IMG/VR virus record: IMGVR_UViG_3300027707_000013
Coordinates: 6,610 to 70,609 of that record
Direction: 5' to 3' (one strand)
DNA length: 64,000 nt
From: a virus
Lineage: Duplodnaviria > Caudoviricetes
Shown: positions 1 to 64,000 of the stretch, in pieces
How the letters are laid out: the number at the start of each line of letters is the position of its first letter
Position numbering within the stretch: position 1 is the first letter of the stretch
Notes under the pieces: model-generated
Database searches by the model: none
What the model was told of the DNA's origin: nothing
The model's input: only the letters and a program-made list of their open reading frames with translations
Position numbers and translations under genes: made by a program

Positions 1-357
1 ATGTCTTTCTTTAAAGTGTCTTAAAAGAGTTTTAATAGAATCTTGTCTACCAACTTTTTGTAATAACAAATAAGCGCCTAAGTCAGCGTCCATCTCCTCA
101 TCATCATTTCTTGGACCGTCATGTCCCAATATAATATGAGAGACTTCATGGGCTTCAATAAATTTAAGAACATCAGTTCCAAAGTTATCAATAAATTGTT
201 CTCCATCTATTATAATCAAGTTTTTACCTGGCACCATAAATCCATACCCATACTCATCAAATAATGGTTTAAGTTCCCCATATTGAGGATGGTCGTCAAG
301 AATGACTGCGATTTGTACCTCTGGTATGAATTCGCTATTAAATATTAATGGTTCCAA
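1..357 (-). CDS. HExxH zinc metallopeptidase-like protein, runs off the window edge
   Basis: Manual translation from an inferred TTG at 357 gives MEPLIFNSEF...FIEAHEVSHIILGH...EEMDADLGA, open to position 1. Not in the ORF track. Confidence 0.6.
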   Translation of the reverse strand, partial: MEPLIFNSEFIPEVQIAVILDDHPQYGELKPLFDEYGYGFMVPGKNLIIIDGEQFIDNFGTDVLKFIEAHEVSHIILGHDGPRNDDEEMDADLGAYLLLQKVGRQDSIKTLLRHFKERH

Positions 358-577
358 TCTTACTATTTTTATCTTTATATAATGACCAAAAATTAAACTT
401 CAACTTATTCAACACATCTAATTCTAATCTTGTTAGACCTGAATCTGAATATTTTGAATCCCATAGTGAAAAACATTTTAAAGTTGTCTCCATATGACTT
501 TCATCTTCTGAAGACTCTAAAATCTTAATCACCCACTCAAAATCCTTGATTGCTAGTTTAATATTATCTTTGGTCAT
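338..577 (-). CDS. hypothetical protein
   Basis: 79-aa ORF, co-directional with and overlapping its neighbour. Confidence 0.5.
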   Translation of the reverse strand: MTKDNIKLAIKDFEWVIKILESSEDESHMETTLKCFSLWDSKYSDSGLTRLELDVLNKLKFNFWSLYKDKNSKIGTINI

Positions 578-627
578 AATTTTTTTAATTTAATTTAAAG
601 GTAATACTTTATTTGATAATTACAAAA

Positions 628-1467
628 TTATGACAATAAATGGTAATATTCTTTAAAGTGTTTAATTCTATCAGGTAATCCAGTAGTACCACCGTTAACT
701 CTTTTGGTTACCGCAGTTACTGTTGTAATATCTGCTCCTTTATCACAAATTGACCAAAGCCCGTTTGAATTAAAAAAGAATGCTGCAGATGCTAACGGAT
801 ATTTTGTTGCGACTAAATCAGGATTTGAAACAGTATCTTCTCCAATAAATTTTGCAAAGTTAGTGTAATTTTCTTTTCCTGTTAATTGAATGTACCCTCG
901 GCCTCGGAATTTAAATCCTTCACCTGTAGATTCATTTCCATTACCCATTCTACCACCATAAACTCTATTGGCAATTTTTTGAGGGTTTCTTTCATACGAT
1001 TCAGCCAAACCAACTTCTTTGAAGTATTTTGCAAAAGTACCTTTTAAACCTTTTGCCGAGTAATTTAAATTTTCATTAACAGCTTTAAACCCTCCAGACT
1101 CATGTCCACATTGAGCTAAAAAGTGTGCCAATCTTAATGGTGTTGTTATATTAAATTTCTTAGCGGTATCAGGAATCTGAGCTATTACCGAATCGGGTAT
1201 GTGACCTTTTAGATTTTCTAATTTAAATTCACTACCTGAAGTGGTTGATGATTTTACAGATGACGGTTCAGTAATTAATTGTTGAGATGGGAACATCTTA
1301 CTCCAAGTTCCTTCACCTACAATTCCATCGGCATCTAAATGATTATCTGTTTGCCATTTTTTAATTGCTTTTTCCGTTCCTGGTCCAAATACACCATCGG
1401 CATTTAAACCTAATTTAGATTGTATTTTTTTTACGTCTTCTCCTTTAGACCCAATTTTTAGTATCAT
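628..1467 (-). CDS. endolysin: peptidoglycan-binding domain plus GH19 lysozyme/chitinase
   Basis: N-terminal DGVFGPGT/DGIVGEGTW PG-binding repeats; HFLAQCGHES, GRGYIQLTGKENY and TKRVNGG GH19 motifs. Confidence 0.9.
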   Translation of the reverse strand: MILKIGSKGEDVKKIQSKLGLNADGVFGPGTEKAIKKWQTDNHLDADGIVGEGTWSKMFPSQQLITEPSSVKSSTTSGSEFKLENLKGHIPDSVIAQIPDTAKKFNITTPLRLAHFLAQCGHESGGFKAVNENLNYSAKGLKGTFAKYFKEVGLAESYERNPQKIANRVYGGRMGNGNESTGEGFKFRGRGYIQLTGKENYTNFAKFIGEDTVSNPDLVATKYPLASAAFFFNSNGLWSICDKGADITTVTAVTKRVNGGTTGLPDRIKHFKEYYHLLS

Positions 1468-1545
1468 AATAATTTACGTTTATAACTATAAATACTTTTT
1501 AATTAAAAGATTGTTAGTTTACTATTTATAATAAAATATAATGTC

Positions 1546-2343
1546 ATGAAAAAGTTATTATTAATTCTACTAATTTTACCATTATTGACTTTTGGTCAAA
1601 CGTCATCGTGGAGAAGTAATCCACCTCAAACCCCGAGACCATCAATTCAACCAACACAAACCCCAACGAATGGAGTAAGTAGTTGGAGAAATGACCCTCC
1701 AAGAAATAATGTTACCCAACCAAATGTTATTATTCATAACCCATATTGGAATAATTGGGGTTGGAATAATTGGAATATGTTGGGAGCCCCTGTCTTTGGA
1801 TTTAATCATTGGTCATCGAGTTGGTATATTAATGATTGGGGTTACAGACAACCATCAAGAGTGTATGTTTATAATAATGGTAAAACAGAGACTATTAGAG
1901 GTAAAAAACCAATTATTAGTTTTGGTATTCAAACAACTACAGATAAACAAATTGGTGGTTTTTTTACTATTGGAAACAAAGCGTATTTTATAGCTGAGTA
2001 CAATTCAACATTTAAAAGAGATAATTCAACATTCTTTCCGTATGGTACTATAACACAAGTTGATTTCCCAATGGTGGACGATTTTGTGGAACAAAGAAGT
2101 TTCTACGTGGGTGTTGGTAAGAGGATTAAAAGAACAGGTGTACATATGATGATTGGTAGTGTAACAGAAGATGTTAAATGGAGAGGTAAGGACAATATTG
2201 GATATATTACTTTTCCAAAATATGTTGATAGGTTTACAACTGTGAAAGTTGGTGTATTACATGATTATAAAAACTTTACAATAAAATTAGACTACGACCC
2301 AGTAATTAATAATGGAACAATTGGATTGGGAGTTAACTTTTAA
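1546..2343 (+). CDS. secreted protein, probable outer-membrane beta-barrel
   Basis: Signal peptide, Pro/Asn/Trp-rich N-region, amphipathic strands, terminal GLGVNF beta-signal. Confidence 0.5.
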   Translation: MKKLLLILLILPLLTFGQTSSWRSNPPQTPRPSIQPTQTPTNGVSSWRNDPPRNNVTQPNVIIHNPYWNNWGWNNWNMLGAPVFGFNHWSSSWYINDWGYRQPSRVYVYNNGKTETIRGKKPIISFGIQTTTDKQIGGFFTIGNKAYFIAEYNSTFKRDNSTFFPYGTITQVDFPMVDDFVEQRSFYVGVGKRIKRTGVHMMIGSVTEDVKWRGKDNIGYITFPKYVDRFTTVKVGVLHDYKNFTIKLDYDPVINNGTIGLGVNF

Positions 2344-2363
2344 GTATTTATAATAAAAATCGT

Positions 2364-2906
2364 ATGTATTTAAGACAATTGATAAAAGAAACGTTGAAGG
2401 AACATTTAAACAAATCTTTAGTATTAAAAGAGAATATTGAAGTTTCCGATGCGTTACAATATCACATTGAAAATGATATGTCATTAACTAATAATGTTTT
2501 TAAAGTTTACTCTGAGGGTTACTTTAATTTAGTTAATGAAGTTAGAGACCTTTATAATGAGGGTAAAATCGATTTAAACTACAAAGACAAATTAATGGTT
2601 GAATCTGATTTGGGTAAGAAAGTTAAAATTGGTAAACAATATATCTATTTGGACGCACCTTATGTTTACGAGACTGAAGAGGATACTTTAATGGAATCCA
2701 AAACTCCAAGAGGACATAAGAAATTTGCGGTTTACACTAAGAGTAAAACAGGTGGACTTAAGAAAGTAACTTTTGGTAATTCTAAATTAGTGGTTAAAGA
2801 AAGTAGTAATTGTCTTCAAAAAACAGACAGAACAACCGCAGGATATTGGTCTTGTAATATTGGAAGATACTCTAAACAATTAGGTCTTTCTTCTTCAAAT
2901 TCTTAA
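2364..2906 (+). CDS. hypothetical, probable virion/head-associated protein
   Basis: N-terminal LIKETLKE-type propeptide; KKFAVYTK..KKVTFG..TAGYWSC motif; TATTTAT upstream. Confidence 0.5.
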   Translation: MYLRQLIKETLKEHLNKSLVLKENIEVSDALQYHIENDMSLTNNVFKVYSEGYFNLVNEVRDLYNEGKIDLNYKDKLMVESDLGKKVKIGKQYIYLDAPYVYETEEDTLMESKTPRGHKKFAVYTKSKTGGLKKVTFGNSKLVVKESSNCLQKTDRTTAGYWSCNIGRYSKQLGLSSSNS

Positions 2907-2908
2907 TA

Positions 2909-3202
2909 ATGGAGATAGATAAAATTAAAAAATACTTACAAGTATATATTGATGATGTTATAACACCAGAAATTAATAGTGAATTAGTTGGAGAGGATGA
3001 TGAACCAATAAAAATTACAATACATAAAGTAAATTTTGGTGAGGCAAATCCAAATAGAATAAATTTTTTTTTAGATATGGACCCAGATTGGTCTAAAGGT
3101 AGTTTTACACATAAAATCAACTCAGATATTTCAGGTTTTTTTAAAATGTTGGGTGTTGATAAAAATCTACACATCTACTGGAATAAACGACCATTGTTTT
3201 AA
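2909..3202 (+). CDS. hypothetical protein
   Basis: 97-aa ORF directly after the previous gene, followed by a terminator. Confidence 0.5.
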   Translation: MEIDKIKKYLQVYIDDVITPEINSELVGEDDEPIKITIHKVNFGEANPNRINFFLDMDPDWSKGSFTHKINSDISGFFKMLGVDKNLHIYWNKRPLF

Positions 3203-3281
3203 TATGTTTTATCCGTGCCAAACAAATTGTTAAATGCCAAACAAATTCTGAATTCAAAATTTGTTTGGCATAGAATAAAAA

Positions 3282-3305
3282 AACCCACCATAAAGGTGGG
3301 TTTGT
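3282..3305. terminator. bidirectional intrinsic terminator
   Basis: aaaaaacccacc-ataaa-ggtgggttt between convergent genes. Confidence 0.6.
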
Positions 3306-3309
3306 TATT

Positions 3310-4362
3310 TTAAGCTCTCATTGGCATTGTTTCTGAGATTGAATCCTCGGGATAATGTTCTCTTACAACCTCCCTTAATTGTATTACAACATCATGGTCA
3401 ATTTCTCTTTGTATTTGTTCCTCCATACCAAACATAACTTCACCCATGTATCGTGGAGTACGAACTTCCATCTCACCTATTTCCTCACCCATATCCATCA
3501 TTGTTTCAGGTTCAGCAATGTCACTCATTTTTTTAATGTTATAACCACATTCTGAAGTAACTTGGTTTTGAATCTCAGGTGAACACAATTCTTTATTTGT
3601 TTTATTGGAACTAAGAATTCTTCTAACAATAGGGAATAAATAATCGTCAGCATCCACATCTAAGTAATCAATTCTACGGTCTTCGGCATTCCAAAAACTT
3701 AACTCATCACCATCTCTTAACGATTTATACCCCGCAAATTTGTATCCAGTTACTTTGTTGATGAAGTAAACCAAGATTCCATATTGCCAATATTTCTCAA
3801 AGTATTGTTTTTCTTTTTGGTAAGTGGTACACCATCTTGTGGTTGCACCATACTTAGAAGACGCTTGGAATGTTAAAGGTCTAACCACTAACCATTTATC
3901 ATCTTCATATTCTTTAACTACCTGACCCTCAAGTTCTTTAGTTAATTCCTTAATACTCGCCAAAGTAATTGCAGCTCTTAAATCATCAATCGTTGAATAA
4001 GATGTGACATCTTTATTTTCAATCTGATTTTTTTCCATGTAACGAATAAAATCTTTCACCGTGAAAAAATTATCGTTATTAAAATAATCAGTACTATAGT
4101 GTAAATAATACAATTCGTTTTCTGTCAATCCATCGGTAGAAATCCCACGACTAAGTAGGTTTTCATGGATTTCTAATTTTGCAATATCCTTCTTTACCTT
4201 ATTGTTCTCGTATTGGTCTAAAATATTAAATCTTTTACCAAATACCTTACATAATAATGGAAAATATTTATAACTGCTTGAGGTGTCGATTCTTTTAAAT
4301 AAATCGAACATGGTCATGTTTAGTTCAGGGAACTGTTTTTTTAATTCATCTATTCGAGACAT
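3310..4362 (-). CDS. hypothetical protein with KYGxxTxWCxT motif
   Basis: 350 aa; motif shared with 44002..45492. Confidence 0.65.
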   Translation of the reverse strand: MSRIDELKKQFPELNMTMFDLFKRIDTSSSYKYFPLLCKVFGKRFNILDQYENNKVKKDIAKLEIHENLLSRGISTDGLTENELYYLHYSTDYFNNDNFFTVKDFIRYMEKNQIENKDVTSYSTIDDLRAAITLASIKELTKELEGQVVKEYEDDKWLVVRPLTFQASSKYGATTRWCTTYQKEKQYFEKYWQYGILVYFINKVTGYKFAGYKSLRDGDELSFWNAEDRRIDYLDVDADDYLFPIVRRILSSNKTNKELCSPEIQNQVTSECGYNIKKMSDIAEPETMMDMGEEIGEMEVRTPRYMGEVMFGMEEQIQREIDHDVVIQLREVVREHYPEDSISETMPMRA

Positions 4363-4450
4363 AAGTTCTAATGTTTTTTGTAATTTTAGGTAAATAAAAA
4401 ATGATAGTCAAAAAAAAAACATCCCGAATTTACGGGATGTTAATAACTTG

Positions 4451-4623
4451 AGGCTGTAGAGGATGGATTCGAACCACCACGAGGAGATTCAATTGATAAC
4501 ACAACGCTTGCAAGCTGGTGGTCTACCCCATATTATCAATCTATTTCTTGGTCCTCACCCCCGAGACAGGAGGGCTTGTATGCCACGGCCAGCATTACCT
4601 AAACCTATTCCAACACTCTACAG
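4451..4623 (-). ncRNA. oversized tRNA-Asp-like RNA (about 169 nt)
   Basis: Acceptor TGTAGAG/CTCTACA plus G73; T-arm GGTGG-TTCGAAT-CCATC; anticodon arm CCCTC-CTGTCTC-GGGGG; 39-nt D region; 79-nt variable region; terminator at 4418-4440. Confidence 0.7.
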
Positions 4624-4628
4624 TGTAA

Positions 4629-4841
4629 TTATTTTCCACCAAAATACTTCTCAATAACCTTTAATCTGTCTTCAGCGTCTACCAACATTTGTAACGCTTC
4701 TTCAGCGTTGCTGTAGAAGTCTTTAGTTGAGTGGTCACCGATACCAACAGCTCTGTTTCCCAAAAGGTCTAAAGTTAATAATGCTTTTGCTTTATCTGAC
4801 TCTGCAGATAGTTTCAACATGGTAATCAATTTTTCGTTCAT
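4629..4841 (-). CDS. conserved-looking phage hypothetical protein
   Basis: 70-aa ORF containing AVGIGDHS. Confidence 0.55.
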   Translation of the reverse strand: MNEKLITMLKLSAESDKAKALLTLDLLGNRAVGIGDHSTKDFYSNAEEALQMLVDAEDRLKVIEKYFGGK

Positions 4842-4896
4842 ATGTGTTTGTTTTAATATTTTTGTTAGATTGATACAAAAGTAGTATATTTGTCTT

Positions 4897-5322
4897 ATGA
4901 AAACAACTATTACTTTATTTTTAATTTTAGTTTGTTCCGTAGTCTACGGGCAAACCTCAGATGTGATGTATGTTCCAAACGATAAGAGTCTTGTTGTGAC
5001 ATATAACGACAACTACAGTGGTCTTGGATTTTATATGGGTGGTTATATCACCACATCGTTCCCACAACCATACATTTATACAACTCCTCAGTCAAGACTT
5101 AATCGTGCTGGAATAAGCCTTACTTGTAACAATAAGGTATCTGTTATGGGTGGAGTATTTTTTGAAAATTTTATGGACAACACCGAGTTCAAACCAGATG
5201 TTTGGGTTAAAGTTTATCCTCTAAGAATTCTATTAAATGTTGAAAGGGGTCCTGACTTTACTTTAGGGGTTAACTATATGAATGGAATTAATTATGGAGT
5301 AGGGTTATCAATTCCATTTTGA
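4897..5322 (+). CDS. secreted protein, probable small outer-membrane beta-barrel
   Basis: Signal peptide; terminal YGVGLSIPF beta-signal. Confidence 0.5.
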   Translation: MKTTITLFLILVCSVVYGQTSDVMYVPNDKSLVVTYNDNYSGLGFYMGGYITTSFPQPYIYTTPQSRLNRAGISLTCNNKVSVMGGVFFENFMDNTEFKPDVWVKVYPLRILLNVERGPDFTLGVNYMNGINYGVGLSIPF

Positions 5323-5336
5323 TGTATTTATAGTTA

Positions 5337-6320
5337 ATGAATCAAGAACAGGTAATAATAGACAGAGTTAATAGATTTTTTGAAAACCATACATTTGAGA
5401 TATATTATCTTCAAGATGGGGATGGTGAATATCCTACGTCTACTAACATTAAAGTTGAAATTACAGGAATAAGGGAATATATCTCAATGGGGGATAAGAA
5501 AGATTTTGTTACTCTCACATTGTATGTCTTACCTTCAAGCGAATTATCTGACGCTCATAATTCAATTATGAGTGGTTATTTTGGTCGTGAAACAAAAATT
5601 GAAACATACGATTCTGGACCTTACCAAAATCTTGTGTGGGTAACACAACAAAAAGTAGATGAGTTATTAAAATATTTTTCATTACCATCATCAATGATTA
5701 CAAAAGTAATAAATAAAGTGGAACCAAGGAAAATGAACGAATCTTTAATAGTGGAGGGAGAATTAGATAAACTTACCAAAAAATTGGTTAAGGATGTGGT
5801 TCTGTTTTTTAAACATCAAAGAGTTGGTGAATTTTCACTACCTGAAGATATGGGTGTTGATGATATGGTTTACACTTATCCAGGATTTGACGGGTTTACA
5901 ATTAAATTGAATTTAGAATTAAGTGATAAGGTAGACACTATTGATGTTGATGCTGAATTACGATACAATGATGGTGATATGAATATCACAATTATATCAA
6001 ATCCGAAGGCGGGATATTCTGTTTTAGAAGAATTAACTTACGAATTAAACGAAGTTATTCGACATGAATTAGAACATGTAAAACAACATGATGATGGTTA
6101 TAATTTTCCTAAAAATGAGCCTAAAAACCCTGAAAAATATTACACACAACAACATGAGTTAGAAGCTCAAAGAGCTGGTTTTAATAAAAAATCTAAAACA
6201 ACAAAATTAGATTTTGAAACTTTGGTTAGAAGTTGGTTTGAAAAAAATTCTCACAAACATAGATTGAATCCGTCTCAAAAAGAAAAAGTAATTCAAAAAA
6301 TTCTTAACAATAATGACTAA
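5337..6320 (+). CDS. HExxH metallopeptidase-like protein
   Basis: IRHELEHVKQ followed by HELEAQ; TATTTAT at 5325. Confidence 0.55.
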   Translation: MNQEQVIIDRVNRFFENHTFEIYYLQDGDGEYPTSTNIKVEITGIREYISMGDKKDFVTLTLYVLPSSELSDAHNSIMSGYFGRETKIETYDSGPYQNLVWVTQQKVDELLKYFSLPSSMITKVINKVEPRKMNESLIVEGELDKLTKKLVKDVVLFFKHQRVGEFSLPEDMGVDDMVYTYPGFDGFTIKLNLELSDKVDTIDVDAELRYNDGDMNITIISNPKAGYSVLEELTYELNEVIRHELEHVKQHDDGYNFPKNEPKNPEKYYTQQHELEAQRAGFNKKSKTTKLDFETLVRSWFEKNSHKHRLNPSQKEKVIQKILNNND

Positions 6321-7047
6321 TCTTTACAAAATAGCTAAAAAGGTATTGATGAGTCAATCATTTTTTGAAGATGGTTACGAATATCAATTTGTTAAAGTTG
6401 AACTTGATGAGGATAGGTTTGCGTTTAACATTACGGTAAACGTTATTTTACCTAAAAAGGGTCAGTCATATGCAACTGCAGTTTTTAGTGGTGGAATTCA
6501 TAAAATACTTGATAATATATGGGGGTATATCGGTTCATCTTTTTCGTATTCTGAACATATATTAGTTGACGGTAAAGAACCAATAAACAATGGTGTCTAT
6601 ATTAGCCCTGAAAAACAAAATCAACTTTTATTTCAACTAAGAAAACAGATAAAAAGAGCCGAAATTATTACTAATAATAAAAACGTTTTATCGTTTGACG
6701 TTCAATGGATAAGAGATGATAAAGAATTTTACAAATACAACGACGTATATGTTAACTTGTATTTCTTTATTGACTTATCTAATTTTAAATTTGATGGTAA
6801 AAGGGTTATACCTAATTTAAAAATTGGTGATGAAATTGCTGGTATAATCAGCGATAACTTATATGATGATGATTCTTTTAAAAGTCGTGTGGATAATATT
6901 ATATACTCGGTAATGAATGATGAAATGGACCTACGTAATATTGATGATATGTACCTTGAAGGGTTATGGCATGTAAGAAAATTAGATGGGATGGAAGTCT
7001 TTCCAACGATGAGAGGTTACGATATAACCGACAACATGTTTACTTAA
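6313..7047 (+). CDS. hypothetical protein
   Basis: 244-aa ORF overlapping the upstream stop codon. Confidence 0.6.
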   Translation: MTNLYKIAKKVLMSQSFFEDGYEYQFVKVELDEDRFAFNITVNVILPKKGQSYATAVFSGGIHKILDNIWGYIGSSFSYSEHILVDGKEPINNGVYISPEKQNQLLFQLRKQIKRAEIITNNKNVLSFDVQWIRDDKEFYKYNDVYVNLYFFIDLSNFKFDGKRVIPNLKIGDEIAGIISDNLYDDDSFKSRVDNIIYSVMNDEMDLRNIDDMYLEGLWHVRKLDGMEVFPTMRGYDITDNMFT

Positions 7048-7660
7048 GTTTTTGAATTATCTTTCTAATAACTTGAGATAGAGCCTGAGCCCCTATAACA
7101 ACAATTCCTGATGACACAAGTCTTTCAGCAATTAACAATCCAGCCTCTTTAGGGTCGACCGAACTTTCGGCAATGTTTTGAATATCTAAAATAATTGGGA
7201 TTAAAAATGCATAAGCCACAATATCCATAAAACTACCAACACTAACATTTAGTGAGAATAGGAAACCTTTGAATGATGACTTCAACTCTTTTCCTTTGTC
7301 TAAAGTTTTTTTAAAAACTTCTTCAAGACCCTCTTCTTTAATTTTTTTTAAAACATCAACTATCCCCTTCTTATTATCAAAAAATAGTATGAAGGCAATT
7401 CCCGCCAAAACGAGATATCTTTGGTTATCGGATAAATTAAACTCACCTGACTTAATGAATTGGTCTAACGGCATTACTAATCCACCAACAGCGGTACCCC
7501 ACGTTAATAACATTTTTAGGTTAAGATTATAAACTTTACCAGCTCGGTTTACAAGATTTTTGGTGAAAGAATACATGGTTTTCATGTACCCGTTCATTCT
7601 TGATTCATCCTGCTCCTGTAAAATTGTTCTCAGTTGAGATTCGTTAATTAAAAAATCCAT
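7040..7660 (-). CDS. hypothetical, probable head-targeted protein with hydrophobic helices
   Basis: MDFLINESQLRTILQEQ N-terminus; three hydrophobic segments. Confidence 0.55.
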   Translation of the reverse strand: MDFLINESQLRTILQEQDESRMNGYMKTMYSFTKNLVNRAGKVYNLNLKMLLTWGTAVGGLVMPLDQFIKSGEFNLSDNQRYLVLAGIAFILFFDNKKGIVDVLKKIKEEGLEEVFKKTLDKGKELKSSFKGFLFSLNVSVGSFMDIVAYAFLIPIILDIQNIAESSVDPKEAGLLIAERLVSSGIVVIGAQALSQVIRKIIQKLK

Positions 7661-7693
7661 ACAACAATAAATATACTGTATATATTTATTATC

Positions 7694-8305
7694 ATGAGAG
7701 GTGAATTAAATCCAACATTAAAAGAGGGAGATAAAGTTGTTTGTTACCACATGGATGGTGAGACAGGTGTTCCTCCAGGGACTGAAGGTACTGTAAGAAG
7801 AATAAGTAGGGACCCATTTGAACCAAACGGTGACGAATTGATTATTGAAGTAAACTGGGATAACGGAAGTACGTTAGCTTTAGTTTCATCTACAGATGCG
7901 TGGAAAAAACCAAAAGAGAGAGTTCAAGAGGCCTCAACTACAGGTGACCGCCACTATGATTATTTTTCCAAAAACCCTGAAATTTTTGAAAACTTTAATT
8001 GGAGATTTTTTAGAGAATTTCTTAACAAACTTAGAGATTCTAGTGTTGTGAATATGTTCCAAGCTGGTCCTTTTTTATATTCAGGTAGAGAATGGATTGA
8101 TAGATACCATGGAGAAAACAAAGAAGAAAACGAAGCGTTTCAAGAAGTTTTAGAAATGGCGGAAGAATCTAAAATGAAATTGGTACAAGGTCTTATGAAA
8201 TACATGGAATCCAAAAAATTAGATATGGATGATATGAGTAGAGTGAACCATTTGGCTGAAAAGTTCGCCAGCAAAATAGTCCAACTCTACATGACATTCG
8301 ATTAA
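7694..8305 (+). CDS. DUF4314-like SH3-fold protein
   Basis: MDGETGVPPGTEGTV..VNWDNGSTLAL motif. Confidence 0.6.
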   Translation: MRGELNPTLKEGDKVVCYHMDGETGVPPGTEGTVRRISRDPFEPNGDELIIEVNWDNGSTLALVSSTDAWKKPKERVQEASTTGDRHYDYFSKNPEIFENFNWRFFREFLNKLRDSSVVNMFQAGPFLYSGREWIDRYHGENKEENEAFQEVLEMAEESKMKLVQGLMKYMESKKLDMDDMSRVNHLAEKFASKIVQLYMTFD

Positions 8306-8646
8306 GAATCTTCTCTACCGTAATCGTCATCTAACCTTACAATATCATCTTCACCAAAGTACTCACCAACTTGTACTTCAATAAAGATTAATGGTGATTC
8401 TTCTTCATTCATAATTCGGTGTTTTGCACCAAGTGGAATATGAATTGACTCTCCTTGATATCTGAAAACTTTTTCATCATCTAAAATTATCGTTGCAGAA
8501 CCTTGAACTATTGTCCAATATTCTTTTCTCTGATTATGGTATTGGTAGGACAGACGTTGTCCTGGATTTACGGTGATTTGTTTTACTTTAGTGTAACTTG
8601 TGTCTAATAGGATTTCGTAAAATCCCCATGGTCTTTCTTCTTTCAT
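8302..8646 (-). CDS. mannose-6-phosphate isomerase type II cupin
   Basis: ERPWGFY, VKQITVNPGQRLSYQYH, EYWTIVQG, DDIVRLDD. Confidence 0.85.
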   Translation of the reverse strand: MKEERPWGFYEILLDTSYTKVKQITVNPGQRLSYQYHNQRKEYWTIVQGSATIILDDEKVFRYQGESIHIPLGAKHRIMNEEESPLIFIEVQVGEYFGEDDIVRLDDDYGREDS

Positions 8647-9497
8647 AATGATTGAATATATGATTTTAATTTATCTGACGGACTCCAACCTAATCGGGTC
8701 AATGTGTCAAAATTTTCTCTTAATGTTGAAGGATAGTTTCCAGCTTGGTCAGGAATATGAATTTTTTTAATCTCTCCAAACTTTTCTACCATCATTTCAT
8801 AAACTTCATTTACAGAGTAATTAACTCCTGTTCCTAGTTCCCAAGCGTCCTCATGTTTTTCTGAAGACATACCAACTTTATATAGACCATCTACAATGTC
8901 TTCAACATGGGTAAAGTCTCTACGTTGATTACCATCACCAACTATCGTAATTGGTAATTCATTATTAATTTGATATCTCCAAATTCCAATAACCGCAGCC
9001 ATTTTACTGTCAACTAATTCGTTTGGACCATAAACATTATAGAATCTACAAATTTCAAAATCACAATTATATGCCGTCCTGTACATCTTCAAAATGTCCT
9101 CACCAATTTTTTTACTTGTTGCGTAAGGAGAAGTTTGAGGGTTACACCAACGAGATGATGAACCAGCATAAACCACTTTAACGTTGTTTTCTTTTGCCCA
9201 TTGTGCAACAGTTTGAGTACCTCCAGCATTTACTCTGAAGTTTTCCATTGGGTCATCAAATGAAGTTTGGATTCGAGACAACGCGGCAAGATGATAACAC
9301 AAATCAAAGTTATCATTTTTCCAATATAAAAGTTGCTCAATGTCACCGTATGAGTAACTACATCCTTCAACTTCATATTCTTTTAAACCTGTTGATAAGT
9401 CATCTAACGATACTACATTATGACCTTCACTAACCAATCTTTTAATTAAATTACTACCGATAAATCCATTACCACCTGTTACTAATATTTTTTTCAT
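8643..9497 (-). CDS. NAD-dependent nucleotide-sugar epimerase/dehydratase
   Basis: GGNGFIG, YxxxK (YATSK), RFYNVYGP, GDGNQRRDFTHV. Confidence 0.9.
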   Translation of the reverse strand: MKKILVTGGNGFIGSNLIKRLVSEGHNVVSLDDLSTGLKEYEVEGCSYSYGDIEQLLYWKNDNFDLCYHLAALSRIQTSFDDPMENFRVNAGGTQTVAQWAKENNVKVVYAGSSSRWCNPQTSPYATSKKIGEDILKMYRTAYNCDFEICRFYNVYGPNELVDSKMAAVIGIWRYQINNELPITIVGDGNQRRDFTHVEDIVDGLYKVGMSSEKHEDAWELGTGVNYSVNEVYEMMVEKFGEIKKIHIPDQAGNYPSTLRENFDTLTRLGWSPSDKLKSYIQSL

Positions 9498-9931
9498 TAT
9501 TTTTTTTTTATCATGTCACTCGAATTGTGAGTTTTTAATCCCAACCCGTCAACTATTTTTATACCTAATGAATCACAAACTATTTTCTCAGGGATTTCGT
9601 TTGCGAATCGGTCACCACCTTTTGTAAAGATGATTTCAGACTCAGGGTCTAATGATTTAATCTTATCGTGAAATAATTTAATTGTTTCACAAACACTACC
9701 GTCTTGGTCAATGGCAATTTCAGCATGGTCAACGTATCTGATTGATTCGATAACCACTTTACGATATTCCTCATCTTGGAAGGAAGGTATACCTCTTTTT
9801 AATTCGGCTTGTTTATCGTTATTTACGATTACCCATAGTTCGTCCACAAGTTCTTTGGACAACATAAGACATTCAATATGTCCTGGATGGATTGGGTTTC
9901 CATACATTGATGTTATTCCGTATTTTTTCAT
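9497..9931 (-). CDS. cytidylyltransferase-like nucleotidyltransferase (RfaE/TagD family)
   Basis: HPGH (HxGH) motif, IVNND, KGGDR. Confidence 0.8.
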   Translation of the reverse strand: MKKYGITSMYGNPIHPGHIECLMLSKELVDELWVIVNNDKQAELKRGIPSFQDEEYRKVVIESIRYVDHAEIAIDQDGSVCETIKLFHDKIKSLDPESEIIFTKGGDRFANEIPEKIVCDSLGIKIVDGLGLKTHNSSDMIKKK

Positions 9932-10152
9932 TAAACAGTAATTTGAATTATCGTTTTATCTTCTTTTTTTATTATTTTGTAACTTTTAAGGTAACGGTTG
10001 TCTAATGAAAGACAATATTTTTTCAAATCAATAATTGTTTTATCCCTATCTTCACCTCGGATGACTCCAGTAATTGTTTGAGGTGCAAAATCAATTCCAA
10101 TATTATGCCATTCGTCACCGATTATTTCGGGTAGTATGATTTCGTATTCCAT
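9931..10152 (-). CDS. hypothetical protein
   Basis: Translationally coupled 73-aa ORF. Confidence 0.5.
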   Translation of the reverse strand: MEYEIILPEIIGDEWHNIGIDFAPQTITGVIRGEDRDKTIIDLKKYCLSLDNRYLKSYKIIKKEDKTIIQITV

Positions 10153-11486
10153 TAGTTTGATAAGGGTGCTTTGATTGGGGGATGAGATTTATAATTTAAT
10201 AATTCAAAACAATCAGGTCTTAATGCCAATATTTTTTCATTAAACGTCTTTTCACCTAAATGTTCTTTAACTTTTTCATGTTGATACCACTCTCTGTGAG
10301 TTATTTTAACGGATGGTAATGGATATGGTTCTCTTGTTCTGGTTGGTATTCCTCTATCATCCATCATATCCAACCCATTAATTTTACCATACGAATTTCC
10401 ACCATCTTCTTCCCATGTTTTATCATGTCCTGTGTATAGGGAGTATCTTTCATCGAAAGTTAACGTTCTACCAATCTGTTCTTTTGATTGTTCGATATGG
10501 TTTGAATATAAGTGAACGTCACCTAAATTACCAATCAACTCATCAGGAATCATATCAACTTCTTTTGCAATAATTTCCAATAACAACGCATAAGATGCAA
10601 TATTGAACGGTAGACCTAAGAATGTATCCACTGAACGTTGATTCCACATTAAGGAGATTGCTCTCTTTGGGGTTGGAGTATAATATGGGTTATCAAAATC
10701 AGGTAAGTTTTTAGGGTCAAAGAACCTTTCCATACCTGTTTCGTAGTTGTTATTAAACCAAATATTATATCTTCTTAAATCACTTAATTCAGTTGTATAA
10801 ACTTGAAATCCATAATGACAAGGTGGTAAAACCATTTGGTTTAACTCACCTACATTCCAAGCATTAACCATCAATCGTCTTGAGTCTGGATTTGTTTTAA
10901 GGTCGTTGATAAGGTTTTGTATTTGGTCGATATACATTGAACCCGCTTCATATATAGTTTCACCATCTTCCGTTTTTAAGGTGGTTTCAATTCCTTTACC
11001 AACTCTCCAACCCCTCCATTGTGCCCCATAAATCGGACCTAAATCTCCCCACTTCTTAGCAAACTCATCATCTAATTTAATTGTATATATAAATTCTTCT
11101 TGAGTCAAAAGTCTTATTCCATCCCCTACAACAAGCAGTAGTCTGTCATAAATCATATCATCTAAATCCCCAATGCCAGATTTCAACCACATTTTATCAA
11201 CAGTGTCAACATAATTCTTATAAGCATCACCATCCCAAATATGACAATCATAATCTAACAAGAATTTGATGTTAGTTTCTCCACGAAGGAACCACAATAG
11301 TTCAACTACCATAGTTTTCCACGCCATTTTCTTTGTCGTAAGTAATGGAAATCCTTCAGACATTTTATGACGAATTTGTCTACCAAATACTGAAAGAGTA
11401 CCAGTACCTGTCCTATCTTTTTTCTCCACTCCGTTATCAAGAATGTCTTGAAGTAACTCTGTGTATTGTTTATCTAGTTGATTCAT
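10152..11486 (-). CDS. thyA: thymidylate synthase with several insertions
   Basis: DRTGTGT, FPLLTTKK, ELLWFLRG, LPPCH, WNQRSVDTFLGLPFNIASY, GDVHLYSNH. Confidence 0.95.
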   Translation of the reverse strand: MNQLDKQYTELLQDILDNGVEKKDRTGTGTLSVFGRQIRHKMSEGFPLLTTKKMAWKTMVVELLWFLRGETNIKFLLDYDCHIWDGDAYKNYVDTVDKMWLKSGIGDLDDMIYDRLLLVVGDGIRLLTQEEFIYTIKLDDEFAKKWGDLGPIYGAQWRGWRVGKGIETTLKTEDGETIYEAGSMYIDQIQNLINDLKTNPDSRRLMVNAWNVGELNQMVLPPCHYGFQVYTTELSDLRRYNIWFNNNYETGMERFFDPKNLPDFDNPYYTPTPKRAISLMWNQRSVDTFLGLPFNIASYALLLEIIAKEVDMIPDELIGNLGDVHLYSNHIEQSKEQIGRTLTFDERYSLYTGHDKTWEEDGGNSYGKINGLDMMDDRGIPTRTREPYPLPSVKITHREWYQHEKVKEHLGEKTFNEKILALRPDCFELLNYKSHPPIKAPLSN

Positions 11487-11661
11487 TTTTTATTGTGTTA
11501 TATGCGATTTCGATGGAAGTATTCATATCCATTCTAGGTTCTCTTTCCCTAATTTCTCTTGATAATGCTAATACTTTAGTTCTTATACCTAAAGATTCTG
11601 CCTCAATTAATAATTCAAAAATATATTCTTCTGATGTCATATTCCAGCCTCCTCTCTCCAC
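11470..11661 (-). CDS. hypothetical protein
   Basis: Short coupled ORF. Confidence 0.45.
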   Translation of the reverse strand: MERGGWNMTSEEYIFELLIEAESLGIRTKVLALSREIREREPRMDMNTSIEIAYNTIKNESTR

Positions 11662-11879
11662 ATTTCTTCCATATGATTTCTTGAAGCGTTATAGTTTCCA
11701 TAATCACCCCAATAATCCAATAAGGATTCAAACGCTAATTTAAGTTTATTGTATTTCTCTTCCGATTCTCTTAACCCTAAGATATAAGAATCTGTCATTG
11801 CGTCAACAACAGATTCTTTATCTAAGAATGAATTATGTACGATTTTTGATTCGTAAATTTCGTCTAAATTTGTTTTCAT
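11637..11879 (-). CDS. hypothetical protein
   Basis: ATGA overlap with the RNA ligase stop places the start at 11879. Confidence 0.5.
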   Translation of the reverse strand: MKTNLDEIYESKIVHNSFLDKESVVDAMTDSYILGLRESEEKYNKLKLAFESLLDYWGDYGNYNASRNHMEEMWREEAGI

Positions 11880-12964
11880 GGTTCTACCTCTTTTTGCCAA
11901 AATGGTTTACTGTATTGTGGTTTCATTAACTTCCAAATTATGTCGTCAACTTTTTCGTTGTTGTGGTCCCACATTGCAAACATAATTGGATGTAAGACTT
12001 CTTGTTGTTTCATTACAAATTCTGCAAATTCTTTTTTAGTAGGTTCAGGGTCTACATCACCATATTTTCCATAACGGAATCCATCGTGAAGTTTACCTGC
12101 TCTCTCCCTTAATTGATAACAACCGTATTTCAAGTTTTGAATTGTGGTTTTAACCCACTTATCAAACTCATCAGGTACTCGGTCCAACAGTTCGTCCAAA
12201 TCTTTCCCATCTTTCAAATATTCCCAAATATCAACATTAGAGAAACCAGTTAAAATTCTATGAAGACGAACATATTCTTCTCCTTTAATTTTTATTCTGA
12301 ACCCGTTTTTAAAACGAATTACATAACCCTCGCGGTTTCCACTAATCTTATCTTTAAGAGTATCGTAATCAGAAATACCATCGTATTTTTTAATGGTTGG
12401 GAATCCGCTTATTTCGTTGATTGACAACATTGAATCGTAATCTAACTCCTTACCATTGGCATTACTTACCATAGATAAAACAACTAATTCCTCGTCTTCA
12501 CCATAATCACAAACAATACGGTTTTCAGGGTAAATAATCTCAACAACCGTGGTATAACCTTTTGGTAATACCTCTACATTGTATTTGTTATTTAAAATCT
12601 GTCTACCTTTGATTGATTGGTCTGAAGTGAACGAACCCTTACTTGCTAAAATCCACTTACCTTGGTACCAAAATAAAATACCTAAAGAACCATCTAATTT
12701 TTCAAATACTTCAAAAGATTCCTCAGGAATATCAGATAAAGTTAATTCTTCGTAGTTAAAAAACTTATTAAACGCTTTAGCGACAACATTCCCCTCCTTA
12801 TCCAAGATAAGACCTCGGCACATTTTGGTAATATCGTCCCACCCACCTTCATACTGACAAGTACGAGAGTAGTTGTATATAGATAGAGGAAGGGTTGGGT
12901 GGTCATTTTTAACCACCAAACCCTTTTCTAAATAATCGTTCAATATGTTGATATCTACAGTCAC
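11876..12964 (-). CDS. T4 Rnl1-family RNA ligase
   Basis: FNKFFN, EKLDGSLG (motif I), EIIYPENRIV, REGYVIRF, KIKGEEYVRLH. Confidence 0.9.
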   Translation of the reverse strand: MTVDINILNDYLEKGLVVKNDHPTLPLSIYNYSRTCQYEGGWDDITKMCRGLILDKEGNVVAKAFNKFFNYEELTLSDIPEESFEVFEKLDGSLGILFWYQGKWILASKGSFTSDQSIKGRQILNNKYNVEVLPKGYTTVVEIIYPENRIVCDYGEDEELVVLSMVSNANGKELDYDSMLSINEISGFPTIKKYDGISDYDTLKDKISGNREGYVIRFKNGFRIKIKGEEYVRLHRILTGFSNVDIWEYLKDGKDLDELLDRVPDEFDKWVKTTIQNLKYGCYQLRERAGKLHDGFRYGKYGDVDPEPTKKEFAEFVMKQQEVLHPIMFAMWDHNNEKVDDIIWKLMKPQYSKPFWQKEVEP

Positions 12965-12965
12965 T

Positions 12966-13211
12966 TTATTTTTTAATTAACATGTTTGTGTTTGCAATAG
13001 GGAAACGAGCAACGGGTACTCTTTTTTCTTCAGTTGAAGTTGAGTCCATTTGCATTACTTGGTAATACCCTTCTTCGAATTTAACCGTAGGTACGTTTTC
13101 AAAAGTATAAAGGATTGGTGAAGACTCATTACCTTCATAAAGTTTTACTGATTTTGTTGATGTGTTGAATACTAATGTTTGCATGTGATTGTTTTTATAA
13201 TTTAATTTCAA
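12966..13211 (-). CDS. hypothetical protein
   Basis: Coupled ORF in the same operon. Confidence 0.5.
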   Translation of the reverse strand: MKLNYKNNHMQTLVFNTSTKSVKLYEGNESSPILYTFENVPTVKFEEGYYQVMQMDSTSTEEKRVPVARFPIANTNMLIKK

Positions 13212-13605
13212 ATCTATTCTTCATTTGTTCTATTTTTTCGTCAGGAACTCCATGTTCGTTTTTACCCCCATGTCTGTTCTCAACAATAATAGTATAAACT
13301 TTATAACCATACTTTTTTGCGATGATTTGGTAAAATTTCATTTCCCACTCTTGTGTGAATGTATTTGATACTACAATATTACGATAAAATAATGAATTAA
13401 CCAAATTAGGATACATTGCTTTATGGACTTGTCTCTTACAAAAATTGTGAGCGTCTTTTAACCCGTTGAAATCAAACTCGTAATTTCCATTTTTCATGAA
13501 ATACTTGTCAGCTTCAAAGATTTGCCATGATTTGGCAATTGATTTTGCTAGTGTAGATTTACCAGAACCTGGTACTCCTCTTACAATATATAAATTCTTT
13601 TCCAT
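13195..13605 (-). CDS. P-loop polynucleotide-kinase-like protein (AAA_33 type)
   Basis: RGVPGSGKST, EAD.YF, VSNTFT, RHGGKNEHGVP. Confidence 0.8.
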   Translation of the reverse strand: MEKNLYIVRGVPGSGKSTLAKSIAKSWQIFEADKYFMKNGNYEFDFNGLKDAHNFCKRQVHKAMYPNLVNSLFYRNIVVSNTFTQEWEMKFYQIIAKKYGYKVYTIIVENRHGGKNEHGVPDEKIEQMKNRFEIKL

Positions 13606-13606
13606 G

Positions 13607-13939
13607 TTATTTTTGTATAATATTGTTATCTATATTCCAAATATTGAAATGGTCAAAATCATTTTCTTTTTCCCATCCGTACATTCTCATACTAATTTCG
13701 TTTCTAGTCTCCAAAGATAGTAACTTTGAAATAACTTCTCGTGCAACTGGATGAATCATTTGAACCATCATAACAAAATTAGGTCCGTCATTTGGTAAAT
13801 CCTTAATTCTATTAATTTTTTCACTTGAGTATTCAAACTTATCATCAAATGTTTTCCAAAATTTAATACACACCTCTTTGAGTTCGTTAAACAATTCTTC
13901 TTTTGGTTGTGTATAAAATAATTTAACTGATTTCTCCAT
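13607..13939 (-). CDS. hypothetical protein
   Basis: 110-aa coupled ORF. Confidence 0.5.
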   Translation of the reverse strand: MEKSVKLFYTQPKEELFNELKEVCIKFWKTFDDKFEYSSEKINRIKDLPNDGPNFVMMVQMIHPVAREVISKLLSLETRNEISMRMYGWEKENDFDHFNIWNIDNNIIQK

Positions 13940-14606
13940 GTTCTTTATTTATAAGGTCATCTAAATGGTGGTCGTTCTGTATTTCAGAAAGTTTATCTCT
14001 GTGTCTTAATAAAGGAACCACTTCTCTCATAACATTGTAAGGTCTGAACTCAGGGTGACCATCCATCCCTACGTCCATTCTCTGACCTTTACCGAATCTT
14101 AAGTTAGTTGGTAAGTGACAGTGACCGTGTAAGTGCATTACACCCTTATTAAGACCATCCCATGAACTTATAGGGTAATGCATCAAACGGAAGGTATGTT
14201 CTTGTATCTTCAATGTATTGTAGTGAGAAACGGATTTAAATAACCCTTGAGAACCCCCTCTATTATTTTCAATGTGGTGGTCGTGGTTACCCAAGATTAA
14301 ATGAATGTTTTTACAAACAATTCGGTCCCAAAATTCACGTATAGATTCGTACCCACCAAAAGACCAGTCACCAAGACATATTAAGATATCATCTTGCATA
14401 ACGTTCTCGTTGATGTTATTTACGATTGCGGCGTTCATCTTCTCCAAAGTTGAGAAGTCACGAGTTTGAGAAACTGGTACTTCACCGTCAGGCGTTCTCC
14501 AATTAGTCGTTCCTCGACATATATTTTTGTGGTTAAAGTGTGGGTCAGAAAATATCCACACATCAGAGGTGGCTCTCCCCTTGCTATCGGTCTCTATCTT
14601 TATCAT
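13923..14606 (-). CDS. calcineurin-like metallophosphoesterase
   Basis: SDPHFNH, LGD, GNHD, MHYP, HGHCH. Confidence 0.9.
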   Translation of the reverse strand: MIKIETDSKGRATSDVWIFSDPHFNHKNICRGTTNWRTPDGEVPVSQTRDFSTLEKMNAAIVNNINENVMQDDILICLGDWSFGGYESIREFWDRIVCKNIHLILGNHDHHIENNRGGSQGLFKSVSHYNTLKIQEHTFRLMHYPISSWDGLNKGVMHLHGHCHLPTNLRFGKGQRMDVGMDGHPEFRPYNVMREVVPLLRHRDKLSEIQNDHHLDDLINKEHGEIS

Positions 14607-14624
14607 AGAGCAAAGATAATAAAA

Positions 14625-14882
14625 TTATTCTGAAATAGTAATTAAAAAAACAGGATTTTGTTCTCCCGCATATAAACCTTTTATGTTATAGTCGTAAAAC
14701 TCTTCGGCTTCACCCATAGTCATTAGGTCTCTTTCTTGTAGGATATTGATAATTTTACTTTGGGAGTAAAGTATTCGTGGACCGTTGAAATCCTCAACAA
14801 TACCAACAATTGCGTCTTCAAGTCCGTCTAACATAACGGCTCCTTCACAGTAAGATTCTATATCGTAATTGTTAATTATCAT
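14625..14882 (-). CDS. conserved-looking phage hypothetical protein
   Basis: First gene of the operon; EAEEFYDYNIKGLYAGEQNPVF. Confidence 0.55.
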   Translation of the reverse strand: MIINNYDIESYCEGAVMLDGLEDAIVGIVEDFNGPRILYSQSKIINILQERDLMTMGEAEEFYDYNIKGLYAGEQNPVFLITISE

Positions 14883-14966
14883 AATAAAAAAGGGGAGAAA
14901 TTCAAAATTGAGGCGATAAGTAAATTACCAAGATACTATCAAATGAACATGAACTTCTCCCTGTGT

Positions 14967-14999
14967 AAAAATATAGAATTACTTCTTAAAATAGTCAAA
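14967..14999 (-). promoter_or_regulatory. sigma70-like promoter of the RNA-repair/thyA operon
   Basis: TTGACT-N17-TATATT on the minus strand. Confidence 0.55.
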
Positions 15000-15045
15000 C
15001 GAAAAAAAGAACCTTTTCAAACTATTTATAATAAAAATAATAGTT

Positions 15046-16374
15046 ATGAGAGGATATTTTGGATTAGGTAAATTATCAGCATCTGAGAAGTCAGATATTT
15101 TAGACCAACATAAAAGTGTTTACAATGGTTACCAGACCATGCAGCCACAAGTGTCAAATACACAACCATTAACTGTGTATGATTTTGCTGGTGATAAAGA
15201 AGGTTTAGTCGTTAATAACAAGGGCGAAGTTAAAAAATACACAAACATGGGTATCAACGAACAAGTTGAAGAAAAATCTATGTGTGAAGAATGTGGAGGT
15301 CAAATGACTGAAGGGGAGTGTATGGAATGTGGTTATAATGAAGGTGAAATGGGAGAAGGTAAAAAATTTCCTGATTTAACTGGTGATGGTGAGGTGACCT
15401 ATTCCGATATTTTAAAAGGTAGAGGAGTAAAACCTAAAAACTCAAAAACCGATAAAGCAATTAAAAAAGTTAACAACATATCTAAGAAACATGGAATGGA
15501 AGAAGACGATTCTGATTGGGATGCGACTTTAATGGATGGGTTAGAAGAAGAAACAGGACATTTAGATGATATCTACAATGTTAGGGATTTAAATATGGAT
15601 TCAGGATTTGATTATATTGAGGGTGGTTCTAACGATGTTGATACATTCGAAGGAATGCATAAAAACCTTTATAGAGAAGATGAAGAAGAGGATATGGTTG
15701 ACTATGAAAATGACGACAATGAAGATGACGGATTTTTGGATGACCAATTAGATGAAGACCAAACAGACGACAAACCATATGAAAAAGGTAAATATGGAAT
15801 GAAAGCTTCTCGTGCAAGAGCAAGTTTTGAACCAACACCAAAAGAAAAAGATATTTTAGATAAACTTTTTGGTCAGTATGGTGATGATATCCCACCAATT
15901 GTTATTAGATATTTAAGAAAATTACCAAGAAAAGTTTTCACAAAAAGATTACAAGACCTTGGGTTATTAGATACTAAAGCAGATGTTAAAGAACAAGGTG
16001 GAAATGTTGATGATATGAATGTTTCCGATGTAGAATCAGCATATGATTTTGAATCAAATGGACCAATGGATGGTGGAGATTCTTACCCTGTAAATGAATA
16101 TGAATATGAAACAATGGAATCGGCCTTTGCTGACGAGATTGATGAGGTGGATGTATCAGGTTCACAAGGAATTTACGGTGATATGGACCCAGCATATGAT
16201 TTTGATAGTGACGGGCCAGGTAAAGGTGGACCATACCAAGAATTTTCACATGGAACGGTACATAGTGATTTAGATGATGAATTCGAGGAAATTGATGAGG
16301 ACCTACAAGAAGACTTTAAAACTCAAAAGAACAAAATTAAAGAAATGTTCGACAGATTTAACAAATATAATTAA
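15046..16374 (+). CDS. very acidic, probable head/internal protein
   Basis: D/E-rich, CxxC..CxxC stretch, TATTTAT at 15023, terminator at 16380-16408. Confidence 0.6.
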   Translation: MRGYFGLGKLSASEKSDILDQHKSVYNGYQTMQPQVSNTQPLTVYDFAGDKEGLVVNNKGEVKKYTNMGINEQVEEKSMCEECGGQMTEGECMECGYNEGEMGEGKKFPDLTGDGEVTYSDILKGRGVKPKNSKTDKAIKKVNNISKKHGMEEDDSDWDATLMDGLEEETGHLDDIYNVRDLNMDSGFDYIEGGSNDVDTFEGMHKNLYREDEEEDMVDYENDDNEDDGFLDDQLDEDQTDDKPYEKGKYGMKASRARASFEPTPKEKDILDKLFGQYGDDIPPIVIRYLRKLPRKVFTKRLQDLGLLDTKADVKEQGGNVDDMNVSDVESAYDFESNGPMDGGDSYPVNEYEYETMESAFADEIDEVDVSGSQGIYGDMDPAYDFDSDGPGKGGPYQEFSHGTVHSDLDDEFEEIDEDLQEDFKTQKNKIKEMFDRFNKYN

Positions 16375-16404
16375 TAACAAACCCCTCTTAACGGAGGGGT
16401 TTTT

Positions 16405-17640
16405 TTATAATATCTCAGAAATTTTATCGTATACAAATCCATCTTTTAATTCCCCCCAAGTAATACCTAAAAGAGTACCTGGCTTTTCACCATTAAAAAA
16501 AAGAAACAAATCTTTATTTAAAGGATGACCTGACGAAAGGATTTTTTTAATCTCGTTAATACCAAACATTTTTTGAAAATTTTCAAAAGTGTTTTCTTCG
16601 ATTAATATATCGTAATACTTTGAATTTGGGATTAATATATTGTATTGGGTGATTTTATCTGATAATTCAACCTTGAACGAAATTTGAGAATCATTAACAA
16701 AATTTATAAGGTAGATAGAATCACCGAATTGCTCAAAATACTTTTCAGATACCTCAATAGTTGAATTAATTGCAACAAAATGTTTTTTAATCTCCTCCCT
16801 ACCAATAGGTTGACTACTAAGTAATTCTATATTTTTTGGTAATTCTCCATCATATTTGGTTAAATTATAAACATTATTATCTTCATTTGTCGGTATTGAG
16901 AGCAAGTTATCCCAACTGTTCTTAATAACATGACTTGAAAGAGATGGATTAATTAATTTCAATTTATCTACAGTTTTGTTAAAATCGTAAAAATGAGAAA
17001 AATGATATCCAGAATCAACAATTTCAAATCTACTTAAATTTAGTAAACCTTTTTTAAAGTAAGAACTTAAAAAAACTGAAACATTTTTAATTAAAGAAGC
17101 GAATTGGTGACAAGTAGTACCTAAGTTTGGATTTGTGTTAATAAATTTAGTTGACCAAATAAAATTCTTTTGTCTCAAAATCACTGGAGAAAAACTTATT
17201 CTATCAATAACCTCTGGAAGTTTAGATAAATCAGGGATTTCATCTATATCTGAAATCATGACAATATCTTCCATATATAAATCTGAAGATAGTAAACTAT
17301 TATGTAAAAGGATTAACAAGTACAACTGAATATTAGTTCTATTAGATTCTTTGACAAAATTTGATATAGGAAGAGTATTCTTTTTTATAACCTTATCTAA
17401 AATTTCTAATTCGGATGATGATAATTCATTGAATGACAAATAAGAAATTTTATCTTTCCATTTTTCAAATAGATGTTCATTTTGTTTGAAGATTAAAGGT
17501 TTAGAATTACCCATAAAATCAATTCCAGACTCCATTATGATGAATTGGTCAACATGTTCGTTTAGTTCAGTTAACCTAAAAGTTAACATGTCAAGTTCAT
17601 CGTAAAAAAATACTGCGTCGATTATTTTATGTTTTTTCAT
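16405..17640 (-). CDS. glycosyltransferase family 17-like protein (diverged)
   Basis: FFYDELDMLTFRLTEL..VDQFIIMES, SDIDEIP, GYHFS. Confidence 0.7.
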   Translation of the reverse strand: MKKHKIIDAVFFYDELDMLTFRLTELNEHVDQFIIMESGIDFMGNSKPLIFKQNEHLFEKWKDKISYLSFNELSSSELEILDKVIKKNTLPISNFVKESNRTNIQLYLLILLHNSLLSSDLYMEDIVMISDIDEIPDLSKLPEVIDRISFSPVILRQKNFIWSTKFINTNPNLGTTCHQFASLIKNVSVFLSSYFKKGLLNLSRFEIVDSGYHFSHFYDFNKTVDKLKLINPSLSSHVIKNSWDNLLSIPTNEDNNVYNLTKYDGELPKNIELLSSQPIGREEIKKHFVAINSTIEVSEKYFEQFGDSIYLINFVNDSQISFKVELSDKITQYNILIPNSKYYDILIEENTFENFQKMFGINEIKKILSSGHPLNKDLFLFFNGEKPGTLLGITWGELKDGFVYDKISEIL

Positions 17641-17709
17641 TTCTTTTTATAATCCTATTGAAAATAGTTGATAAGTTATTTATACTTAATAATATAAAAT
17701 TAAATCAAA

Positions 17710-18309
17710 ATGTCATCATCAAACTATTTTTTAGAAGGTCAAAGAAACAATGTTAACCACTTAAATTACTATTATTTTACAGATGTCTTCACACCTGAAG
17801 AATTAGTTAAAATTATTGAAATAGGAGATAAACTCCCTAAAAAGAAAGCGACAACTGTCGGTAATGACGACGAGAACGGTGAAAACCCATTCCGATTGAG
17901 TGAGATATCTTGGATATCGGATAATCCTGAAACTGAATGGATTTATAGAAGAATTTCAAATTATGCTAAAATCGCTAACGAAGCGATGTGGAATTTTGAT
18001 ATTTGGGGATATCAAGATTTATTACAATATACCAAATACTATGGTAATGGTGGTCATTATGATTGGCACGCTGATTTAGGGCCAGGTATTTCTAACAGAA
18101 AACTATCTTGTGTATTACAATTATCAACACCTGAAGAGTATGAAGGCGGTGAATTACAAATGAATCCAGGAGGAGATATTATGTCAGTACCAAAAGGGTT
18201 GGGAACCATTTGTTTCTTTCCTTCATTCTTATTACATAGAGTAACACCTTTAACTTCAGGTACTAGAAAATCACTTGTAACTTGGTTATGTGGTGCAAAT
18301 CTTAGATAA
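17710..18309 (+). CDS. 2OG-Fe(II) oxygenase (prolyl-4-hydroxylase/PKHD type)
   Basis: YDWHAD, RKLSCVLQLS, YEGGEL, HRVTP, RKSLVTW. Confidence 0.9.
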   Translation: MSSSNYFLEGQRNNVNHLNYYYFTDVFTPEELVKIIEIGDKLPKKKATTVGNDDENGENPFRLSEISWISDNPETEWIYRRISNYAKIANEAMWNFDIWGYQDLLQYTKYYGNGGHYDWHADLGPGISNRKLSCVLQLSTPEEYEGGELQMNPGGDIMSVPKGLGTICFFPSFLLHRVTPLTSGTRKSLVTWLCGANLR

Positions 18310-18743
18310 TGGAAAGAAGAATTATTACTGTTAAAGATTTTCAAAGTGTTGCAAGAAATAACGAATATTTCTTGTGGCATTTTATGCAAAAAAAACAAGA
18401 AGAATCATCATTAGTACTTTATTCGTATTTTGATAAAAGAGAAGGAGAAGAGAATAAAATAAAAGAAATAATGGATTTGGTGAATATTCCATATTTTGAA
18501 TCTTATACTGAGGATAGTATAGATTTTTTAAACGGGCTTGGTATCCCATATGCAAACTTATGGTCTCCTGAAAACATGGCTCCAAATTCATTTCATCAAA
18601 CGTTTAGTCCAATCATAATAGGGTTTAAAAAGTTTAATAAAATAAAAACAACAAAAGATATTTGTTATTGTGTTGAAGGAGTTCTTGAAATAATCTCAGA
18701 ATTAAATCCTGAAATTTTATTTACTGTCGACACAGAAGATTAA
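18309..18743 (+). CDS. hypothetical protein
   Basis: Coupled 144-aa ORF. Confidence 0.5.
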   Translation: MERRIITVKDFQSVARNNEYFLWHFMQKKQEESSLVLYSYFDKREGEENKIKEIMDLVNIPYFESYTEDSIDFLNGLGIPYANLWSPENMAPNSFHQTFSPIIIGFKKFNKIKTTKDICYCVEGVLEIISELNPEILFTVDTED

Positions 18744-19345
18744 CGTTCTGTGTTAAAGAAAAACACTTGGAATAATCTACCGTCATTAATATCCTTACCA
18801 AAGTAGTCTAAAGATACGTGATAGTTATCTGCTCTATACATAATCAATCTATTGAATATGTTACCAACTCTATCAACCATTTCCCATTTAGTGTAGTCTT
18901 GCATGTCATCTCCTGAAGGAGCGTTTTTATCGTATTCAGGATTTTGTTTAGCTTCTTTATAGTCGTAATTCATCCAACCCGTTTTTTTATGTTTAAAAAT
19001 TCCAGTACCTGAACTAACGGGAGCATCAGGTGTCAAATAACATACCGCAGCCCAATCAGTAGTTGAATCTGCGTGAATCCACGACCTATCAGCGGCGGTT
19101 GTATATTGGAATGACCCTGTGTAATCACCACCCCACCAAGTAATCTCACCTGCAAAAGGATATAATATGTCTCTCATCCTTTTTTTGATAGAATCATTCA
19201 AGAATGATTTTGTTCTCATCCCTGGATAGTTTCCTCTTACTTCAAAATCTTGTTTAAGTGCGAATTCTCTAACCTCCATTGGGTTTGAGTAAAAGTCGTC
19301 AATAGTTAGTGAATTGAATCTCATGTACTTTAAGTTATAAACCAA
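18740..19345 (-). CDS. DUF6445-like 2OG-Fe(II) oxygenase
   Basis: IDDFY, YPG.RT, WIHAD, AVCYL, NRLIMY..H, RLFQVFFF. Confidence 0.75.
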   Translation of the reverse strand: MVYNLKYMRFNSLTIDDFYSNPMEVREFALKQDFEVRGNYPGMRTKSFLNDSIKKRMRDILYPFAGEITWWGGDYTGSFQYTTAADRSWIHADSTTDWAAVCYLTPDAPVSSGTGIFKHKKTGWMNYDYKEAKQNPEYDKNAPSGDDMQDYTKWEMVDRVGNIFNRLIMYRADNYHVSLDYFGKDINDGRLFQVFFFNTER

Positions 19346-19430
19346 TTATAACAATAAATATGAAAATAAAAACAATATTAATTCGTAAAATTAATGACTT
19401 TTGATATGTTTTTGAATATTTCTTTATAAA

Positions 19431-19742
19431 TTGTTTTATATGGAAATTAAAGAAATTGTGTCCTATTTTCTTAATAGTGACTCCAACATTTTAGACGTGT
19501 CTTTCAGAACTATTGAAGACGACGAGGAAGTTATGAGAACCGATAATATTGATTACACTATTGTCGAGGACTATGGGTTCGATTTGGTTACAGAATCTTT
19601 TGACTTTTTTGGTGACGATTTTGAAGATGACGAAATACTACCAATAGACAAAGTTGAATTAGATGAGGATGAGTTAATTATATTTTTAAACGAATATTAT
19701 ACAATAAATCCTGAGTCATTACCCAAGGGTGAGTTCTATTAA
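19431..19742 (+). CDS. acidic hypothetical protein (ATG at 19440)
   Basis: ORF track. Confidence 0.55.
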   Translation: MFYMEIKEIVSYFLNSDSNILDVSFRTIEDDEEVMRTDNIDYTIVEDYGFDLVTESFDFFGDDFEDDEILPIDKVELDEDELIIFLNEYYTINPESLPKGEFY

Positions 19743-20272
19743 GGACCCACTCTTGATAAAGACATTGTCATAACTTGTTTTTGGCCAAACTTACCGTTAA
19801 ACCAAGCTCCCGAACTTTTTAATTGCAGACTTTCGTAGCTATCATCTTCGATTTGAAACGTGATAGTTCTTGAAGACCCGTCTTCGGTTATATAATCAAA
19901 TTGTATATATCCAAAATTGTACGGTGTACGACCGAAAGTCCTATAAAATATTGGGTTTGAACCACTACCGTACCTCCAAATATCTTGGCCTGATTGGGTA
20001 ACTCCAAGTAATTTCATTCTTAAGGTAGAATAATCCATGTGAAGATAGAAATTATTTATCCTAATCGAATCAAACGGTTTTGGTAATAAAGGATTAACAT
20101 AGTTTGTCCCAAGAAGATACAACGAATCTCTTGTTTGATTTTGGTCCACATTAGTTATCTCCAATTTGGAAACAACGTATTTTCCACTTAATGTAAGGTC
20201 TCTAATCTCTGTGACATATTGTTCACAAGATGTTAAGGATAAAATGACTAATAATAAAAACAGTTTTCTCAT
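19739..20272 (-). CDS. Bacteroidota-type lipoprotein, lipocalin-like
   Basis: MRKLFLLLVILSLTSC lipobox followed by beta-rich sequence. Confidence 0.6.
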   Translation of the reverse strand: MRKLFLLLVILSLTSCEQYVTEIRDLTLSGKYVVSKLEITNVDQNQTRDSLYLLGTNYVNPLLPKPFDSIRINNFYLHMDYSTLRMKLLGVTQSGQDIWRYGSGSNPIFYRTFGRTPYNFGYIQFDYITEDGSSRTITFQIEDDSYESLQLKSSGAWFNGKFGQKQVMTMSLSRVGP

Positions 20273-20319
20273 GCCACAAATATAATATTTTTTTTTACAA
20301 ACTACAAATATTTATAACT

Positions 20320-20559
20320 ATGATATTAGACGTAGATTTCCTAATAGGGTTTTTTAAAAAACATTCTGAGGAGAGTAATAAAGGAGAAATGGGTGAACAA
20401 GATGCCGCTACGGCACCTGCATCATCATCAGGTGGTGGTTCAGTTCCTAAATGGGCTGACACATATACATTAACAAGAGGTAAAGCAAATAAACTAGGAG
20501 TTGCTGGTGAGAAATGGGAAACAGGACTTACTCGAGGGGCTGCTAATAAAATTTGGTAA
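20320..20559 (+). CDS. small hypothetical late protein
   Basis: TATTTAT at 20309; GEQDA motif; RGKAN/RGAAN repeat. Confidence 0.55.
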   Translation: MILDVDFLIGFFKKHSEESNKGEMGEQDAATAPASSSGGGSVPKWADTYTLTRGKANKLGVAGEKWETGLTRGAANKIW

Positions 20560-20591
20560 TAACAATATATTTATAAATAAAATACATTCAC

Positions 20592-21476
20592 ATGGTACAA
20601 CCAAAATATAGCCCAGAAGAGGCTTTACAGAGAATAAAATTGATGATGGAGTATGATACTTCAAAAACGTTAAACGAAAACGTTGAAACAATTAAACAAC
20701 CGATAAATGAGATTGCACCGCTTTTAGGGTTAATACCTATGGCATTACCTTGGTTAATTGGATATGGAACTGCCGCAGCGGCGGGTATTGGGACTTGGAT
20801 ATATAATGTCCAAGGAGGAGGAGATGCTTTTAGTAAAACCCAAACATTTTTACAAGGATGTTCTTCACTTGATAAAAACTTAAAACCAACTCAAAGTAAA
20901 GGAGACCACAGAGAGGCTGCGGATTCAATATACAACGCTATTCAAGGAATAGGTACTGATGAGGATGCAATTAAAGGAGCTATATCATCGATGGAAACTG
21001 TTGCCGACCTTTGTGCAATGGCGAAATACTACAATAAAGTTTATGGTGATTTATATGATGACTTAGATAGCGACCTTGACGGTGAAAGTTTTAGACAATA
21101 CGTTTGGTCAGCAATTGCACCTATAGTTGACGACGCTGAAGAAAATTTAGAACAAGCTAAAAAAGAAGAGGGTGGAAAAACTGGCGGTGGAAAAACTGGC
21201 GGTGGAAAAACTGGCGGTGGAACGGGTGGATATAAATCTTGTTCAGGAACTTATGAAAAAGGATGTAAGTCTGATACAATTGCTAAAGTACAAGGATGTT
21301 TAGGGTTAGTTGCCGATGGTAAATTTGGTCCAAAAACTTTAGCCGCTTTAAGTGGTAAAGGGTTTTCGAAATTTACAGACGCTGACGTAACTAAAATATG
21401 TGAAAAAACAACAACTGTTGTTGAACCTGAGGTTTCAGGGGAAGTACAATCTATAAGCGGAAACTCTGATTTCTAA
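20592..21476 (+). CDS. annexin-repeat plus peptidoglycan-binding domain protein with hydrophobic segment
   Basis: AIQGIGTDEDAI..YGDLYDDLDSDLDG (GxGT-38-D); GGKTG x3 linker; VQGCLGLVADGKFGPKTLAAL. Confidence 0.7.
   Translation: MVQPKYSPEEALQRIKLMMEYDTSKTLNENVETIKQPINEIAPLLGLIPMALPWLIGYGTAAAAGIGTWIYNVQGGGDAFSKTQTFLQGCSSLDKNLKPTQSKGDHREAADSIYNAIQGIGTDEDAIKGAISSMETVADLCAMAKYYNKVYGDLYDDLDSDLDGESFRQYVWSAIAPIVDDAEENLEQAKKEEGGKTGGGKTGGGKTGGGTGGYKSCSGTYEKGCKSDTIAKVQGCLGLVADGKFGPKTLAALSGKGFSKFTDADVTKICEKTTTVVEPEVSGEVQSISGNSDF
21171..21215 (+). repeat. 15-bp tandem repeat, three copies (GGTGGAAAAACTGGC)
   Basis: Exact repeats encoding the GGKTG linker. Confidence 0.9.
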
Positions 21477-21491
21477 ATTTTAAAAAAGAAT

Positions 21492-22487
21492 ATGAAAATG
21501 TATAATGTCACTCAAATAGATAGAGAATCAATATTGGAAATGCATTCCAATATGAAAAAACCTTTAATTTCAGAACAAGTTGTTGATGATTTAAAAAGTA
21601 GACTAAATAAAATATTAGCTGACGGATGTGTAAAAAACGGTAAAATTGTGTCAATGCAAACCAAGAATCCTGAATTACAATTTGCCATTAAACAAGAAAG
21701 TACTAAAACGCCAGGAAAATTTAGATATTTCTTTGCTGACGGTAGAGCAGGTATTTTTGACTCTAGTAACAAATTCCAATTCCTTCCAGGTAAATTGGAT
21801 TGTTCGGGAGTTCAACAAGCGGCAGCGGCAGCTGCATTATCCGCAACAACAGCGGCAAACAATGCTGACACTGCTTTAGTACAACAAGAAGGTGGATGGC
21901 AAGAAGCTAAAGACATTAAAACAACTCGTGAGAACTTGGAGAACCCACAAATGTTCGAAAAGAAAGTTGTTAATGGTGTGACACTATACAGAAGTGTTAT
22001 TAGTAAAGGAGTTACAGGAGGATTAACACCTGAACAAATTAAAGTTGTTAAAAAATATACTGACTTAGGTGGTAAATTAAGAAAAGACTTAGATGCCGAA
22101 GAAGCTCAAACTTGGAGTTCTAAAGTTGTTTATCCTGCAGGAACATTGTTCGCTGAAGATTTGGTTATGTTTTTCCCACCAAAAAATGTAGTGGGTGCTG
22201 ACGGAGGTAATATTGAACAACAATTTACTAAAGCAATTTCTAACCAGACTCCAACAAGTAAAAGAGACTGTAAAGATACTATCGAAGCCTATTACGAAGC
22301 ATGGAGAACCAAAAAACGTATTGAACCAAACACTTTATTACCAATGAAAGAAAAAGTTCAGGCATGTGCTAACGAATTCCAAGGTAAATGGGGTGGTGTT
22401 TTAAGTAGAATTGACAACTATGTTGACATTCTTAGAGGAGACAAAGAAGGTGGTCCATTATCGGATTCTAAATGGAGAATAGAGTAA
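21492..22487 (+). CDS. hypothetical, probable head-targeted protein
   Basis: ESILEMH..KPLISEQ N-terminus. Confidence 0.6.
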   Translation: MKMYNVTQIDRESILEMHSNMKKPLISEQVVDDLKSRLNKILADGCVKNGKIVSMQTKNPELQFAIKQESTKTPGKFRYFFADGRAGIFDSSNKFQFLPGKLDCSGVQQAAAAAALSATTAANNADTALVQQEGGWQEAKDIKTTRENLENPQMFEKKVVNGVTLYRSVISKGVTGGLTPEQIKVVKKYTDLGGKLRKDLDAEEAQTWSSKVVYPAGTLFAEDLVMFFPPKNVVGADGGNIEQQFTKAISNQTPTSKRDCKDTIEAYYEAWRTKKRIEPNTLLPMKEKVQACANEFQGKWGGVLSRIDNYVDILRGDKEGGPLSDSKWRIE

Positions 22488-22498
22488 AAAAAACAACG

Positions 22499-23209
22499 AT
22501 GTTAAAAAATAAAATCAAAAGGTCTATTATAGAGACTAAAGAAAGAAAAGAGAAACTTTTAATTGAACAAAAATTAGTTGAAAGTAGAATCATGATGATT
22601 GTTGAATCTGAAAGTAATACAAAAAACTTTCACAGATTATCTGAAGAGAAACAACAAAAAATCATGTACTCTCTTTTGGCCGAGATTAATTACCTTGATG
22701 AACAAGGTATGATAAATGAACAACTATGGGATTTTTTAGGTAAAATCTTTGGTAATTCATTTGGAGGAGCTGTTGAAACTATAGTTGAACCTTTGGTTAA
22801 TTCACTTTTAAGTTCACTTGGACTTGGAGGGTATTTCAAAAATTTCTTAGTTTCATTTATTACAACAAACCCATTAGAATTAGCTAAAGCTCTTAAGAGT
22901 TGTGAAGCGTTAACAACCTTAATTGCCAACTCACTTTCAGAAGCCGTATTTATGATGATTCAAAAAGACAAAGGTCTTTCAGGTGATGGATATACGTTTA
23001 TAAGAAACGCCTTAGGTGGTGTCGTTAAAGATACTAAATTTGTAAATAGTTTAGAGAAACAACTTAGTGGTATTGTTTGTGAACTATTTGGAAAAATGAA
23101 TGATAAAGCATCTGGAGTATATGACAAATTAAAAACAGGTATGGCAGACAGTGGAGGTTTAGGAGGTTTACTTGATAAAGGTAAAACAGCTCTTGCCTCG
23201 GCAGTCTAA
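22499..23209 (+). CDS. hypothetical, probable head-targeted protein
   Basis: LLIEQKLVES and INEQ; start taken at ATG 22499. Confidence 0.6.
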   Translation: MLKNKIKRSIIETKERKEKLLIEQKLVESRIMMIVESESNTKNFHRLSEEKQQKIMYSLLAEINYLDEQGMINEQLWDFLGKIFGNSFGGAVETIVEPLVNSLLSSLGLGGYFKNFLVSFITTNPLELAKALKSCEALTTLIANSLSEAVFMMIQKDKGLSGDGYTFIRNALGGVVKDTKFVNSLEKQLSGIVCELFGKMNDKASGVYDKLKTGMADSGGLGGLLDKGKTALASAV

Positions 23210-23295
23210 TAAGGCAAAATGACGATAAAACGTTATTTTATAAACTGACTAACAAAAACAAAGGGGGGTGTTCTAAAGTCTAAAAAAAAGAAGGG

Positions 23296-23976
23296 TTAAA
23301 CACCCTTCTTTTTTGTTTTTACTATCTCATCGATAATACCGTAGTCTAAAGCCTCTTGACTATCCAACCACAAATCACGGGTTGCGTCAAGTTTAATTTG
23401 TTCCGCAGTCTTACCACAGTATTCTCCTAATAGGTCGAATAAAGTATCGTTAATTTTTTCCCACTCTTTGAAGGAAACTCTCGCATCTTGGATATTACCA
23501 CCAGCACCTCCTGAAGATTGGTGTAACATTGTTCTTGAAAACTTCAACGAACTTCTCTTACCCTTGGTTCCTGCACCCAATAGTATTGAACCCATAGATG
23601 CCGCCATACCAGTGTTGATAGTTCTAATATCACAAGCTATGTAATTCATTACATCAACCATAGACAATCCTGACTTTACACTTCCACCTGGAGAATCGAT
23701 ATGCATCGTAATGTCGGCTTTATCGTTTGAATCCAAGAACATTAACTGAGCCTGAACGATAGTTGACATGTGGTCATTAACAGGACCCGCAACCCATAGA
23801 ATTCTATCTCTCATTAATCTCGAAAAAATGTCAATTTGAGTTGCTCTCAGTTCTCTTTCTTCAAGAATATAAGGAGTCATAGATGACTCAATATGGTTTG
23901 AAAAATTATGTAAATCCAACGAAGGTTTACCTAAATGTTTTACGTAATAATTTTGAAAATCTTGTCCTATATCCAT
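23296..23976 (-). CDS. clpP: ATP-dependent Clp protease proteolytic subunit
   Basis: DIFSRLMRDRI, IDSPGGSV, GMAASMG, MLHQ, RDLWL..EALDYGIID. Confidence 0.95.
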   Translation of the reverse strand: MDIGQDFQNYYVKHLGKPSLDLHNFSNHIESSMTPYILEERELRATQIDIFSRLMRDRILWVAGPVNDHMSTIVQAQLMFLDSNDKADITMHIDSPGGSVKSGLSMVDVMNYIACDIRTINTGMAASMGSILLGAGTKGKRSSLKFSRTMLHQSSGGAGGNIQDARVSFKEWEKINDTLFDLLGEYCGKTAEQIKLDATRDLWLDSQEALDYGIIDEIVKTKKKGV

Positions 23977-24010
23977 ATGTTTTATTTTTTACAAAGATAA
24001 GTAAAAAATA

Positions 24011-24655
24011 TTAAAGTCCCAATATGTCATCAACAATTTCTTGACTACTTAAAGTATTCCATGGTCTTGGGTGTTGATACGACCAAAATGTTTTCCAATA
24101 TCCATACCAAATAACTCCTTCTTTACGAGGGTCAATAGTTCTCCAATCAGTACTTTGTTTTGGAAATCTCCCAATGTTATAAGTTTTATAATAATCAATT
24201 CCTCCTGTTTCATAATAAGTTAGATACTTCTTATTAATTTTATCAAATTGGGAATGTAACACTACCTTACACCCATGAATACGTTGATACTCATCTACTC
24301 TTTGTGACCATAATTTAGCTTCGTTAATGTTATTGGTGACTAAGTTAAATAAGACCATCTTACCGTAATCATTATATCTGTGAGTGAATATTCTTTTCAT
24401 CCCATAGTCAGGAATGTACTTGTGAACAGAAATTTCAAAATCACAGTAAAACTCAATTCCACATTTAAACCTATCTTTCCAATCTATATCCCCTCCATTA
24501 GTTACTTTGTAAGATTCGATACTAACTGATTGGTCTTCACCCTTCTTATATTCACGTAATTCAACGTAATATAACGGGTCAGGACCTGTAATTTTTAGTT
24601 GCGGGTGCGGATTAAAATTCAGTGATAACGTTTCTTGGTTCAGGGTAATATACAT
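24011..24655 (-). CDS. hypothetical protein
   Basis: 214-aa ORF within the operon. Confidence 0.55.
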   Translation of the reverse strand: MYITLNQETLSLNFNPHPQLKITGPDPLYYVELREYKKGEDQSVSIESYKVTNGGDIDWKDRFKCGIEFYCDFEISVHKYIPDYGMKRIFTHRYNDYGKMVLFNLVTNNINEAKLWSQRVDEYQRIHGCKVVLHSQFDKINKKYLTYYETGGIDYYKTYNIGRFPKQSTDWRTIDPRKEGVIWYGYWKTFWSYQHPRPWNTLSSQEIVDDILGL

Positions 24656-26228
24656 AATCTTCTATTATTAGTTTATCTATAACCCCTCTACGTAAAGTAA
24701 TAAACGCTTGTGTAGGGTTTTCAATAATTGGCTCGTTATGACTGTTAAATGACGTATTCAATAAGACAGGAATTCCTGATATTTTATAGTATTCGTTTAA
24801 TATGGTCCAAAACTTTTTGTTTTTAGACTTCACAACTACTTGTGGTCTGGCACTTTTATCTGATTTTTGAATGACAGCAGGTATTTTATTAATCCATTCT
24901 TCTTTGGTGTTATAACATAATGTCATAAACTCTGCGGTATATTTTGATTTTGATGGAGTAAATAACTCATCAAAATGTTCTTCTAATACTATCGGAGCGA
25001 ATGGCATAGTATCATGTCTTTTCAATCTTTCGTTCAATAATTGATGGGTATCTATGTCTGTAGGTCTTACTAATATACTTCTGGCACCTAATGCTCTTGG
25101 GCCATGTTCGGACCCGTTTTGGAACCATCCAACAATTAAACCATTATTAATTTCTTCCGCAATTTTAGAAGGTATGTAAGGCTCCCTAACAAATCTAAAT
25201 CTCTTAGAAGTTTCAAATATGTCATCATTAGAATATCTCATTCCAAAAAACATATTATCAAACTTAAATGGTTTACTTATTTCTCCAAGTTCAACCGATT
25301 TGTATATACAGGAACCCAATGCAAGTCCCTCATCTCCCATAGGAGGATAAACATACATTTCATCTAACCATTCCAACTCATTAATCTTTTGGTTTAATTT
25401 AACATTGGCAAATAACCCGCCAGCAAAACATAAGTTCTTATAGTCGGGGTATAATTTGTGTAAGTCATCCAAAAATTTTAAAAACAAATCTTCGGTTAAT
25501 TTTTGTAAGTTAAATGAAAAAATCTCTCTTTGGTGTGGTGTGTCCAATAGCCCTTTGAGTTTCATCATGTCCACAACAAATTGAGTTTTACTGTTATTAG
25601 ATGATGGATAAAATCTTAAGTTTTCGTAGTTAATACAAGATTTTAGTTCATTGTAAATTCTTTCATTGTAATGACCATTAGCAGCCATACCCATAAGTTT
25701 ACCCTCATCCTTACACATCTTCCAAACTCCTTCGCCAAAAATATTATAACCCATAATTGAAGATGTACTGAATCCCCAAACGTGAGAAAGGCTACCATAT
25801 GAAGACATTGGAAAACTATGTAGGAGGGTCATTTTACCGTCATCACATAGAAATATTTTCATAACACTGGTATCACCTCCACCATCATAAGTGATTGTCA
25901 TGGTTTTACCCTCCATACCACTTGTGTAGTACGCTCCATAGGCGTGTGCGGTGTGATGACTTACAGTTTCGTAATGATTGTTTGTTACTTTTCGGGCAAA
26001 CCCATCAGGGGTTGGTAATGCAAACACATTATAGTCTACGTCCGTCATTTTTAACCCTGTGTATTTTTGAATTGAATCTAAAGATAAATCGGCGTTTACA
26101 TCGTAATTATCTCCAGCCTTTAATCGGGTTATTCGTTCTTCTTCGATTACGGATACCACTTTTCCGTCTACCATTAATGCAACGGTAGCACTGTGGGAAC
26201 CAGTAAAACATCCATAAATTGAACTCAT
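24612..26228 (-). CDS. carbamoyltransferase (NodU/CmcH family), copy 1
   Basis: EEERITRLK, HHTAHA, DGGGD, EGKLMGMA, GGLFANVKLN, GPRALGARS, RPQVV, LLNTSFN. Confidence 0.9.
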   Translation of the reverse strand: MSSIYGCFTGSHSATVALMVDGKVVSVIEEERITRLKAGDNYDVNADLSLDSIQKYTGLKMTDVDYNVFALPTPDGFARKVTNNHYETVSHHTAHAYGAYYTSGMEGKTMTITYDGGGDTSVMKIFLCDDGKMTLLHSFPMSSYGSLSHVWGFSTSSIMGYNIFGEGVWKMCKDEGKLMGMAANGHYNERIYNELKSCINYENLRFYPSSNNSKTQFVVDMMKLKGLLDTPHQREIFSFNLQKLTEDLFLKFLDDLHKLYPDYKNLCFAGGLFANVKLNQKINELEWLDEMYVYPPMGDEGLALGSCIYKSVELGEISKPFKFDNMFFGMRYSNDDIFETSKRFRFVREPYIPSKIAEEINNGLIVGWFQNGSEHGPRALGARSILVRPTDIDTHQLLNERLKRHDTMPFAPIVLEEHFDELFTPSKSKYTAEFMTLCYNTKEEWINKIPAVIQKSDKSARPQVVVKSKNKKFWTILNEYYKISGIPVLLNTSFNSHNEPIIENPTQAFITLRRGVIDKLIIEDYVYYPEPRNVITEF

Positions 26229-26229
26229 A

Positions 26230-27897
26230 TTAACCTCTTGTAATTACAATATTATTAAGTACTAAGATATCAAGATTGCAACTTAGAAAGGTTCCGATTG
26301 CGTCCATTGGGGTTTCAACAATAGGTTCGTGAGGTCCGTTAAAACTAGTGTTTAATAAAACAGGAACTCCTGTTTTTTCGTTAAATTTAGAAATTAACGA
26401 ATAAAATCTTGGATTATTTTCTACCGTAACAGATTGATGTCTTGATGAATTATCAATGTGGGTGATTGCAGGTACTTTATTTCTCCACTCTTCTTTAACG
26501 GTTGTTGTTACCAACATGTATGGGGAATAAACAGAGCTTTCAAACACATCTCCTTGATGTTCAAATAAAACCGCAGGGGCGAAAGGTCTATACCATTCTC
26601 TGCGTTTAATATCACTATTAATATGACCTGTCATCCAAGAGTTAATTGGTGAGGCAATAATTGAACGATTTCCTAACGCTCTTGGGCCAATTTCTGACCC
26701 TCCTTGGAACCATCCAATAACTCTATTTTGACTTAATGAGAAACTTACGTTTTCAATTAAATCATCAAAATTTTCATATTCGGTATAAACTAATGTAGGA
26801 TGTTCGTTAAGTGCTGCAAAAACTTCACCTTTAGAATACTCCCTACCAAAATAAGGACTTAACATTTCTGTTTCCTCAATATCTGTTAGTTTTTGGTATG
26901 CAAACCAAGCACAACCTAATGGTATTCCACTATCATCACTTGGAGGTAAAAAATAACAGTTTTCAAAAAGACCTGAGTTCAAAATTTTCTCATTTGAATT
27001 ACAGTTTAAGAAAGACCCACCAACAACACATATATTTTTAGAATCAGTAAATTTCTTGGTCATATTTGCCAACATTAAAGACGCTCTTTCTTGTTCTCGT
27101 TGGTAAATCCCAGCAACACAAGCTTTTGAATAGAAATCAGATTTCCAAGAAACTTTTGGGTATATGTTATTATTAGAAATGTAAATATCATCTTCCTTTT
27201 CCTCAACAAAAAACGGTGCCTCATTTACAATATCTTCATTAGCATAAGAAGCTAACCCCATTAATTTTCCTGCGGGCCATGTTTGAGTGTTTGGTTCGTA
27301 GATTAATTGAAGAGAGCCTGTTGAGTACATGGTACCCAACGAAACTCCTTCATCTGTGTTAATAGGAACGGGATATTTTATCCATTTTTTATAAAGTTCT
27401 TTATGTTCATTTTTATTAAAATGATATATAGAAATTCCTTCAGCCCAATCAGAATCAGTGTCTAAATTATATTCTTTTGGGTCATACCAAATGTGTGTTT
27501 TATTTTTGAAAGTAACGATACTTCCTGAGGCATCTGCAACAATTACCGCGGCGTCCTCTAACCCTGAGCTAAAGAATGCCGAATATGCGTGTGCCAAATG
27601 ATGAGGAATGAAATTTAATATTTCTACCTTAAGGTCATAATATTTTGAAAAAAATTGAGAACCTACAGTATCTTCAATTTCGGTTGTACTATACACATAG
27701 TAATCAATATCTCTATGTGTAATGCTAAGAGCATTTAAACAATAGTTAATTGATTCAAATGGTATTAGACCACCTTGATATGCCCCATCATGTTTTATTC
27801 GGGTAAGTCTTTCTTGGGTTATACCAACAACAACTTTACCGTTCTCAATGATGACAGCACCTTTGTCGTGTCCAACTGAAAATCCTAATACTCTCAT
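26230..27897 (-). CDS. carbamoyltransferase (NodU/CmcH family), copy 2
   Basis: HHLAHA, GKLMGLASY, PPSDDSG, GPRALGNRS, REWYRPFAP, LLNTSFNGPHEPIV. Confidence 0.9.
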   Translation of the reverse strand: MRVLGFSVGHDKGAVIIENGKVVVGITQERLTRIKHDGAYQGGLIPFESINYCLNALSITHRDIDYYVYSTTEIEDTVGSQFFSKYYDLKVEILNFIPHHLAHAYSAFFSSGLEDAAVIVADASGSIVTFKNKTHIWYDPKEYNLDTDSDWAEGISIYHFNKNEHKELYKKWIKYPVPINTDEGVSLGTMYSTGSLQLIYEPNTQTWPAGKLMGLASYANEDIVNEAPFFVEEKEDDIYISNNNIYPKVSWKSDFYSKACVAGIYQREQERASLMLANMTKKFTDSKNICVVGGSFLNCNSNEKILNSGLFENCYFLPPSDDSGIPLGCAWFAYQKLTDIEETEMLSPYFGREYSKGEVFAALNEHPTLVYTEYENFDDLIENVSFSLSQNRVIGWFQGGSEIGPRALGNRSIIASPINSWMTGHINSDIKRREWYRPFAPAVLFEHQGDVFESSVYSPYMLVTTTVKEEWRNKVPAITHIDNSSRHQSVTVENNPRFYSLISKFNEKTGVPVLLNTSFNGPHEPIVETPMDAIGTFLSCNLDILVLNNIVITRG

Positions 27898-27918
27898 TTA
27901 TATGTTTTTAAAAAAAAA

Positions 27919-28236
27919 TTATGCCTCAGTTTCAGGCTCTGCATTTGGTTCTATAACTTCAGGACCATTATTATTTGAATCCATGTTTACAGCAGTTCCT
28001 TCTTCTAAGTCTTCTTCACATTTATAAATGTGAACTTGGTTATTGTATTCAAATACAATAACTTTTTTAACTTCAGGTCCTAAATTAATATCTCCTACAA
28101 CATCAACAACAATACCTTCACCGTTCTTTAAGATTAAACCTAAAGCTCTCGCGAAGATTAATGATGCGTTAATTAGGTCTTGAGGTTTTTGTCCTTTACC
28201 TTCTTGTTCTGGGTTTGTGTAATTCGCTTCTTGCAT
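27919..28236 (-). CDS. hypothetical protein
   Basis: 105-aa ORF. Confidence 0.55.
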   Translation of the reverse strand: MQEANYTNPEQEGKGQKPQDLINASLIFARALGLILKNGEGIVVDVVGDINLGPEVKKVIVFEYNNQVHIYKCEEDLEEGTAVNMDSNNNGPEVIEPNAEPETEA

Positions 28237-28237
28237 T

Positions 28238-28489
28238 TTACTCTGTTTCGTGATTGTAATACTCTTCGTATTGTTTATTTATTTTTTTATTTGGTTTGAG
28301 AATCTCTTCTCGAGTTAACTCATGTCTAAAGTTTTCAACTTTGATGATAAATAATTCGTCATGTAAACTATCAATCGTATTTGACTGTAATTTAACGGTT
28401 TCAATACTATTACTCCACATTACTGTCGACCATAATAGTGTTAAAACTGATAGAACTATACCTACTTTTAGTTTAATCTCTGTTGTCAT
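28238..28489 (-). CDS. small membrane protein
   Basis: N-terminal hydrophobic helix followed by a coiled region. Confidence 0.5.
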   Translation of the reverse strand: MTTEIKLKVGIVLSVLTLLWSTVMWSNSIETVKLQSNTIDSLHDELFIIKVENFRHELTREEILKPNKKINKQYEEYYNHETE

Positions 28490-28518
28490 AAGTGTACTTT
28501 TAAATTTAGTAAATTTTT

Positions 28519-29007
28519 CTAATAAACAAATGATTTTTGATAATCATTCCAAACCTTTTGAAGGTTTGCGTTATCATTAATCAATGTTGGTACATAAGGT
28601 TTTTGTTTCATAAACATCTTCGCCTCATCAGGTGTTCTATTTCCTTTCCTTAAGTTACATTTAAAACAAGACGTTACAAGGTTAGTCCATTCATTACCTC
28701 CACCTCTTGATTTAGGGGTAACGTGGTCTAACGTCAAATCTTTTTTTGACCCGCAATAAACACATTCGTGATTATCTCTCTTATATATTCTTGTCCTGTT
28801 CGCCCTTAACTTTCTAACCTGATATTTTATGTACTTTAATAATCGGATGATAACTGGGCGTACGTAGACATTGTATCCTGCAACAATAGGATTCTCGTCT
28901 GATTTTATAACTTCAGCCTTCCCTTTGTCCACCAATACAAAACCTCTCCTAACACTTGTTACATTAAGAGGGGTATAGTCGTAATTTAATACTAATACCG
29001 TACTCAT
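28519..29007 (-). CDS. HNH endonuclease
   Basis: RDNHECVYCG..TLDHVTPKSRGG..NLVTSCFKCNLRKG. Confidence 0.9.
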   Translation of the reverse strand: MSTVLVLNYDYTPLNVTSVRRGFVLVDKGKAEVIKSDENPIVAGYNVYVRPVIIRLLKYIKYQVRKLRANRTRIYKRDNHECVYCGSKKDLTLDHVTPKSRGGGNEWTNLVTSCFKCNLRKGNRTPDEAKMFMKQKPYVPTLINDNANLQKVWNDYQKSFVY

Positions 29008-29096
29008 TTTAATCCAATTTTTACAAACATAGTTTAATTAATTAATAAAAACAAAAAAGGGGACGAACTTCGACCCCTTTCTAATATACTAATGAT

Positions 29097-29201
29097 TTAG
29101 CAATATTTTATGGTTCGAGGTTTTCCACATCTCAAAGCTCCCGAGTTCTCATATTTTTGGTTAATTCCCAAAAGACACGTAATAAATTTGTCTATCATCA
29201 T
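29097..29201 (-). CDS. 34-aa small ORF followed by a terminator (possible leader peptide)
   Basis: MMIDKFITCLLGINQKYENSGALRCGKPRTIKYC; TATTTAT upstream; hairpin plus T-run at 29054-29080. Confidence 0.35.
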   Translation of the reverse strand: MMIDKFITCLLGINQKYENSGALRCGKPRTIKYC

Positions 29202-29277
29202 AATAATAAATATCTGTAAAAAGTTTCCAAAATCAAATTATTTCCATATCTTTGTTAAGAATTAAAAATATAAAAAA

Positions 29278-30051
29278 ATGACTATGAAACTAAAACAATT
29301 ATTTATTGCGATTTTCGCAACATCGGTATTATTCGTATCTTGTAGTAAAGATGACGTGTATGAACCAGTTAAACAAACTTCAATTGAATCAACTCAGGGA
29401 CAAGACCTAAGAACAATGTCTACATCACCGACTGTTTCAACGGTTGAACCAAAGGCTTACATTTTTGTTGAAAGTAGAATTAACAAAAGTCCAAGAAAAG
29501 TTGTGGATTATTTAAAAACAACTCAAAGACATTCACAATCAACAGGAACAAGATTTCTTTCTTTTTTTGTGAATGGTATTACAAGTTCTAATTTTAATGA
29601 TTTAATTAATTATTATAATATACCTTTTTGGAAAACTGACGCATCTTTAAAGGTTATCGAAACCGAAGTACCACAAGTAACTGGAGATGTGGATTCTTAT
29701 AATAACCCAAAATTAGCCTATAATTTTACAACTGTTAAAATACCTAAAGGTACGTTCAACGATTGGGGATGGGTTACGGTACTTATACCAACGTCAGCGA
29801 TGAATAATGACACAAAAAGACAAAATCAAATTGGTTATTATGCTAAAAACGGAAACAGAATAACCTCAAGCGGTAATAATACTCAAACAATTATTAACAC
29901 TAATAGACAACTATCGTCTTACGTAATCAATTATACAGGAAATGTAATCCCACAAGGTCAATATCGAGTATACACTACTCATGGCGGATTTGGAATGATG
30001 ATTGGTTTTAACTCAACAAATGACGTTTATTTTAGGGGAGCGTCTAATTAA
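29278..30051 (+). CDS. Bacteroidota-type lipoprotein
   Basis: VLFVSC lipobox; TATCTTTG upstream. Confidence 0.65.
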   Translation: MTMKLKQLFIAIFATSVLFVSCSKDDVYEPVKQTSIESTQGQDLRTMSTSPTVSTVEPKAYIFVESRINKSPRKVVDYLKTTQRHSQSTGTRFLSFFVNGITSSNFNDLINYYNIPFWKTDASLKVIETEVPQVTGDVDSYNNPKLAYNFTTVKIPKGTFNDWGWVTVLIPTSAMNNDTKRQNQIGYYAKNGNRITSSGNNTQTIINTNRQLSSYVINYTGNVIPQGQYRVYTTHGGFGMMIGFNSTNDVYFRGASN

Positions 30052-30107
30052 TTGAGATTTATTTAGAATTTATTTGATTTATAATATATTTATTGTAATA
30101 TTGCACT

Positions 30108-30206
30108 ATGAAAACTATGAACACAAATACAAATTTAGACACACCGACAACTCCTAATGGGGATGCAGGCACTATTTGCGTAAGTTCAGAAGCGAGTGGT
30201 TGGTAA
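30108..30206 (+). CDS. leader peptide 1 of tRNA cluster 1 (T/N/D/P/G/A-rich)
   Basis: MKTMNTNTNLDTPTTPNGDAGTICVSSEASGW*; 18 of codons 3-22 are T, N, D, P, G or A. Confidence 0.8.
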   Translation: MKTMNTNTNLDTPTTPNGDAGTICVSSEASGW

Positions 30207-30227
30207 CAATATTATAGCCAATTATCT

Positions 30228-30258
30228 AAACCCTGAACTAATACTTCAGGGTTTTTTT
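30228..30258 (+). terminator. attenuator terminator 1
   Basis: AAACCCTGAA-CTAATAC-TTCAGGGTTT plus T-run, 5 nt before tRNA-Pro. Confidence 0.85.
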
Positions 30259-30263
30259 ATGTA

Positions 30264-30337
30264 CGGGATGTAGCGTAGTCAGGTATCGCGCCACGTTTGG
30301 GACGTGGAGGCCGTTGGTTCGAATCCAGCTATCCCGA
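30264..30337 (+). tRNA. trnP: tRNA-Pro(TGG)
   Basis: Cloverleaf; anticodon arm CCACG-TTTGGGA-CGTGG. Confidence 0.95.
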
Positions 30338-30377
30338 CAAAAGTTTTCCTTATGGAAAAGTTTGATTATTATTATAT

Positions 30378-30449
30378 TGCTCTATCGTATAAGGGTTATT
30401 ACGGTTGACTGTTAATCAATTTATCCAAGTTCGAATCTTGGTGGAGCAG
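30378..30449 (+). tRNA. trnN: tRNA-Asn(GTT)
   Basis: GTTGA-CTGTTAA-TCAAT; T-loop TTCGAAT. Confidence 0.9.
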
Positions 30450-30529
30450 CTGTGGTGGGTGGAAAAATTCCAATGTTGTAGTATCGTGGATGGAGAAATC
30501 CTGAAGCATAAACAGACAAAAAGAAAGAA

Positions 30530-31018
30530 ATGATGTTAAAAACATTCTTATTGACTGGATTGTTATTGTTAGGAACAATAACAACAAAAGCACAAGAGAA
30601 GCAAGTACAGATTGATTCAAATACTAAAGAGAGTATTACAAAAGAAAATTTGTATGAGCAGATAATGAAGTACGGGATTAAGTTCCCTGATGTGGTATTC
30701 GCACAAGCGGTATTAGAGTCAGGTCAATTTACCTCCAAGTTGTTCAAATCGGCAAACAACTTATTTGGTATGAAAATACCAACAAAAAGGGAGTCATCGG
30801 CAAATGGTAAAACCAAAAGTGGATACTCAAGTTATGAAGATTGGAACTTTAGTGTATACGATTACTCTTTATGGCAAAATTTTATGTTAAGAAACAAAAG
30901 TGATTTAACAAAAAAAGAGTACCTTGCACTCCTTGGTAAGGTTTATGCAGAAGACAAAAGATATGTTAGTAGTTTAAAACGAGTAATCGGTGAACACCAA
31001 CATATTTTAACACAGTAA
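30530..31018 (+). CDS. glucosaminidase/FlgJ-like muramidase with signal peptide
   Basis: AQAVLESG, NNLFGMK, YAEDKRY. Confidence 0.85.
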   Translation: MMLKTFLLTGLLLLGTITTKAQEKQVQIDSNTKESITKENLYEQIMKYGIKFPDVVFAQAVLESGQFTSKLFKSANNLFGMKIPTKRESSANGKTKSGYSSYEDWNFSVYDYSLWQNFMLRNKSDLTKKEYLALLGKVYAEDKRYVSSLKRVIGEHQHILTQ

Positions 31019-31047
31019 AAAGTTTGGGGTGAAACTCCCCATAATTT

Positions 31048-31120
31048 GGTCCCGTGGTTGAATGGTTACAATTCCACCCTGTCACGGTGCGAGATACGGG
31101 TTCGAATCCCGTCGGGACCG
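31048..31120 (+). tRNA. trnD: tRNA-Asp(GTC)
   Basis: GGTCCCG/CGGGACC acceptor; loop CTGTCAC. Confidence 0.95.
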
Positions 31121-31177
31121 CAAAGAGGGTTATATGTGTAGTAACCTCAGGTGTGATATCCGCCACTACACTCTTAA

Positions 31178-31253
31178 GCGGTAGTAGCTCAGTTGGTAGA
31201 GCTCGTTCCTTCCAAGTACGAGGTCGCAGGTTCGAACCCTGTCTACCGCTCCA
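31178..31253 (+). tRNA. trnG: tRNA-Gly(TCC), CCA encoded
   Basis: Loop CTTCCAA; GCGGTAG/CTACCGC acceptor. Confidence 0.95.
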
Positions 31254-31300
31254 AGGGTTGTGGGAACCCAAGAGTATGTGATGAGCATACACCCACAAAT

Positions 31301-31376
31301 GCTTCCATAGCTCAGTTGGTAGAGCAGCTGATTTGTAATCAGCAGGTCGTTGGTTCGAGCCCGACTGGAAGCTCCA
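31301..31376 (+). tRNA. trnT: tRNA-Thr(TGT), CCA encoded
   Basis: GCTGA-TTTGTAA-TCAGC. Confidence 0.95.
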
Positions 31377-31381
31377 CTTTA

Positions 31382-31453
31382 GGGGATTTAGCTGAGTTGG
31401 TTTAGCACCGCCCTTGCACGGCGGGGACAAGAGTTCGAGTCTCTTATTCTCCA
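31382..31453 (+). tRNA. trnA: tRNA-Ala(TGC)
   Basis: G3.U70 pair; CCGCC-CTTGCAC-GGCGG. Confidence 0.95.
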
Positions 31454-31467
31454 CAAACAAATAAACG

Positions 31468-31821
31468 ATGGCACATCCAAACTTACATGCAAAATCATCC
31501 GCCAAAAAGTTTGGTGGGAAACCTGAGGACTACATTCATTTACACGAATGGTTAGATGAAACCAAAGGATGGTTTGGAGATTCACTTCATAGAATGTTTA
31601 GACATCATAGTGAAGGAATCTTTGAAATGGAAAAACGATTTGGTACTGAATTCAAAAACAGTGACGGGGATACCGTTTACACAAGATATATTGGAGAACA
31701 ACATATAAAAGAGGATTGTAATAACTACATTCCGTCAGCCAAAGAGTGGGTAAATAACATATCTACAAATCAACGACCTCAGTGGATGTTAAAAACAATA
31801 AAATTAGAATTCACTGACTGA
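31468..31821 (+). CDS. DUF6915-like protein
   Basis: MAHP..HAKSSAKKFGG.PEDY..HRMFRHHSEG..EQHIKED. Confidence 0.7.
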   Translation: MAHPNLHAKSSAKKFGGKPEDYIHLHEWLDETKGWFGDSLHRMFRHHSEGIFEMEKRFGTEFKNSDGDTVYTRYIGEQHIKEDCNNYIPSAKEWVNNISTNQRPQWMLKTIKLEFTD

Positions 31822-31832
31822 TATTTATAAGT

Positions 31833-32546
31833 ATGAAAGAACTTTTAACACCAGAAGAAAAACAATACTTAAAAAGAGTATCCAATTACTTAGGTTCAAT
31901 GGGGATGCAAGATGGTAATGTTGAAATTGACATAGATAATGGATGGACATTTAGTTATGATGATATCGATTGGAATTATATTACCCATTTCACTAATAAC
32001 TATAATGCGGATATTCCATCAGGATTAATACCAATACTTCAAAAAATAATGAAATATTGTGATGATGAGGGGTTAATTAAAGAACATGATGATAATATAA
32101 ATTATCAGAGATTAGAATATGATATTGATGTTGATGCTAAAAAAATTCAATTAAGTCATTGGTGGTCTTTTTATGATAGAGGTGAAGGTAGTTCAAGAGA
32201 ATATGATTCAGAAGAGGATATTGAAAGGTTTGATAGTTGGATGGAACTGTATTTTTCCGATGTCGAAATTCCCAATGATGGTGTCCTAACTGTAACCTAT
32301 AATGGGTCAGGTGATTCAGGTTATATGGAGAGTTCGTTTGAAGAAAATAATGACCAAGTTCCTGCAGGAATTGAGGATTGGTGTTACGGAGAATTATCAA
32401 GAAATTATGGTGGATGGGAAATTAATGAAGGGTCCGATGGTAACTTTATATTTGACTTCAACACAAAAATAGTTACATTAAATCATACAGAGAACATTGA
32501 AGAAAACGCAAGCGATACTTATTTTGAGCAGAGCTTCGCAAATTAA
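31833..32546 (+). CDS. DUF6878-like protein
   Basis: YNGSGDSG and GGWEINEGSDG motifs. Confidence 0.6.
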   Translation: MKELLTPEEKQYLKRVSNYLGSMGMQDGNVEIDIDNGWTFSYDDIDWNYITHFTNNYNADIPSGLIPILQKIMKYCDDEGLIKEHDDNINYQRLEYDIDVDAKKIQLSHWWSFYDRGEGSSREYDSEEDIERFDSWMELYFSDVEIPNDGVLTVTYNGSGDSGYMESSFEENNDQVPAGIEDWCYGELSRNYGGWEINEGSDGNFIFDFNTKIVTLNHTENIEENASDTYFEQSFAN

Positions 32547-32562
32547 GACATATTTATAAAAC

Positions 32563-32631
32563 ATGAGAACAACATTATTACATACGTTATTACTTGATAG
32601 ACAAGGTCTATTAAGAAGACTTATGCCGTAA
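32563..32631 (+). CDS. leader peptide 2 of tRNA cluster 2 (Leu/Arg-rich)
   Basis: MRTTLLHTLLLDRQGLLRRLMP*; 5 TTA, 2 CTT, 1 CTA and 4 AGA codons. Confidence 0.8.
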   Translation: MRTTLLHTLLLDRQGLLRRLMP

Positions 32632-32663
32632 TTTGTTCAGAGCCGTTCTATTTATAGATATTC

Positions 32664-32695
32664 AACCCTGAACCAAAAAAGTTCGGGGTTTTTTT
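32664..32695 (+). terminator. attenuator terminator 2
   Basis: AACCCTGAAC-CAAAAAA-GTTCGGGGTT plus T-run. Confidence 0.85.
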
Positions 32696-32735
32696 ATGAC
32701 TTTTTCAGAGATATTCACTATCTTTGTAAAATAAC

Positions 32736-32820
32736 GCCGAGGTGGTGTAATGGTAGCCACGAGGGACTTAAAATCCCTTGGTCAGTAACGACCGTGAGGG
32801 TTCGAGTCCCTCCCTCGGTA
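32736..32820 (+). tRNA. trnL: tRNA-Leu(TAA)
   Basis: AGGGA-CTTAAAA-TCCCT; long variable arm. Confidence 0.95.
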
Positions 32821-32827
32821 CAAAATT

Positions 32828-32901
32828 GGTTTGGTAGCTCAGCTGGATAGAGCAACGCACTTCTAATGCGTAGGTCATAGGTTCGAATCCTATCCGAATC
32901 A
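32828..32901 (+). tRNA. trnR: tRNA-Arg(TCT)
   Basis: ACGCA-CTTCTAA-TGCGT. Confidence 0.95.
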
Positions 32902-32903
32902 CA

Positions 32904-32997
32904 ATCATTATCGTAGCTCAGTGAGATACGGCGCAAGATACACACTTAAACAACGCGGGAGAGGCGCCTTTCCCGATGTGGCTGAAGCGATAATGAT
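32904..32997 (+). ncRNA. unassigned structured RNA between tRNAs
   Basis: 10-bp closing stem ATCATTATCG/CGATAATGAT with internal CGGGAGAG/CTTTCCCG hairpin. Confidence 0.45.
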
Positions 32998-33001
32998 ATT
33001 T

Positions 33002-33082
33002 ACCCCGATGGCGTAATGGTAGCCGCGCAAGTCTTAGGAACTTGTGACTTCGGTCGTATCGGTTCGAGTCCGATTTGGGGTA
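33002..33082 (+). tRNA. trnL: tRNA-Leu(TAG)
   Basis: CAAGT-CTTAGGA-ACTTG; long variable arm. Confidence 0.95.
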
Positions 33083-33096
33083 CAAGAAAGTAAATT

Positions 33097-33816
33097 ATGT
33101 ACGTACAAAATCCTTTAGTTAAAACTAGTCAACCGAATTTATTTCATTTGGCTCCAATTCCCGTATTCATGAAAGTTTTCGGTGACGATGAATTCCATGA
33201 TGAGGTATACACGTTTGGGTTTGAGAATCTAACTCCCCAACAAAAGTTAATGGGTCAGGAACTTCCTGAACAATACGACATTAACAGACAATCAAATTAT
33301 TCTGTGAATTACGATAAGAGAGAAATGTGGGTGGAACCTACAGAGTATAATCCTATTGGTAGTCGTTTTTGGACACCGCCTAACGACTTTCTTGACATCA
33401 ACAATGAGAACGTTAAGAAGATTAGACAAAGGGTTGAGAGTGGTTATATGGAGTTATTAGACATGTTAGGGTTCCAACACAATAGAAAACCTGATATTAC
33501 CGAGAGCTGGATTCAATATTATAACCCAACTGAAGGTAGAGGTCATAATGCTCACAATCACTGTAGATGGCAACCAAATGAAGAAACAATGTTAAACTTC
33601 TCAGGAGGTTATTACTTATCTGACGGTGACCCTATTGCCGACCATCCTTATAGTGGAGTTTTTACATTCCATATTAGAGGGATGTCTCACTTTATCAGAC
33701 CTAAAAAAGGTATGTTAATCATTTGGCCGTATGATATCGTACATTCGGTTAAACCATTTTACGGAAAAACACATAGATGTGTTATTAATTTCAATATTCA
33801 AGACGGAAAAAAATGA
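33097..33816 (+). CDS. 2OG-Fe(II) oxygenase-like protein (TIGR02466-like)
   Basis: ESWIQYY, HNAHNH, FSGGYYL, KGMLIIWP..HSVKP, RCVINFN. Confidence 0.75.
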   Translation: MYVQNPLVKTSQPNLFHLAPIPVFMKVFGDDEFHDEVYTFGFENLTPQQKLMGQELPEQYDINRQSNYSVNYDKREMWVEPTEYNPIGSRFWTPPNDFLDINNENVKKIRQRVESGYMELLDMLGFQHNRKPDITESWIQYYNPTEGRGHNAHNHCRWQPNEETMLNFSGGYYLSDGDPIADHPYSGVFTFHIRGMSHFIRPKKGMLIIWPYDIVHSVKPFYGKTHRCVINFNIQDGKK

Positions 33817-33867
33817 TTATCTATATTATATATATAATAAATAATATGTTTAAATTAACAAGTAAAG

Positions 33868-34455
33868 ATGCTATATAAAACTTTTGTTATTTCATTAAAA
33901 AGAAGACCCGATAGAAGAGCAAAAATTAAAGATTTGTTTATAAAAAACAATCTAAAGTTTTCTTTTTATGACGCAATTGATGGACGTGATTTAATTGTTA
34001 CGGATGAGATTGAAGAATTATTTTTAAATAATGAGTTTGAAGATTGGGGTATAATAAAAGAATGTATCTATGGTAATACCTTAACTCATCTAAAGCTATT
34101 GAAAGAATGTTCTGAGCAGAATTTACCGTATTTTATTTTTGAGGATGATGTTAAAATAAAGAAAGATATTAATTTCACGTTTGAGAGTATTGTTGAAAAA
34201 CAATTAGATGCTTTTTGGTTAATAGATTTAGAACCTTCGTCGTTAGCATACGTTGTTTGGCCTGAAGGGGCTAAAAAAATACATGATTGGATAATGAATG
34301 TTGGAAAGGCAGATAAAGGAATGGATTGGAAATTATTAGAAATAAAAAACACTAATCTCCTAAATTCTGATAAGATATGGGACGAATACTTCTATCAAGT
34401 ACCTGGAGAAGATTCCGATATTGCCCCTAAAGGATATAAAAAAATAATAATATGA
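33868..34455 (+). CDS. glycosyltransferase family 25
   Basis: VISLKRRPDRR, FYDAIDG, THLKLL, IFEDDV. Confidence 0.85.
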   Translation: MLYKTFVISLKRRPDRRAKIKDLFIKNNLKFSFYDAIDGRDLIVTDEIEELFLNNEFEDWGIIKECIYGNTLTHLKLLKECSEQNLPYFIFEDDVKIKKDINFTFESIVEKQLDAFWLIDLEPSSLAYVVWPEGAKKIHDWIMNVGKADKGMDWKLLEIKNTNLLNSDKIWDEYFYQVPGEDSDIAPKGYKKIII

Positions 34456-35030
34456 AACAAATAGATTTAGATATTTTTGTATTTCCAAAAATCATGACTG
34501 ATGAACTTATTGAAAGACTAATGTCGGTTAGAAATAAGAGCGGTTTTGATGGAAGATTAGATTTACATATTGAGGATAAAAACACATTTTATATTTTTGA
34601 TAATTTTTGGTTTTCTGAAATTGAATCCAAATATTTGGGACATTATTTTAGTACGTATGATGTTGAAAAAGGAATAGGATTAAATTCAAGTGAGGAGACT
34701 ATAAAACAATTAAGTAAATTTGTTGAAACAAAATGGAGAGATTTATTCTTACTTCATTATACACCTAATAGTTTAATTAACGGTGAAAAAGATATTCATT
34801 GGGATTTTAGTGGGTTAAGTATGGTTGGATGTTTAACTGATGATTATGAAGGAGGTAAACTAATTTTTCCTAGACAGAATGTTACTTACAGATTAGAAAA
34901 AGGGGATGTTATCGTGTTTCCAGGAGGTTTAACTCACCCACACTATGTGGAACCCGTAACTAAAGGTTTTAGGGATGTAATTGTTGGTCAAAGTATGACA
35001 TTACCTCAAGACCATAAAATCGATTATTAA
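34452..35030 (+). CDS. 2OG-Fe(II) oxygenase (lysyl/prolyl hydroxylase-like)
   Basis: IHWD, DYEGGKL, FPG..THPH.VEPVTKG.R. Confidence 0.8.
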   Translation: MKQIDLDIFVFPKIMTDELIERLMSVRNKSGFDGRLDLHIEDKNTFYIFDNFWFSEIESKYLGHYFSTYDVEKGIGLNSSEETIKQLSKFVETKWRDLFLLHYTPNSLINGEKDIHWDFSGLSMVGCLTDDYEGGKLIFPRQNVTYRLEKGDVIVFPGGLTHPHYVEPVTKGFRDVIVGQSMTLPQDHKIDY

Positions 35031-35036
35031 AAATAA

Positions 35037-35067
35037 TTTGACAACTCAGAGATTTTTACTATCTTTG
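35037..35067 (+). promoter_or_regulatory. Bacteroidota-type promoter of leader 3
   Basis: TTTG-N19-TATCTTTG. Confidence 0.7.
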
Positions 35068-35085
35068 AACTATATATTAGAAATA

Positions 35086-35187
35086 ATGAAAACTACAATA
35101 AAACATATGGTCTTTAGTACACAGCAAAAATCGATTTGTTGGTATGAGCGTATGCGCGATTGTAGTTCGGATATAATTTTTGAGTAA
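35086..35187 (+). CDS. leader peptide 3 of tRNA cluster 3
   Basis: MKTTIKHMVFSTQQKSICWYERMRDCSSDIIFE*; contains all 13 amino acids of cluster 3 and no L, P, G, A or N. Confidence 0.8.
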   Translation: MKTTIKHMVFSTQQKSICWYERMRDCSSDIIFE

Positions 35188-35222
35188 TTTTTTAAAATAA
35201 AAATAAACCAAATTTTTTATAT

Positions 35223-35255
35223 ACCCCGAACTCGTAAAAAGGTTCGGGGTTTTTT
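35223..35255 (+). terminator. attenuator terminator 3
   Basis: ACCCCGAACT-CGTAAAAA-GGTTCGGGGT plus T-run. Confidence 0.85.
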
Positions 35256-35271
35256 GTTTTAAAATTGTTAG

Positions 35272-35283
35272 GTTCTTTGAAAT
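35272..35283 (+). promoter_or_regulatory. boxA-like antitermination element
   Basis: GTTCTTTGAAAT; the same TTCTTTGAAAT lies just upstream of the tmRNA. Confidence 0.5.
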
Positions 35284-35313
35284 ATTGGTTGTAATTTTGT
35301 ACTTGATTTAAAC

Positions 35314-35387
35314 GTCGCGTTGGACAAATTGGTTAAGTCGTCATCCTTTCACGATGAAGATTACGGGTTCGAACCCCGTACGCGATA
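35314..35387 (+). tRNA. trnE: tRNA-Glu(TTC)
   Basis: TCATC-CTTTCAC-GATGA. Confidence 0.95.
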
Positions 35388-35397
35388 CATAATTTAC

Positions 35398-35469
35398 AGT
35401 TCCTTAGCTCAGTGGAAGAGTCCTTGCCTTACATGCAAGTAGTCGTAGGTTCGAATCCTACAGGAACTA
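35398..35469 (+). tRNA. trnV: tRNA-Val(TAC)
   Basis: CTTGC-CTTACAT-GCAAG. Confidence 0.95.
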
Positions 35470-35474
35470 CATTA

Positions 35475-35547
35475 GGTGACGTAGCTCAGTTGGTAGAGCA
35501 CTTGCCTGAAGAGCAAGGTGTCGTCAGTTCGATTCTGACCGTTACCA
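35475..35547 (+). tRNA. trnF: tRNA-Phe(GAA)
   Basis: CTTGC-CTGAAGA-GCAAG. Confidence 0.95.
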
Positions 35548-35622
35548 CGGAGTCCCGAATTAACGGGAAACCCCCACTCCCATATGGCAGCCAGTCCGTT
35601 AACCTGGTGAAGTGGGGTATTT

Positions 35623-35696
35623 GACCTCTTAGCTCAGTTGGCTAGAGCACTTCACTTTTAATGAAGGAGTCCCGAGTTCGAGTCTCGGAGGGGTCA
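35623..35696 (+). tRNA. trnK: tRNA-Lys(TTT)
   Basis: CTTCA-CTTTTAA-TGAAG. Confidence 0.95.
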
Positions 35697-35711
35697 CAAA
35701 AAACATATATT

Positions 35712-35945
35712 ATGAAAGCAATACTTGAATTTAATTTACCTGAAGATAATCAGGAGTTTGAATTGGCAACAAAGGGTCTTAAATTTTGGTCGGTCTTATG
35801 GGAATTAGACCAATCTTTAAGGACTAAAACAAAATATGCTCCCGACAATTTACCTCAAGATAAGTACGACGCTTATCAAGAAATAAGGGATGAACTTCGT
35901 GAGTTAATGTCGGATAATAATGTTAATTTTGACATGGTTAAATAA
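35712..35945 (+). CDS. conserved-looking phage hypothetical protein
   Basis: MKAILEFNLPED; start moved out of tRNA-Lys. Confidence 0.65.
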   Translation: MKAILEFNLPEDNQEFELATKGLKFWSVLWELDQSLRTKTKYAPDNLPQDKYDAYQEIRDELRELMSDNNVNFDMVK

Positions 35946-35956
35946 AAAACAATAAG

Positions 35957-36580
35957 ATGATAGATAACATAAACATAATAAAACCGTTATTAAACTTCGA
36001 GGAGAAGGGAGACTTCTATATGTTGTATGTCTTCAAACGTAAGAAAGACCAACCTGAAGGTGAGAGAGATAACCATCAGTCGGTTAGAACTATCAAAACA
36101 TATTGCATTGAATCAATTGACCATTTGGAAAGGAGATATGATGAGGTAAAACAACTATGTGAGATGTTCAAGGCAAGAGCTTACATTCATGTTCAGAAAC
36201 AAAATCACAGAGATGTGTCTTTGGATATGTTGGCGAGTTTAGCTGAGAGAATTAAGAATGGAGTTCAAAACCAAAAGGGGTTATTTGATTCGGTTGTTGG
36301 ACAGATTAAGACTCAAGAGAAAAGATGGATTATCGATATTGATAACGTATCAATGGATGGATTCAATCATGACCCATACCAAGTATCGTTGAGAGAATAT
36401 ATAAACGAGTTACAGAAAGAGGCAGGAAAAGACCAAGGAATGACTTTTATTAAGACAAGAAGTGGATTCCATATCATAACTCAACCTTTTAATGTGATGA
36501 AATTTAAAGAAAGATATCCCGAGGTTGATATCCAAAAAAAGAACCCAACATTATTATATTATCCCAATAATTTGGGTTAA
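35957..36580 (+). CDS. hypothetical protein, possible AEP/primase-like fold
   Basis: WIIDID..TRSGFH resembles the DxD and SGxH motifs; the fold assignment is weak. Confidence 0.55.
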   Translation: MIDNINIIKPLLNFEEKGDFYMLYVFKRKKDQPEGERDNHQSVRTIKTYCIESIDHLERRYDEVKQLCEMFKARAYIHVQKQNHRDVSLDMLASLAERIKNGVQNQKGLFDSVVGQIKTQEKRWIIDIDNVSMDGFNHDPYQVSLREYINELQKEAGKDQGMTFIKTRSGFHIITQPFNVMKFKERYPEVDIQKKNPTLLYYPNNLG

Positions 36581-36595
36581 ATTTGTAAAACAAAG

Positions 36596-36667
36596 GGTCG
36601 GTTGGCCGAGTGGTTTAGGCGGTAGTCTGCAAAACTATCTACACAGGTTCGATTCCTGTACCGACCT
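36596..36667 (+). tRNA. trnC: tRNA-Cys(GCA)
   Basis: GTAGT-CTGCAAA-ACTAT. Confidence 0.95.
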
Positions 36668-36668
36668 C

Positions 36669-36788
36669 ATGACAAAGAAAGAAATTAACAAAATGGTTAA
36701 AGCCATTAGAATGACAACAAAAAAAGCTTGTAAGAATAAGAAATCTGCTCGTAAGTTTCTTATTAAGGCGGGAATTGTAAAAAAATAA
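36669..36788 (+). CDS. 39-aa Lys-rich peptide
   Basis: MTKKEINKMVKAIRMTTKKACKNKKSARKFLIKAGIVKK*, filling the Cys-Trp spacer. Confidence 0.5.
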   Translation: MTKKEINKMVKAIRMTTKKACKNKKSARKFLIKAGIVKK

Positions 36789-36789
36789 T

Positions 36790-36862
36790 ACGTGTGTAGC
36801 TCAGACGGTAGAGCAGTAGTCTCCAAAACTATGTGTCAGAGGTTCGAATCCTTTCATGCGTG
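36790..36862 (+). tRNA. trnW: tRNA-Trp(CCA)
   Basis: GTAGT-CTCCAAA-ACTAT. Confidence 0.93.
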
Positions 36863-36865
36863 CTA

Positions 36866-37127
36866 AAGGTTGATTGGAAAGCCTTACACCTTCTCTAAGG
36901 AGTTGGAATGTAAGCGAGGGGACTGAATGAAGTCGAAGAAATGCCAATCATAAAAGTAGATGTCCACGCACCCATCTTCTACTTTCCTTAAAATATTAGG
37001 TTGATTGGGGAATGATGATGTAAATACCTGGTAGTGGTTGGAATAAGACATCGTCGGAGTTTAAATTACCATTAGTAATGCCAATCATAAAAGGAGATGT
37101 CCACTGAACCATCTTCTCCTTTCCTTA
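36866..37127 (+). ncRNA. two tandem copies of an unassigned structured RNA motif
   Basis: Both copies read AGGTTGATTGG..GTTGGAAT..ATGCCAATCATAAAAG(T/G)AGATGTCCAC..CCATCTTCT(A/C)CTTTCCTT, with a compensatory T-A/G-C change. Confidence 0.65.
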
Positions 37128-37131
37128 TTTT

Positions 37132-37213
37132 GGGAGTATCGCATAGCGGCAATTGCAGAAGACTGTAAATCTTCCCTCTTTAGAGTTCGTAGGTTCGAGT
37201 CCTACTCCTCCCA
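37132..37213 (+). tRNA. trnY: tRNA-Tyr(GTA)
   Basis: GAAGA-CTGTAAA-TCTTC; long variable arm. Confidence 0.95.
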
Positions 37214-37219
37214 CATTTT

Positions 37220-37293
37220 GGACTTGTAGCTCAGTTGGTTAGAGCGCTTCACTCATAATGAATAGGTCCCTGGTTCGAGCCCAGGCTGGTCCA
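37220..37293 (+). tRNA. tRNA with CAT anticodon (probably Ile2, possibly Met)
   Basis: Loop CTCATAA; C4-G69 pair as in Ile2 tRNAs. Confidence 0.85.
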
Positions 37294-37299
37294 CAATAT

Positions 37300-37370
37300 T
37301 GCCCGATGGTGTAGCGGTAGCACAAATGTTTTTGGTGCATTTAGGGTTGGTTCGAATCCAGCTCGGGTAA
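37300..37370 (+). tRNA. trnQ: tRNA-Gln(TTG)
   Basis: AATGT-TTTTGGT-GCATT; TGCCCGA/TCGGGTA acceptor. Confidence 0.92.
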
Positions 37371-37379
37371 CTAAATAAA

Positions 37380-37451
37380 ATGAATATGTGGTTTTTAATT
37401 GTTTGGATTGTATTGATGATTATTGTCAAATGGGACAATGACCGTGATTAG
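37380..37451 (+). CDS. 23-aa hydrophobic peptide
   Basis: MNMWFLIVWIVLMIIVKWDNDRD*. Confidence 0.35.
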   Translation: MNMWFLIVWIVLMIIVKWDNDRD

Positions 37452-37523
37452 GGTTTTATGGTGTAACGGATAGCACACGAAACTACGGATTTCGGAGTTT
37501 AGGTTCGAATCCTAATAGAACCT
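37452..37523 (+). tRNA. trnR: tRNA-Arg(ACG)
   Basis: CGAAA-CTACGGA-TTTCG. Confidence 0.92.
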
Positions 37524-37529
37524 CTAAAC

Positions 37530-37599
37530 TGCGTGGCTTAGAGGAAAAGAACTATCTCTCATAAGGATGGTCAATTGGGTTCGAAACCCAAACACGCAA
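37530..37599 (+). tRNA. atypical tRNA with CAT anticodon (Met-like), weak D-arm
   Basis: TGCGTG/CACGCA acceptor, loop CTCATAA, T-arm TTGGG-TTCGAAA-CCCAA. Confidence 0.6.
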
Positions 37600-37604
37600 C
37601 ATAT

Positions 37605-37678
37605 GGTGGCTATAGCTCAGTTGGCAGAGCGCTTGGTTGTGGTCCAAGTTGTCACGGGTTCGATTCCCGTTAGTCACC
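37605..37678 (+). tRNA. trnH: tRNA-His(GTG)
   Basis: G-1 and C73; CTTGG-TTGTGGT-CCAAG. Confidence 0.95.
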
Positions 37679-37812
37679 CAAAGTGTTTACAACGGACAAG
37701 GCTTAGGCAAGTGAGTTGAGAATGAGTAGTAGGAGATTTAATCGTTTGGACTACAGAAAGTTTGATACAATAGATTGGTGGGATGCGAGTGGTTGACCAA
37801 AACACTTATTAC

Positions 37813-37898
37813 GGAAGGATGGCAGAGTTGGTCTATCGCGCTTGACTTGAAATCAAGTGTACTGCAAGGTACCGTGGGTTCGAATCCTACTCCTTCCG
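37813..37898 (+). tRNA. trnS: tRNA-Ser(TGA)
   Basis: CTTGA-CTTGAAA-TCAAG; long variable arm. Confidence 0.95.
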
Positions 37899-37930
37899 CA
37901 ATTTTTTACCCATATTGACTATTTATTAGT

Positions 37931-38380
37931 ATGGAAAAAGTAACATTAACAAAAGAGCAACTATTCAAGGTAATGCATTTGAATGAGCAGGAAAATAAGC
38001 CTGAAACTAAAAGTAACTCAGGATTTAAGAATATGGTGTCAACACTATTACATTCTCAAACTCAAGTACATATTTTTCATTTACAGACTAAGTCATATTC
38101 TGAACATAAAGCATTACAAAAGTACTATGAAGGTATTGACGCATTAGTGGACGGTATTATCGAAAGTTATCAAGGTAAGTACGATGTTATTAAAAATTAT
38201 GATTCAGTTAAAACTGAGGACTACAAGAGTTCTGAGCAAGTAATTAATTATTTCAAATCATTAGATACTATGATTGAGAAAGCAAGAAAAGGAGTTAAAG
38301 AATCGTATATTCAAAACCAAATTGATACGGTTCAGGAATTAATATTTTCCACAGTGTATAAGTTAAGATTCTTAAAATAA
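37931..38380 (+). CDS. ferritin/Dps-like protein (DUF5856-like) with head-type propeptide
   Basis: QVHIFHLQTKSYSEHKALQKYYEGI..D.IIESYQG; TATTTAT at 37920. Confidence 0.7.
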   Translation: MEKVTLTKEQLFKVMHLNEQENKPETKSNSGFKNMVSTLLHSQTQVHIFHLQTKSYSEHKALQKYYEGIDALVDGIIESYQGKYDVIKNYDSVKTEDYKSSEQVINYFKSLDTMIEKARKGVKESYIQNQIDTVQELIFSTVYKLRFLK

Positions 38381-38474
38381 TATACTGTTGAAATCTAATA
38401 TTGAATTCCTCTAATTAAAAGTTAGGGGAATTTTTTTTTATGGTATGATTTTAATATATTTGTACCAACAACAA

Positions 38475-38548
38475 TGGAATATAACTCAGTTGGTTAGAGT
38501 GTCATCCTGATACGGTGAAAGTCGATGGTTCGAGTCCATCTATTCCAA
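38475..38548 (+). tRNA. trnI: tRNA-Ile(GAT)
   Basis: TCATC-CTGATAC-GGTGA. Confidence 0.93.
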
Positions 38549-38550
38549 CA

Positions 38551-38886
38551 ATGGAAAATGAAATTAAAAAGAAAACTGGCAATAGAGCCAAGTTTAAGAA
38601 AATTGTAAAAGAGTATAAAGAAGCGACCAATAAAGAGATTTGGGAAGGAGTTAGAGATAATTTTACTTTCGGGTTTATTGGAGCGACTATTGTTGTGTTT
38701 ATAGCGACAAGAGCTGATATTGCGGTATTATTAGGTTATTTAGCTTATTACTTTTTTGTAGGTAAGATAGTTAATCGACCAAAATACGTAACCGATTTGG
38801 GAAAATTAATTGTGTTTCCAGTACCATCAGCATTAGGTGCATTTATAGGATATAAATTATCCTATTACCTTTTACAGTTATTGTAA
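38551..38886 (+). CDS. membrane protein
   Basis: Three hydrophobic segments; start moved out of tRNA-Ile. Confidence 0.6.
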   Translation: MENEIKKKTGNRAKFKKIVKEYKEATNKEIWEGVRDNFTFGFIGATIVVFIATRADIAVLLGYLAYYFFVGKIVNRPKYVTDLGKLIVFPVPSALGAFIGYKLSYYLLQLL

Positions 38887-38892
38887 TGTTTT

Positions 38893-38978
38893 GGAAAGTT
38901 ACCCAAGTTGGTGAAGGGGCTTGTTTGCTAAACAAGTAGGGTGTAAAAGCCGCGAGGGTTCGAGCCCCTCACTTTCCG
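38893..38978 (+). tRNA. trnS: tRNA-Ser(GCT)
   Basis: CTTGT-TTGCTAA-ACAAG; long variable arm. Confidence 0.95.
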
Positions 38979-39066
38979 CAGAAAAAAAATATTTGAAAAG
39001 TTGACATAATCGATTAACCTTCTTATATTTATAATCTATTAATAAATAAAACAAATAAAAAAAAAC

Positions 39067-39252
39067 ATGAAAAAAGTAGTATTAGCAATCTTTACAATCG
39101 TAGCGTTAGCCTCTTGTGGTAACGGAAAATCAACTGAAGTTAAATCTGACTCAACTGTAGTAGCGGTAGATTCAGTTAAAGTAGATTCAGCAGCAGTGGC
39201 TGTAGATTCTGTAAAAGCTGAAGCGCCTGCGTCAGTAGAAGAAAAAAAATAA
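39067..39252 (+). CDS. small lipoprotein with D(S/T)(A/V/T) repeats
   Basis: IVALASC lipobox; own TTGACA-N17-TATATT promoter and terminator. Confidence 0.75.
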   Translation: MKKVVLAIFTIVALASCGNGKSTEVKSDSTVVAVDSVKVDSAAVAVDSVKAEAPASVEEKK

Positions 39253-39297
39253 TTACATTCTATTGGAAAAACAAAACCCACCTATTGGTGGGTTTTT

Positions 39298-41325
39298 TTA
39301 TTTTAATAATCTTTTAATTTTTTCAATGTTTTCGGTAACTTTCTTTCTTCCAAGTGGGTCCTTGATAAAATTTAATATCCATGGGTCTACTTCTCTTTCG
39401 TCAGCAACTCCTCCCCATCTTTTCTGAGTCATTTCTCCTGTTTTCTCATCGTATTTATTTCCGAATACTTTATCAATTGCCTTTGCAGGTAAAGAAGATA
39501 CCATTGATGTGATATTGTCTATAGGTGTTCTATCACTATCAAAGACAGATGACCTACCCGATTGATTTTTCTTATTGTCTTTACCCGATGAACTATCTTT
39601 TTTAGGAGAATCTGTTTTAATACCGCCCGAACCAATCGGTACTGTATTCCATGAACCGTCTAACATTGTAACTTCAACATCAGAATCAGTTTTACCTATA
39701 ACATCTCCAACTGAAATTGATTGACCATCTCTGACCATAGGAGAACTTATACCACAAAATTGTAGGTAGAATTTTTTATTATCCTCATTCTTGATTGTAA
39801 TTTGGTTTGTACATGATGAAGAATATCTTTTGTTAAAAACAACACCTGATATCGGGCTTTTAATTTTTGGATTAGTGTCTTTAGGAATTATAATTCTACC
39901 GTATCTGTTACTAACGTCTCTACCAAAACTTTTTTGTTCTCCAAGTTGGGTATTTTCTGTTTTAAGAAATTTACTTGCAATCGATTTACCCATCTGTACT
40001 AAATAATCGTCTTTAGCGACATTAGGAGCATCAAATACTGAACCTGATTTTGCTGATTGAACCCCTGTTGCAGCATTATATGCCGTTTCACTCGAATTTG
40101 AATCTACTGTAGGAGCAGTTCCTGACTCTCCTGAGTTATTCGATACGTGTAAATGGTTGAAGTGGTTACCACCTGTATTTGTTTGCCACAGGACCGCTTT
40201 ACTATTACCTGACTCAGTGTTTAGTGTATAACCCATAGAAACCAAGGCGTTGGCTAGTTTGGTTCCAAGAGACCTAAACTCCGCATTACCGTTGGACGCA
40301 TTGGTTGCACCTCCTGCACCAACACCATTTAAGATTGCAATATCAACAGCGGTTTGTTGACCATGTCTACTTGTATTACCTGTCTTAGTTTTTATAGAAT
40401 GACCTGTACTTGCAGTGGTAATTGTTGTAGTAATACCCGCAGCTTTTGATGCGGCATCAAGGTCATCTAATAACGGTTTATTAACCGAATCAAATTGAGT
40501 TCCATCACTATCGTATTTAAGATTACTATAACTTGTGTCATTGAGTTGAACCAACTCTAATTCACTTAAGATATTCTTATTGTTAGTTAGAATATCTTCA
40601 TATATTGATAATATCTGTTCATCAACATTTTCTGTTTTAAGAAATTTACTTGCAATTGATTTACCCATTTGTACTAAATAATCGTCTTTATCGACATTAG
40701 GTGCATCAAATACTGAATCTGATTTTGCGGTTACAGCCCCCGAAGTACTTGTAGCAGCATTATACGCTGTTTCACTACTATTTCCTGTCACGGTAGTTCC
40801 TGAAATTGATTGTCCGTTAGCACATTTTAAAGTCCCGTTGTCATTTAAGAATTGTCTTACATTACCTGATTCAACTCCAATATGTAAGTGGTCGTAATCA
40901 CTACCTGGAAAGTCCATAACATAACCCAAAAGTTGACCACACGTAACTTTATCACCTTGTTTTACCGTCACATCTTTCAAGTGAGTATAATACACGTCTG
41001 GAAGACCATCATCACTATCAACAGTAAATCCTGCCCCAAATAAAGTTTTCCCATCTTTTTTTATTGGTGTCGGGCCATAATCAGTATATGTTTTAAGAGT
41101 TCCTCCTATAACTGCATATACAGGTGTACCTATTGTGGCTTTGATATCCCAAGCATTATTACTTTGCCATCCTGATTGACCCCCATGGGCTCCATCCGAA
41201 GGGATTGATACATTACTTCCACCAAATAACTCACTACTTGCGTTAGAAACCTCATTAATTGATTTGGTCTTTAAAATAGACTCATACAATGATAAGATAT
41301 CTAATATTTCTTTTTCTTTGGACAT
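39298..41325 (-). CDS. multidomain peptidoglycan hydrolase (M23, M15-like, degenerate M23)
   Basis: WDIKA..GTPVYA..YTHL..HLHIG; SRHGQQTAVD..HFNHLHVS; duplicated linker. Confidence 0.75.
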   Translation of the reverse strand: MSKEKEILDILSLYESILKTKSINEVSNASSELFGGSNVSIPSDGAHGGQSGWQSNNAWDIKATIGTPVYAVIGGTLKTYTDYGPTPIKKDGKTLFGAGFTVDSDDGLPDVYYTHLKDVTVKQGDKVTCGQLLGYVMDFPGSDYDHLHIGVESGNVRQFLNDNGTLKCANGQSISGTTVTGNSSETAYNAATSTSGAVTAKSDSVFDAPNVDKDDYLVQMGKSIASKFLKTENVDEQILSIYEDILTNNKNILSELELVQLNDTSYSNLKYDSDGTQFDSVNKPLLDDLDAASKAAGITTTITTASTGHSIKTKTGNTSRHGQQTAVDIAILNGVGAGGATNASNGNAEFRSLGTKLANALVSMGYTLNTESGNSKAVLWQTNTGGNHFNHLHVSNNSGESGTAPTVDSNSSETAYNAATGVQSAKSGSVFDAPNVAKDDYLVQMGKSIASKFLKTENTQLGEQKSFGRDVSNRYGRIIIPKDTNPKIKSPISGVVFNKRYSSSCTNQITIKNEDNKKFYLQFCGISSPMVRDGQSISVGDVIGKTDSDVEVTMLDGSWNTVPIGSGGIKTDSPKKDSSSGKDNKKNQSGRSSVFDSDRTPIDNITSMVSSLPAKAIDKVFGNKYDEKTGEMTQKRWGGVADEREVDPWILNFIKDPLGRKKVTENIEKIKRLLK
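39952..40717. repeat. 91-bp direct repeat (39952-40042 and 40627-40717)
   Basis: Four mismatches; encodes SVFDAPNV.KDDYLVQMGKSIASKFLKTEN. Confidence 0.85.
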
Positions 41326-41364
41326 ATTAATAAATACCTAAGTTAAATAAAAAAAGACCAACTA

Positions 41365-41700
41365 TTAGTTGGCCTTCTTTGTATACGTAAGTCTTTTGAT
41401 TTTAACTTGAGTTGGTTCAGGTAATCCTGTTAGTAATGTTGATTCCTCTTCTTTAACTATTTTTGATTTTTTTGTCGGTTTAACCTCAACCAATCCGAAT
41501 TTAATGAAACGGTACCAAACTCTTTCGTGAATATAATATTGAATTGGTTTATATAATAATTCTGCAACACCAAATGCAGCTCCAAATGTTATATTTCCCG
41601 TTGCCCACCACATAATTAAGAATCCAACTGCGGTACTAATTATTCGATAACTAATTGTTTTTGCTAAATGTCGTTTAGCGGATACTTTAATCTGATTCAT
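41365..41700 (-). CDS. DUF2061-like membrane protein
   Basis: RHLAKTISYRIIS..YYIHERVWY. Confidence 0.75.
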   Translation of the reverse strand: MNQIKVSAKRHLAKTISYRIISTAVGFLIMWWATGNITFGAAFGVAELLYKPIQYYIHERVWYRFIKFGLVEVKPTKKSKIVKEEESTLLTGLPEPTQVKIKRLTYTKKAN

Positions 41701-42082
41701 AAGGACTAATGTAAGATGGAATTGTGATATCTTTCAATCCACCATCTCTTTCTAAGTTTATACCAATCGCTCTTGGTAGTTCAGGATTTTCAGGGTCAAT
41801 ATCATTTAAGATTACCCTTGTACCTCTTCCCATCTCCATAATTAATTGGCTATATCTAACACCAAGGGTGTCAAGTTCCTGTTTAGTAAATAGTCTATAA
41901 CTATCAGGACGAGCAGTTGTAATTACAACAACAGAACCATTGTCATGATGATTATTCACGTAATCAATTACGTCTTGAATTGGAGTTAATGTTGACTCGG
42001 CAAGTTCACTGAACTTCCTATACTTAACTAAAGTACCGTCAATATCGACAAATAAAGTTGGGTTTTTAATTACTTTGTTCAT
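41687..42082 (-). CDS. HAD-superfamily phosphatase
   Basis: FVDIDGTL, ITTAR. Confidence 0.75.
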   Translation of the reverse strand: MNKVIKNPTLFVDIDGTLVKYRKFSELAESTLTPIQDVIDYVNNHHDNGSVVVITTARPDSYRLFTKQELDTLGVRYSQLIMEMGRGTRVILNDIDPENPELPRAIGINLERDGGLKDITIPSYISPYESD

Positions 42083-42083
42083 A

Positions 42084-42272
42084 TTAAAATTTCGGTTCTT
42101 TTGGGATTACAACCCAAAGTAAAAGATATGTAAAAATTGATGGTAAAGGGGTAAAAATCCCAATTAAAAAAAGAACACGAAATATTGTTTCGTCAACTCC
42201 AAAATAATCTTCTAACCCCCCACAAACTCCTCCAAGTTTGGATTCTCTTCTTCTTAATAATTGTTTTTTCAT
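42084..42272 (-). CDS. PspC domain protein
   Basis: KLGGVCGGLEDYFGVD..FRVLF..YLLLWVVIP. Confidence 0.85.
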   Translation of the reverse strand: MKKQLLRRRESKLGGVCGGLEDYFGVDETIFRVLFLIGIFTPLPSIFTYLLLWVVIPKEPKF

Positions 42273-42468
42273 AATTTAAAAATAAAAAAAGGTGGTCAGG
42301 GACTATTGGGGTATCCCCTGAGAGTGCACTTCCGTTCGTCGCTGCAGGCAACTACAATAGTTTGACCACCATACGTTAAGGTCTTATGGTTTACCTTGTC
42401 AAGTTCTACCTCGATTCAAATTCACATACACCTAACGCCTTTAACTGTGTTACAAATGTAACAAATTT

Positions 42469-42666
42469 TTACACTTTAACAAAGTGTTTATTGTTTAATT
42501 CTCTAATAGAAATTTGGTTATGTTTCCATTCTTTCCAAACCTCAAAATCTTTCAATTCTTCTAATGTGTCCTCATGAACCAAAACAAACCCTTCAGGAGC
42601 GTTCCCTTCTAATTTTCCAGTAGGTCCTCTTTCTTCTAGTATTCTTTTAATGTCTACTTGTCCCAT
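42469..42666 (-). CDS. hypothetical protein
   Basis: Coupled short ORF. Confidence 0.5.
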   Translation of the reverse strand: MGQVDIKRILEERGPTGKLEGNAPEGFVLVHEDTLEELKDFEVWKEWKHNQISIRELNNKHFVKV

Positions 42667-43256
42667 TACATTAAATACTTGATTACCTTTTCTTTTATCC
42701 CCGATTGTTTGATTCCTTCAGTACTTTTTGGGGTTAAGACAAAATTAGTTAAACCCCAATCCATCTCCATTTCTCCCCAACTTTCGTGAGTCTGTGGGAT
42801 ACCCATGTTTAAATCGTCAATTGCAACCCATTCTGTAACCTCTAAATTGTCTCTAAGGTATTGAAGTATCTCTAAGGACCTTGACTGTTCTAAGTCCCAC
42901 TGACGAGACCATATGAAGTTTTGAGGTACATCACATTCCCCTAATTTTTTTGTAAATCCAATAGGTTTTTTTAAGATTCCTTGAGATAGGTAATATTCAC
43001 CTAATTCTTCTAAGTTTGCGTGAAATCTCCAATCAGAAGATACTACAATCTCAGCACCTGTTTCTTCCAAAATTTCATTTAAAACCTTGATGGCTTTTTG
43101 GTCAAAATCATCAAATCTTACGTTCACAGGTCCATCACTTATTAACTTACTTGATTCAGGATTAGCAGAACGATATTTTGACCATTTCTTAGAACGACCT
43201 CCCCAATTATTTGCCAAACAGATTACTCCGTCATTATCTAAAAATATTACTTTCAT
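42666..43256 (-). CDS. HAD domain protein of the Swiss-Army-Knife RNA-repair type
   Basis: KVIFLDNDGV, IVVSSDWR, WVAIDD; start taken at 43256. Confidence 0.75.
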   Translation of the reverse strand: MKVIFLDNDGVICLANNWGGRSKKWSKYRSANPESSKLISDGPVNVRFDDFDQKAIKVLNEILEETGAEIVVSSDWRFHANLEELGEYYLSQGILKKPIGFTKKLGECDVPQNFIWSRQWDLEQSRSLEILQYLRDNLEVTEWVAIDDLNMGIPQTHESWGEMEMDWGLTNFVLTPKSTEGIKQSGIKEKVIKYLM

Positions 43257-43260
43257 TTTA

Positions 43261-43710
43261 TTATTTTTTATCTTTTTCTTTCTTCCAATTTTCGTAATTG
43301 TATTTATCAAACTCTTCTTTGGTACCGATACCTATTGGTACAAATAAGGCAAATCCATCATCATCTTCGAAATGGTTACATTCATCTTCCATAGGAAAAA
43401 ACTCCCATTTCCAATATTCAAATACGTTACCATTCCATTTTCCAATTCCTGTACATCTGTGGTTTCCAACATAGTATTCACCAACAACTAAATCCTTTTT
43501 AGGGATTGCTCCTGCTTCAATCAATTTAGGTACGTAAAATTCTTCCCATTCTTGTTTGTCTACTTTTGGTAAGGTTGGGATATCGTGTCGATTTTTGAAT
43601 GGTTTTAAAGTCATCCACCACTCTTTCATACGGGCAGCTCTCTCCTCTTTGGTTTCAGTATTTAACTTAACCCAAGTTTTGAAGTCTTCTTTGTTCTTGA
43701 ACTTTTCCAT
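43261..43710 (-). CDS. hypothetical protein
   Basis: 149 aa; TATCTTTG promoter upstream. Confidence 0.55.
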   Translation of the reverse strand: MEKFKNKEDFKTWVKLNTETKEERAARMKEWWMTLKPFKNRHDIPTLPKVDKQEWEEFYVPKLIEAGAIPKKDLVVGEYYVGNHRCTGIGKWNGNVFEYWKWEFFPMEDECNHFEDDDGFALFVPIGIGTKEEFDKYNYENWKKEKDKK

Positions 43711-43783
43711 AAAGCAAAGATAAGATATTTATATGAAAAACAACTGTCTACTGGCATAAAAATTAAATACCGAAATATGGAAG

Positions 43784-44005
43784 ATGGTGGAAAAAATCAA
43801 AACGTGGAGAAGGACTCTTCAAGACAACCTATCGCAGGTATTTTTAATGCTCGCGTTATTCTTCAATCCTTTTGGATTCGATGCCGTGCAGTATTCCCTA
43901 ATATTACTGACAGGAAGTTTATGGAAAGCGAACTTCGTCTTGTATTGTATTGCGGGGCTTTTCTTTGGATTATATATCTACTTTCGCAGATTATCTAAAC
44001 GTTAA
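43784..44005 (+). CDS. small membrane protein
   Basis: Two to three hydrophobic helices and a basic C-terminus. Confidence 0.55.
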   Translation: MVEKIKTWRRTLQDNLSQVFLMLALFFNPFGFDAVQYSLILLTGSLWKANFVLYCIAGLFFGLYIYFRRLSKR

Positions 44006-45492
44006 ATGGATTTAAGTTGACCTTCTTTGAATGCTTCAAAATTAGGTCCTTTAGTTAAGAAATAACCTGTACCTACTTTTCTGTAAGTTAAAATTCCTGC
44101 CATTTTTGCAGACGCAAAGAAAGACGAGAAATACCCTCTCCATTGAGATGATGGTAGATAGTCACCATTTTTAGAATAATATTTTTTACCGTCAACAATT
44201 TTGGATTTAAGTTTTCCTATAGATTCTAAGAAATCTAATTTTGTTCCAATGGTACCCTCATCCAAATAGTCAACCAATTTTTTGATAAGACCTTTGTTCT
44301 TACTAAATGTGTATCCGTAATTGGCTCTATCAGGTCTCCAAACCTTTGAAGTTCCTGCGATTTTTTGTAAAAGTGCTGAATTATTCTGAATATGGTTTAA
44401 TACTCGACTACAAATGTGTCTTCTAATTCCTTCTGCGGTTTCCACAGGATTCTTACCAATATTATATGTTACATCAATTCCCCAATCTTCAAGGCCAAGG
44501 TTTGTTAAATCATCTCCTGTTACTTCATCATCACTCATAAAACCTATACTGGCGGAGAATGAATCACTGTCTTTAGATTTGTATGTTATGAAAACTTCGT
44601 ATCCATCAATTAACTTACCTCCGTCAACAGAATATAATGATATTGACAATTCAGCTTGTGAACGACCGAAACCTAAATCAGATGTATTTTGAAATCCTTT
44701 AATATGTACTGACAAGTCATTACGTGAATTTAAATAATTTGATGTCCCAACAGAAGTTTCTCCAATAGAGTTAAAAATTTGAGCTAAAACTCTATCTGCT
44801 ATTGAAACAGAGTATAATTTATAATCATCTTTAATTGAATCAATCATTTCAGGAAAGGCGTATTCAAAGACATCAATTTCCCTTTGAGTCATTGGAGAAT
44901 CTTGAGAATCCCAGTATTTAATATTTCCACCATCATCAAAATGTATTGCAACTTTTGAGTAGTTTGCATTTGTCGATTTGGCTTTGTTGATTATGAAATA
45001 TAATCCTTGACGACCTGCAGTGTATCTACCAAAATGTCCTGAGTCTTTTGATGTAACACACCACTTTGTATTTGAACCGTATTTACACGAAGCTTGTTCA
45101 GTTTTTGGTTGGATAACTACAAAGTCTCCCTTTTCGTAAATCTTTTTTGCTTGACCTTCTAATTCCTTATCTTTGTTTTTAGTTCTTACAAAATTGACTA
45201 CACTCTCAAGCTCATTAAGAGACATGTATTGATTTATATCTTTTTTAGGAAATTGACCTGAATATTTATTAAAATCTTTTATAAGACCTACAAGGTGTTC
45301 TAATTCATCAGTATCTAATTCACCATCGCCATCCGTATTTTTTAATACAAAATCGGTGTACTTGTGATTGAAATCTTTTAAATCGGAAATATTCAAAATA
45401 AATTCTAAATCTTGTTCATTGAACTTTGTAGAATATTTTTTCTTTAAATCTTCTTTACGACCCTCCTTTAATAAAATACCTATAAATTTCAT
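44002..45492 (-). CDS. hypothetical protein with ASCKYGSNTKWCVT motif
   Basis: Paralogous motif to 3310..4362; LLKE N-terminus and TATTTAT upstream. Confidence 0.65.
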   Translation of the reverse strand: MKFIGILLKEGRKEDLKKKYSTKFNEQDLEFILNISDLKDFNHKYTDFVLKNTDGDGELDTDELEHLVGLIKDFNKYSGQFPKKDINQYMSLNELESVVNFVRTKNKDKELEGQAKKIYEKGDFVVIQPKTEQASCKYGSNTKWCVTSKDSGHFGRYTAGRQGLYFIINKAKSTNANYSKVAIHFDDGGNIKYWDSQDSPMTQREIDVFEYAFPEMIDSIKDDYKLYSVSIADRVLAQIFNSIGETSVGTSNYLNSRNDLSVHIKGFQNTSDLGFGRSQAELSISLYSVDGGKLIDGYEVFITYKSKDSDSFSASIGFMSDDEVTGDDLTNLGLEDWGIDVTYNIGKNPVETAEGIRRHICSRVLNHIQNNSALLQKIAGTSKVWRPDRANYGYTFSKNKGLIKKLVDYLDEGTIGTKLDFLESIGKLKSKIVDGKKYYSKNGDYLPSSQWRGYFSSFFASAKMAGILTYRKVGTGYFLTKGPNFEAFKEGQLKSI

Positions 45493-45507
45493 ATAGATAA
45501 ATACCCA

Positions 45508-45855
45508 TTATTTCCAAAACAATTGAATGGCAACAATGGAAACCGATAAACCAAGACATATACCTGTTTTAAGTGTTATATCTTCTTTAAATAAAAGAGT
45601 TGATAGTAGGGTAAAGACCATAATACCAAGAGCAAATCCAATTAACCTACTCGGCCATATTTGACCTTCAAATGCGTCAACATATAAGTTTACCGCTCTA
45701 ATGTATATGTAACTTATTGGTACACTACACAATAAGATAACCCACAAATACTTTTCATACCAACCGAACTTAATCCCTCCTTGTAATTGCAAAAAAGAAC
45801 CTATCTGACCTAATATCATCAATAGGGTTGCAATTATTAATTTTGTTATATTCAT
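45508..45855 (-). CDS. four-helix membrane protein (SMR/DMT-like size)
   Basis: Four hydrophobic segments. Confidence 0.55.
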   Translation of the reverse strand: MNITKLIIATLLMILGQIGSFLQLQGGIKFGWYEKYLWVILLCSVPISYIYIRAVNLYVDAFEGQIWPSRLIGFALGIMVFTLLSTLLFKEDITLKTGICLGLSVSIVAIQLFWK

Positions 45856-45915
45856 TCTGTAATTATAATAAATTTTTATAATAAAAAAACCCTCACGTTC
45901 AGTGAAGGTTTTAAA

Positions 45916-46299
45916 TTATGTGTTATTTGATAGATACTCACATTCGTATTCTTGGCACGTTTTAGGTCTAATATCATACATAGAACATGCTTTGACCTTT
46001 GTATTGTAAAAAATACATGGAAGTCTTGGGTTATAAAAATCTACTCTAAATGCTGGATATGAATCAGGATTTTGCCAAGTTGATTTATTTGGAAATAAAG
46101 TTTTCCCTTCTTCGTAATCTACAAAAACTTCTCTGTATTCAATTTCTCTTCCTAACTTATCTGATAATTTTGTAACAAATTCTTCGGCATCAGAATGAGG
46201 TCCGATGATAAAATCTCTATCCTCAATCGTACAACAACTCCCATGGTGTCCTGGTATTCCATAACACTTGTTACTACATATATTACAATCTAATCCCAT
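45916..46299 (-). CDS. YkgJ-family cysteine-cluster protein
   Basis: CxxC..CC..CIFY..CSMYDIRPKTCQEYEC. Confidence 0.75.
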   Translation of the reverse strand: MGLDCNICSNKCYGIPGHHGSCCTIEDRDFIIGPHSDAEEFVTKLSDKLGREIEYREVFVDYEEGKTLFPNKSTWQNPDSYPAFRVDFYNPRLPCIFYNTKVKACSMYDIRPKTCQEYECEYLSNNT

Positions 46300-46344
46300 A
46301 TAAAATACTATTAAAAAAAGGGACCACAAATTGGGTCCCTTATT

Positions 46345-46741
46345 TGGTGGAGATGGAGGGATTCGAACCCTCGTCTTGTTTACGAATAACGTAAGTGACT
46401 ACACGTTTATTATAACATTGGTTCTCAATGTTCCAAAATATCAGGTTTGATGTATGTGAGAACCCTACCTGCAAACAACTTGGTCTTAGAGTTATTTTAA
46501 ACGAGCTCTAACCTGTCACCCGTATGTTGGACTTCTGTTCCTGGGTGTATGTCCTAACCGACCCGAGTGTTGTTCCCTATCTTAGATAGTAACAACAGCT
46601 TCTTCTCTAGTTAAACCTAAAGCAGAAAGCTTAGCAAAAGTATTGCCATTTGATTGTTTTAAACCAGTTGATAACGGAGTTAATTCAGCTCCGACGTGCC
46701 ACCTAAGCAATTGCATACCAATCAATTACCGTGTCATCCCC
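46345..46741 (-). ncRNA. ssrA: transfer-messenger RNA
   Basis: GGGGATG/CATCTCC-A-CCA acceptor with G3.U70; T-arm; internal tag ORF at 46647-46582, (A)GNTFAKLSALGLTREEAVVTI*. Confidence 0.9.
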
Positions 46742-46843
46742 ATAATTTCAAAGAAACAAACATATCTTATTGTTTGTGAGTACAAAGATAAGGATAAATA
46801 TGTATAATCCAAACAGAAAAGATATTTATTTAAAAAAAGTTTA

Positions 46844-47986
46844 ATGAGGGTAATAAAATTAACGGAATCGGACCTTATACGTTTGGTAAAGAAAGTCATT
46901 TTAACTGAACAGACAGATGAGGTAGAAAATGATGGTAATACGTTACTTGCACTCAGAAATTTCTCAAAAGGTAAAATTACGACAAATGATTTATTTGATA
47001 TGGATGAAACCATTGACGACATTCGTGTTAAAAATCCATTAGGTCAGTCATTGATTACCATTAAGTTAGGTGAAAAGGAAAAGTTTTTAGAAGAAATTGG
47101 TTTAAGTACTGATGATGCGTGGTTTAGAGATGTTATAATGTCATCTTATGGTAATGGGTATGAATTTACCGATAGTTACACCATACATGAGGACTTCAAC
47201 GAAGGATATGTTTTTGAATACGACTTGAATGAGGAAAATACCCAAACCCTTAAAGGAATTGCGGGAAGACTGATATCTAATGAGGAAGTTAATCTCGATG
47301 ACGACGAATATAGAAAAAAATTACATGGATTAATGTCAGATATTTTCCCAAGGGAAATTGATTACATACTTAGTGACTACTCTATAGAAAAAGACAATGA
47401 AATGAATCAAGTTGCTAAAGAATCTATTAAATCCGAGTTTGACGATAAATTAGATGAGATGGGTATCGACCTTAGTTATGATATGGATGAAGCTACAATT
47501 ACTTTGGCAGATTTATTCTCAGAGGCATTACAACTAAACCTATTTAATTCAAGCGCGCAGGAAATGGTTACCAAAATCATCTCAAATAAATTGGGTAGTG
47601 ATGTAGGTGGTTGGTATGAGAATAATTATGAATATAGAGACCAAAGTAAGTTTGATACAGAATCATTCAATAGAACCGTTGAAAATCAATTTGAAAAAAT
47701 AATAGAAAAGATGGATGAGGATAGTGATTCTGAATACACCATTAAAGATTATATTGAATTTAGAGCCCGTGTTTTAAATAAATTTAAAATGAAAACATGG
47801 TACGAAACCCCTAAAGACAAGGATATTATATTCTCAATTAAAGACTTTCAACCTGAGAATATGTCGATTATATTGACAATTAAAGATAGAGGAACTCAAG
47901 TACTTAAAGATATTAAGTTGGATGAAGAAAATTTTAAACAATTTTTATACCAACCTTCATTATTTAAGTTGGAAGATATGTATTAA
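46844..47986 (+). CDS. hypothetical, probable head-targeted protein
   Basis: MRVIKLTESDLIRLVKKVILTEQ N-terminus; TATTTAT at 46823. Confidence 0.65.
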   Translation: MRVIKLTESDLIRLVKKVILTEQTDEVENDGNTLLALRNFSKGKITTNDLFDMDETIDDIRVKNPLGQSLITIKLGEKEKFLEEIGLSTDDAWFRDVIMSSYGNGYEFTDSYTIHEDFNEGYVFEYDLNEENTQTLKGIAGRLISNEEVNLDDDEYRKKLHGLMSDIFPREIDYILSDYSIEKDNEMNQVAKESIKSEFDDKLDEMGIDLSYDMDEATITLADLFSEALQLNLFNSSAQEMVTKIISNKLGSDVGGWYENNYEYRDQSKFDTESFNRTVENQFEKIIEKMDEDSDSEYTIKDYIEFRARVLNKFKMKTWYETPKDKDIIFSIKDFQPENMSIILTIKDRGTQVLKDIKLDEENFKQFLYQPSLFKLEDMY

Positions 47987-48003
47987 TTACCTATCTTTGT
48001 GGT

Positions 48004-48846
48004 ATGACACAAAATATAGACTTGCTAAAAGAAGTTCTTAGCGTTCCAAGTAAAACATACAAAGAAGACCTTATGGTTGAATTTTTGGTTAATTGGTTAA
48101 CCGAGAATAATATCGAACACTATGTAGACGAGCATAACAATGTTTATGCGACAAAACAAGAAACACCTGAATTACCAGAAGATTTCCATTTCCCATGTGT
48201 GATTGCTCACACTGATACTGTACACGAGTTGGATACCATCCTTGTTCGTGAAGAACAATTACCTAACGCCCAAGGACAGGTTAAAGATGCACTAAAAGCG
48301 TATAACCAACACGGAATGCCAACAGGAATTGGTGGTGATGATAAATGTGGTGTATTCGCCTGTTTAACATTACTTAAAGAATTACCGTACTTAAAAGCAT
48401 CATTCTTTGTTTCAGAAGAAACAGGATGTCATGGTTCAAAAAAGGCGGACGAATCATTCTTTGAGAATGTAGGTTATGGAATTCAATTTGACGCACCTGA
48501 AAACTGGATGATTACTGAAAAATGTTTTGGGCAAGTACTATTTGATAGGAACACTGAATTTTTTGAAAAAATTGATAAAATATTAACAGAAGGTATGGTT
48601 AATGAAGATATGCAATACATGGTTCACCCATATACCGATGTTTACGCTTTAAGAAACAAATTTGATTTCTCTTGTATTAACTTCTCAATCGGATATTACG
48701 ATTATCATACAAAAAATGAGTATGTTGTAATTGAAGACGTTTTTAACGGAATTGAAATGGGTAGAAAAATGATTTCAGAATTAGGGTACAAGTTACACTA
48801 CAAGGAATCTGTAAAATATGACCCAATGCAAAGATACATTAGATAA
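48004..48846 (+). CDS. M20/M28-family zinc peptidase
   Basis: AHTDTVH, GGDDKCG, EETGCHGS, QFD, YH. Confidence 0.8.
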   Translation: MTQNIDLLKEVLSVPSKTYKEDLMVEFLVNWLTENNIEHYVDEHNNVYATKQETPELPEDFHFPCVIAHTDTVHELDTILVREEQLPNAQGQVKDALKAYNQHGMPTGIGGDDKCGVFACLTLLKELPYLKASFFVSEETGCHGSKKADESFFENVGYGIQFDAPENWMITEKCFGQVLFDRNTEFFEKIDKILTEGMVNEDMQYMVHPYTDVYALRNKFDFSCINFSIGYYDYHTKNEYVVIEDVFNGIEMGRKMISELGYKLHYKESVKYDPMQRYIR

Positions 48847-49507
48847 AATCCTCTAACTTATCGATATGACGTTTAACCATCGGGTGGTCTTGAATATCTT
48901 CATATTCGGCCCCCGATTTTTTTATTTGTTTAATACCGTTAATAATTTGGGCCAAATGACCTCTAATCATTCCTGACATAGATGGATAGCTCTGAATGTA
49001 GAGAGATAATGAAAATAATCTTGATGCAACATCAATCGGTATACCCAACTTAATTACAATTTTGGCAACCATATTTTTAGCAAATTGGTCTGCATCTAAT
49101 TCCATTTCCCAGTATTGGTCTGCAAGATTTTCAAAATCTTCTAAGTCAAATTCGGTTAATGGGTTTGGCATTTTGATATCACGAATTTGGTATTCGTGTC
49201 TAATTTCGTGAAAAACGGTATATAGGAAATCTCCGATAGTTGTCATTTGTGATGGTGCACAAATTATGACTTGGTCTTTAGTTCTAACACCTGCAAATCC
49301 AGCATAACAAGAGTTTAAGAATTTAATCTTGATGTTATTTTTTTTAATGTAGTCAGAAACAAACTTACCAATTACAGGTACTTTAGATTGTAGATTGTCA
49401 GGGAATTGATACTTAAATTGACCCATAAGTCTATCAAGATTTGACTGAGGAATTTGCTCATCATCCTTAACTGACTCTCTAACTATCTGTCTAATCAAAT
49501 CTTTCAT
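48839..49507 (-). CDS. HExxH metallopeptidase-like protein with head-type propeptide
   Basis: MKDLIRQIVRES; FHEIRHEYQ..ELDAD. Confidence 0.6.
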   Translation of the reverse strand: MKDLIRQIVRESVKDDEQIPQSNLDRLMGQFKYQFPDNLQSKVPVIGKFVSDYIKKNNIKIKFLNSCYAGFAGVRTKDQVIICAPSQMTTIGDFLYTVFHEIRHEYQIRDIKMPNPLTEFDLEDFENLADQYWEMELDADQFAKNMVAKIVIKLGIPIDVASRLFSLSLYIQSYPSMSGMIRGHLAQIINGIKQIKKSGAEYEDIQDHPMVKRHIDKLEDFI

Positions 49508-49550
49508 ACTTATAAATACAAAAAAAGGGGGAAATAAATCCCCCTTCTTA

Positions 49551-51563
49551 TTATCGTCCTTTTTTCTGAACTTTAACCTCTTCGTTCTCAACTTTGATGG
49601 TGTAGGTTTTACCCTCAATCATCTTACCTGTTAGAACTTCTTCAGATAACAAATCCTCAACTTTGTCTTGGATTGCTCTCTTAAGTGGTCTTGCTCCGTA
49701 CATATCGTCGAATCCAATTTTAGCTAAATAATCAACTAAAGTATCATCGAAGTTTATAGTGTACTTCATGTCCTTAAGACGTTTACCTAATTTCGCCAAT
49801 TCAATCACAGTGATTTTCTTGATGTCCTCAGGAGTTAATGAGTTGAATACAATCGTATCGTCGATACGGTTGATAAATTCAGGTGAGAAGAATTTCTTCA
49901 TCTCTTTCATTAACACTTCTTTTTTGGCCTCCTCGTTAGCGTAAGGACTGTTTGAGAAACCGATACCTGTACCAAAGTCTTGTAACTTCTTCACACCCAA
50001 GTTTGAAGTTAAGATGATTAAGGTATTCTTGAAGTTAATCTTTCTACCTAAACTATCTGTAACGTGACCGTCATCCAAGATTTGAAGTAAGATGGTAAAC
50101 ACATCTTTGTGAGCTTTCTCCACCTCGTCAAATAAGATAACTGAATATGGTTTGTTCTTAACTTTTTCAGTTAATAAACCGCCTTCTTCGTATCCAACAT
50201 AACCTGGAGGAGCTCCAACTAATTTAGATACACTGTGTTTCTCTTGGTACTCTGACATATCCACACGGATAAGTGAATCTTCGGTACCAAACATTTCTTT
50301 CGCCAACTGTTTTGCCAAGTGAGTTTTACCTACACCTGTTGAACCTAAGAATACAAATGAACCAATCGGACGGTTTGGGTCCTTAATACCCAAACGGTTT
50401 CTCTTGATAGACTTTGCAATCTTAACAACCGCAGAGTCCTGACCAATCACTTTACCGATTAACTCTTTGTCCAAGTTCAATAAAGCTTTAGTGTCGTCAA
50501 CACTCATTTTACTAACAGGGATTTTAACCATGTTGGATACCACATCATAAACGTTATCCAATAGGATAGTCTGTTTGTTCTGTGACATAGACTCCTCAAA
50601 CTTACGTTTTTCAGCTTCTAATTTATCCAACACTTTTTTCTCCTTGTCTCTCAACTGAGCAGCTTGTTCGTAGTTTTGTTTTTTAACCACGTCAATCTTT
50701 TGTTGTCTGATGTCAGCAGCAGCCTTCTTTAAAGTTTCGATTGACTCAGGAACTTTAAGTTCGGTCTGCATACGAGCTCCAACCTCATCCAAGATATCAA
50801 ATGCTTTATCAGGGAACTCACGGTCTGTAATGTAACGGTCAGCCAATTTAACACAAGCTTCGATTACCTCATCACTATAAGTCACCTTGTGATAAGACTC
50901 ATACTTATCACGTACATTTTTAAGGATTTGGATTGTCTCTTCGACAGTTGACGCATCCACAATTACTTTTTGGAATCTACGTTCCAATGCTCCATCCTTC
51001 TCGATGTTCTTACGGAACTCATCAAGAGTTGTTGCTCCAATGATTTGAATCTCACCACGAGACAACGCTGGTTTGAAGATGTTAGAACCATCCATTGAAC
51101 CTGAAGAGTTACCTGAACCAACCAAGGTATGTACCTCATCGATAAACACAATGATTTGTGGGTTTGCGGTAAGTTCTTCAATAATCACTTTCATTCTTTC
51201 CTCAAACTGTCCACGGTATTTTGTACCCGCAACAACTGAAGTCAAATCAAGGTTAACTAATCTTTTATCGACTAAATTTCTTGGACAATCTCCATTAACA
51301 ATTTTCATTGCCAATCCTTCAACAATCGCGGTCTTACCACAACCAGGTTCTCCAAGAATGATAGGGTTGTTCTTTTTTCTACGTGATAAAATCTGTGCAA
51401 TTCGTAGAATCTCTCTGTCTCGTCCAATCACAGGGTCCAATTTACCTTCTTCCGCAAGTTTATTCAAGTCTCGACTAAAGTTATCCAAAACGGGAGTACC
51501 GCTGTCAGATTGCTTTTGTTTTTTACTCATCATTTTGTCGTCGTCGTCCATTAAGTCGTTCAT
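49551..51563 (-). CDS. ClpC-like AAA+ chaperone lacking the N-terminal domain
   Basis: LDPVIGR, GEPGCGKT, FIDEVH, UVR-type M domain (QNYEQAAQLRD), GSTGVGKT, RIDD, GARPLKR. Confidence 0.9.
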   Translation of the reverse strand: MNDLMDDDDKMMSKKQKQSDSGTPVLDNFSRDLNKLAEEGKLDPVIGRDREILRIAQILSRRKKNNPIILGEPGCGKTAIVEGLAMKIVNGDCPRNLVDKRLVNLDLTSVVAGTKYRGQFEERMKVIIEELTANPQIIVFIDEVHTLVGSGNSSGSMDGSNIFKPALSRGEIQIIGATTLDEFRKNIEKDGALERRFQKVIVDASTVEETIQILKNVRDKYESYHKVTYSDEVIEACVKLADRYITDREFPDKAFDILDEVGARMQTELKVPESIETLKKAAADIRQQKIDVVKKQNYEQAAQLRDKEKKVLDKLEAEKRKFEESMSQNKQTILLDNVYDVVSNMVKIPVSKMSVDDTKALLNLDKELIGKVIGQDSAVVKIAKSIKRNRLGIKDPNRPIGSFVFLGSTGVGKTHLAKQLAKEMFGTEDSLIRVDMSEYQEKHSVSKLVGAPPGYVGYEEGGLLTEKVKNKPYSVILFDEVEKAHKDVFTILLQILDDGHVTDSLGRKINFKNTLIILTSNLGVKKLQDFGTGIGFSNSPYANEEAKKEVLMKEMKKFFSPEFINRIDDTIVFNSLTPEDIKKITVIELAKLGKRLKDMKYTINFDDTLVDYLAKIGFDDMYGARPLKRAIQDKVEDLLSEEVLTGKMIEGKTYTIKVENEEVKVQKKGR

Positions 51564-51620
51564 ATGTTTCTATATTTATTTTACAAAGTAATATCAAATA
51601 TTGGACTTCTCCAAATGTTT

Positions 51621-51664
51621 TGACAAATTGTCAGGTTATAATTATTTCACCTGACATCTTGACA
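51621..51664. promoter_or_regulatory. putative operator in a divergent promoter
   Basis: TGACA-AAT-TGTCA palindrome plus TGACA-TCT-TGACA. Confidence 0.45.
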
Positions 51665-51735
51665 TAAAGATTCAGTTGGTATATTATTTGAATACCACAA
51701 AGGTAATAAATAAAATTCAATTAAAAAATAAAATT

Positions 51736-52113
51736 ATGTTTGGAAACAGAAGAAATTACAATGACATCTTCAGAGCATTCGATGAAATGTTCTCTCATTT
51801 CGATTTAAACCAAGGTGAATGGAAATCACAAAGTAAAGTATCTGATGACGGTACGATAAAAGTAACAACTTATTATAGAGGAGACTCACCTAAAGAAACA
51901 GGAGGATTACAATCTTTAAAGTCTCAACTTGACAAATCAATTGAGAATGAAGATTTTGAATCTGCGGTTAAACTTAGAGACCAAATCAAAAACTTCGAAA
52001 AAAATCAAAAGTCTATTGAGAAACTTGAATTGGAATTAAAGAAGTCGATTGAAAACCAAGAGTTTGAAAAATCGATTGAACTTAGAGACCAAATCAAAAA
52101 CTTGAAAAAGTAA
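51736..52113 (+). CDS. tandem UVR (UvrB/UvrC motif) protein
   Basis: SIENEDFESAVKLRDQIK and SIENQEFEKSIELRDQIK. Confidence 0.85.
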   Translation: MFGNRRNYNDIFRAFDEMFSHFDLNQGEWKSQSKVSDDGTIKVTTYYRGDSPKETGGLQSLKSQLDKSIENEDFESAVKLRDQIKNFEKNQKSIEKLELELKKSIENQEFEKSIELRDQIKNLKK

Positions 52114-52123
52114 AACCAAACCC

Positions 52124-52786
52124 TCACTTAACGGTGGGGGTTTTTAATTTATCACATAAGTAATCTATTGGGTCTATGTCGGTACCAAGGTAGTATTCGT
52201 AATAAATGTTATCTCCTTTGTTATTATATTTCCTAAAAGAGATTGAAGAAGAACTCACACCGTAAGGAGTACAACTACTATCAAACCCAACTATTTTATT
52301 TTTACTAAGGGATTCAATAATTCTATTGTTAACTGAACCTTCAGAATCGTTTAAATCATTAAAAAGTTTTAAAAGGTTATCTTTATTATTAACTCTATTA
52401 CCTATTACCAATAAATTATTATTACCGTAATGTCCGTAATTGTTTAAACACTTTTCACCATGATAAAATTCATATCTATCATCAAATAAAAAACCATATT
52501 GTCTAAAATTTGGATATAACGATTCAAATCCATTTATTGTATTGTTTTCTTTAATGTAATTATGGAGTAAGTCTGTGTTTTCTGAAGTAAAAAAAGATTG
52601 AGTAACCCCCATGTAACCTTCCCCAACAATATTCATATTAGGAAGAACCACATTAACACACGAGAAAGAACATATCGCTCTTTCATTGTCTTGTTTTAAT
52701 AAAATAGAAATTGTTGGCATTAAATTTAATTTTGTATCTATATTTATAAGTATGAAACCATATGAAAATTTTTTAAACGAAAGCAT
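52124..52786 (-). CDS. DUF1028/Ntn-hydrolase-like protein (diverged)
   Basis: GVTQS, RQYG, HGEKC, GN and SSSI pattern. Confidence 0.55.
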   Translation of the reverse strand: MLSFKKFSYGFILINIDTKLNLMPTISILLKQDNERAICSFSCVNVVLPNMNIVGEGYMGVTQSFFTSENTDLLHNYIKENNTINGFESLYPNFRQYGFLFDDRYEFYHGEKCLNNYGHYGNNNLLVIGNRVNNKDNLLKLFNDLNDSEGSVNNRIIESLSKNKIVGFDSSCTPYGVSSSSISFRKYNNKGDNIYYEYYLGTDIDPIDYLCDKLKTPTVK

Positions 52787-53087
52787 TGGTCTTAAAGAAC
52801 TTGTAGAAATATATCTACAATTAAGACAACATTTTCAAGAGTTAGGGTTTAGTGAAGGTGATTTAGAATCACCTCCGACCTATACTCCACTAATGATGAC
52901 AATATTTCATAAGTTTGGTGATAGACAAAAAGCTTTATTTCAACAAGTAAAAGATTATGGTTTTAATATTGATTGGAATGAATTTACGGATTACATGAAA
53001 CCAATATTAACTAAAATAGATGAAATAACACCATTAAGTCATGGCAATTACAAAAGAGGAAATCAAGGGGACGAAGATTTTGAATGA
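52752..53087 (+). CDS. hypothetical protein
   Basis: MKPYENFLNES start; TATTTAT at 52741. Confidence 0.55.
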   Translation: MKPYENFLNESIGLKELVEIYLQLRQHFQELGFSEGDLESPPTYTPLMMTIFHKFGDRQKALFQQVKDYGFNIDWNEFTDYMKPILTKIDEITPLSHGNYKRGNQGDEDFE

Positions 53088-53283
53088 AATTAAATCTTCA
53101 AACATTAGAAAAACAGAATACGACACTGAAACTAAATCATTAGTCATTGAGTTTAATAACGGACATAGATATGAGTACGAATCAGTACCTCATCAGTCTT
53201 ACACGGCATTTAGAACCGCTCAATCTCAAGGGAAGTATTTTACCACAGATATCTCAAAAAAGTATAAGTACAAGAAACTGTAG
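53041..53283 (+). CDS. KTSC domain protein
   Basis: SSNI..EYD..SLVIEF.NG..YEY.SVP..A.SQGKYF. Confidence 0.85.
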   Translation: MAITKEEIKGTKILNEIKSSNIRKTEYDTETKSLVIEFNNGHRYEYESVPHQSYTAFRTAQSQGKYFTTDISKKYKYKKL

Positions 53284-53295
53284 TATTTATAAAGG

Positions 53296-54027
53296 ATGAA
53301 TAAATTCCAACAGTTACTTAATAGTTTCTCAATTAAGAAAACCTTGAATCCTAAAATTTGGGAAGACCCTGAAGACCCTAATAAGTCTACCATGGTTCCT
53401 AAAGTTAGGAAAGCTCTTGAACGCATTGCGGATGAGTTTATTGAGTATTTGGGAGATGAGGTTTTTGTTGACGACGTAGTACTAACAGGTTCGTTGGCGA
53501 ATTTCAATTGGTCGGAATTTTCAGATTTTGATTTACATATAATTGTAGATTTAAAACAATACGAAGACGACTCTGAATTATATAAAGAGTTATTTAATTT
53601 AAAAAAACAAGTTTTTAACGACAAACACAATATTAAAATTTACGGATATGATGTTGAATTATATGCCCAAGACCTTGAGGAATCTCATTATGCTTCGGGA
53701 GTATATTCTGTTATGAATAATGAATGGGTAACCAAACCTAAAAAATTTAAAGCAGAAATTGATAAAGAAGTCCTTAAAAATAAAATTGATTGTTGGGTTG
53801 AAAAAATTGATAAAGGTCTTGAATCTGATGAAACAAAAACTTTGGAATCTATTAAAGACAAATTAAAAGATTACAGAAAATCTGGTCTTGAAAAAGATGG
53901 AGAACTATCATATGAGAATTTAGTTTTTAAATTTTTACGTAGGTCAGGACATATTCAAAAACTATTCGACACCGCAAATAATGTGATAGATAAAGGTCTT
54001 TCAGTTGAAAGAAAGTTAGAAGACTAA
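53296..54027 (+). CDS. Pol-beta superfamily nucleotidyltransferase
   Basis: LTGSLANFNWSEFSDFDLHII (GS..DxD) and DVELY. Confidence 0.8.
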   Translation: MNKFQQLLNSFSIKKTLNPKIWEDPEDPNKSTMVPKVRKALERIADEFIEYLGDEVFVDDVVLTGSLANFNWSEFSDFDLHIIVDLKQYEDDSELYKELFNLKKQVFNDKHNIKIYGYDVELYAQDLEESHYASGVYSVMNNEWVTKPKKFKAEIDKEVLKNKIDCWVEKIDKGLESDETKTLESIKDKLKDYRKSGLEKDGELSYENLVFKFLRRSGHIQKLFDTANNVIDKGLSVERKLED

Positions 54028-54082
54028 TAACTATTCCTTAATAAATGTAAACAATCGTATATTTATAAAGAAAAAAACTTAA

Positions 54083-54835
54083 ATGGCATTTAATTATTAC
54101 ATAGCATCATCTTGTAGTTCTTCTACACAGTTATACATTAAGTCAGAAGATGGTTTAATTGAGGGTAAAATATATGACCTTATAATTAATGGAGGAAATA
54201 GTTGTTATACGGTTGGACCAGGTATTGATACCCCGTTAGCCGCGGTTGCTACTATTTACAATGGTCCATGGAATACATGTATTGAATGTCTTGGAGACGT
54301 TACACCAACTCCAACTGCATCTGTTACAACAACTCCGACAACCACCCCAACAAATACACCAACTCAAACACAAACAGGTACAGCATCTGTAACACCAACC
54401 CCAACTCAAACTGAGACCCCAACAAATACACCAACAACAACTCAAACACCTACTAATACGGCAACAGGGACTAACACACCTACGCCAACAAATACATCAA
54501 CAACTACTCAAACACCTACTAACACCGCGACAAGAACTCCAACACCAAGTATTACTGCTTCGCCAACAGGCACCGCATCTGTAACACCAACTCCAACAGG
54601 AACACCAGCATCAACTCCAACATCAACACCAACTCCAAGTGTTACTTTAGGGTTTGTGATTGAAGTAAATCAACAGTATGAATATACTATTGGAATGTTA
54701 GGTAATTTTAGTGGAGGAACTGCACCTGAGGGAGCAACTGTTCCATATTCGGTAATGACAAGTGAAGATGGTGATGAGTCTATTGTACAACTAAACGCAA
54801 TCTCATTAGGAGGTTTTCAAGGATTAAATAATTAA
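54083..54835 (+). CDS. Thr/Pro-rich (PTPT) probable virion surface protein
   Basis: About 110-aa T/P stalk between small Cys-containing and beta-rich domains. Confidence 0.65.
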
Positions 54836-54854
54836 AAAAAAAATAAATCATAAT

Positions 54855-56105
54855 ATGGGAGATTTAAAACCAATTGGTAGCGAAAAACTTCAAGGCCAAG
54901 ATAAATTAAGAAGAATTATGGAAATTGCTCGTTTTAACGAGACAATTCCAACTACTATAAATGAAACATCAAAAACTGAGTTTAATAAAACTTTATCTGA
55001 TGGTAACAACTACGAAATCGTAAAAGAAAGACAAGGTTATATCATTAAGAAAGCTATCTCAGAATCTGAAACTGATTACATTGAGCCAATGAAAAATAGA
55101 AAATACTATTCTTCATATTCTCAAGCTTTAAAAAGATTAAACTTAGTTGCGGGTGAGTTGAATAGAATTAACGAAAATGAAGAAGGTACTTCAATGTTTG
55201 GAGAACAAAAAAGATTTACGTTAAAAACTCCAAAACCTAAAGAGGTTGCTGCTCCTGTAGAGGCTGCGGTACCACCAATGGCTCCACCACCAGTACCTGC
55301 ACCTGAATTACCAGCGTCTCCTGTAGGAGGTGAAGAAATGGATATTAGTATGGACTCTGAAGAGATGGGACCTGAAGGTGACATGGAAATGGACACTGAT
55401 ATGGACATGGAAATGGATGGAGGAGATGACGAACAAGTAACGTTTAAAACAATCCAAAAATTAACAGGTAAGTTAACTCAAAAGATTAGAACATTAGATA
55501 CTGAAGAAGGAATGACTTCTGAAGATATCAAATATGTTATTAATATGGTTATTTCATCTTTAGACTTAAATTCATTAAGTGAAGAAGATAGAGATGATAT
55601 CATGGACAAACTTGAAGGTCAAGAAGAAGACTTAGGTGGTGACGACATGGACGGAGAAGACTTGACTGATGATAGTGAAGTTGAAGATATCCAAGCTGAC
55701 ATGGACATTCCAATGGAAGGTGAAATGGAAGAAGGTGGTTATTACGAAAACGAAGATATGGAAGAAGAAGATATGGACTACGGAAACGGAGCAATTATCG
55801 ATAGTATCTTTGGTGAATCTAAAGTAGATAAGGTAATATCAAAATATTTTGAAATTTCTAAAAAAGAAATTGTTGAAAGTAGAGAAAGAAATGCGAAGAA
55901 AAAATTAACTAAGATTGCTGAGGTTAGAAAACAAATGAAAGAAGTTGTTAAACTAACTGAAACTATTGAACAAGAATTGGCTTCACAAAAATTCTTAACT
56001 GAAAATTCTTTAGCTAAGATTGTTGGAGTAACAAACAAGAAAAACTTAGTGTTTGAAAACAGAGGTAAACAAATTAGAATAACACCTGAAGGACAAATAT
56101 TGTAA
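54855..56105 (+). CDS. acidic head-associated protein
   Basis: Pro-rich and D/E-rich regions; lies in the head operon. Confidence 0.6.
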   Translation: MGDLKPIGSEKLQGQDKLRRIMEIARFNETIPTTINETSKTEFNKTLSDGNNYEIVKERQGYIIKKAISESETDYIEPMKNRKYYSSYSQALKRLNLVAGELNRINENEEGTSMFGEQKRFTLKTPKPKEVAAPVEAAVPPMAPPPVPAPELPASPVGGEEMDISMDSEEMGPEGDMEMDTDMDMEMDGGDDEQVTFKTIQKLTGKLTQKIRTLDTEEGMTSEDIKYVINMVISSLDLNSLSEEDRDDIMDKLEGQEEDLGGDDMDGEDLTDDSEVEDIQADMDIPMEGEMEEGGYYENEDMEEEDMDYGNGAIIDSIFGESKVDKVISKYFEISKKEIVESRERNAKKKLTKIAEVRKQMKEVVKLTETIEQELASQKFLTENSLAKIVGVTNKKNLVFENRGKQIRITPEGQIL

Positions 56106-56107
56106 TT

Positions 56108-56503
56108 ATGAGTAATTTGATATACGTAAATGGTTTGGGGCCCAACTACAAGGGAGACAATCTTTACGAATTCATATTCTCTGACAGTTTAGATGTGTGG
56201 GGAGAGTCTTGGGAGAGTAAACCATCCAATGGTTACCCGACTCCACCTGAATTAAAATATATTAAAAAAGTAGGAGTTCTGAGAAATACTGATATAAAAT
56301 TGGAATTGATTCAGAACTCCGATTTTTTTTGTATGATAGACGCAATTGACGATGTTGTTGCGTTAGCCTGGGAAACCGATGAAGAGAACGGACAGAAACG
56401 TTTAGTTTTTAGATTTGGAATGACTGAACAAGAAATAAAAGACAAACTCTACGAAAAAGATTTGATTTTAGAATTTGAAAAGAAAGTAATTTATGAAAAT
56501 TAA
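56108..56503 (+). CDS. hypothetical protein
   Basis: Coupled ORF. Confidence 0.6.
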   Translation: MSNLIYVNGLGPNYKGDNLYEFIFSDSLDVWGESWESKPSNGYPTPPELKYIKKVGVLRNTDIKLELIQNSDFFCMIDAIDDVVALAWETDEENGQKRLVFRFGMTEQEIKDKLYEKDLILEFEKKVIYEN

Positions 56504-57314
56504 TAAAAAAGCATTAGAACTTATTGAAAAAGGATTATCATCTAAAACGGTTTCAAAATTAGATGAGTCTCAAATCAATATATTGCACACAAGATTAGTT
56601 GGTGAGCAAGTGGAAGAAATTCCATCTAAAAAAAGTTATAAGGTTGGACAAGATGGTGGGAATTTACCACCAGCAACAAAAGGATATAATGTAAAGAAAA
56701 CCGAAACAGGTGATGTTGTTGCAACTCCAAATGAATCTGAAATGTCTGAACAAGACGATTTACAAAATAATGATGCTCTTGGTGCCGACGCAATGCAAAG
56801 TGCTACAGGTCAAGAAACTCCACACATGGCAGATGATATGGCTCCTGATGGAATGGATGATGATAGTGATGATAATAGAAAAGAAATGGGGGAATCTAAG
56901 AAAAAGAAAGATGAACCAAATCCATGGGCAATTTGCCATTCTCAAGTAGGACCTAAAAAATCCAGAAAATGGGAAAGATGTGTGAGAGAAGTAAAAAAAC
57001 AATTGGCAGAAGGAAAAAATCCTGTATCTTTGTTTATTGAAAATCAAATCATGAAAATCGTAGAAAAAAACTTACCACCAAGAATTACTAAAGGTGATTT
57101 AGTGAAATACTTGACTGAGAACAGTCCATCTGTCGCACCTACAAAACCAACAACAAAACCTGGTACAAAACCTGGTACAAAACCACAAAGACCTGCACAT
57201 CCAGGAAAAAACCCTAACCCAGGAGAAAATCCTGCACCGAAGGCTAAAGGACCTTCTGCAGAAGATACAAAAGATAAAGTTATTGACGTAATATTAAACC
57301 TACTACAAAATTAA
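56493..57314 (+). CDS. hypothetical head-operon protein
   Basis: NPWAICHSQVG..ERCV motif; PGTK repeats. Confidence 0.6.
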   Translation: MKINKKALELIEKGLSSKTVSKLDESQINILHTRLVGEQVEEIPSKKSYKVGQDGGNLPPATKGYNVKKTETGDVVATPNESEMSEQDDLQNNDALGADAMQSATGQETPHMADDMAPDGMDDDSDDNRKEMGESKKKKDEPNPWAICHSQVGPKKSRKWERCVREVKKQLAEGKNPVSLFIENQIMKIVEKNLPPRITKGDLVKYLTENSPSVAPTKPTTKPGTKPGTKPQRPAHPGKNPNPGENPAPKAKGPSAEDTKDKVIDVILNLLQN

Positions 57315-57315
57315 A

Positions 57316-58626
57316 ATGGCAAAGAGAGTTAAAGAACAATTAGATTACGGGAATAGACCCGAAAGAATGGACCCAAATTTAGAAAGAAAATTGGCTAGTC
57401 CTGAAAATTTATATGCTCAAAATCCTGCCATGAAAAAAGGACCTGAGGATGTACAAAGGTTAGTTAGTAATCGTTTTCAAAAAGTTGCAGAAAAACTAAG
57501 TCAAGTTACAGGTATTGATAATTTAAGTTCTCAACAAACTCAAGGTATGATATACCAAGAGATGATGAGAAAATTACCGTCAATTATGAGAATTGAGGGT
57601 CAACATAGGGAAGAATTAGAAGAACTCGCCAAAGAAGCTGCTTTAGAAGAAACTGAAGTACCTGCGGATTGGTATGAAATTGAGGCATTACTTAATAGAC
57701 AACCTATCAACACAGGTAATTTTAGAATGAAACCTGAAGATGAAGAAGAGGAAGAAGAGGATGAAAACAAAACTCCTGAAATCCCATCGTTTGATGTTGA
57801 AGACTTAACGGATGAAGAAATCCTTGAGTTAGAAAAACACAAAAGAAATATCATCAACGCCATTATTCAAGGAGCTGCGAAGAAAGGACATTACCTTTTT
57901 CAAAAACCTGACATTAAAGCAAGATTAGATGAAATCGACCCATCTCTATACAGAGACTATTTGGGTATCATGGCAATCAACGACTTCCTATATTTTAGTA
58001 TGGAACAGATGATTGAAATGATGAGTCAAACAGGACAAGGAGTCGCTGGTAAAGTTGAATTGAAAGATAACGATGATGAGGGAGAAGAAGGAGAAGAAAA
58101 ACCAGATACAAAAATTGTTGCTGAAGGTATGATTTTCCCAATTTTATGTCACGAAATCATTAAGGGAATTGAAGAAGGTAAGGGAAGACATGGTCTACCT
58201 AAAGACCCTTCATTACGTCAAAAAGTTCAAGGGCAAGTAGATGTTTTATCTAACGAACCAATGCAACTTAGAATAGGCCCTGAAATCGTAGAAAAAATTA
58301 GGTTAGCATTACCTGATGAAATGTACGAAGAATCAAATAAGGGTTTGATAAACTGGTTTCATACTTTACTGTACCAAATACCAGCTCAAGAATTTTTAGA
58401 AGTTATTGGACAAGCTATATCAGAAGACCAATCAAAAGTTAAAAAAGCAACCGCAAGATTTAAGGAGATAATGAAAGAAGCACAACAATTAAAAAGTGAC
58501 TTTGAAGATTATCAAGAAGAAGAAGGTTCGGACTTGGACAACTATGGTGGTGGTGACGATGATGATGACGATGATGATGGTTTAGACGATTTCTTGGGTA
58601 GTTTAGGTATTTCGAGACCTAAATAA
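57316..58626 (+). CDS. hypothetical head-operon protein
   Basis: 436 aa immediately upstream of the terminase. Confidence 0.65.
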   Translation: MAKRVKEQLDYGNRPERMDPNLERKLASPENLYAQNPAMKKGPEDVQRLVSNRFQKVAEKLSQVTGIDNLSSQQTQGMIYQEMMRKLPSIMRIEGQHREELEELAKEAALEETEVPADWYEIEALLNRQPINTGNFRMKPEDEEEEEEDENKTPEIPSFDVEDLTDEEILELEKHKRNIINAIIQGAAKKGHYLFQKPDIKARLDEIDPSLYRDYLGIMAINDFLYFSMEQMIEMMSQTGQGVAGKVELKDNDDEGEEGEEKPDTKIVAEGMIFPILCHEIIKGIEEGKGRHGLPKDPSLRQKVQGQVDVLSNEPMQLRIGPEIVEKIRLALPDEMYEESNKGLINWFHTLLYQIPAQEFLEVIGQAISEDQSKVKKATARFKEIMKEAQQLKSDFEDYQEEEGSDLDNYGGGDDDDDDDDGLDDFLGSLGISRPK

Positions 58627-58636
58627 CCTAACTCTT

Positions 58637-60394
58637 GTGAATAAAGAACAATTAATTATAGAAGTAACGAAGTGTATGAGGAATACTCCTTACGCACTTC
58701 GTACTTATTTACAGACCTACGATAACACCGTATCCAAATACGTTCCGTTAGACTTATTCCCCGACCAAGTTTCCCTTATAGAAGATTACGATAACTACAA
58801 TGAAAATGTTGCCTTGAAATACAGACAGGCAGGGGTTTCAACAGTTACCGCCGCTTGGATATCAAAACGACTAGCCTTCGCCAGAAAAGAAAAACCAGAA
58901 AAAGTTCTGATTATTGCAAACAAATTAGATACTGCAGTAGAGATGGCAAATAAGGTTAGAGGATTTACCGAACAATGGCCTGCATGGGTTGGTGCTGGAT
59001 TCTCACAAGAAAAGAACGCCCAAAGACATTTTAAATTAACTAACGGATGTGAAGTTAAAGCCGTTGCAACATCACGAGATGCACTGAGGGGTTATACTCC
59101 TACCATCCTGATATTTGATGAGGCAGCTTATATTGAAGCCGATGGAGATTTCTGGGCAGCCTGTATGGCATCCCTATCTACAGGGGGTAAAGTAATTGTA
59201 GTTTCAACTCCAAACGGATACGATGCGATTTACTATGAAATCTATGACCAATCTTTGAGAGGTATGAATGATTTTAAAGTTACCGAAATGTTTTGGCATC
59301 GTGACCCACGATATACAAAAGACTTGTATATGGTTAAAACCAATGATTTAGTTCACTTCCTTTTAAACAGAGAAGAATATAATCTTGATGAGGTGGTTAT
59401 TAATCTATCTATTGATAACCCATACGATAGAGACCATTCAATAGTGACTGACTATATTGAACAAGGATACAAACCATGTTCTGCTTGGTTTGAAGGTATG
59501 GTTAAAAAATTAAAATACGATAGACGTAAAGTAGCTCAGGAGTTAGAATGTAACTTTTTGGGTTCAGGTGATAACGTATTCGATTCTGAAATGATGTTAG
59601 ATATATCTAAAAACCAAGTTAAAGACCCAATTGCAAAAATGATGGCTGGAGGTCTTTGGATTTGGAAAGAACCTGTTAACGGACATAAGTACGTTATGGG
59701 TGTCGACGTATCAAGAGGAGACTCCGAGGATTTCTCGTGTGTTCAAATTATTGATTTTGATACAAGGGAACAAGTGTTAGAATACGTCGGTAAGGTACCT
59801 CCTGACATCCTGGCGGAGATTGCCTACAAATGGGGTACAATGTACAACGCGTACTGTGTAGTCGATTTAACGGGAGGTATGGGGGTTGCAACCGCTAGAA
59901 AAATGCAAGAGATGGGATATCAAGCAGGAATGTATGTTGATAACGTTGACACAACAAACAAATGGAAGTTTGACCCAAAGATGAATGAAAAAATACCAGG
60001 TATTAATTTTAACAGTAAAAGGGTTCAAATTATTTCATCGTTTGAAGAATCTATGAGACATAAGTTTAGAATTTATTCAAGTAGACTTTATAACGAAATG
60101 AACACATTTGTTTACATTAACGGTAGACCTGACCACCAAAAAAATCATCACGATGACTGTATCATGAGTATTTCTATGGCAATATATGTTGCAGAGAAAT
60201 CTTTCCAATCTTTAGAGAAGGTGGTAAACCATACTAAAGCTATGTTAAATTCTTGGTCTACAGCAATAAGTGAGAACAAAAATACTTCGGATTACTTTAA
60301 CCCAATGGTTCCACAAATGGGTAGACAGAACCCCATAAATCAAGGTGCGACCCGAGCCGATTACCAAAAATATGGGTGGTTATTTGGCGCGTAA
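58637..60394 (+). CDS. terL: terminase large subunit (T4 gp17-like)
   Basis: KYRQAGVS, LIFDEAAYI, VSTPNG, AQELEC, GVDVSRG, HDDCIMS. Confidence 0.95.
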   Translation: MNKEQLIIEVTKCMRNTPYALRTYLQTYDNTVSKYVPLDLFPDQVSLIEDYDNYNENVALKYRQAGVSTVTAAWISKRLAFARKEKPEKVLIIANKLDTAVEMANKVRGFTEQWPAWVGAGFSQEKNAQRHFKLTNGCEVKAVATSRDALRGYTPTILIFDEAAYIEADGDFWAACMASLSTGGKVIVVSTPNGYDAIYYEIYDQSLRGMNDFKVTEMFWHRDPRYTKDLYMVKTNDLVHFLLNREEYNLDEVVINLSIDNPYDRDHSIVTDYIEQGYKPCSAWFEGMVKKLKYDRRKVAQELECNFLGSGDNVFDSEMMLDISKNQVKDPIAKMMAGGLWIWKEPVNGHKYVMGVDVSRGDSEDFSCVQIIDFDTREQVLEYVGKVPPDILAEIAYKWGTMYNAYCVVDLTGGMGVATARKMQEMGYQAGMYVDNVDTTNKWKFDPKMNEKIPGINFNSKRVQIISSFEESMRHKFRIYSSRLYNEMNTFVYINGRPDHQKNHHDDCIMSISMAIYVAEKSFQSLEKVVNHTKAMLNSWSTAISENKNTSDYFNPMVPQMGRQNPINQGATRADYQKYGWLFGA

Positions 60395-60434
60395 TAACTA
60401 TTTATATTATCAAGGTAATAAGTAAATTTACATT

Positions 60435-62300
60435 ATGGCAGAACAGAATATGACGGTTTGGCAAAGACTGTCGCAAACATTTGGTCCGAACTCACTCTTA
60501 CAACAGGATTATCCAACTTTTAAGTTCGATAAGAAGGAACTTTTGCGCACCAAAAGTAGAGAGGAATACGAGAAGGAAAAACTACAGGCACAACAAACTT
60601 TTTATTTAACAAATCAATGGGCTAAGGTTGAAAACAATCTTTACTCACAAGCGATTTATTATGAACCATCAAGGTTATCTGCACAGTATGATTACGAGTC
60701 AATGGAGTATACTCCTGAGATTTCTGCAGCGTTAGACATCTACGCCGAGGAATCAACAACAACTAATGAAGATGGATTTATTTTACAAATCTATTCTGAG
60801 TCAAAAAGAATAAAAGGGGTATTAGCCGATTTATTTAACAATAACTTAGACATTAACACCAACTTACCAATGTGGACAAGAAACACTTGTAAGTACGGTG
60901 ACAATTTTATTTACTTGAAATTAGACCCTGAGAAAGGAGTGGTTGGTGTACAACAGTTACCAACAATTGAAATCGAAAGACATGAGGTAGGTGCGAGTGG
61001 AAAAATTTCAACAGACATTACAAAAGAATTAGACAAGGATAAAAAAGCCCTTCACTTTAGTTGGAAGAATAAAAACATGGAATTTCAATCATGGGAAATT
61101 GCTCACTTTAGATTATTAGGTGACGATAGAAAACTCCCTTACGGTACTTCTATGTTAGAGAAAGCAAGAAGAATTTGGAAACAATTATTACTATCAGAAG
61201 ATGCGATGTTAATTTACCGTACATCAAGAGCACCTGAAAGAAGAATGTTCAAAGTTTTCGTAGGTAATATGAATGATGATGATGTTGAGGCATACGTACA
61301 ACGTGTTGCCAATAAATTTAAAAGAGAACAAATTGTAGATAATAAAACAGGTAACGTAGATATGAGGTTTAACCAAATGGCGGTTGACCAAGATTATTTT
61401 ATACCTGTTAGAGACCCTGCGGCACCAGACCCAATTACAACATTACCTGGAGCAACAAACTTATCAGAGATTGCGGATATCGAGTATATCCAAAAGAAAT
61501 TATTAACAGCACTTCGTGTACCTAAGGCATTCTTAGGATTTGAAGAAGTTGTTGGTGACGGTAAAAATTTAGCATTACAAGACATTAGATTTGCTCGTAC
61601 AATCAACAGAATCCAAAAAAGTATGTTGGCTGAGTTAAATAAGGTTGCGATTGTTCACCTATTCTTATTAGGATTTGAAGACGAACTTTCAAACTTTACT
61701 TTAGGTCTTACAAACCCATCAACTCAAGCAGATTTATTAAAAATTGATGTTTGGAAAGAAAAAGTATTATTGTATAAAGATTTAGTATCTGACCCAGGAA
61801 ATGGTATTCAAGCAACATCATCTACATGGGCTAAGAAACACATCTTTGGATGGTCTGACGAAGAAGTTCGTTTGGATTTACAACAACAAAGAGTAGAAAG
61901 AGCTGTTGGTGAAGAACTTAAAGCAACTGCAACAGTTATTACTAAAACAGGATTATTTGATAACATAGACAAATTATACGGAAGTGCAACAGGTTCAACA
62001 CCTGCGGCAGGAGCTGCAACAACGCCAGGAGGAACTGAAGAGTTAGGAGCACCACCATCATTTGGAGGGGGAGCTGAACCAGCACCCGACTTAGGAGCTG
62101 AAGTACCACCAGCAGGAGGAGAGGCACCACCACCACCACCAACAGGAGAACCAGAATTAGCTCCTGAATCTAAGAAAAAAGACATGAACATTTTAATTGA
62201 AAGTAACCTAATTGAAGGAGCTCAAATGATAAATTTGGGTCAGGCACAACAATCTTTAGGAGAAATTTCAAAAGAATTGGATAAGTTATTAAATACGTAA
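60435..62300 (+). CDS. portal protein (T4 gp20-like)
   Basis: PEISAALDIY, LPYGTSML, EDAMLIYRTSRAPERR.F, DYFIP, TLPG, ALRVPKAFL, QDIRF. Confidence 0.95.
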   Translation: MAEQNMTVWQRLSQTFGPNSLLQQDYPTFKFDKKELLRTKSREEYEKEKLQAQQTFYLTNQWAKVENNLYSQAIYYEPSRLSAQYDYESMEYTPEISAALDIYAEESTTTNEDGFILQIYSESKRIKGVLADLFNNNLDINTNLPMWTRNTCKYGDNFIYLKLDPEKGVVGVQQLPTIEIERHEVGASGKISTDITKELDKDKKALHFSWKNKNMEFQSWEIAHFRLLGDDRKLPYGTSMLEKARRIWKQLLLSEDAMLIYRTSRAPERRMFKVFVGNMNDDDVEAYVQRVANKFKREQIVDNKTGNVDMRFNQMAVDQDYFIPVRDPAAPDPITTLPGATNLSEIADIEYIQKKLLTALRVPKAFLGFEEVVGDGKNLALQDIRFARTINRIQKSMLAELNKVAIVHLFLLGFEDELSNFTLGLTNPSTQADLLKIDVWKEKVLLYKDLVSDPGNGIQATSSTWAKKHIFGWSDEEVRLDLQQQRVERAVGEELKATATVITKTGLFDNIDKLYGSATGSTPAAGAATTPGGTEELGAPPSFGGGAEPAPDLGAEVPPAGGEAPPPPPTGEPELAPESKKKDMNILIESNLIEGAQMINLGQAQQSLGEISKELDKLLNT

Positions 62301-62322
62301 TATTTATTTGAAAACGAACAAA

Positions 62323-63021
62323 ATGACCTTTGGTAACATCAAATCCCTAATTGAGAACAATCTACTAGAATCCTACAAAGATGAAAAGGATTTCAAGAAG
62401 ACATTGAGAGAATTCAAACACAACGTGTTGAGTAATAAATCTATGTCAAAAGCGTATGCTTTATATGACCAATTGAGTAAACCTCAAGGGTTAAATGAAC
62501 ATGATGCGAAAGAGTTTTTAGAAGAAGGGATATCGTTATTACAAAGAATTTTGCCAACAATTAAATTACCAAAAACAATTTCTGAATCAGTTAAAAATAG
62601 TTATGCCGATATCGATACATTGGTTTACACTCAAAAAACAGATTTAAAGGAAAGAATAAATGCTAAGAAAAATATCATTTCAATTATTACTTTAAAAACT
62701 GAAACAGTTAAAGAATCTATCAATATTCCTATTAAATCTATGGTGAATATTGCAAACCAAACTTTGAGAAATTACCTTGATACTTTAGATGAAAATTCTA
62801 AAAAAGAATTTATTCAAATTGTGTCTGAAGATACGAAAACTCTTGAAACTAAATTTGAGACTATTCGTGAAAGTGCTATCACTAAACTTCAAACAATATT
62901 AGAAAATGAGAAGGAATCTGATATTAAAACAAGAATTTCTGAAACCATCAACCAATTAAAGGATGAAAAATTTGACCAAATGAATTTTTTAAGATTAAAA
63001 AATCTTGAGGAATCAATCTAA
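62323..63021 (+). CDS. hypothetical head-module protein
   Basis: Follows the portal gene; TATTTAT at 62301. Confidence 0.65.
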   Translation: MTFGNIKSLIENNLLESYKDEKDFKKTLREFKHNVLSNKSMSKAYALYDQLSKPQGLNEHDAKEFLEEGISLLQRILPTIKLPKTISESVKNSYADIDTLVYTQKTDLKERINAKKNIISIITLKTETVKESINIPIKSMVNIANQTLRNYLDTLDENSKKEFIQIVSEDTKTLETKFETIRESAITKLQTILENEKESDIKTRISETINQLKDEKFDQMNFLRLKNLEESI

Positions 63022-63204
63022 TAGGTCTTTCTTTTTCTGAATATACTTAGCTTTTAAAATCTGTGTTCTTTTGAGTACAGATTTTTTTGTATATTGTTTT
63101 TTCTCTTTTAACTTTTGAGTTTGTTTGGTCTTAATGACTTTAGATTTTAATGTTTTTAGGGCTATCTCGATATTGTCCCCACTCTTAATGTTTACGATTA
63201 TCAT
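63013..63204 (-). CDS. rpsU: ribosomal protein bS21 homolog
   Basis: IIVNIKSGDNIEIALK.LKSK..K..LKEKKQYTKKSV.KR matches the bS21 pattern; located between portal and prohead genes. Confidence 0.8.
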   Translation of the reverse strand: MIIVNIKSGDNIEIALKTLKSKVIKTKQTQKLKEKKQYTKKSVLKRTQILKAKYIQKKKDLLD

Positions 63205-63286
63205 AATGATTTAAAAATTTTTTGACTATTAGGTATAAATACTCTATTCTTTTATAGAAAATAAACATACATAATCATGAACATTA

Positions 63287-63727
63287 ATGAAAAAAGGAAA
63301 AAGTGTAAAGTTAAATTTATACAATCCAATTAAATCAGTCTACGGAACTGTCGATTCAAAAAACCTAAAATCAGTCTACATAAACATACAATCATGGGTG
63401 ACCCCAAAACAAGAATACGATAATTGGAATAGAGTTGTCTCTAACTTAGGTAGAGAAATTAAACATTCGGTATTCGAATCAATAAACCAAAAATTATTTC
63501 AAGAAAAAAGTATCGTAGATTTAGACCTACGAACGAGTGGAATTTCCCACGGTAAAAAATCTTTCTTTAACTTAGAAATTAATTTATACACCAACTCTGA
63601 AATGGATTTTAAGTCCGTGGAAATCAAAGATTCCATTAAAACTATAGTCAAATCTATATTCAGAAATAACATTCAACAAAACAAATACTTCGAATTTTCA
63701 ACCTCAAAAAAGACAGATGACCAATAA
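63287..63727 (+). CDS. hypothetical protein
   Basis: 146-aa ORF. Confidence 0.6.
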   Translation: MKKGKSVKLNLYNPIKSVYGTVDSKNLKSVYINIQSWVTPKQEYDNWNRVVSNLGREIKHSVFESINQKLFQEKSIVDLDLRTSGISHGKKSFFNLEINLYTNSEMDFKSVEIKDSIKTIVKSIFRNNIQQNKYFEFSTSKKTDDQ

Positions 63728-63763
63728 ACTATCGAGAACGGTATATTTATCTTAAAAGATTAG

Positions 63764-64000
63764 ATGAAAAATTTAAGAATATTAGAGGCAAGCGAATTAG
63801 GTCACGGTATCTTAGTCGAGGCTGACGCGGGTTGGGTATCACCTAAAGATTCTCGTAATGAAAAAATGTTGAGAGAAGCTAAAGATATGGACTATAGAAA
63901 TCCATTTGAGTTTTATGCTGTTTTACAAAAATACGATACTCCAAATAGAAACGGTAGAACTTATCCTGAAAGAATTCTTAAAAGAGAAGCCGAAAATTAT
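63764..64000 (+). CDS. prohead core protease (T4 gp21-like), truncated by the window end
   Basis: Manual translation: MKNLRILE...VLQKYDTPNRNGRTYPERILKREAENY. Confidence 0.85.
   Translation, partial: MKNLRILEASELGHGILVEADAGWVSPKDSRNEKMLREAKDMDYRNPFEFYAVLQKYDTPNRNGRTYPERILKREAENY

Follow-up and report, generated by a model that had tools for sequence, protein, structure and literature searches.

A candidate leader-peptide attenuator ahead of a tRNA-Leu/Arg/Leu block, and its two sister units, in the tRNA array of a large uncultured freshwater phage

The segment 32563–32695 of the phage DNA analysed here is read, with a probability of about 0.65, as a ribosome-mediated (leader-peptide) transcription attenuator that gates transcription arriving from upstream into a block of three tRNA genes, tRNA-Leu(UAA), tRNA-Arg(UCU) and tRNA-Leu(UAG). 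A preliminary description of the locus had proposed an attenuator sensing Leu and Arg, and this reading gains support from the composition of the leader, the alternative pairings open to its RNA, a covarying antiterminator, conservation that exceeds that of the flanks, the retention of the Leu/Arg codons, and two paralogous units that match it in design. All of the evidence is computational. The window, by which is meant the whole stretch of 64,000 nucleotides, comes from a 70.6-kb IMG/VR virus record with an estimated completeness of 23%, from which it follows that the phage is large. Many freshwater metagenomes hold DNA near-identical to it. No close cultured relative was found in the phage collection searched; the closest proteins of cultured phages are distant matches, all from Bacteroidota phages, and tRNAs are absent at the locus of those matches.

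The window carries 23 tRNA genes, all on the + strand between 30264 and 38979, with protein genes between the tRNA blocks. Together they cover all 20 amino acids, so that each codon can be assigned to one tRNA block. Three paralogous leader units are set into this array and are named here L1, L2 and L3, L2 being the unit at 32563–32695. For comparison, about 90 loci of relatives were retrieved by searching with the leader peptides and with the 2OG-oxygenase-like gene that lies nearby. The array also includes a protein of unknown family (35957–36580), a homolog of which, in Cellulophaga phage phi17:2, adjoins a tRNA nucleotidyltransferase gene, hinting at a tRNA-related role.

The L2 leader ORF (32563–32631, + strand) consists of 22 codons followed by TAA, and specifies 8 Leu and 4 Arg residues. 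The codons used are TTA (five), CTT (two), CTA (one) and AGA (four), with TTA-TTA in tandem twice and AGA-AGA once, which agrees with the counts and tandem pairs given in the preliminary description. Leu and AGR codons account for 12 of the 21 post-start codons, whereas their share is 0.11 among the 15,104 codons of the 49 long ORFs in the window that served as background (P = 3.5e-7, binomial), and Lys, Asn and Ile are missing from the leader. TTA and AGA are already the commonest Leu and Arg codons of the phage (45.6 and 25.1 per 1000, respectively), so the enrichment reflects amino-acid or tRNA identity and not codon rarity. The start codon is unpaired in the predicted fold. None of the three leader peptides has a match in Pfam or PHROGs.

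Downstream of the leader, and likewise on the + strand, the block itself (32736–33083) contains tRNA-Leu(UAA) at 32736–32821, which decodes TTA/TTG, tRNA-Arg(UCU) at 32828–32902, which decodes AGA/AGG, and tRNA-Leu(UAG) at 33002–33083, which decodes CTA/CTG and possibly all CTN codons; the earlier statement that this cluster holds the decoders of TTA, AGA and CTA is therefore correct. The last two genes are separated by a structured spacer of 99 nt (32903–33001; MFE -31.4 kcal/mol, z = -3.6) that has no Rfam match. The spacer is near-identical in three lineages and is replaced in others by unrelated segments of around 100 nt, and no consensus structure was found for it across lineages. In L006-type relatives tRNA-Leu(UAA) and tRNA-Arg are set apart by some 200 nt of inserted sequence (L006:5517-5731) that is not present in the window.

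Between the ORF and tRNA-Leu lies a canonical intrinsic terminator (32664–32695, + strand), as had been claimed, with a 10-bp stem that includes five G-C pairs (32664–32690), a 7-nt loop and a run of seven T. Terminators of this family occur three times in the window, once in each leader unit and nowhere else, and share a signature in which the 5′ arm contains C[T/C]GAAC and the 3′ arm ends in GGGG followed by the T-run. The region 32551–32705 folds better than its shuffles (z = -5.67). Both the fold of L2 and the consensus fold of five relatives predict a 1:2 hairpin of about 30 bp (32567–32638, + strand) that encloses the ORF and that, when no ribosome is stalled on the leader, would sequester GTTC (32635–32638), the first four bases of a putative antiterminator strand. 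This strand, GTTCAG (32635–32640, + strand), begins 4 nt and ends 9 nt past the stop codon and can pair with CTGAAC in the 5′ arm of the terminator.

A GTTC[A/G]G motif is found upstream of the terminator in every unit, within the tail of the ORF in L1 and L3 and after the stop codon in L2. Over 25 distinct units all 150 of 150 cells of the antiterminator helix are pairable, compared with 56% or less in every slid control, and the one variable pair covaries (AU 16, GC 8, GU 1, and zero mismatches), this being a single column pair with few events. In an alignment of L2 alone there are no compensatory pairs because variation among the L2 sequences is too low. In L1 and L3 the codon ahead of TCR varies at its first base (Ser/Gly/Arg/Cys) while GT is fixed, which indicates a constraint at the RNA level. 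The helix has only 6 bp. Its duplex energy is -7.9 kcal/mol, that of the terminator -13.5 kcal/mol, and among random 20-mers from the window about 6% bind the terminator arm equally well, so that the helix is not significant alone. The predicted antiterminator is backed by its conserved position and by covariation, not by energy.

The effect of ribosome position was modelled by truncating the RNA before the 3′ arm of the terminator and masking the ribosome footprint. For stalls at the majority of codons through codon 20, pairing of the terminator 5′ arm has values of 0.46–0.67 in the window, with a dip to 0.33–0.36 at codons 13–17, and of 0.59–0.75 in two relatives. The arm is largely free (0.22–0.38) once the ribosome has moved to the final codons or the stop codon, and also when no ribosome is present. 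Equilibrium folding with the whole terminator present gave the terminator a probability of about 0.96 at every ribosome position, and was dropped as uninformative because attenuation is a kinetic process. As modelled, the L2 RNA shows the classical 1:2, 2:3 and 3:4 layout.

From the anatomy, composition, conservation and covariation observed, we infer the following course of leader translation, stalling and read-through. RNA polymerase would transcribe the 22-codon leader with a ribosome translating behind it. Where charged decoders for Leu and Arg(AGA) are plentiful, the ribosome would reach the stop codon and cover GTTCAG (32635–32640), the terminator hairpin would form, and transcription would end at the T-run. 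A ribosome that is slow on any of the 12 Leu/Arg codons would melt the long hairpin and leave GTTCAG free to pair with CTGAAC of the terminator 5′ arm, and polymerase could then continue into the tRNA genes. If the leader were not translated at all, the long hairpin would keep GTTC and the terminator would form. As the output consists of those tRNAs whose shortage would have caused the stall, the circuit would amount to supply-on-demand feedback.

The sister units provide the closest parallels. L1 (30108–30258, + strand) has a leader rich in Asn, Thr, Pro, Asp, Gly and Ala, followed by a terminator, and the tRNAs behind it are those for Pro, Asn, Asp, Gly, Thr and Ala. L3 (35086–35255, + strand), which also ends in a terminator, has a leader containing all 13 amino-acid types of its tRNA blocks; these carry, in order, tRNA-Glu, Val, Phe, Lys, Cys, Trp, Tyr, Met, Gln, Arg(ACG), His, Ser, Ile and Ser. 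Each of the three leader ORFs starts Met-Lys/Arg-Thr. When leaders are tabulated against tRNA-block classes the table is diagonal (20/1/10, 6/12/3 and 5/0/27; 3x3 chi-square P = 8.6e-12), and only 81 of 200,000 random ORFs match the 13/13 block types of L3. The amino acids that make up a leader are thus, in each unit, those carried by the tRNAs encoded behind it. The gap between the T-run of L1 and tRNA-Pro is 5–6 nt in the window (5 nt) and in most relatives, so that tRNA-Pro would be made only by read-through of the terminator, and this gap is the strongest anatomical argument that the units gate tRNA synthesis.

L1 and L3 were found in all relatives that carry the tRNA array. Their peptides diverge to 34–42% identity with the amino-acid alphabet kept. 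Across 12 distinct variants of L1, 184 of the 204 cells at codons 5–21 belong to the class of L1 itself and the remaining 20 are all Leu or Arg, with zero cells from the class that forms 55% of ordinary codons; for L3, also with 12 variants, the class of L3 itself accounts for 206 of 216 cells. Replacements stay within class in 12 of 12 cases for L1 (5.7 expected) and 8 of 8 for L3 (2.6 expected), the expectations being derived from single-base neighbours. The invariant residues of L3 are His, Gln, Gln, Ile, Cys and Trp, and tRNAs for His, Gln, Cys and Trp occur in the L3 block of every relative, although tRNA-Ile is missing from two loci (L039 and L074). To judge from these alignments, the pattern in L3 and L1 fits a composition-constrained sensor and not a sequence-constrained protein.

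This bears directly on another explanation, that L2 is an independent gene, equipped with a promoter-like box and a terminator, whose product is a Leu/Arg-rich micropeptide of 22 residues. The ORF is indeed conserved, with a -7-like box upstream and a terminator downstream. Set against this are the lack of any Pfam or PHROG match noted above, the drift of the sister-leader sequences, in which only the amino-acid class is kept, tail codons in which the RNA sequence and not the encoded residue is fixed, and an exchange of ORF tails between L1 and L3, and the explanation is considered very improbable. The exchange is seen in one relative (L090:4001-4153), where the L1 leader ends in the ORF tail of the window's L3 (35086–35255) and the downstream hairpin partner is changed to match. 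The shared tail implies that the units are modular, combining a variable sensor with a common switch.

The content of the leaders tracks the loss of tRNAs only partially. Lys and CGN-Arg codons are absent from L3 in two of the three lineages that are without those tRNAs, and of the five lineages that lack tRNA-Ala two have Gly in place of Ala in L1, while Val, Ser and Ile codons persist in L3 where the matching tRNAs were not seen. In one relative (L074:1928-2400) tRNA-Glu/Val/Phe/Lys are deleted, so that a protein gene comes next after the L3 leader and its terminator, and the leader retains its Glu, Val and Phe codons despite the deletion. Some close relatives (L006:7568-7650 and L056) have about 80 nt of additional sequence, able to form a hairpin, inserted after the -7 box and ahead of tRNA-Glu, which is not present in the window; an insert of the same type also occurs on an RNA-library contig.

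L2 is less widespread than its sisters. Among the sampled relatives it is confined to two lineages, the close group of the window and that of L072/L073/L090, and a pattern scan of viral contigs yielded, among the matches listed, only the four known L2 variants together with many chance hits. Within these limits it is well conserved: all 12 Leu/Arg codon positions are kept in four of four distinct variants, replacements are restricted to codons 4, 7, 12 and 22 (Thr/Ile, His/Asn, Asp/Asn and Pro/Arg, respectively) with all other changes synonymous, and the unit is 90–92% identical between the two lineages, compared with 74–77% for the upstream gene and 79–80% for tRNA-Leu. The first seven codons of L2 resemble those of one variant of L3, which suggests that L2 is a paralog of L3 whose codons have been exchanged for Leu/Arg ones, and on the sequences at hand it appears to be younger than L1 and L3. 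Five lineages lack L2, and three of them have 3–5 Leu codons in the leader of L1, two of these three with an AGA codon as well, compared with a single Leu codon in lineages that have L2; the higher Leu content of L1 in these lineages is suggestive, but is confounded by phylogeny. The leaders were absent from the small tRNA clusters of more distant relatives (55–61% neighbour-protein identity), so far as these were sampled, and the leader-unit design appears to be clade-restricted among the sampled relatives.

Relatives without the L2 leader (75–89% neighbour-protein identity) carry the same Leu/Arg/Leu block, either with a terminator and promoter but no ORF (L015 and L082) or with the promoter alone (L019, L023 and L039), and L2 is therefore dispensable. 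The promoter in question was predicted in the preliminary description as a Bacteroidota-type box located between the terminator and tRNA-Leu. It was found as TATCTTTG at 32719–32726 (+ strand), 9 nt before tRNA-Leu, with a predicted start near 32731, and fits the flavobacterial sigma-A -7 box, given as TAnnTTTG at -12 to -5 (PMC9723704). A box of this form stands 5–23 nt before the first tRNA of the block in all eight of the eight lineages examined, the leaderless ones included. The -33 element is only an imperfect TATG some 20 nt upstream, as judged by eye. TAnnTTTG is mildly enriched across the window (117 found, 95 expected), and support for its role as a promoter comes from its conserved position, not from counts. 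A sigma-A-type -7 box is likewise present between the terminator and the first tRNA at L3. Elsewhere in the array, a fourth terminator with a 14-bp stem is found together with a TATATTTG box directly before tRNA-Ile (38403–38462), has no leader ORF, and is a plain terminator-plus-promoter junction.

The same layout is the basis of a simpler account of L2, in which the terminator merely ends the upstream DUF6878 gene (31833–32546), an independent sigma-A promoter serves the tRNAs, and the small ORF has no regulatory role. L015 and L082 show exactly this arrangement without the ORF, the promoter box is conserved everywhere, including in the three relatives that have the promoter only, and one contig of an RNA library starts in the upstream gene and extends into the L2 leader, where it ends at 32624. 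What this account leaves unexplained is the biased composition of L2 and the retention of all 12 of its Leu/Arg codons, the better conservation of the unit than of the flanking gene and tRNA, the restriction of the terminator family to leader units, and the parallels with L1 and L3, the first of which leaves no room for a promoter ahead of its tRNA. It is regarded as unlikely.

The attenuator reading accommodates the promoter as follows: the attenuated input would act on top of the promoter at 32719–32726, which would drive the tRNAs regardless, and since the bypass box is conserved in all relatives, L2 could only add to a constitutive input. The two-tier control suggested previously is supported to this extent, with an attenuated input plus a conserved bypass promoter, whereas its other component, a distinct late promoter of sequence TATTTAT ahead of the leader, is not supported. 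That motif is about as frequent in the window as expected (79 found, 77 expected), and it reads as a sigma-A -7 box with the last G changed to A. A weak -7-like box of the TAnnTTTA type (32549–32556, + strand) may serve as a promoter of L2 itself, giving a 5′UTR of 2–4 nt, and the same weak type of box lies ahead of L1 (30085–30092). Alternatively, given the RNA contig that extends from the upstream gene into the leader, L2 may simply be read on the transcript of that gene. RNA-library contigs from four metatranscriptomes include none that covers L1 and none that bridges 32624 to 32736; one spans the L3 leader, the L3 terminator and tRNA-Glu. Such contigs cannot show single transcripts, and they were not counted for or against read-through.

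The genes that lie beyond the tRNA block raise a different question, that of what the switch controls. Two 2OG-oxygenase-like genes (33097–33816 and 34452–35030) and a GT25 gene (33868–34455) are co-directional with the tRNAs, and no terminator is predicted between 32695 and 35223, the stretch that contains them. These protein genes could be the gated targets of an attenuator that senses amino-acid supply or general translation capacity, the tRNAs being passengers. A leader-peptide attenuator cannot by itself separate a shortage of tRNA from a shortage of amino acid, as the trp, his and leu attenuators illustrate, and this lends the proposal some substance. However, the alphabets of the leaders match the adjoining tRNAs in three of three units and do not match an amino-acid pathway, L1 adjoins tRNA-Pro, and the proteins encoded downstream have no link to Leu or Arg metabolism, and the protein genes are judged quite improbable as the targets.

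Taken across the array, the attenuator reading can be extended to a tentative and more doubtful scheme, in which the three leaders form a codon checklist that splits the 20 amino acids among the tRNA blocks, and so act as a sensor of tRNA depletion within a self-tuning circuit for counter-defence or supply. The triggers might be cuts made by anticodon nucleases, decay of host tRNAs during infection, or the codon demand of an AT-rich phage, and in each case the block replacing exactly the missing tRNA species would be turned on. Compensation for codon usage, decay of host tRNAs and escape from defences that cleave tRNAs have all been proposed as reasons for phage tRNA arrays, and the switch would bear on the open question of what such arrays are for and how they are used. 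If the attenuator reading is true, the phage gauges how fast codons are decoded and responds by making the corresponding tRNAs, and a textbook mechanism reaches new target genes. L2 would be a compact, testable part of about 135 nt, and close relatives that hold the same tRNA block with and without the switch offer a natural comparison.

Among known systems, a full-text search, in which subscription journals were thinly covered, turned up no account of tRNA genes, whether of phages or of cells, that are controlled by leader-peptide attenuation. Leader-peptide control has previously been described only for amino-acid and synthetase genes, and tRNA genes would be a new class of target. A cmscan search of 29900–39100 (E <= 1) returned only the tRNAs and chance matches, with no leader family of Rfam and no match to the T-box model. 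In Flavobacterium, leader-peptide attenuation with intrinsic terminators has been reported for amino-acid operons (PMC9723704).

The nearest likenesses are to leuL of the enterobacterial leu operon, trpL, hisL and pheL, in which a short ORF enriched in the sensed codons is followed by an intrinsic terminator, and the position of the ribosome decides between mutually exclusive 1:2, 2:3 and 3:4 hairpins. In L2 some 60 nt lie between the last codon sensed and the 3′ arm, much as in trp. Unlike these leaders, L2 is phage-encoded, would target tRNA genes and not biosynthetic enzymes, would sense a mixture of Leu and Arg, lies in a Bacteroidota-type context without a Shine-Dalgarno sequence, has a constitutive promoter behind its terminator, and shows no homology to them by sequence or model. 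With thrL (Thr/Ile) and ilvL (Ile/Val/Leu) it shares the feature of several amino acids per leader, there being two in L2 (Leu and Arg), six types in L1 and 13 in L3, but L1 and L3 differ from thrL and ilvL in being checklists, with one or two codons per type and not runs, and in that the types sensed are the set of the downstream tRNA genes. The pheM-pheST system of E. coli is similar in that the gene under leader-peptide attenuation belongs to the translation machinery that serves the amino acid being sensed, the target there being a synthetase and here the tRNAs themselves. T-box riboswitches also convert a shortage of tRNA charging into read-through of a terminator by way of an antiterminator, but they bind uncharged tRNA directly and need no ORF.

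Follow-up and report, generated by a model that had tools for sequence, protein, structure and literature searches.

What controls the tRNA genes of a phage, and could a short leader open reading frame (ORF) in front of such genes report on the tRNAs that ribosomes lack? The question is raised by one segment (35037-35313) of the 64-kb window, the whole stretch of DNA analyzed here, in which a promoter, a 33-codon ORF and an intrinsic terminator precede a block of tRNA genes. The window, with 34% G+C, is an AT-rich part of a virus record of 70.6 kb that comes from freshwater metagenomes, and it codes for a large terminase (TerL) and a portal protein. Compared with cultured phages, the TerL protein reached a best identity of less than 31% (tblastn), and the nearest cultured phages by TerL include the Flavobacterium "immuto" phages. 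The latter were considered as a cultured model and set aside, as they carry three to four tRNAs behind an ordinary 51-residue ORF without a terminator. A nucleotide search of cultured phages returned tRNA-to-tRNA matches only and no relative. The phage is uncultured, with Bacteroidota-type promoters. The tRNA blocks and leader modules of the window described below lie on the plus strand.

The tRNA blocks and their leaders

Using ARAGORN, 23 tRNA genes were called in the window, all on the plus strand and arranged in four blocks. Block A (30264-31454) holds the genes for Pro, Asn, Asp, Gly, Thr and Ala, and block B (32736-33083) those for Leu-taa, Arg-tct and Leu-tag. Block C (35314-37899), for which regulation is proposed here, starts with tRNA-Glu at 35314 and continues with Val, Phe, Lys, Cys, Trp, Tyr, Met-cat, Gln, Arg-acg, His and Ser-tga; three small ORFs lie between its tRNA genes. 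Block D (38475-38979) consists of Ile-gat and Ser-gct. Each of the four blocks is directly preceded by a strong intrinsic terminator. In the 10-kb region, we counted 14 terminator-like sites, compared with 5.7 expected from shuffled sequences, and the one before tRNA-Glu was the strongest of the 14. A preliminary description of the locus had cautioned that tRNA-Ile(gat) and tRNA-Ser(gct) lie beyond a further terminator and have a candidate promoter of their own. Indeed, both elements were found between blocks C and D, a second terminator at 38403-38433 and then a TATATTTG box at 38453-38460, followed by the two tRNA genes.

The segment in front of block C begins with promoter P1 (35037-35067), made of TTTG (35037-35040), a 19-nt spacer and TATCTTTG (35060-35067), and located about 19 nt before the ATG. 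P1 is of the Bacteroidota -33/-7 type, and both boxes were kept in 14 variants with a variable spacer. Since TATCTTTG was also found upstream of several protein genes of the window, it is the ordinary -7 box of this phage. Leader ORF 3 (35086-35187 including the stop) comprises an ATG, 33 codons in all, and a TAA stop. No Shine-Dalgarno sequence was visible before this ATG, which is usual in Bacteroidota. With the terminator downstream of the ORF and tRNA-Glu behind it, the 33-codon leader reported in the preliminary description is confirmed, and the span given there runs exactly from the -33 box of P1 to the base before tRNA-Glu. Two contigs from RNA libraries bridge the terminator (X15 record 4, 34922-35306; X18 record 28, 35130-35299), but contigs cannot show transcript ends and carry-over of DNA is possible, so these two were set aside as evidence in either direction.

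The composition of leader 3 (Lys3, Thr3, Ile4, His1, Met3, Val1, Phe2, Ser4, Gln2, Cys2, Trp1, Tyr1, Glu2, Arg2, Asp2) mirrors the tRNA genes downstream. The 14 tRNAs of blocks C and D serve 13 amino acids, every one of which has one or more codons in the leader, and the codons singled out earlier (ATA, ATT, AGT, TCG, CGT, CGC) are all present. With the phage's own amino-acid frequencies, the probability of finding all 12 block C amino acids in 32 random residues was about 0.002, and such full coverage occurred in 33 of 13,585 windows of 32 residues taken from the phage's own proteins. All 13 amino acids fall inside the first 23 codons (P ~4e-5). Furthermore, Leu, Pro, Asn, Gly and Ala, whose tRNAs are in blocks A and B, are missing from leader 3 (P ~2e-5), and the two Asp codons, which are non-cognate, both lie outside these first 23 codons.

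Blocks A and B are fronted by sister modules. Module 1 (30108-30254) has a 32-codon leader (30108-30206) and a terminator (30228-30254) that ends 9 nt before tRNA-Pro; 20 of the 31 residues of this leader are cognate to block A (Pro, Asn, Asp, Gly, Thr, Ala; P=5e-4). Module 2 (32563-32690) combines a terminator (32664-32690) with a 22-codon leader (32563-32631) in which 8 of 21 residues are Leu and 4 are Arg, the latter encoded by AGA (P=7e-7). Out of 229 short ATG ORFs in the window, each of these leaders ranked highest for its own tRNA set, and each fits its own block, not that of the other. The choice of Arg codons shows the same pattern, with CGT/CGC in the leader of the Arg(acg) block and AGA in that of the Arg(tct) block; AGA accounts for 69% of the Arg codons in the phage's genes.

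None of these elements corresponded to a described family. A Pfam search with the leader 3 peptide gave no match, and the Rfam leader families gave none at 35037-35313, 30108-30254 or 32563-32690, even at E-values up to 1. The sole match to the Rfam Leu_leader model was at another terminator (39233-39299) and scored 26 bits, compared with a gathering score of 50. The region 29800-39300 was also searched for a T-box riboswitch (Rfam model, specifier loop/T-box), without a match.

Leader variants and the tRNA genes behind them

Relatives of the module were sought by three routes, namely the flanking 2OG-oxygenase-like gene, a leader core pattern and, independently of the leader, a 19-nt block behind the terminator. 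A degenerate pattern for this last block gave 119 matches that were mostly noise, and only exact matches to the 19-mer were retained as relatives. Altogether, about 45 distinct leader variants were found in IMG/VR and metagenome contigs, including non-homologous ones that come with other terminators and with rearranged tRNA blocks. The ATG was invariant and the frame open throughout these variants, and the ATG was likewise invariant in the 16 aligned variants. Among homologous leaders of the leader 3 type, gaps within the ORF were of 3 nt and gaps outside it were not multiples of three. In one type (G004), a 2-nt gap shifts the frame over the 3' part of the ORF that forms region 2 of the RNA structure described below.

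We defined the coverage rule as the presence, in the leader, of the amino acid of every tRNA in the block behind it. The rule was kept in 13 of 14 modules of a first set and in 16 of the 17 modules with a complete block, that is, with at least 4.2 kb of sequence behind the leader. The sole exception was record G005, which has no Asp codon though tRNA-Asp follows. Shuffling the blocks among the leaders lowered the agreement in presence and absence (P≤2.5e-4 for the first set; P=5e-5 for the complete-block set, with shuffling of clusters), P values that overstate independence because the variants share ancestry.

Several relatives illustrate how leaders change with their blocks. The relative G003 has a different arrangement with two mutually non-homologous leaders. 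The first is followed by Glu, Ala, Met, Gly, Asp, Arg-tct and Thr, and contains 7 of these 7 amino acids, with Arg as AGA. The second is followed by Pro, Ile, Lys, Cys, Trp, Asn, Tyr, Gln, Met, Val, Phe, His, Ser and Arg-acg, and contains all 14 amino acids of the block, with Arg as CGT and without Glu, Ala or Gly. The leaders of L134 and L010 are identical at 22 of 28 positions and differ at Arg/Gln, Val/Ser and Lys/His, in agreement with their tRNA genes, as tRNA-Arg-acg, Val and Lys occur in the block of L134 only. G004 lacks both tRNA-Phe and a Phe codon; its close relative G002 has both. G005 has tRNA-Asn in its block and four Asn codons in its leader, and neither a plus-strand tRNA-Glu in the block nor a Glu codon. 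Similarly, where a second block was rearranged (tRNA-Asn and tRNA-Pro in, tRNA-Glu out), its leader has Asn and Pro codons and no Glu codon. The comparison of homologous leaders suggested in the preliminary description, for conserved coverage despite sequence divergence, was therefore positive, and leader and block match and co-evolve at the sequence level.

The rule operates in one direction only: when a tRNA is present, its codon is present. A strict two-way rule, in which a tRNA and its codon are lost together, failed in general. Leaders often keep codons for tRNAs that are missing from their block, as in a block of five tRNAs behind a leader still holding Arg, Val, Phe, His, Tyr and Met codons. 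A comparison of the Ala count of leader 1 with the presence of tRNA-Ala likewise gave no consistent relation.

The conservation of the peptide brings up a different reading, in which the ORF encodes a functional 33-residue micro-protein with conserved His and Cys, and the link to tRNA genes is coincidental or indirect. The peptide core is conserved in many variants, and the unit has its own promoter and terminator. Such a function does not account for a C-terminal third that is free in both frame and sequence, nor for non-homologous leaders that keep the same coverage rule at other blocks, and the peptide has no Pfam match. We consider a micro-protein extremely unlikely.

Alternative pairings of the leader RNA

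The RNA of the module can fold into mutually exclusive structures. Hairpin 1:2 (35091-35167), an anti-antiterminator, spans the ORF, has an outer stem formed by 35091-35099 with 35159-35167, and was present in the minimum free energy folds of all variants. Region 2 (AGTTCGG, 35164-35170) can instead pair with CCGAACT (35226-35232), the 5' arm of the terminator, to form an antiterminator. An AU-rich hairpin (35171-35222) stacks under this region 2:3 helix, and the whole antiterminator (35164-35232) has a predicted energy of -13.7 kcal/mol. The intrinsic terminator, formed by regions 3 and 4 (35223-35256), has a stem (35223-35250) of 10 bp with 6 G-C pairs, followed by a T tract (-16.3 kcal/mol). 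This four-region fold of classical design was found in every variant, with antiterminators of -9 to -14 kcal/mol and terminators of -15 to -18 kcal/mol. The sequence of the AU-rich hairpin varies among relatives, and a hairpin joining regions 2 and 3 was kept in every variant. Because stability always favors the terminator state (-16.3 vs -13.7 kcal/mol), the switch must be kinetic. Classical attenuators are likewise kinetic switches.

Covariation was tested on the alignment of 16 sequences, with the same pairing slid along the alignment as the control. The structure made of hairpin 1:2 and the terminator was paired in 89% of cells, compared with 35-40% when slid, and five pairs had compensatory changes. 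Taken separately, the helices of hairpin 1:2 were 78-89% paired across the 16 variants, with compensatory changes, and the terminator was paired in 98% of cells. The antiterminator core was paired in 96% of cells, compared with 5-55% when slid, and included one change from G-C to A-U that is not needed by the terminator. The most compelling support came from three unrelated terminator types, in each of which region 2 has a matching sequence, so that covariation preserves the pairing. In one type, the end of the ORF carries GGAGATGG, which pairs with CCATCTCC (duplex of -17.3 kcal/mol, P<0.002 compared with shuffled sequences), CUGUAGUC pairs with GACUACAG as region 2 and terminator arm of another module type, and GUCUCGA pairs with UCGGGAC in the same manner in a further type. 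Region 2 is kept as nucleotides in spite of two reading frames, one used by 29 variants and the other by 5. With region 2 located by pattern, the stop codon was found 1-27 nt behind it in 34 of 34 variants. A peptide function would not predict the covariation of the antiterminator.

We then considered where a ribosome would have to be for each structure to form, by folding the nascent RNA with the ribosome footprint masked for each A-site codon. With the A site on codons 1-23, the antiterminator was predicted, with 4-7 of its 7 core pairs. With the A site on codons 24-34, it was gone (0 of 7 core pairs). The sensing window computed in this way (codons 1-23, 35086-35154) coincides exactly with the stretch in which all 13 amino acids are found. 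Even with no ribosome on the RNA, four of the seven antiterminator pairs were predicted.

Part of this evidence would also suit an RNA that acts without being translated. The transcript of 35074-35256 could be a structured RNA, either an antiterminator controlled by a protein or another RNA or a trans-acting sRNA, in which the reading frame is incidental. Conservation is indeed at the nucleotide level with very few synonymous changes, the fold has a z-score of -4.15, two reading frames run through region 2, and some of the amino-acid substitutions reflect compensatory changes in the RNA, for example A-U to G-C in the inner helix. For such an RNA, however, the invariant ATG and the frame kept open in all of the approximately 45 variants, with gaps in multiples of three inside the leader 3-type ORFs and not outside, would be unexpected, and both the coverage rule and the anticodon-matched Arg codons would be meaningless. 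No Rfam family matches the element; an 80-nt insert present in some relatives was also compared with Rfam and belonged to no family. An untranslated RNA is thus very unlikely in our view, and translation of the leader is retained in what follows.

A putative attenuator of phage tRNA genes

Behind the terminator and before tRNA-Glu, the conserved block P2 (35275-35299), in which CTTTGAAATATTGGTTGTA overlaps TAATTTTG, is a putative promoter. Its first 19 nt (35275-35293) are nearly invariant in all relatives and overlap a TAnnTTTG box, and the block occurs once in the window. P2 looks like a second promoter because a TTG sits 20 nt upstream of the box in most relatives, which thus have TTG, a 20-nt spacer and TAnnTTTG. 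The tRNAs of block C may therefore be produced largely without P1, by way of P2. If P2 is active, the attenuator would only add read-through from P1 to a basal level.

Taken further, P2 could be the only source of these tRNAs, the terminator merely ending a tiny P1 unit or an upstream operon and the likeness between ORF and block having no regulatory effect. The high conservation of P2 and the spacing of its -33/-7 boxes (20 nt in most relatives) are in line with this. So are the plain TAnnTTTG boxes located 11-14 nt before the first tRNA of blocks B and D of the window and of block B of the relative L010, and the relatives in which a terminator precedes tRNA-Leu without any leader. Two modules weigh against P2 as the sole route. 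In module 1, the 9 nt between the terminator and tRNA-Pro leave no room for a promoter, so the tRNAs of block A must come from read-through, and in the second module of G003 the first half of P2 is kept without a -7 box. Furthermore, the covariation of region 2 with the terminator 5' arm across three unrelated terminator types would be purposeless unless read-through matters, which argues that P2 is not the sole route. A P2-only origin would also leave unexplained the constant nearness of the stop codon behind region 2, as well as a leader composition and a choice of Arg codons that track the block. We regard such an origin as unlikely.

We consider it likely, from these sequence features, that leader 3 is a translated, ribosome-mediated transcription attenuator that gates read-through from P1 into the tRNA block. 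Transcripts from P1 would start about 12-15 nt before the ATG. During smooth translation, a ribosome at codons 24-34 or at the stop would cover region 2 (35164-35170), the terminator stem (35223-35250) would form and transcription would end. A ribosome stalled within codons 1-23 for want of a scarce aminoacyl-tRNA would hold region 1 and leave region 2 free. Region 2 would then pair with the 5' arm of the terminator, stacked on the AU-rich hairpin; no terminator would form, and RNA polymerase would proceed to tRNA-Glu and the genes behind it. If no ribosome were present, most of region 2 would be sequestered by hairpin 1:2, leading to termination. With one to three codons per served amino acid in the sensing window, the leader would behave as an OR gate in which any one shortage raises transcription of the whole block, and read-through would drop as phage tRNAs accumulate. 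Since the codons are single and not in runs, only a severe shortage should stall the ribosome. Such control would not be essential, as module 2 is missing in several relatives. Sequence and comparison show the promoter, ORF and terminator, the pairings kept by covariation and the match of leader to block; we infer that the leader is translated and that ribosomes stall at single codons, as well as the magnitude of the response. On this basis, the phage probably makes more of the block tRNAs when ribosomes lack any one of them. The OR-gate attenuator put forward in the preliminary description is accordingly supported in silico by its promoter, its ATG and frame, the 1:2 hairpin, the covariation of region 2 and the position of the stop; on the other side, the reverse rule is loose and P2 may be another route.

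The element resembles the enterobacterial leaders trpL, hisL, leuL and pheL in having a promoter, a short leader ORF, alternative 1:2, 2:3 and 3:4 hairpins, an intrinsic terminator and a stop codon that masks region 2. It differs from them in that it targets tRNA genes instead of enzymes and, unlike trpL and hisL with their codon runs, it has no runs of a single codon, about 13 amino acids being represented by one to three codons each. It is also a phage element with Bacteroidota-type promoters, and each block has its own matched leader. The ilvGMEDA leader senses Ile, Leu and Val and the thr leader Thr and Ile, each with several codons for two or three amino acids. Leader 3 shares with these the use of one leader for several amino acids, with OR logic relieving termination, but it covers 13 amino acids, most of them with one or two codons, and the downstream tRNA genes determine which amino acids it samples. 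There are also parallels among terminator/antiterminator switches that sense whether tRNAs are charged or available and thereby control parts of the translation apparatus: the pheM leader controls the synthetase operon pheST, and T-boxes bind uncharged tRNA directly, with no need for a ribosome. In contrast to pheM, leader 3 would control tRNAs and not a synthetase, and in contrast to T-boxes, of which no family was found in the region, it would be ribosome-based. The element displays every sequence-level attenuator feature that was testable, and it stands apart in its target, its logic, its phage setting and its per-block leaders.

In a full-text search of the literature, no paper on leader-peptide attenuation of tRNA genes was found, and none was returned on how phage tRNA genes are regulated. 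Why phages have tRNA genes of their own has been a matter of debate for decades (PMC10264068), and phage tRNAs are proposed, or have been shown, to stand in for cleaved or depleted host tRNAs (PMC10264068, PMC11464382, PMC12409363). In the parts of these three papers considered here, the subject is tRNA function, and a leader-peptide sensor of tRNA transcription is not described. Defenses that target tRNAs are the likely biological context of leader-controlled phage tRNAs. A broader proposal, to which we give an even chance, is that large Bacteroidota phages possess modular sensors of the tRNA pool, in which the checklist leader of each block co-evolves with the content of the block, and the block is turned on when any matching host tRNA is depleted or cleaved (by host shut-off or anticodon-nuclease defenses) and turned off once phage tRNAs restore decoding.

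If this reading is true, leader-peptide attenuation would for the first time be seen to act on tRNA genes, as a counter-defense deployed only on demand, and its reach would extend beyond amino-acid operons to the translation machinery itself. With its 13 inputs, the leader would be a natural OR gate of about 170 nt, suitable for reuse in sensing tRNA availability. From a leader whose list is exactly that of the downstream tRNAs, it would follow that the phage gauges its decoding capacity one codon at a time and responds with the corresponding set of tRNAs. This would favor the view that phage tRNAs replace host tRNAs that have been depleted or cleaved.

Conserved block downstream of the leader 3 terminator

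Between the terminator of leader 3, the 33-codon ORF preceding tRNA block C (12 tRNAs, from tRNA-Glu to tRNA-Ser(tga)), and tRNA-Glu lies a promoter-like conserved block (P2 block, 35275-35299). Its first 19 nt (35275-35293) were almost unchanged across all relatives, including at the positions that would serve as promoter "spacer", and were present as a single copy in the window. Judged by this comparison, such conservation is greater than a plain promoter needs, and because of it the 19-nt block may bind a factor or play a role in the RNA. In some close relatives (L001, L004 to L009, and L011), an insert of approximately 80 nt separated the P2 block from tRNA-Glu. This insert (positions 6855-6942 in the L005 record) was closed by its ends GAAATAC and GTATTTC. 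It had no match in Rfam, and its fold was not unusual (z -1.4).

Spacer and protein genes among the tRNA blocks

In tRNA block B (tRNA-Leu(taa), Arg(tct), and Leu(tag)), tRNA-Arg(tct) and tRNA-Leu(tag) were separated by a spacer of 99 nt (32903-33001) with an 11-bp closing stem. RNA folding gave an MFE of -31.4 kcal/mol (z -3.6), and no significant Rfam match was found for this spacer. A different insert occupied the equivalent position in L010.

Two 2OG-Fe(II)-oxygenase-like genes, both scoring under the Pfam cut-off, and a family-25 glycosyltransferase gene were located between blocks B and C (33097-35030). Three protein ORFs of 79, 207, and 149 aa were found within block C (35706-36580 and 37931-38380) and would also be on any read-through transcript. 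The first two had no match in Pfam; the 149-aa ORF matched DUF5856, and this gene was kept in relatives together with its terminator.

Possible identity of tRNA(cat) and apparent exchange between leaders

The tRNA(cat) of block C (37220-37294) lacked the three anticodon-stem G-C pairs typical of initiators. It may be an elongator Met tRNA or a lysidine-type Ile2 tRNA, the latter having been assumed in the preliminary description.

The last seven residues of leader 1, the type preceding the tRNA-Pro block, in L035 (461-557) and L027 (3264-3360) were identical to those of leader 3 in the window. The 3' halves of the leaders, with the antiterminator segment that pairs with the 5' arm of the terminator (region 2), therefore seem to have been swapped between modules.
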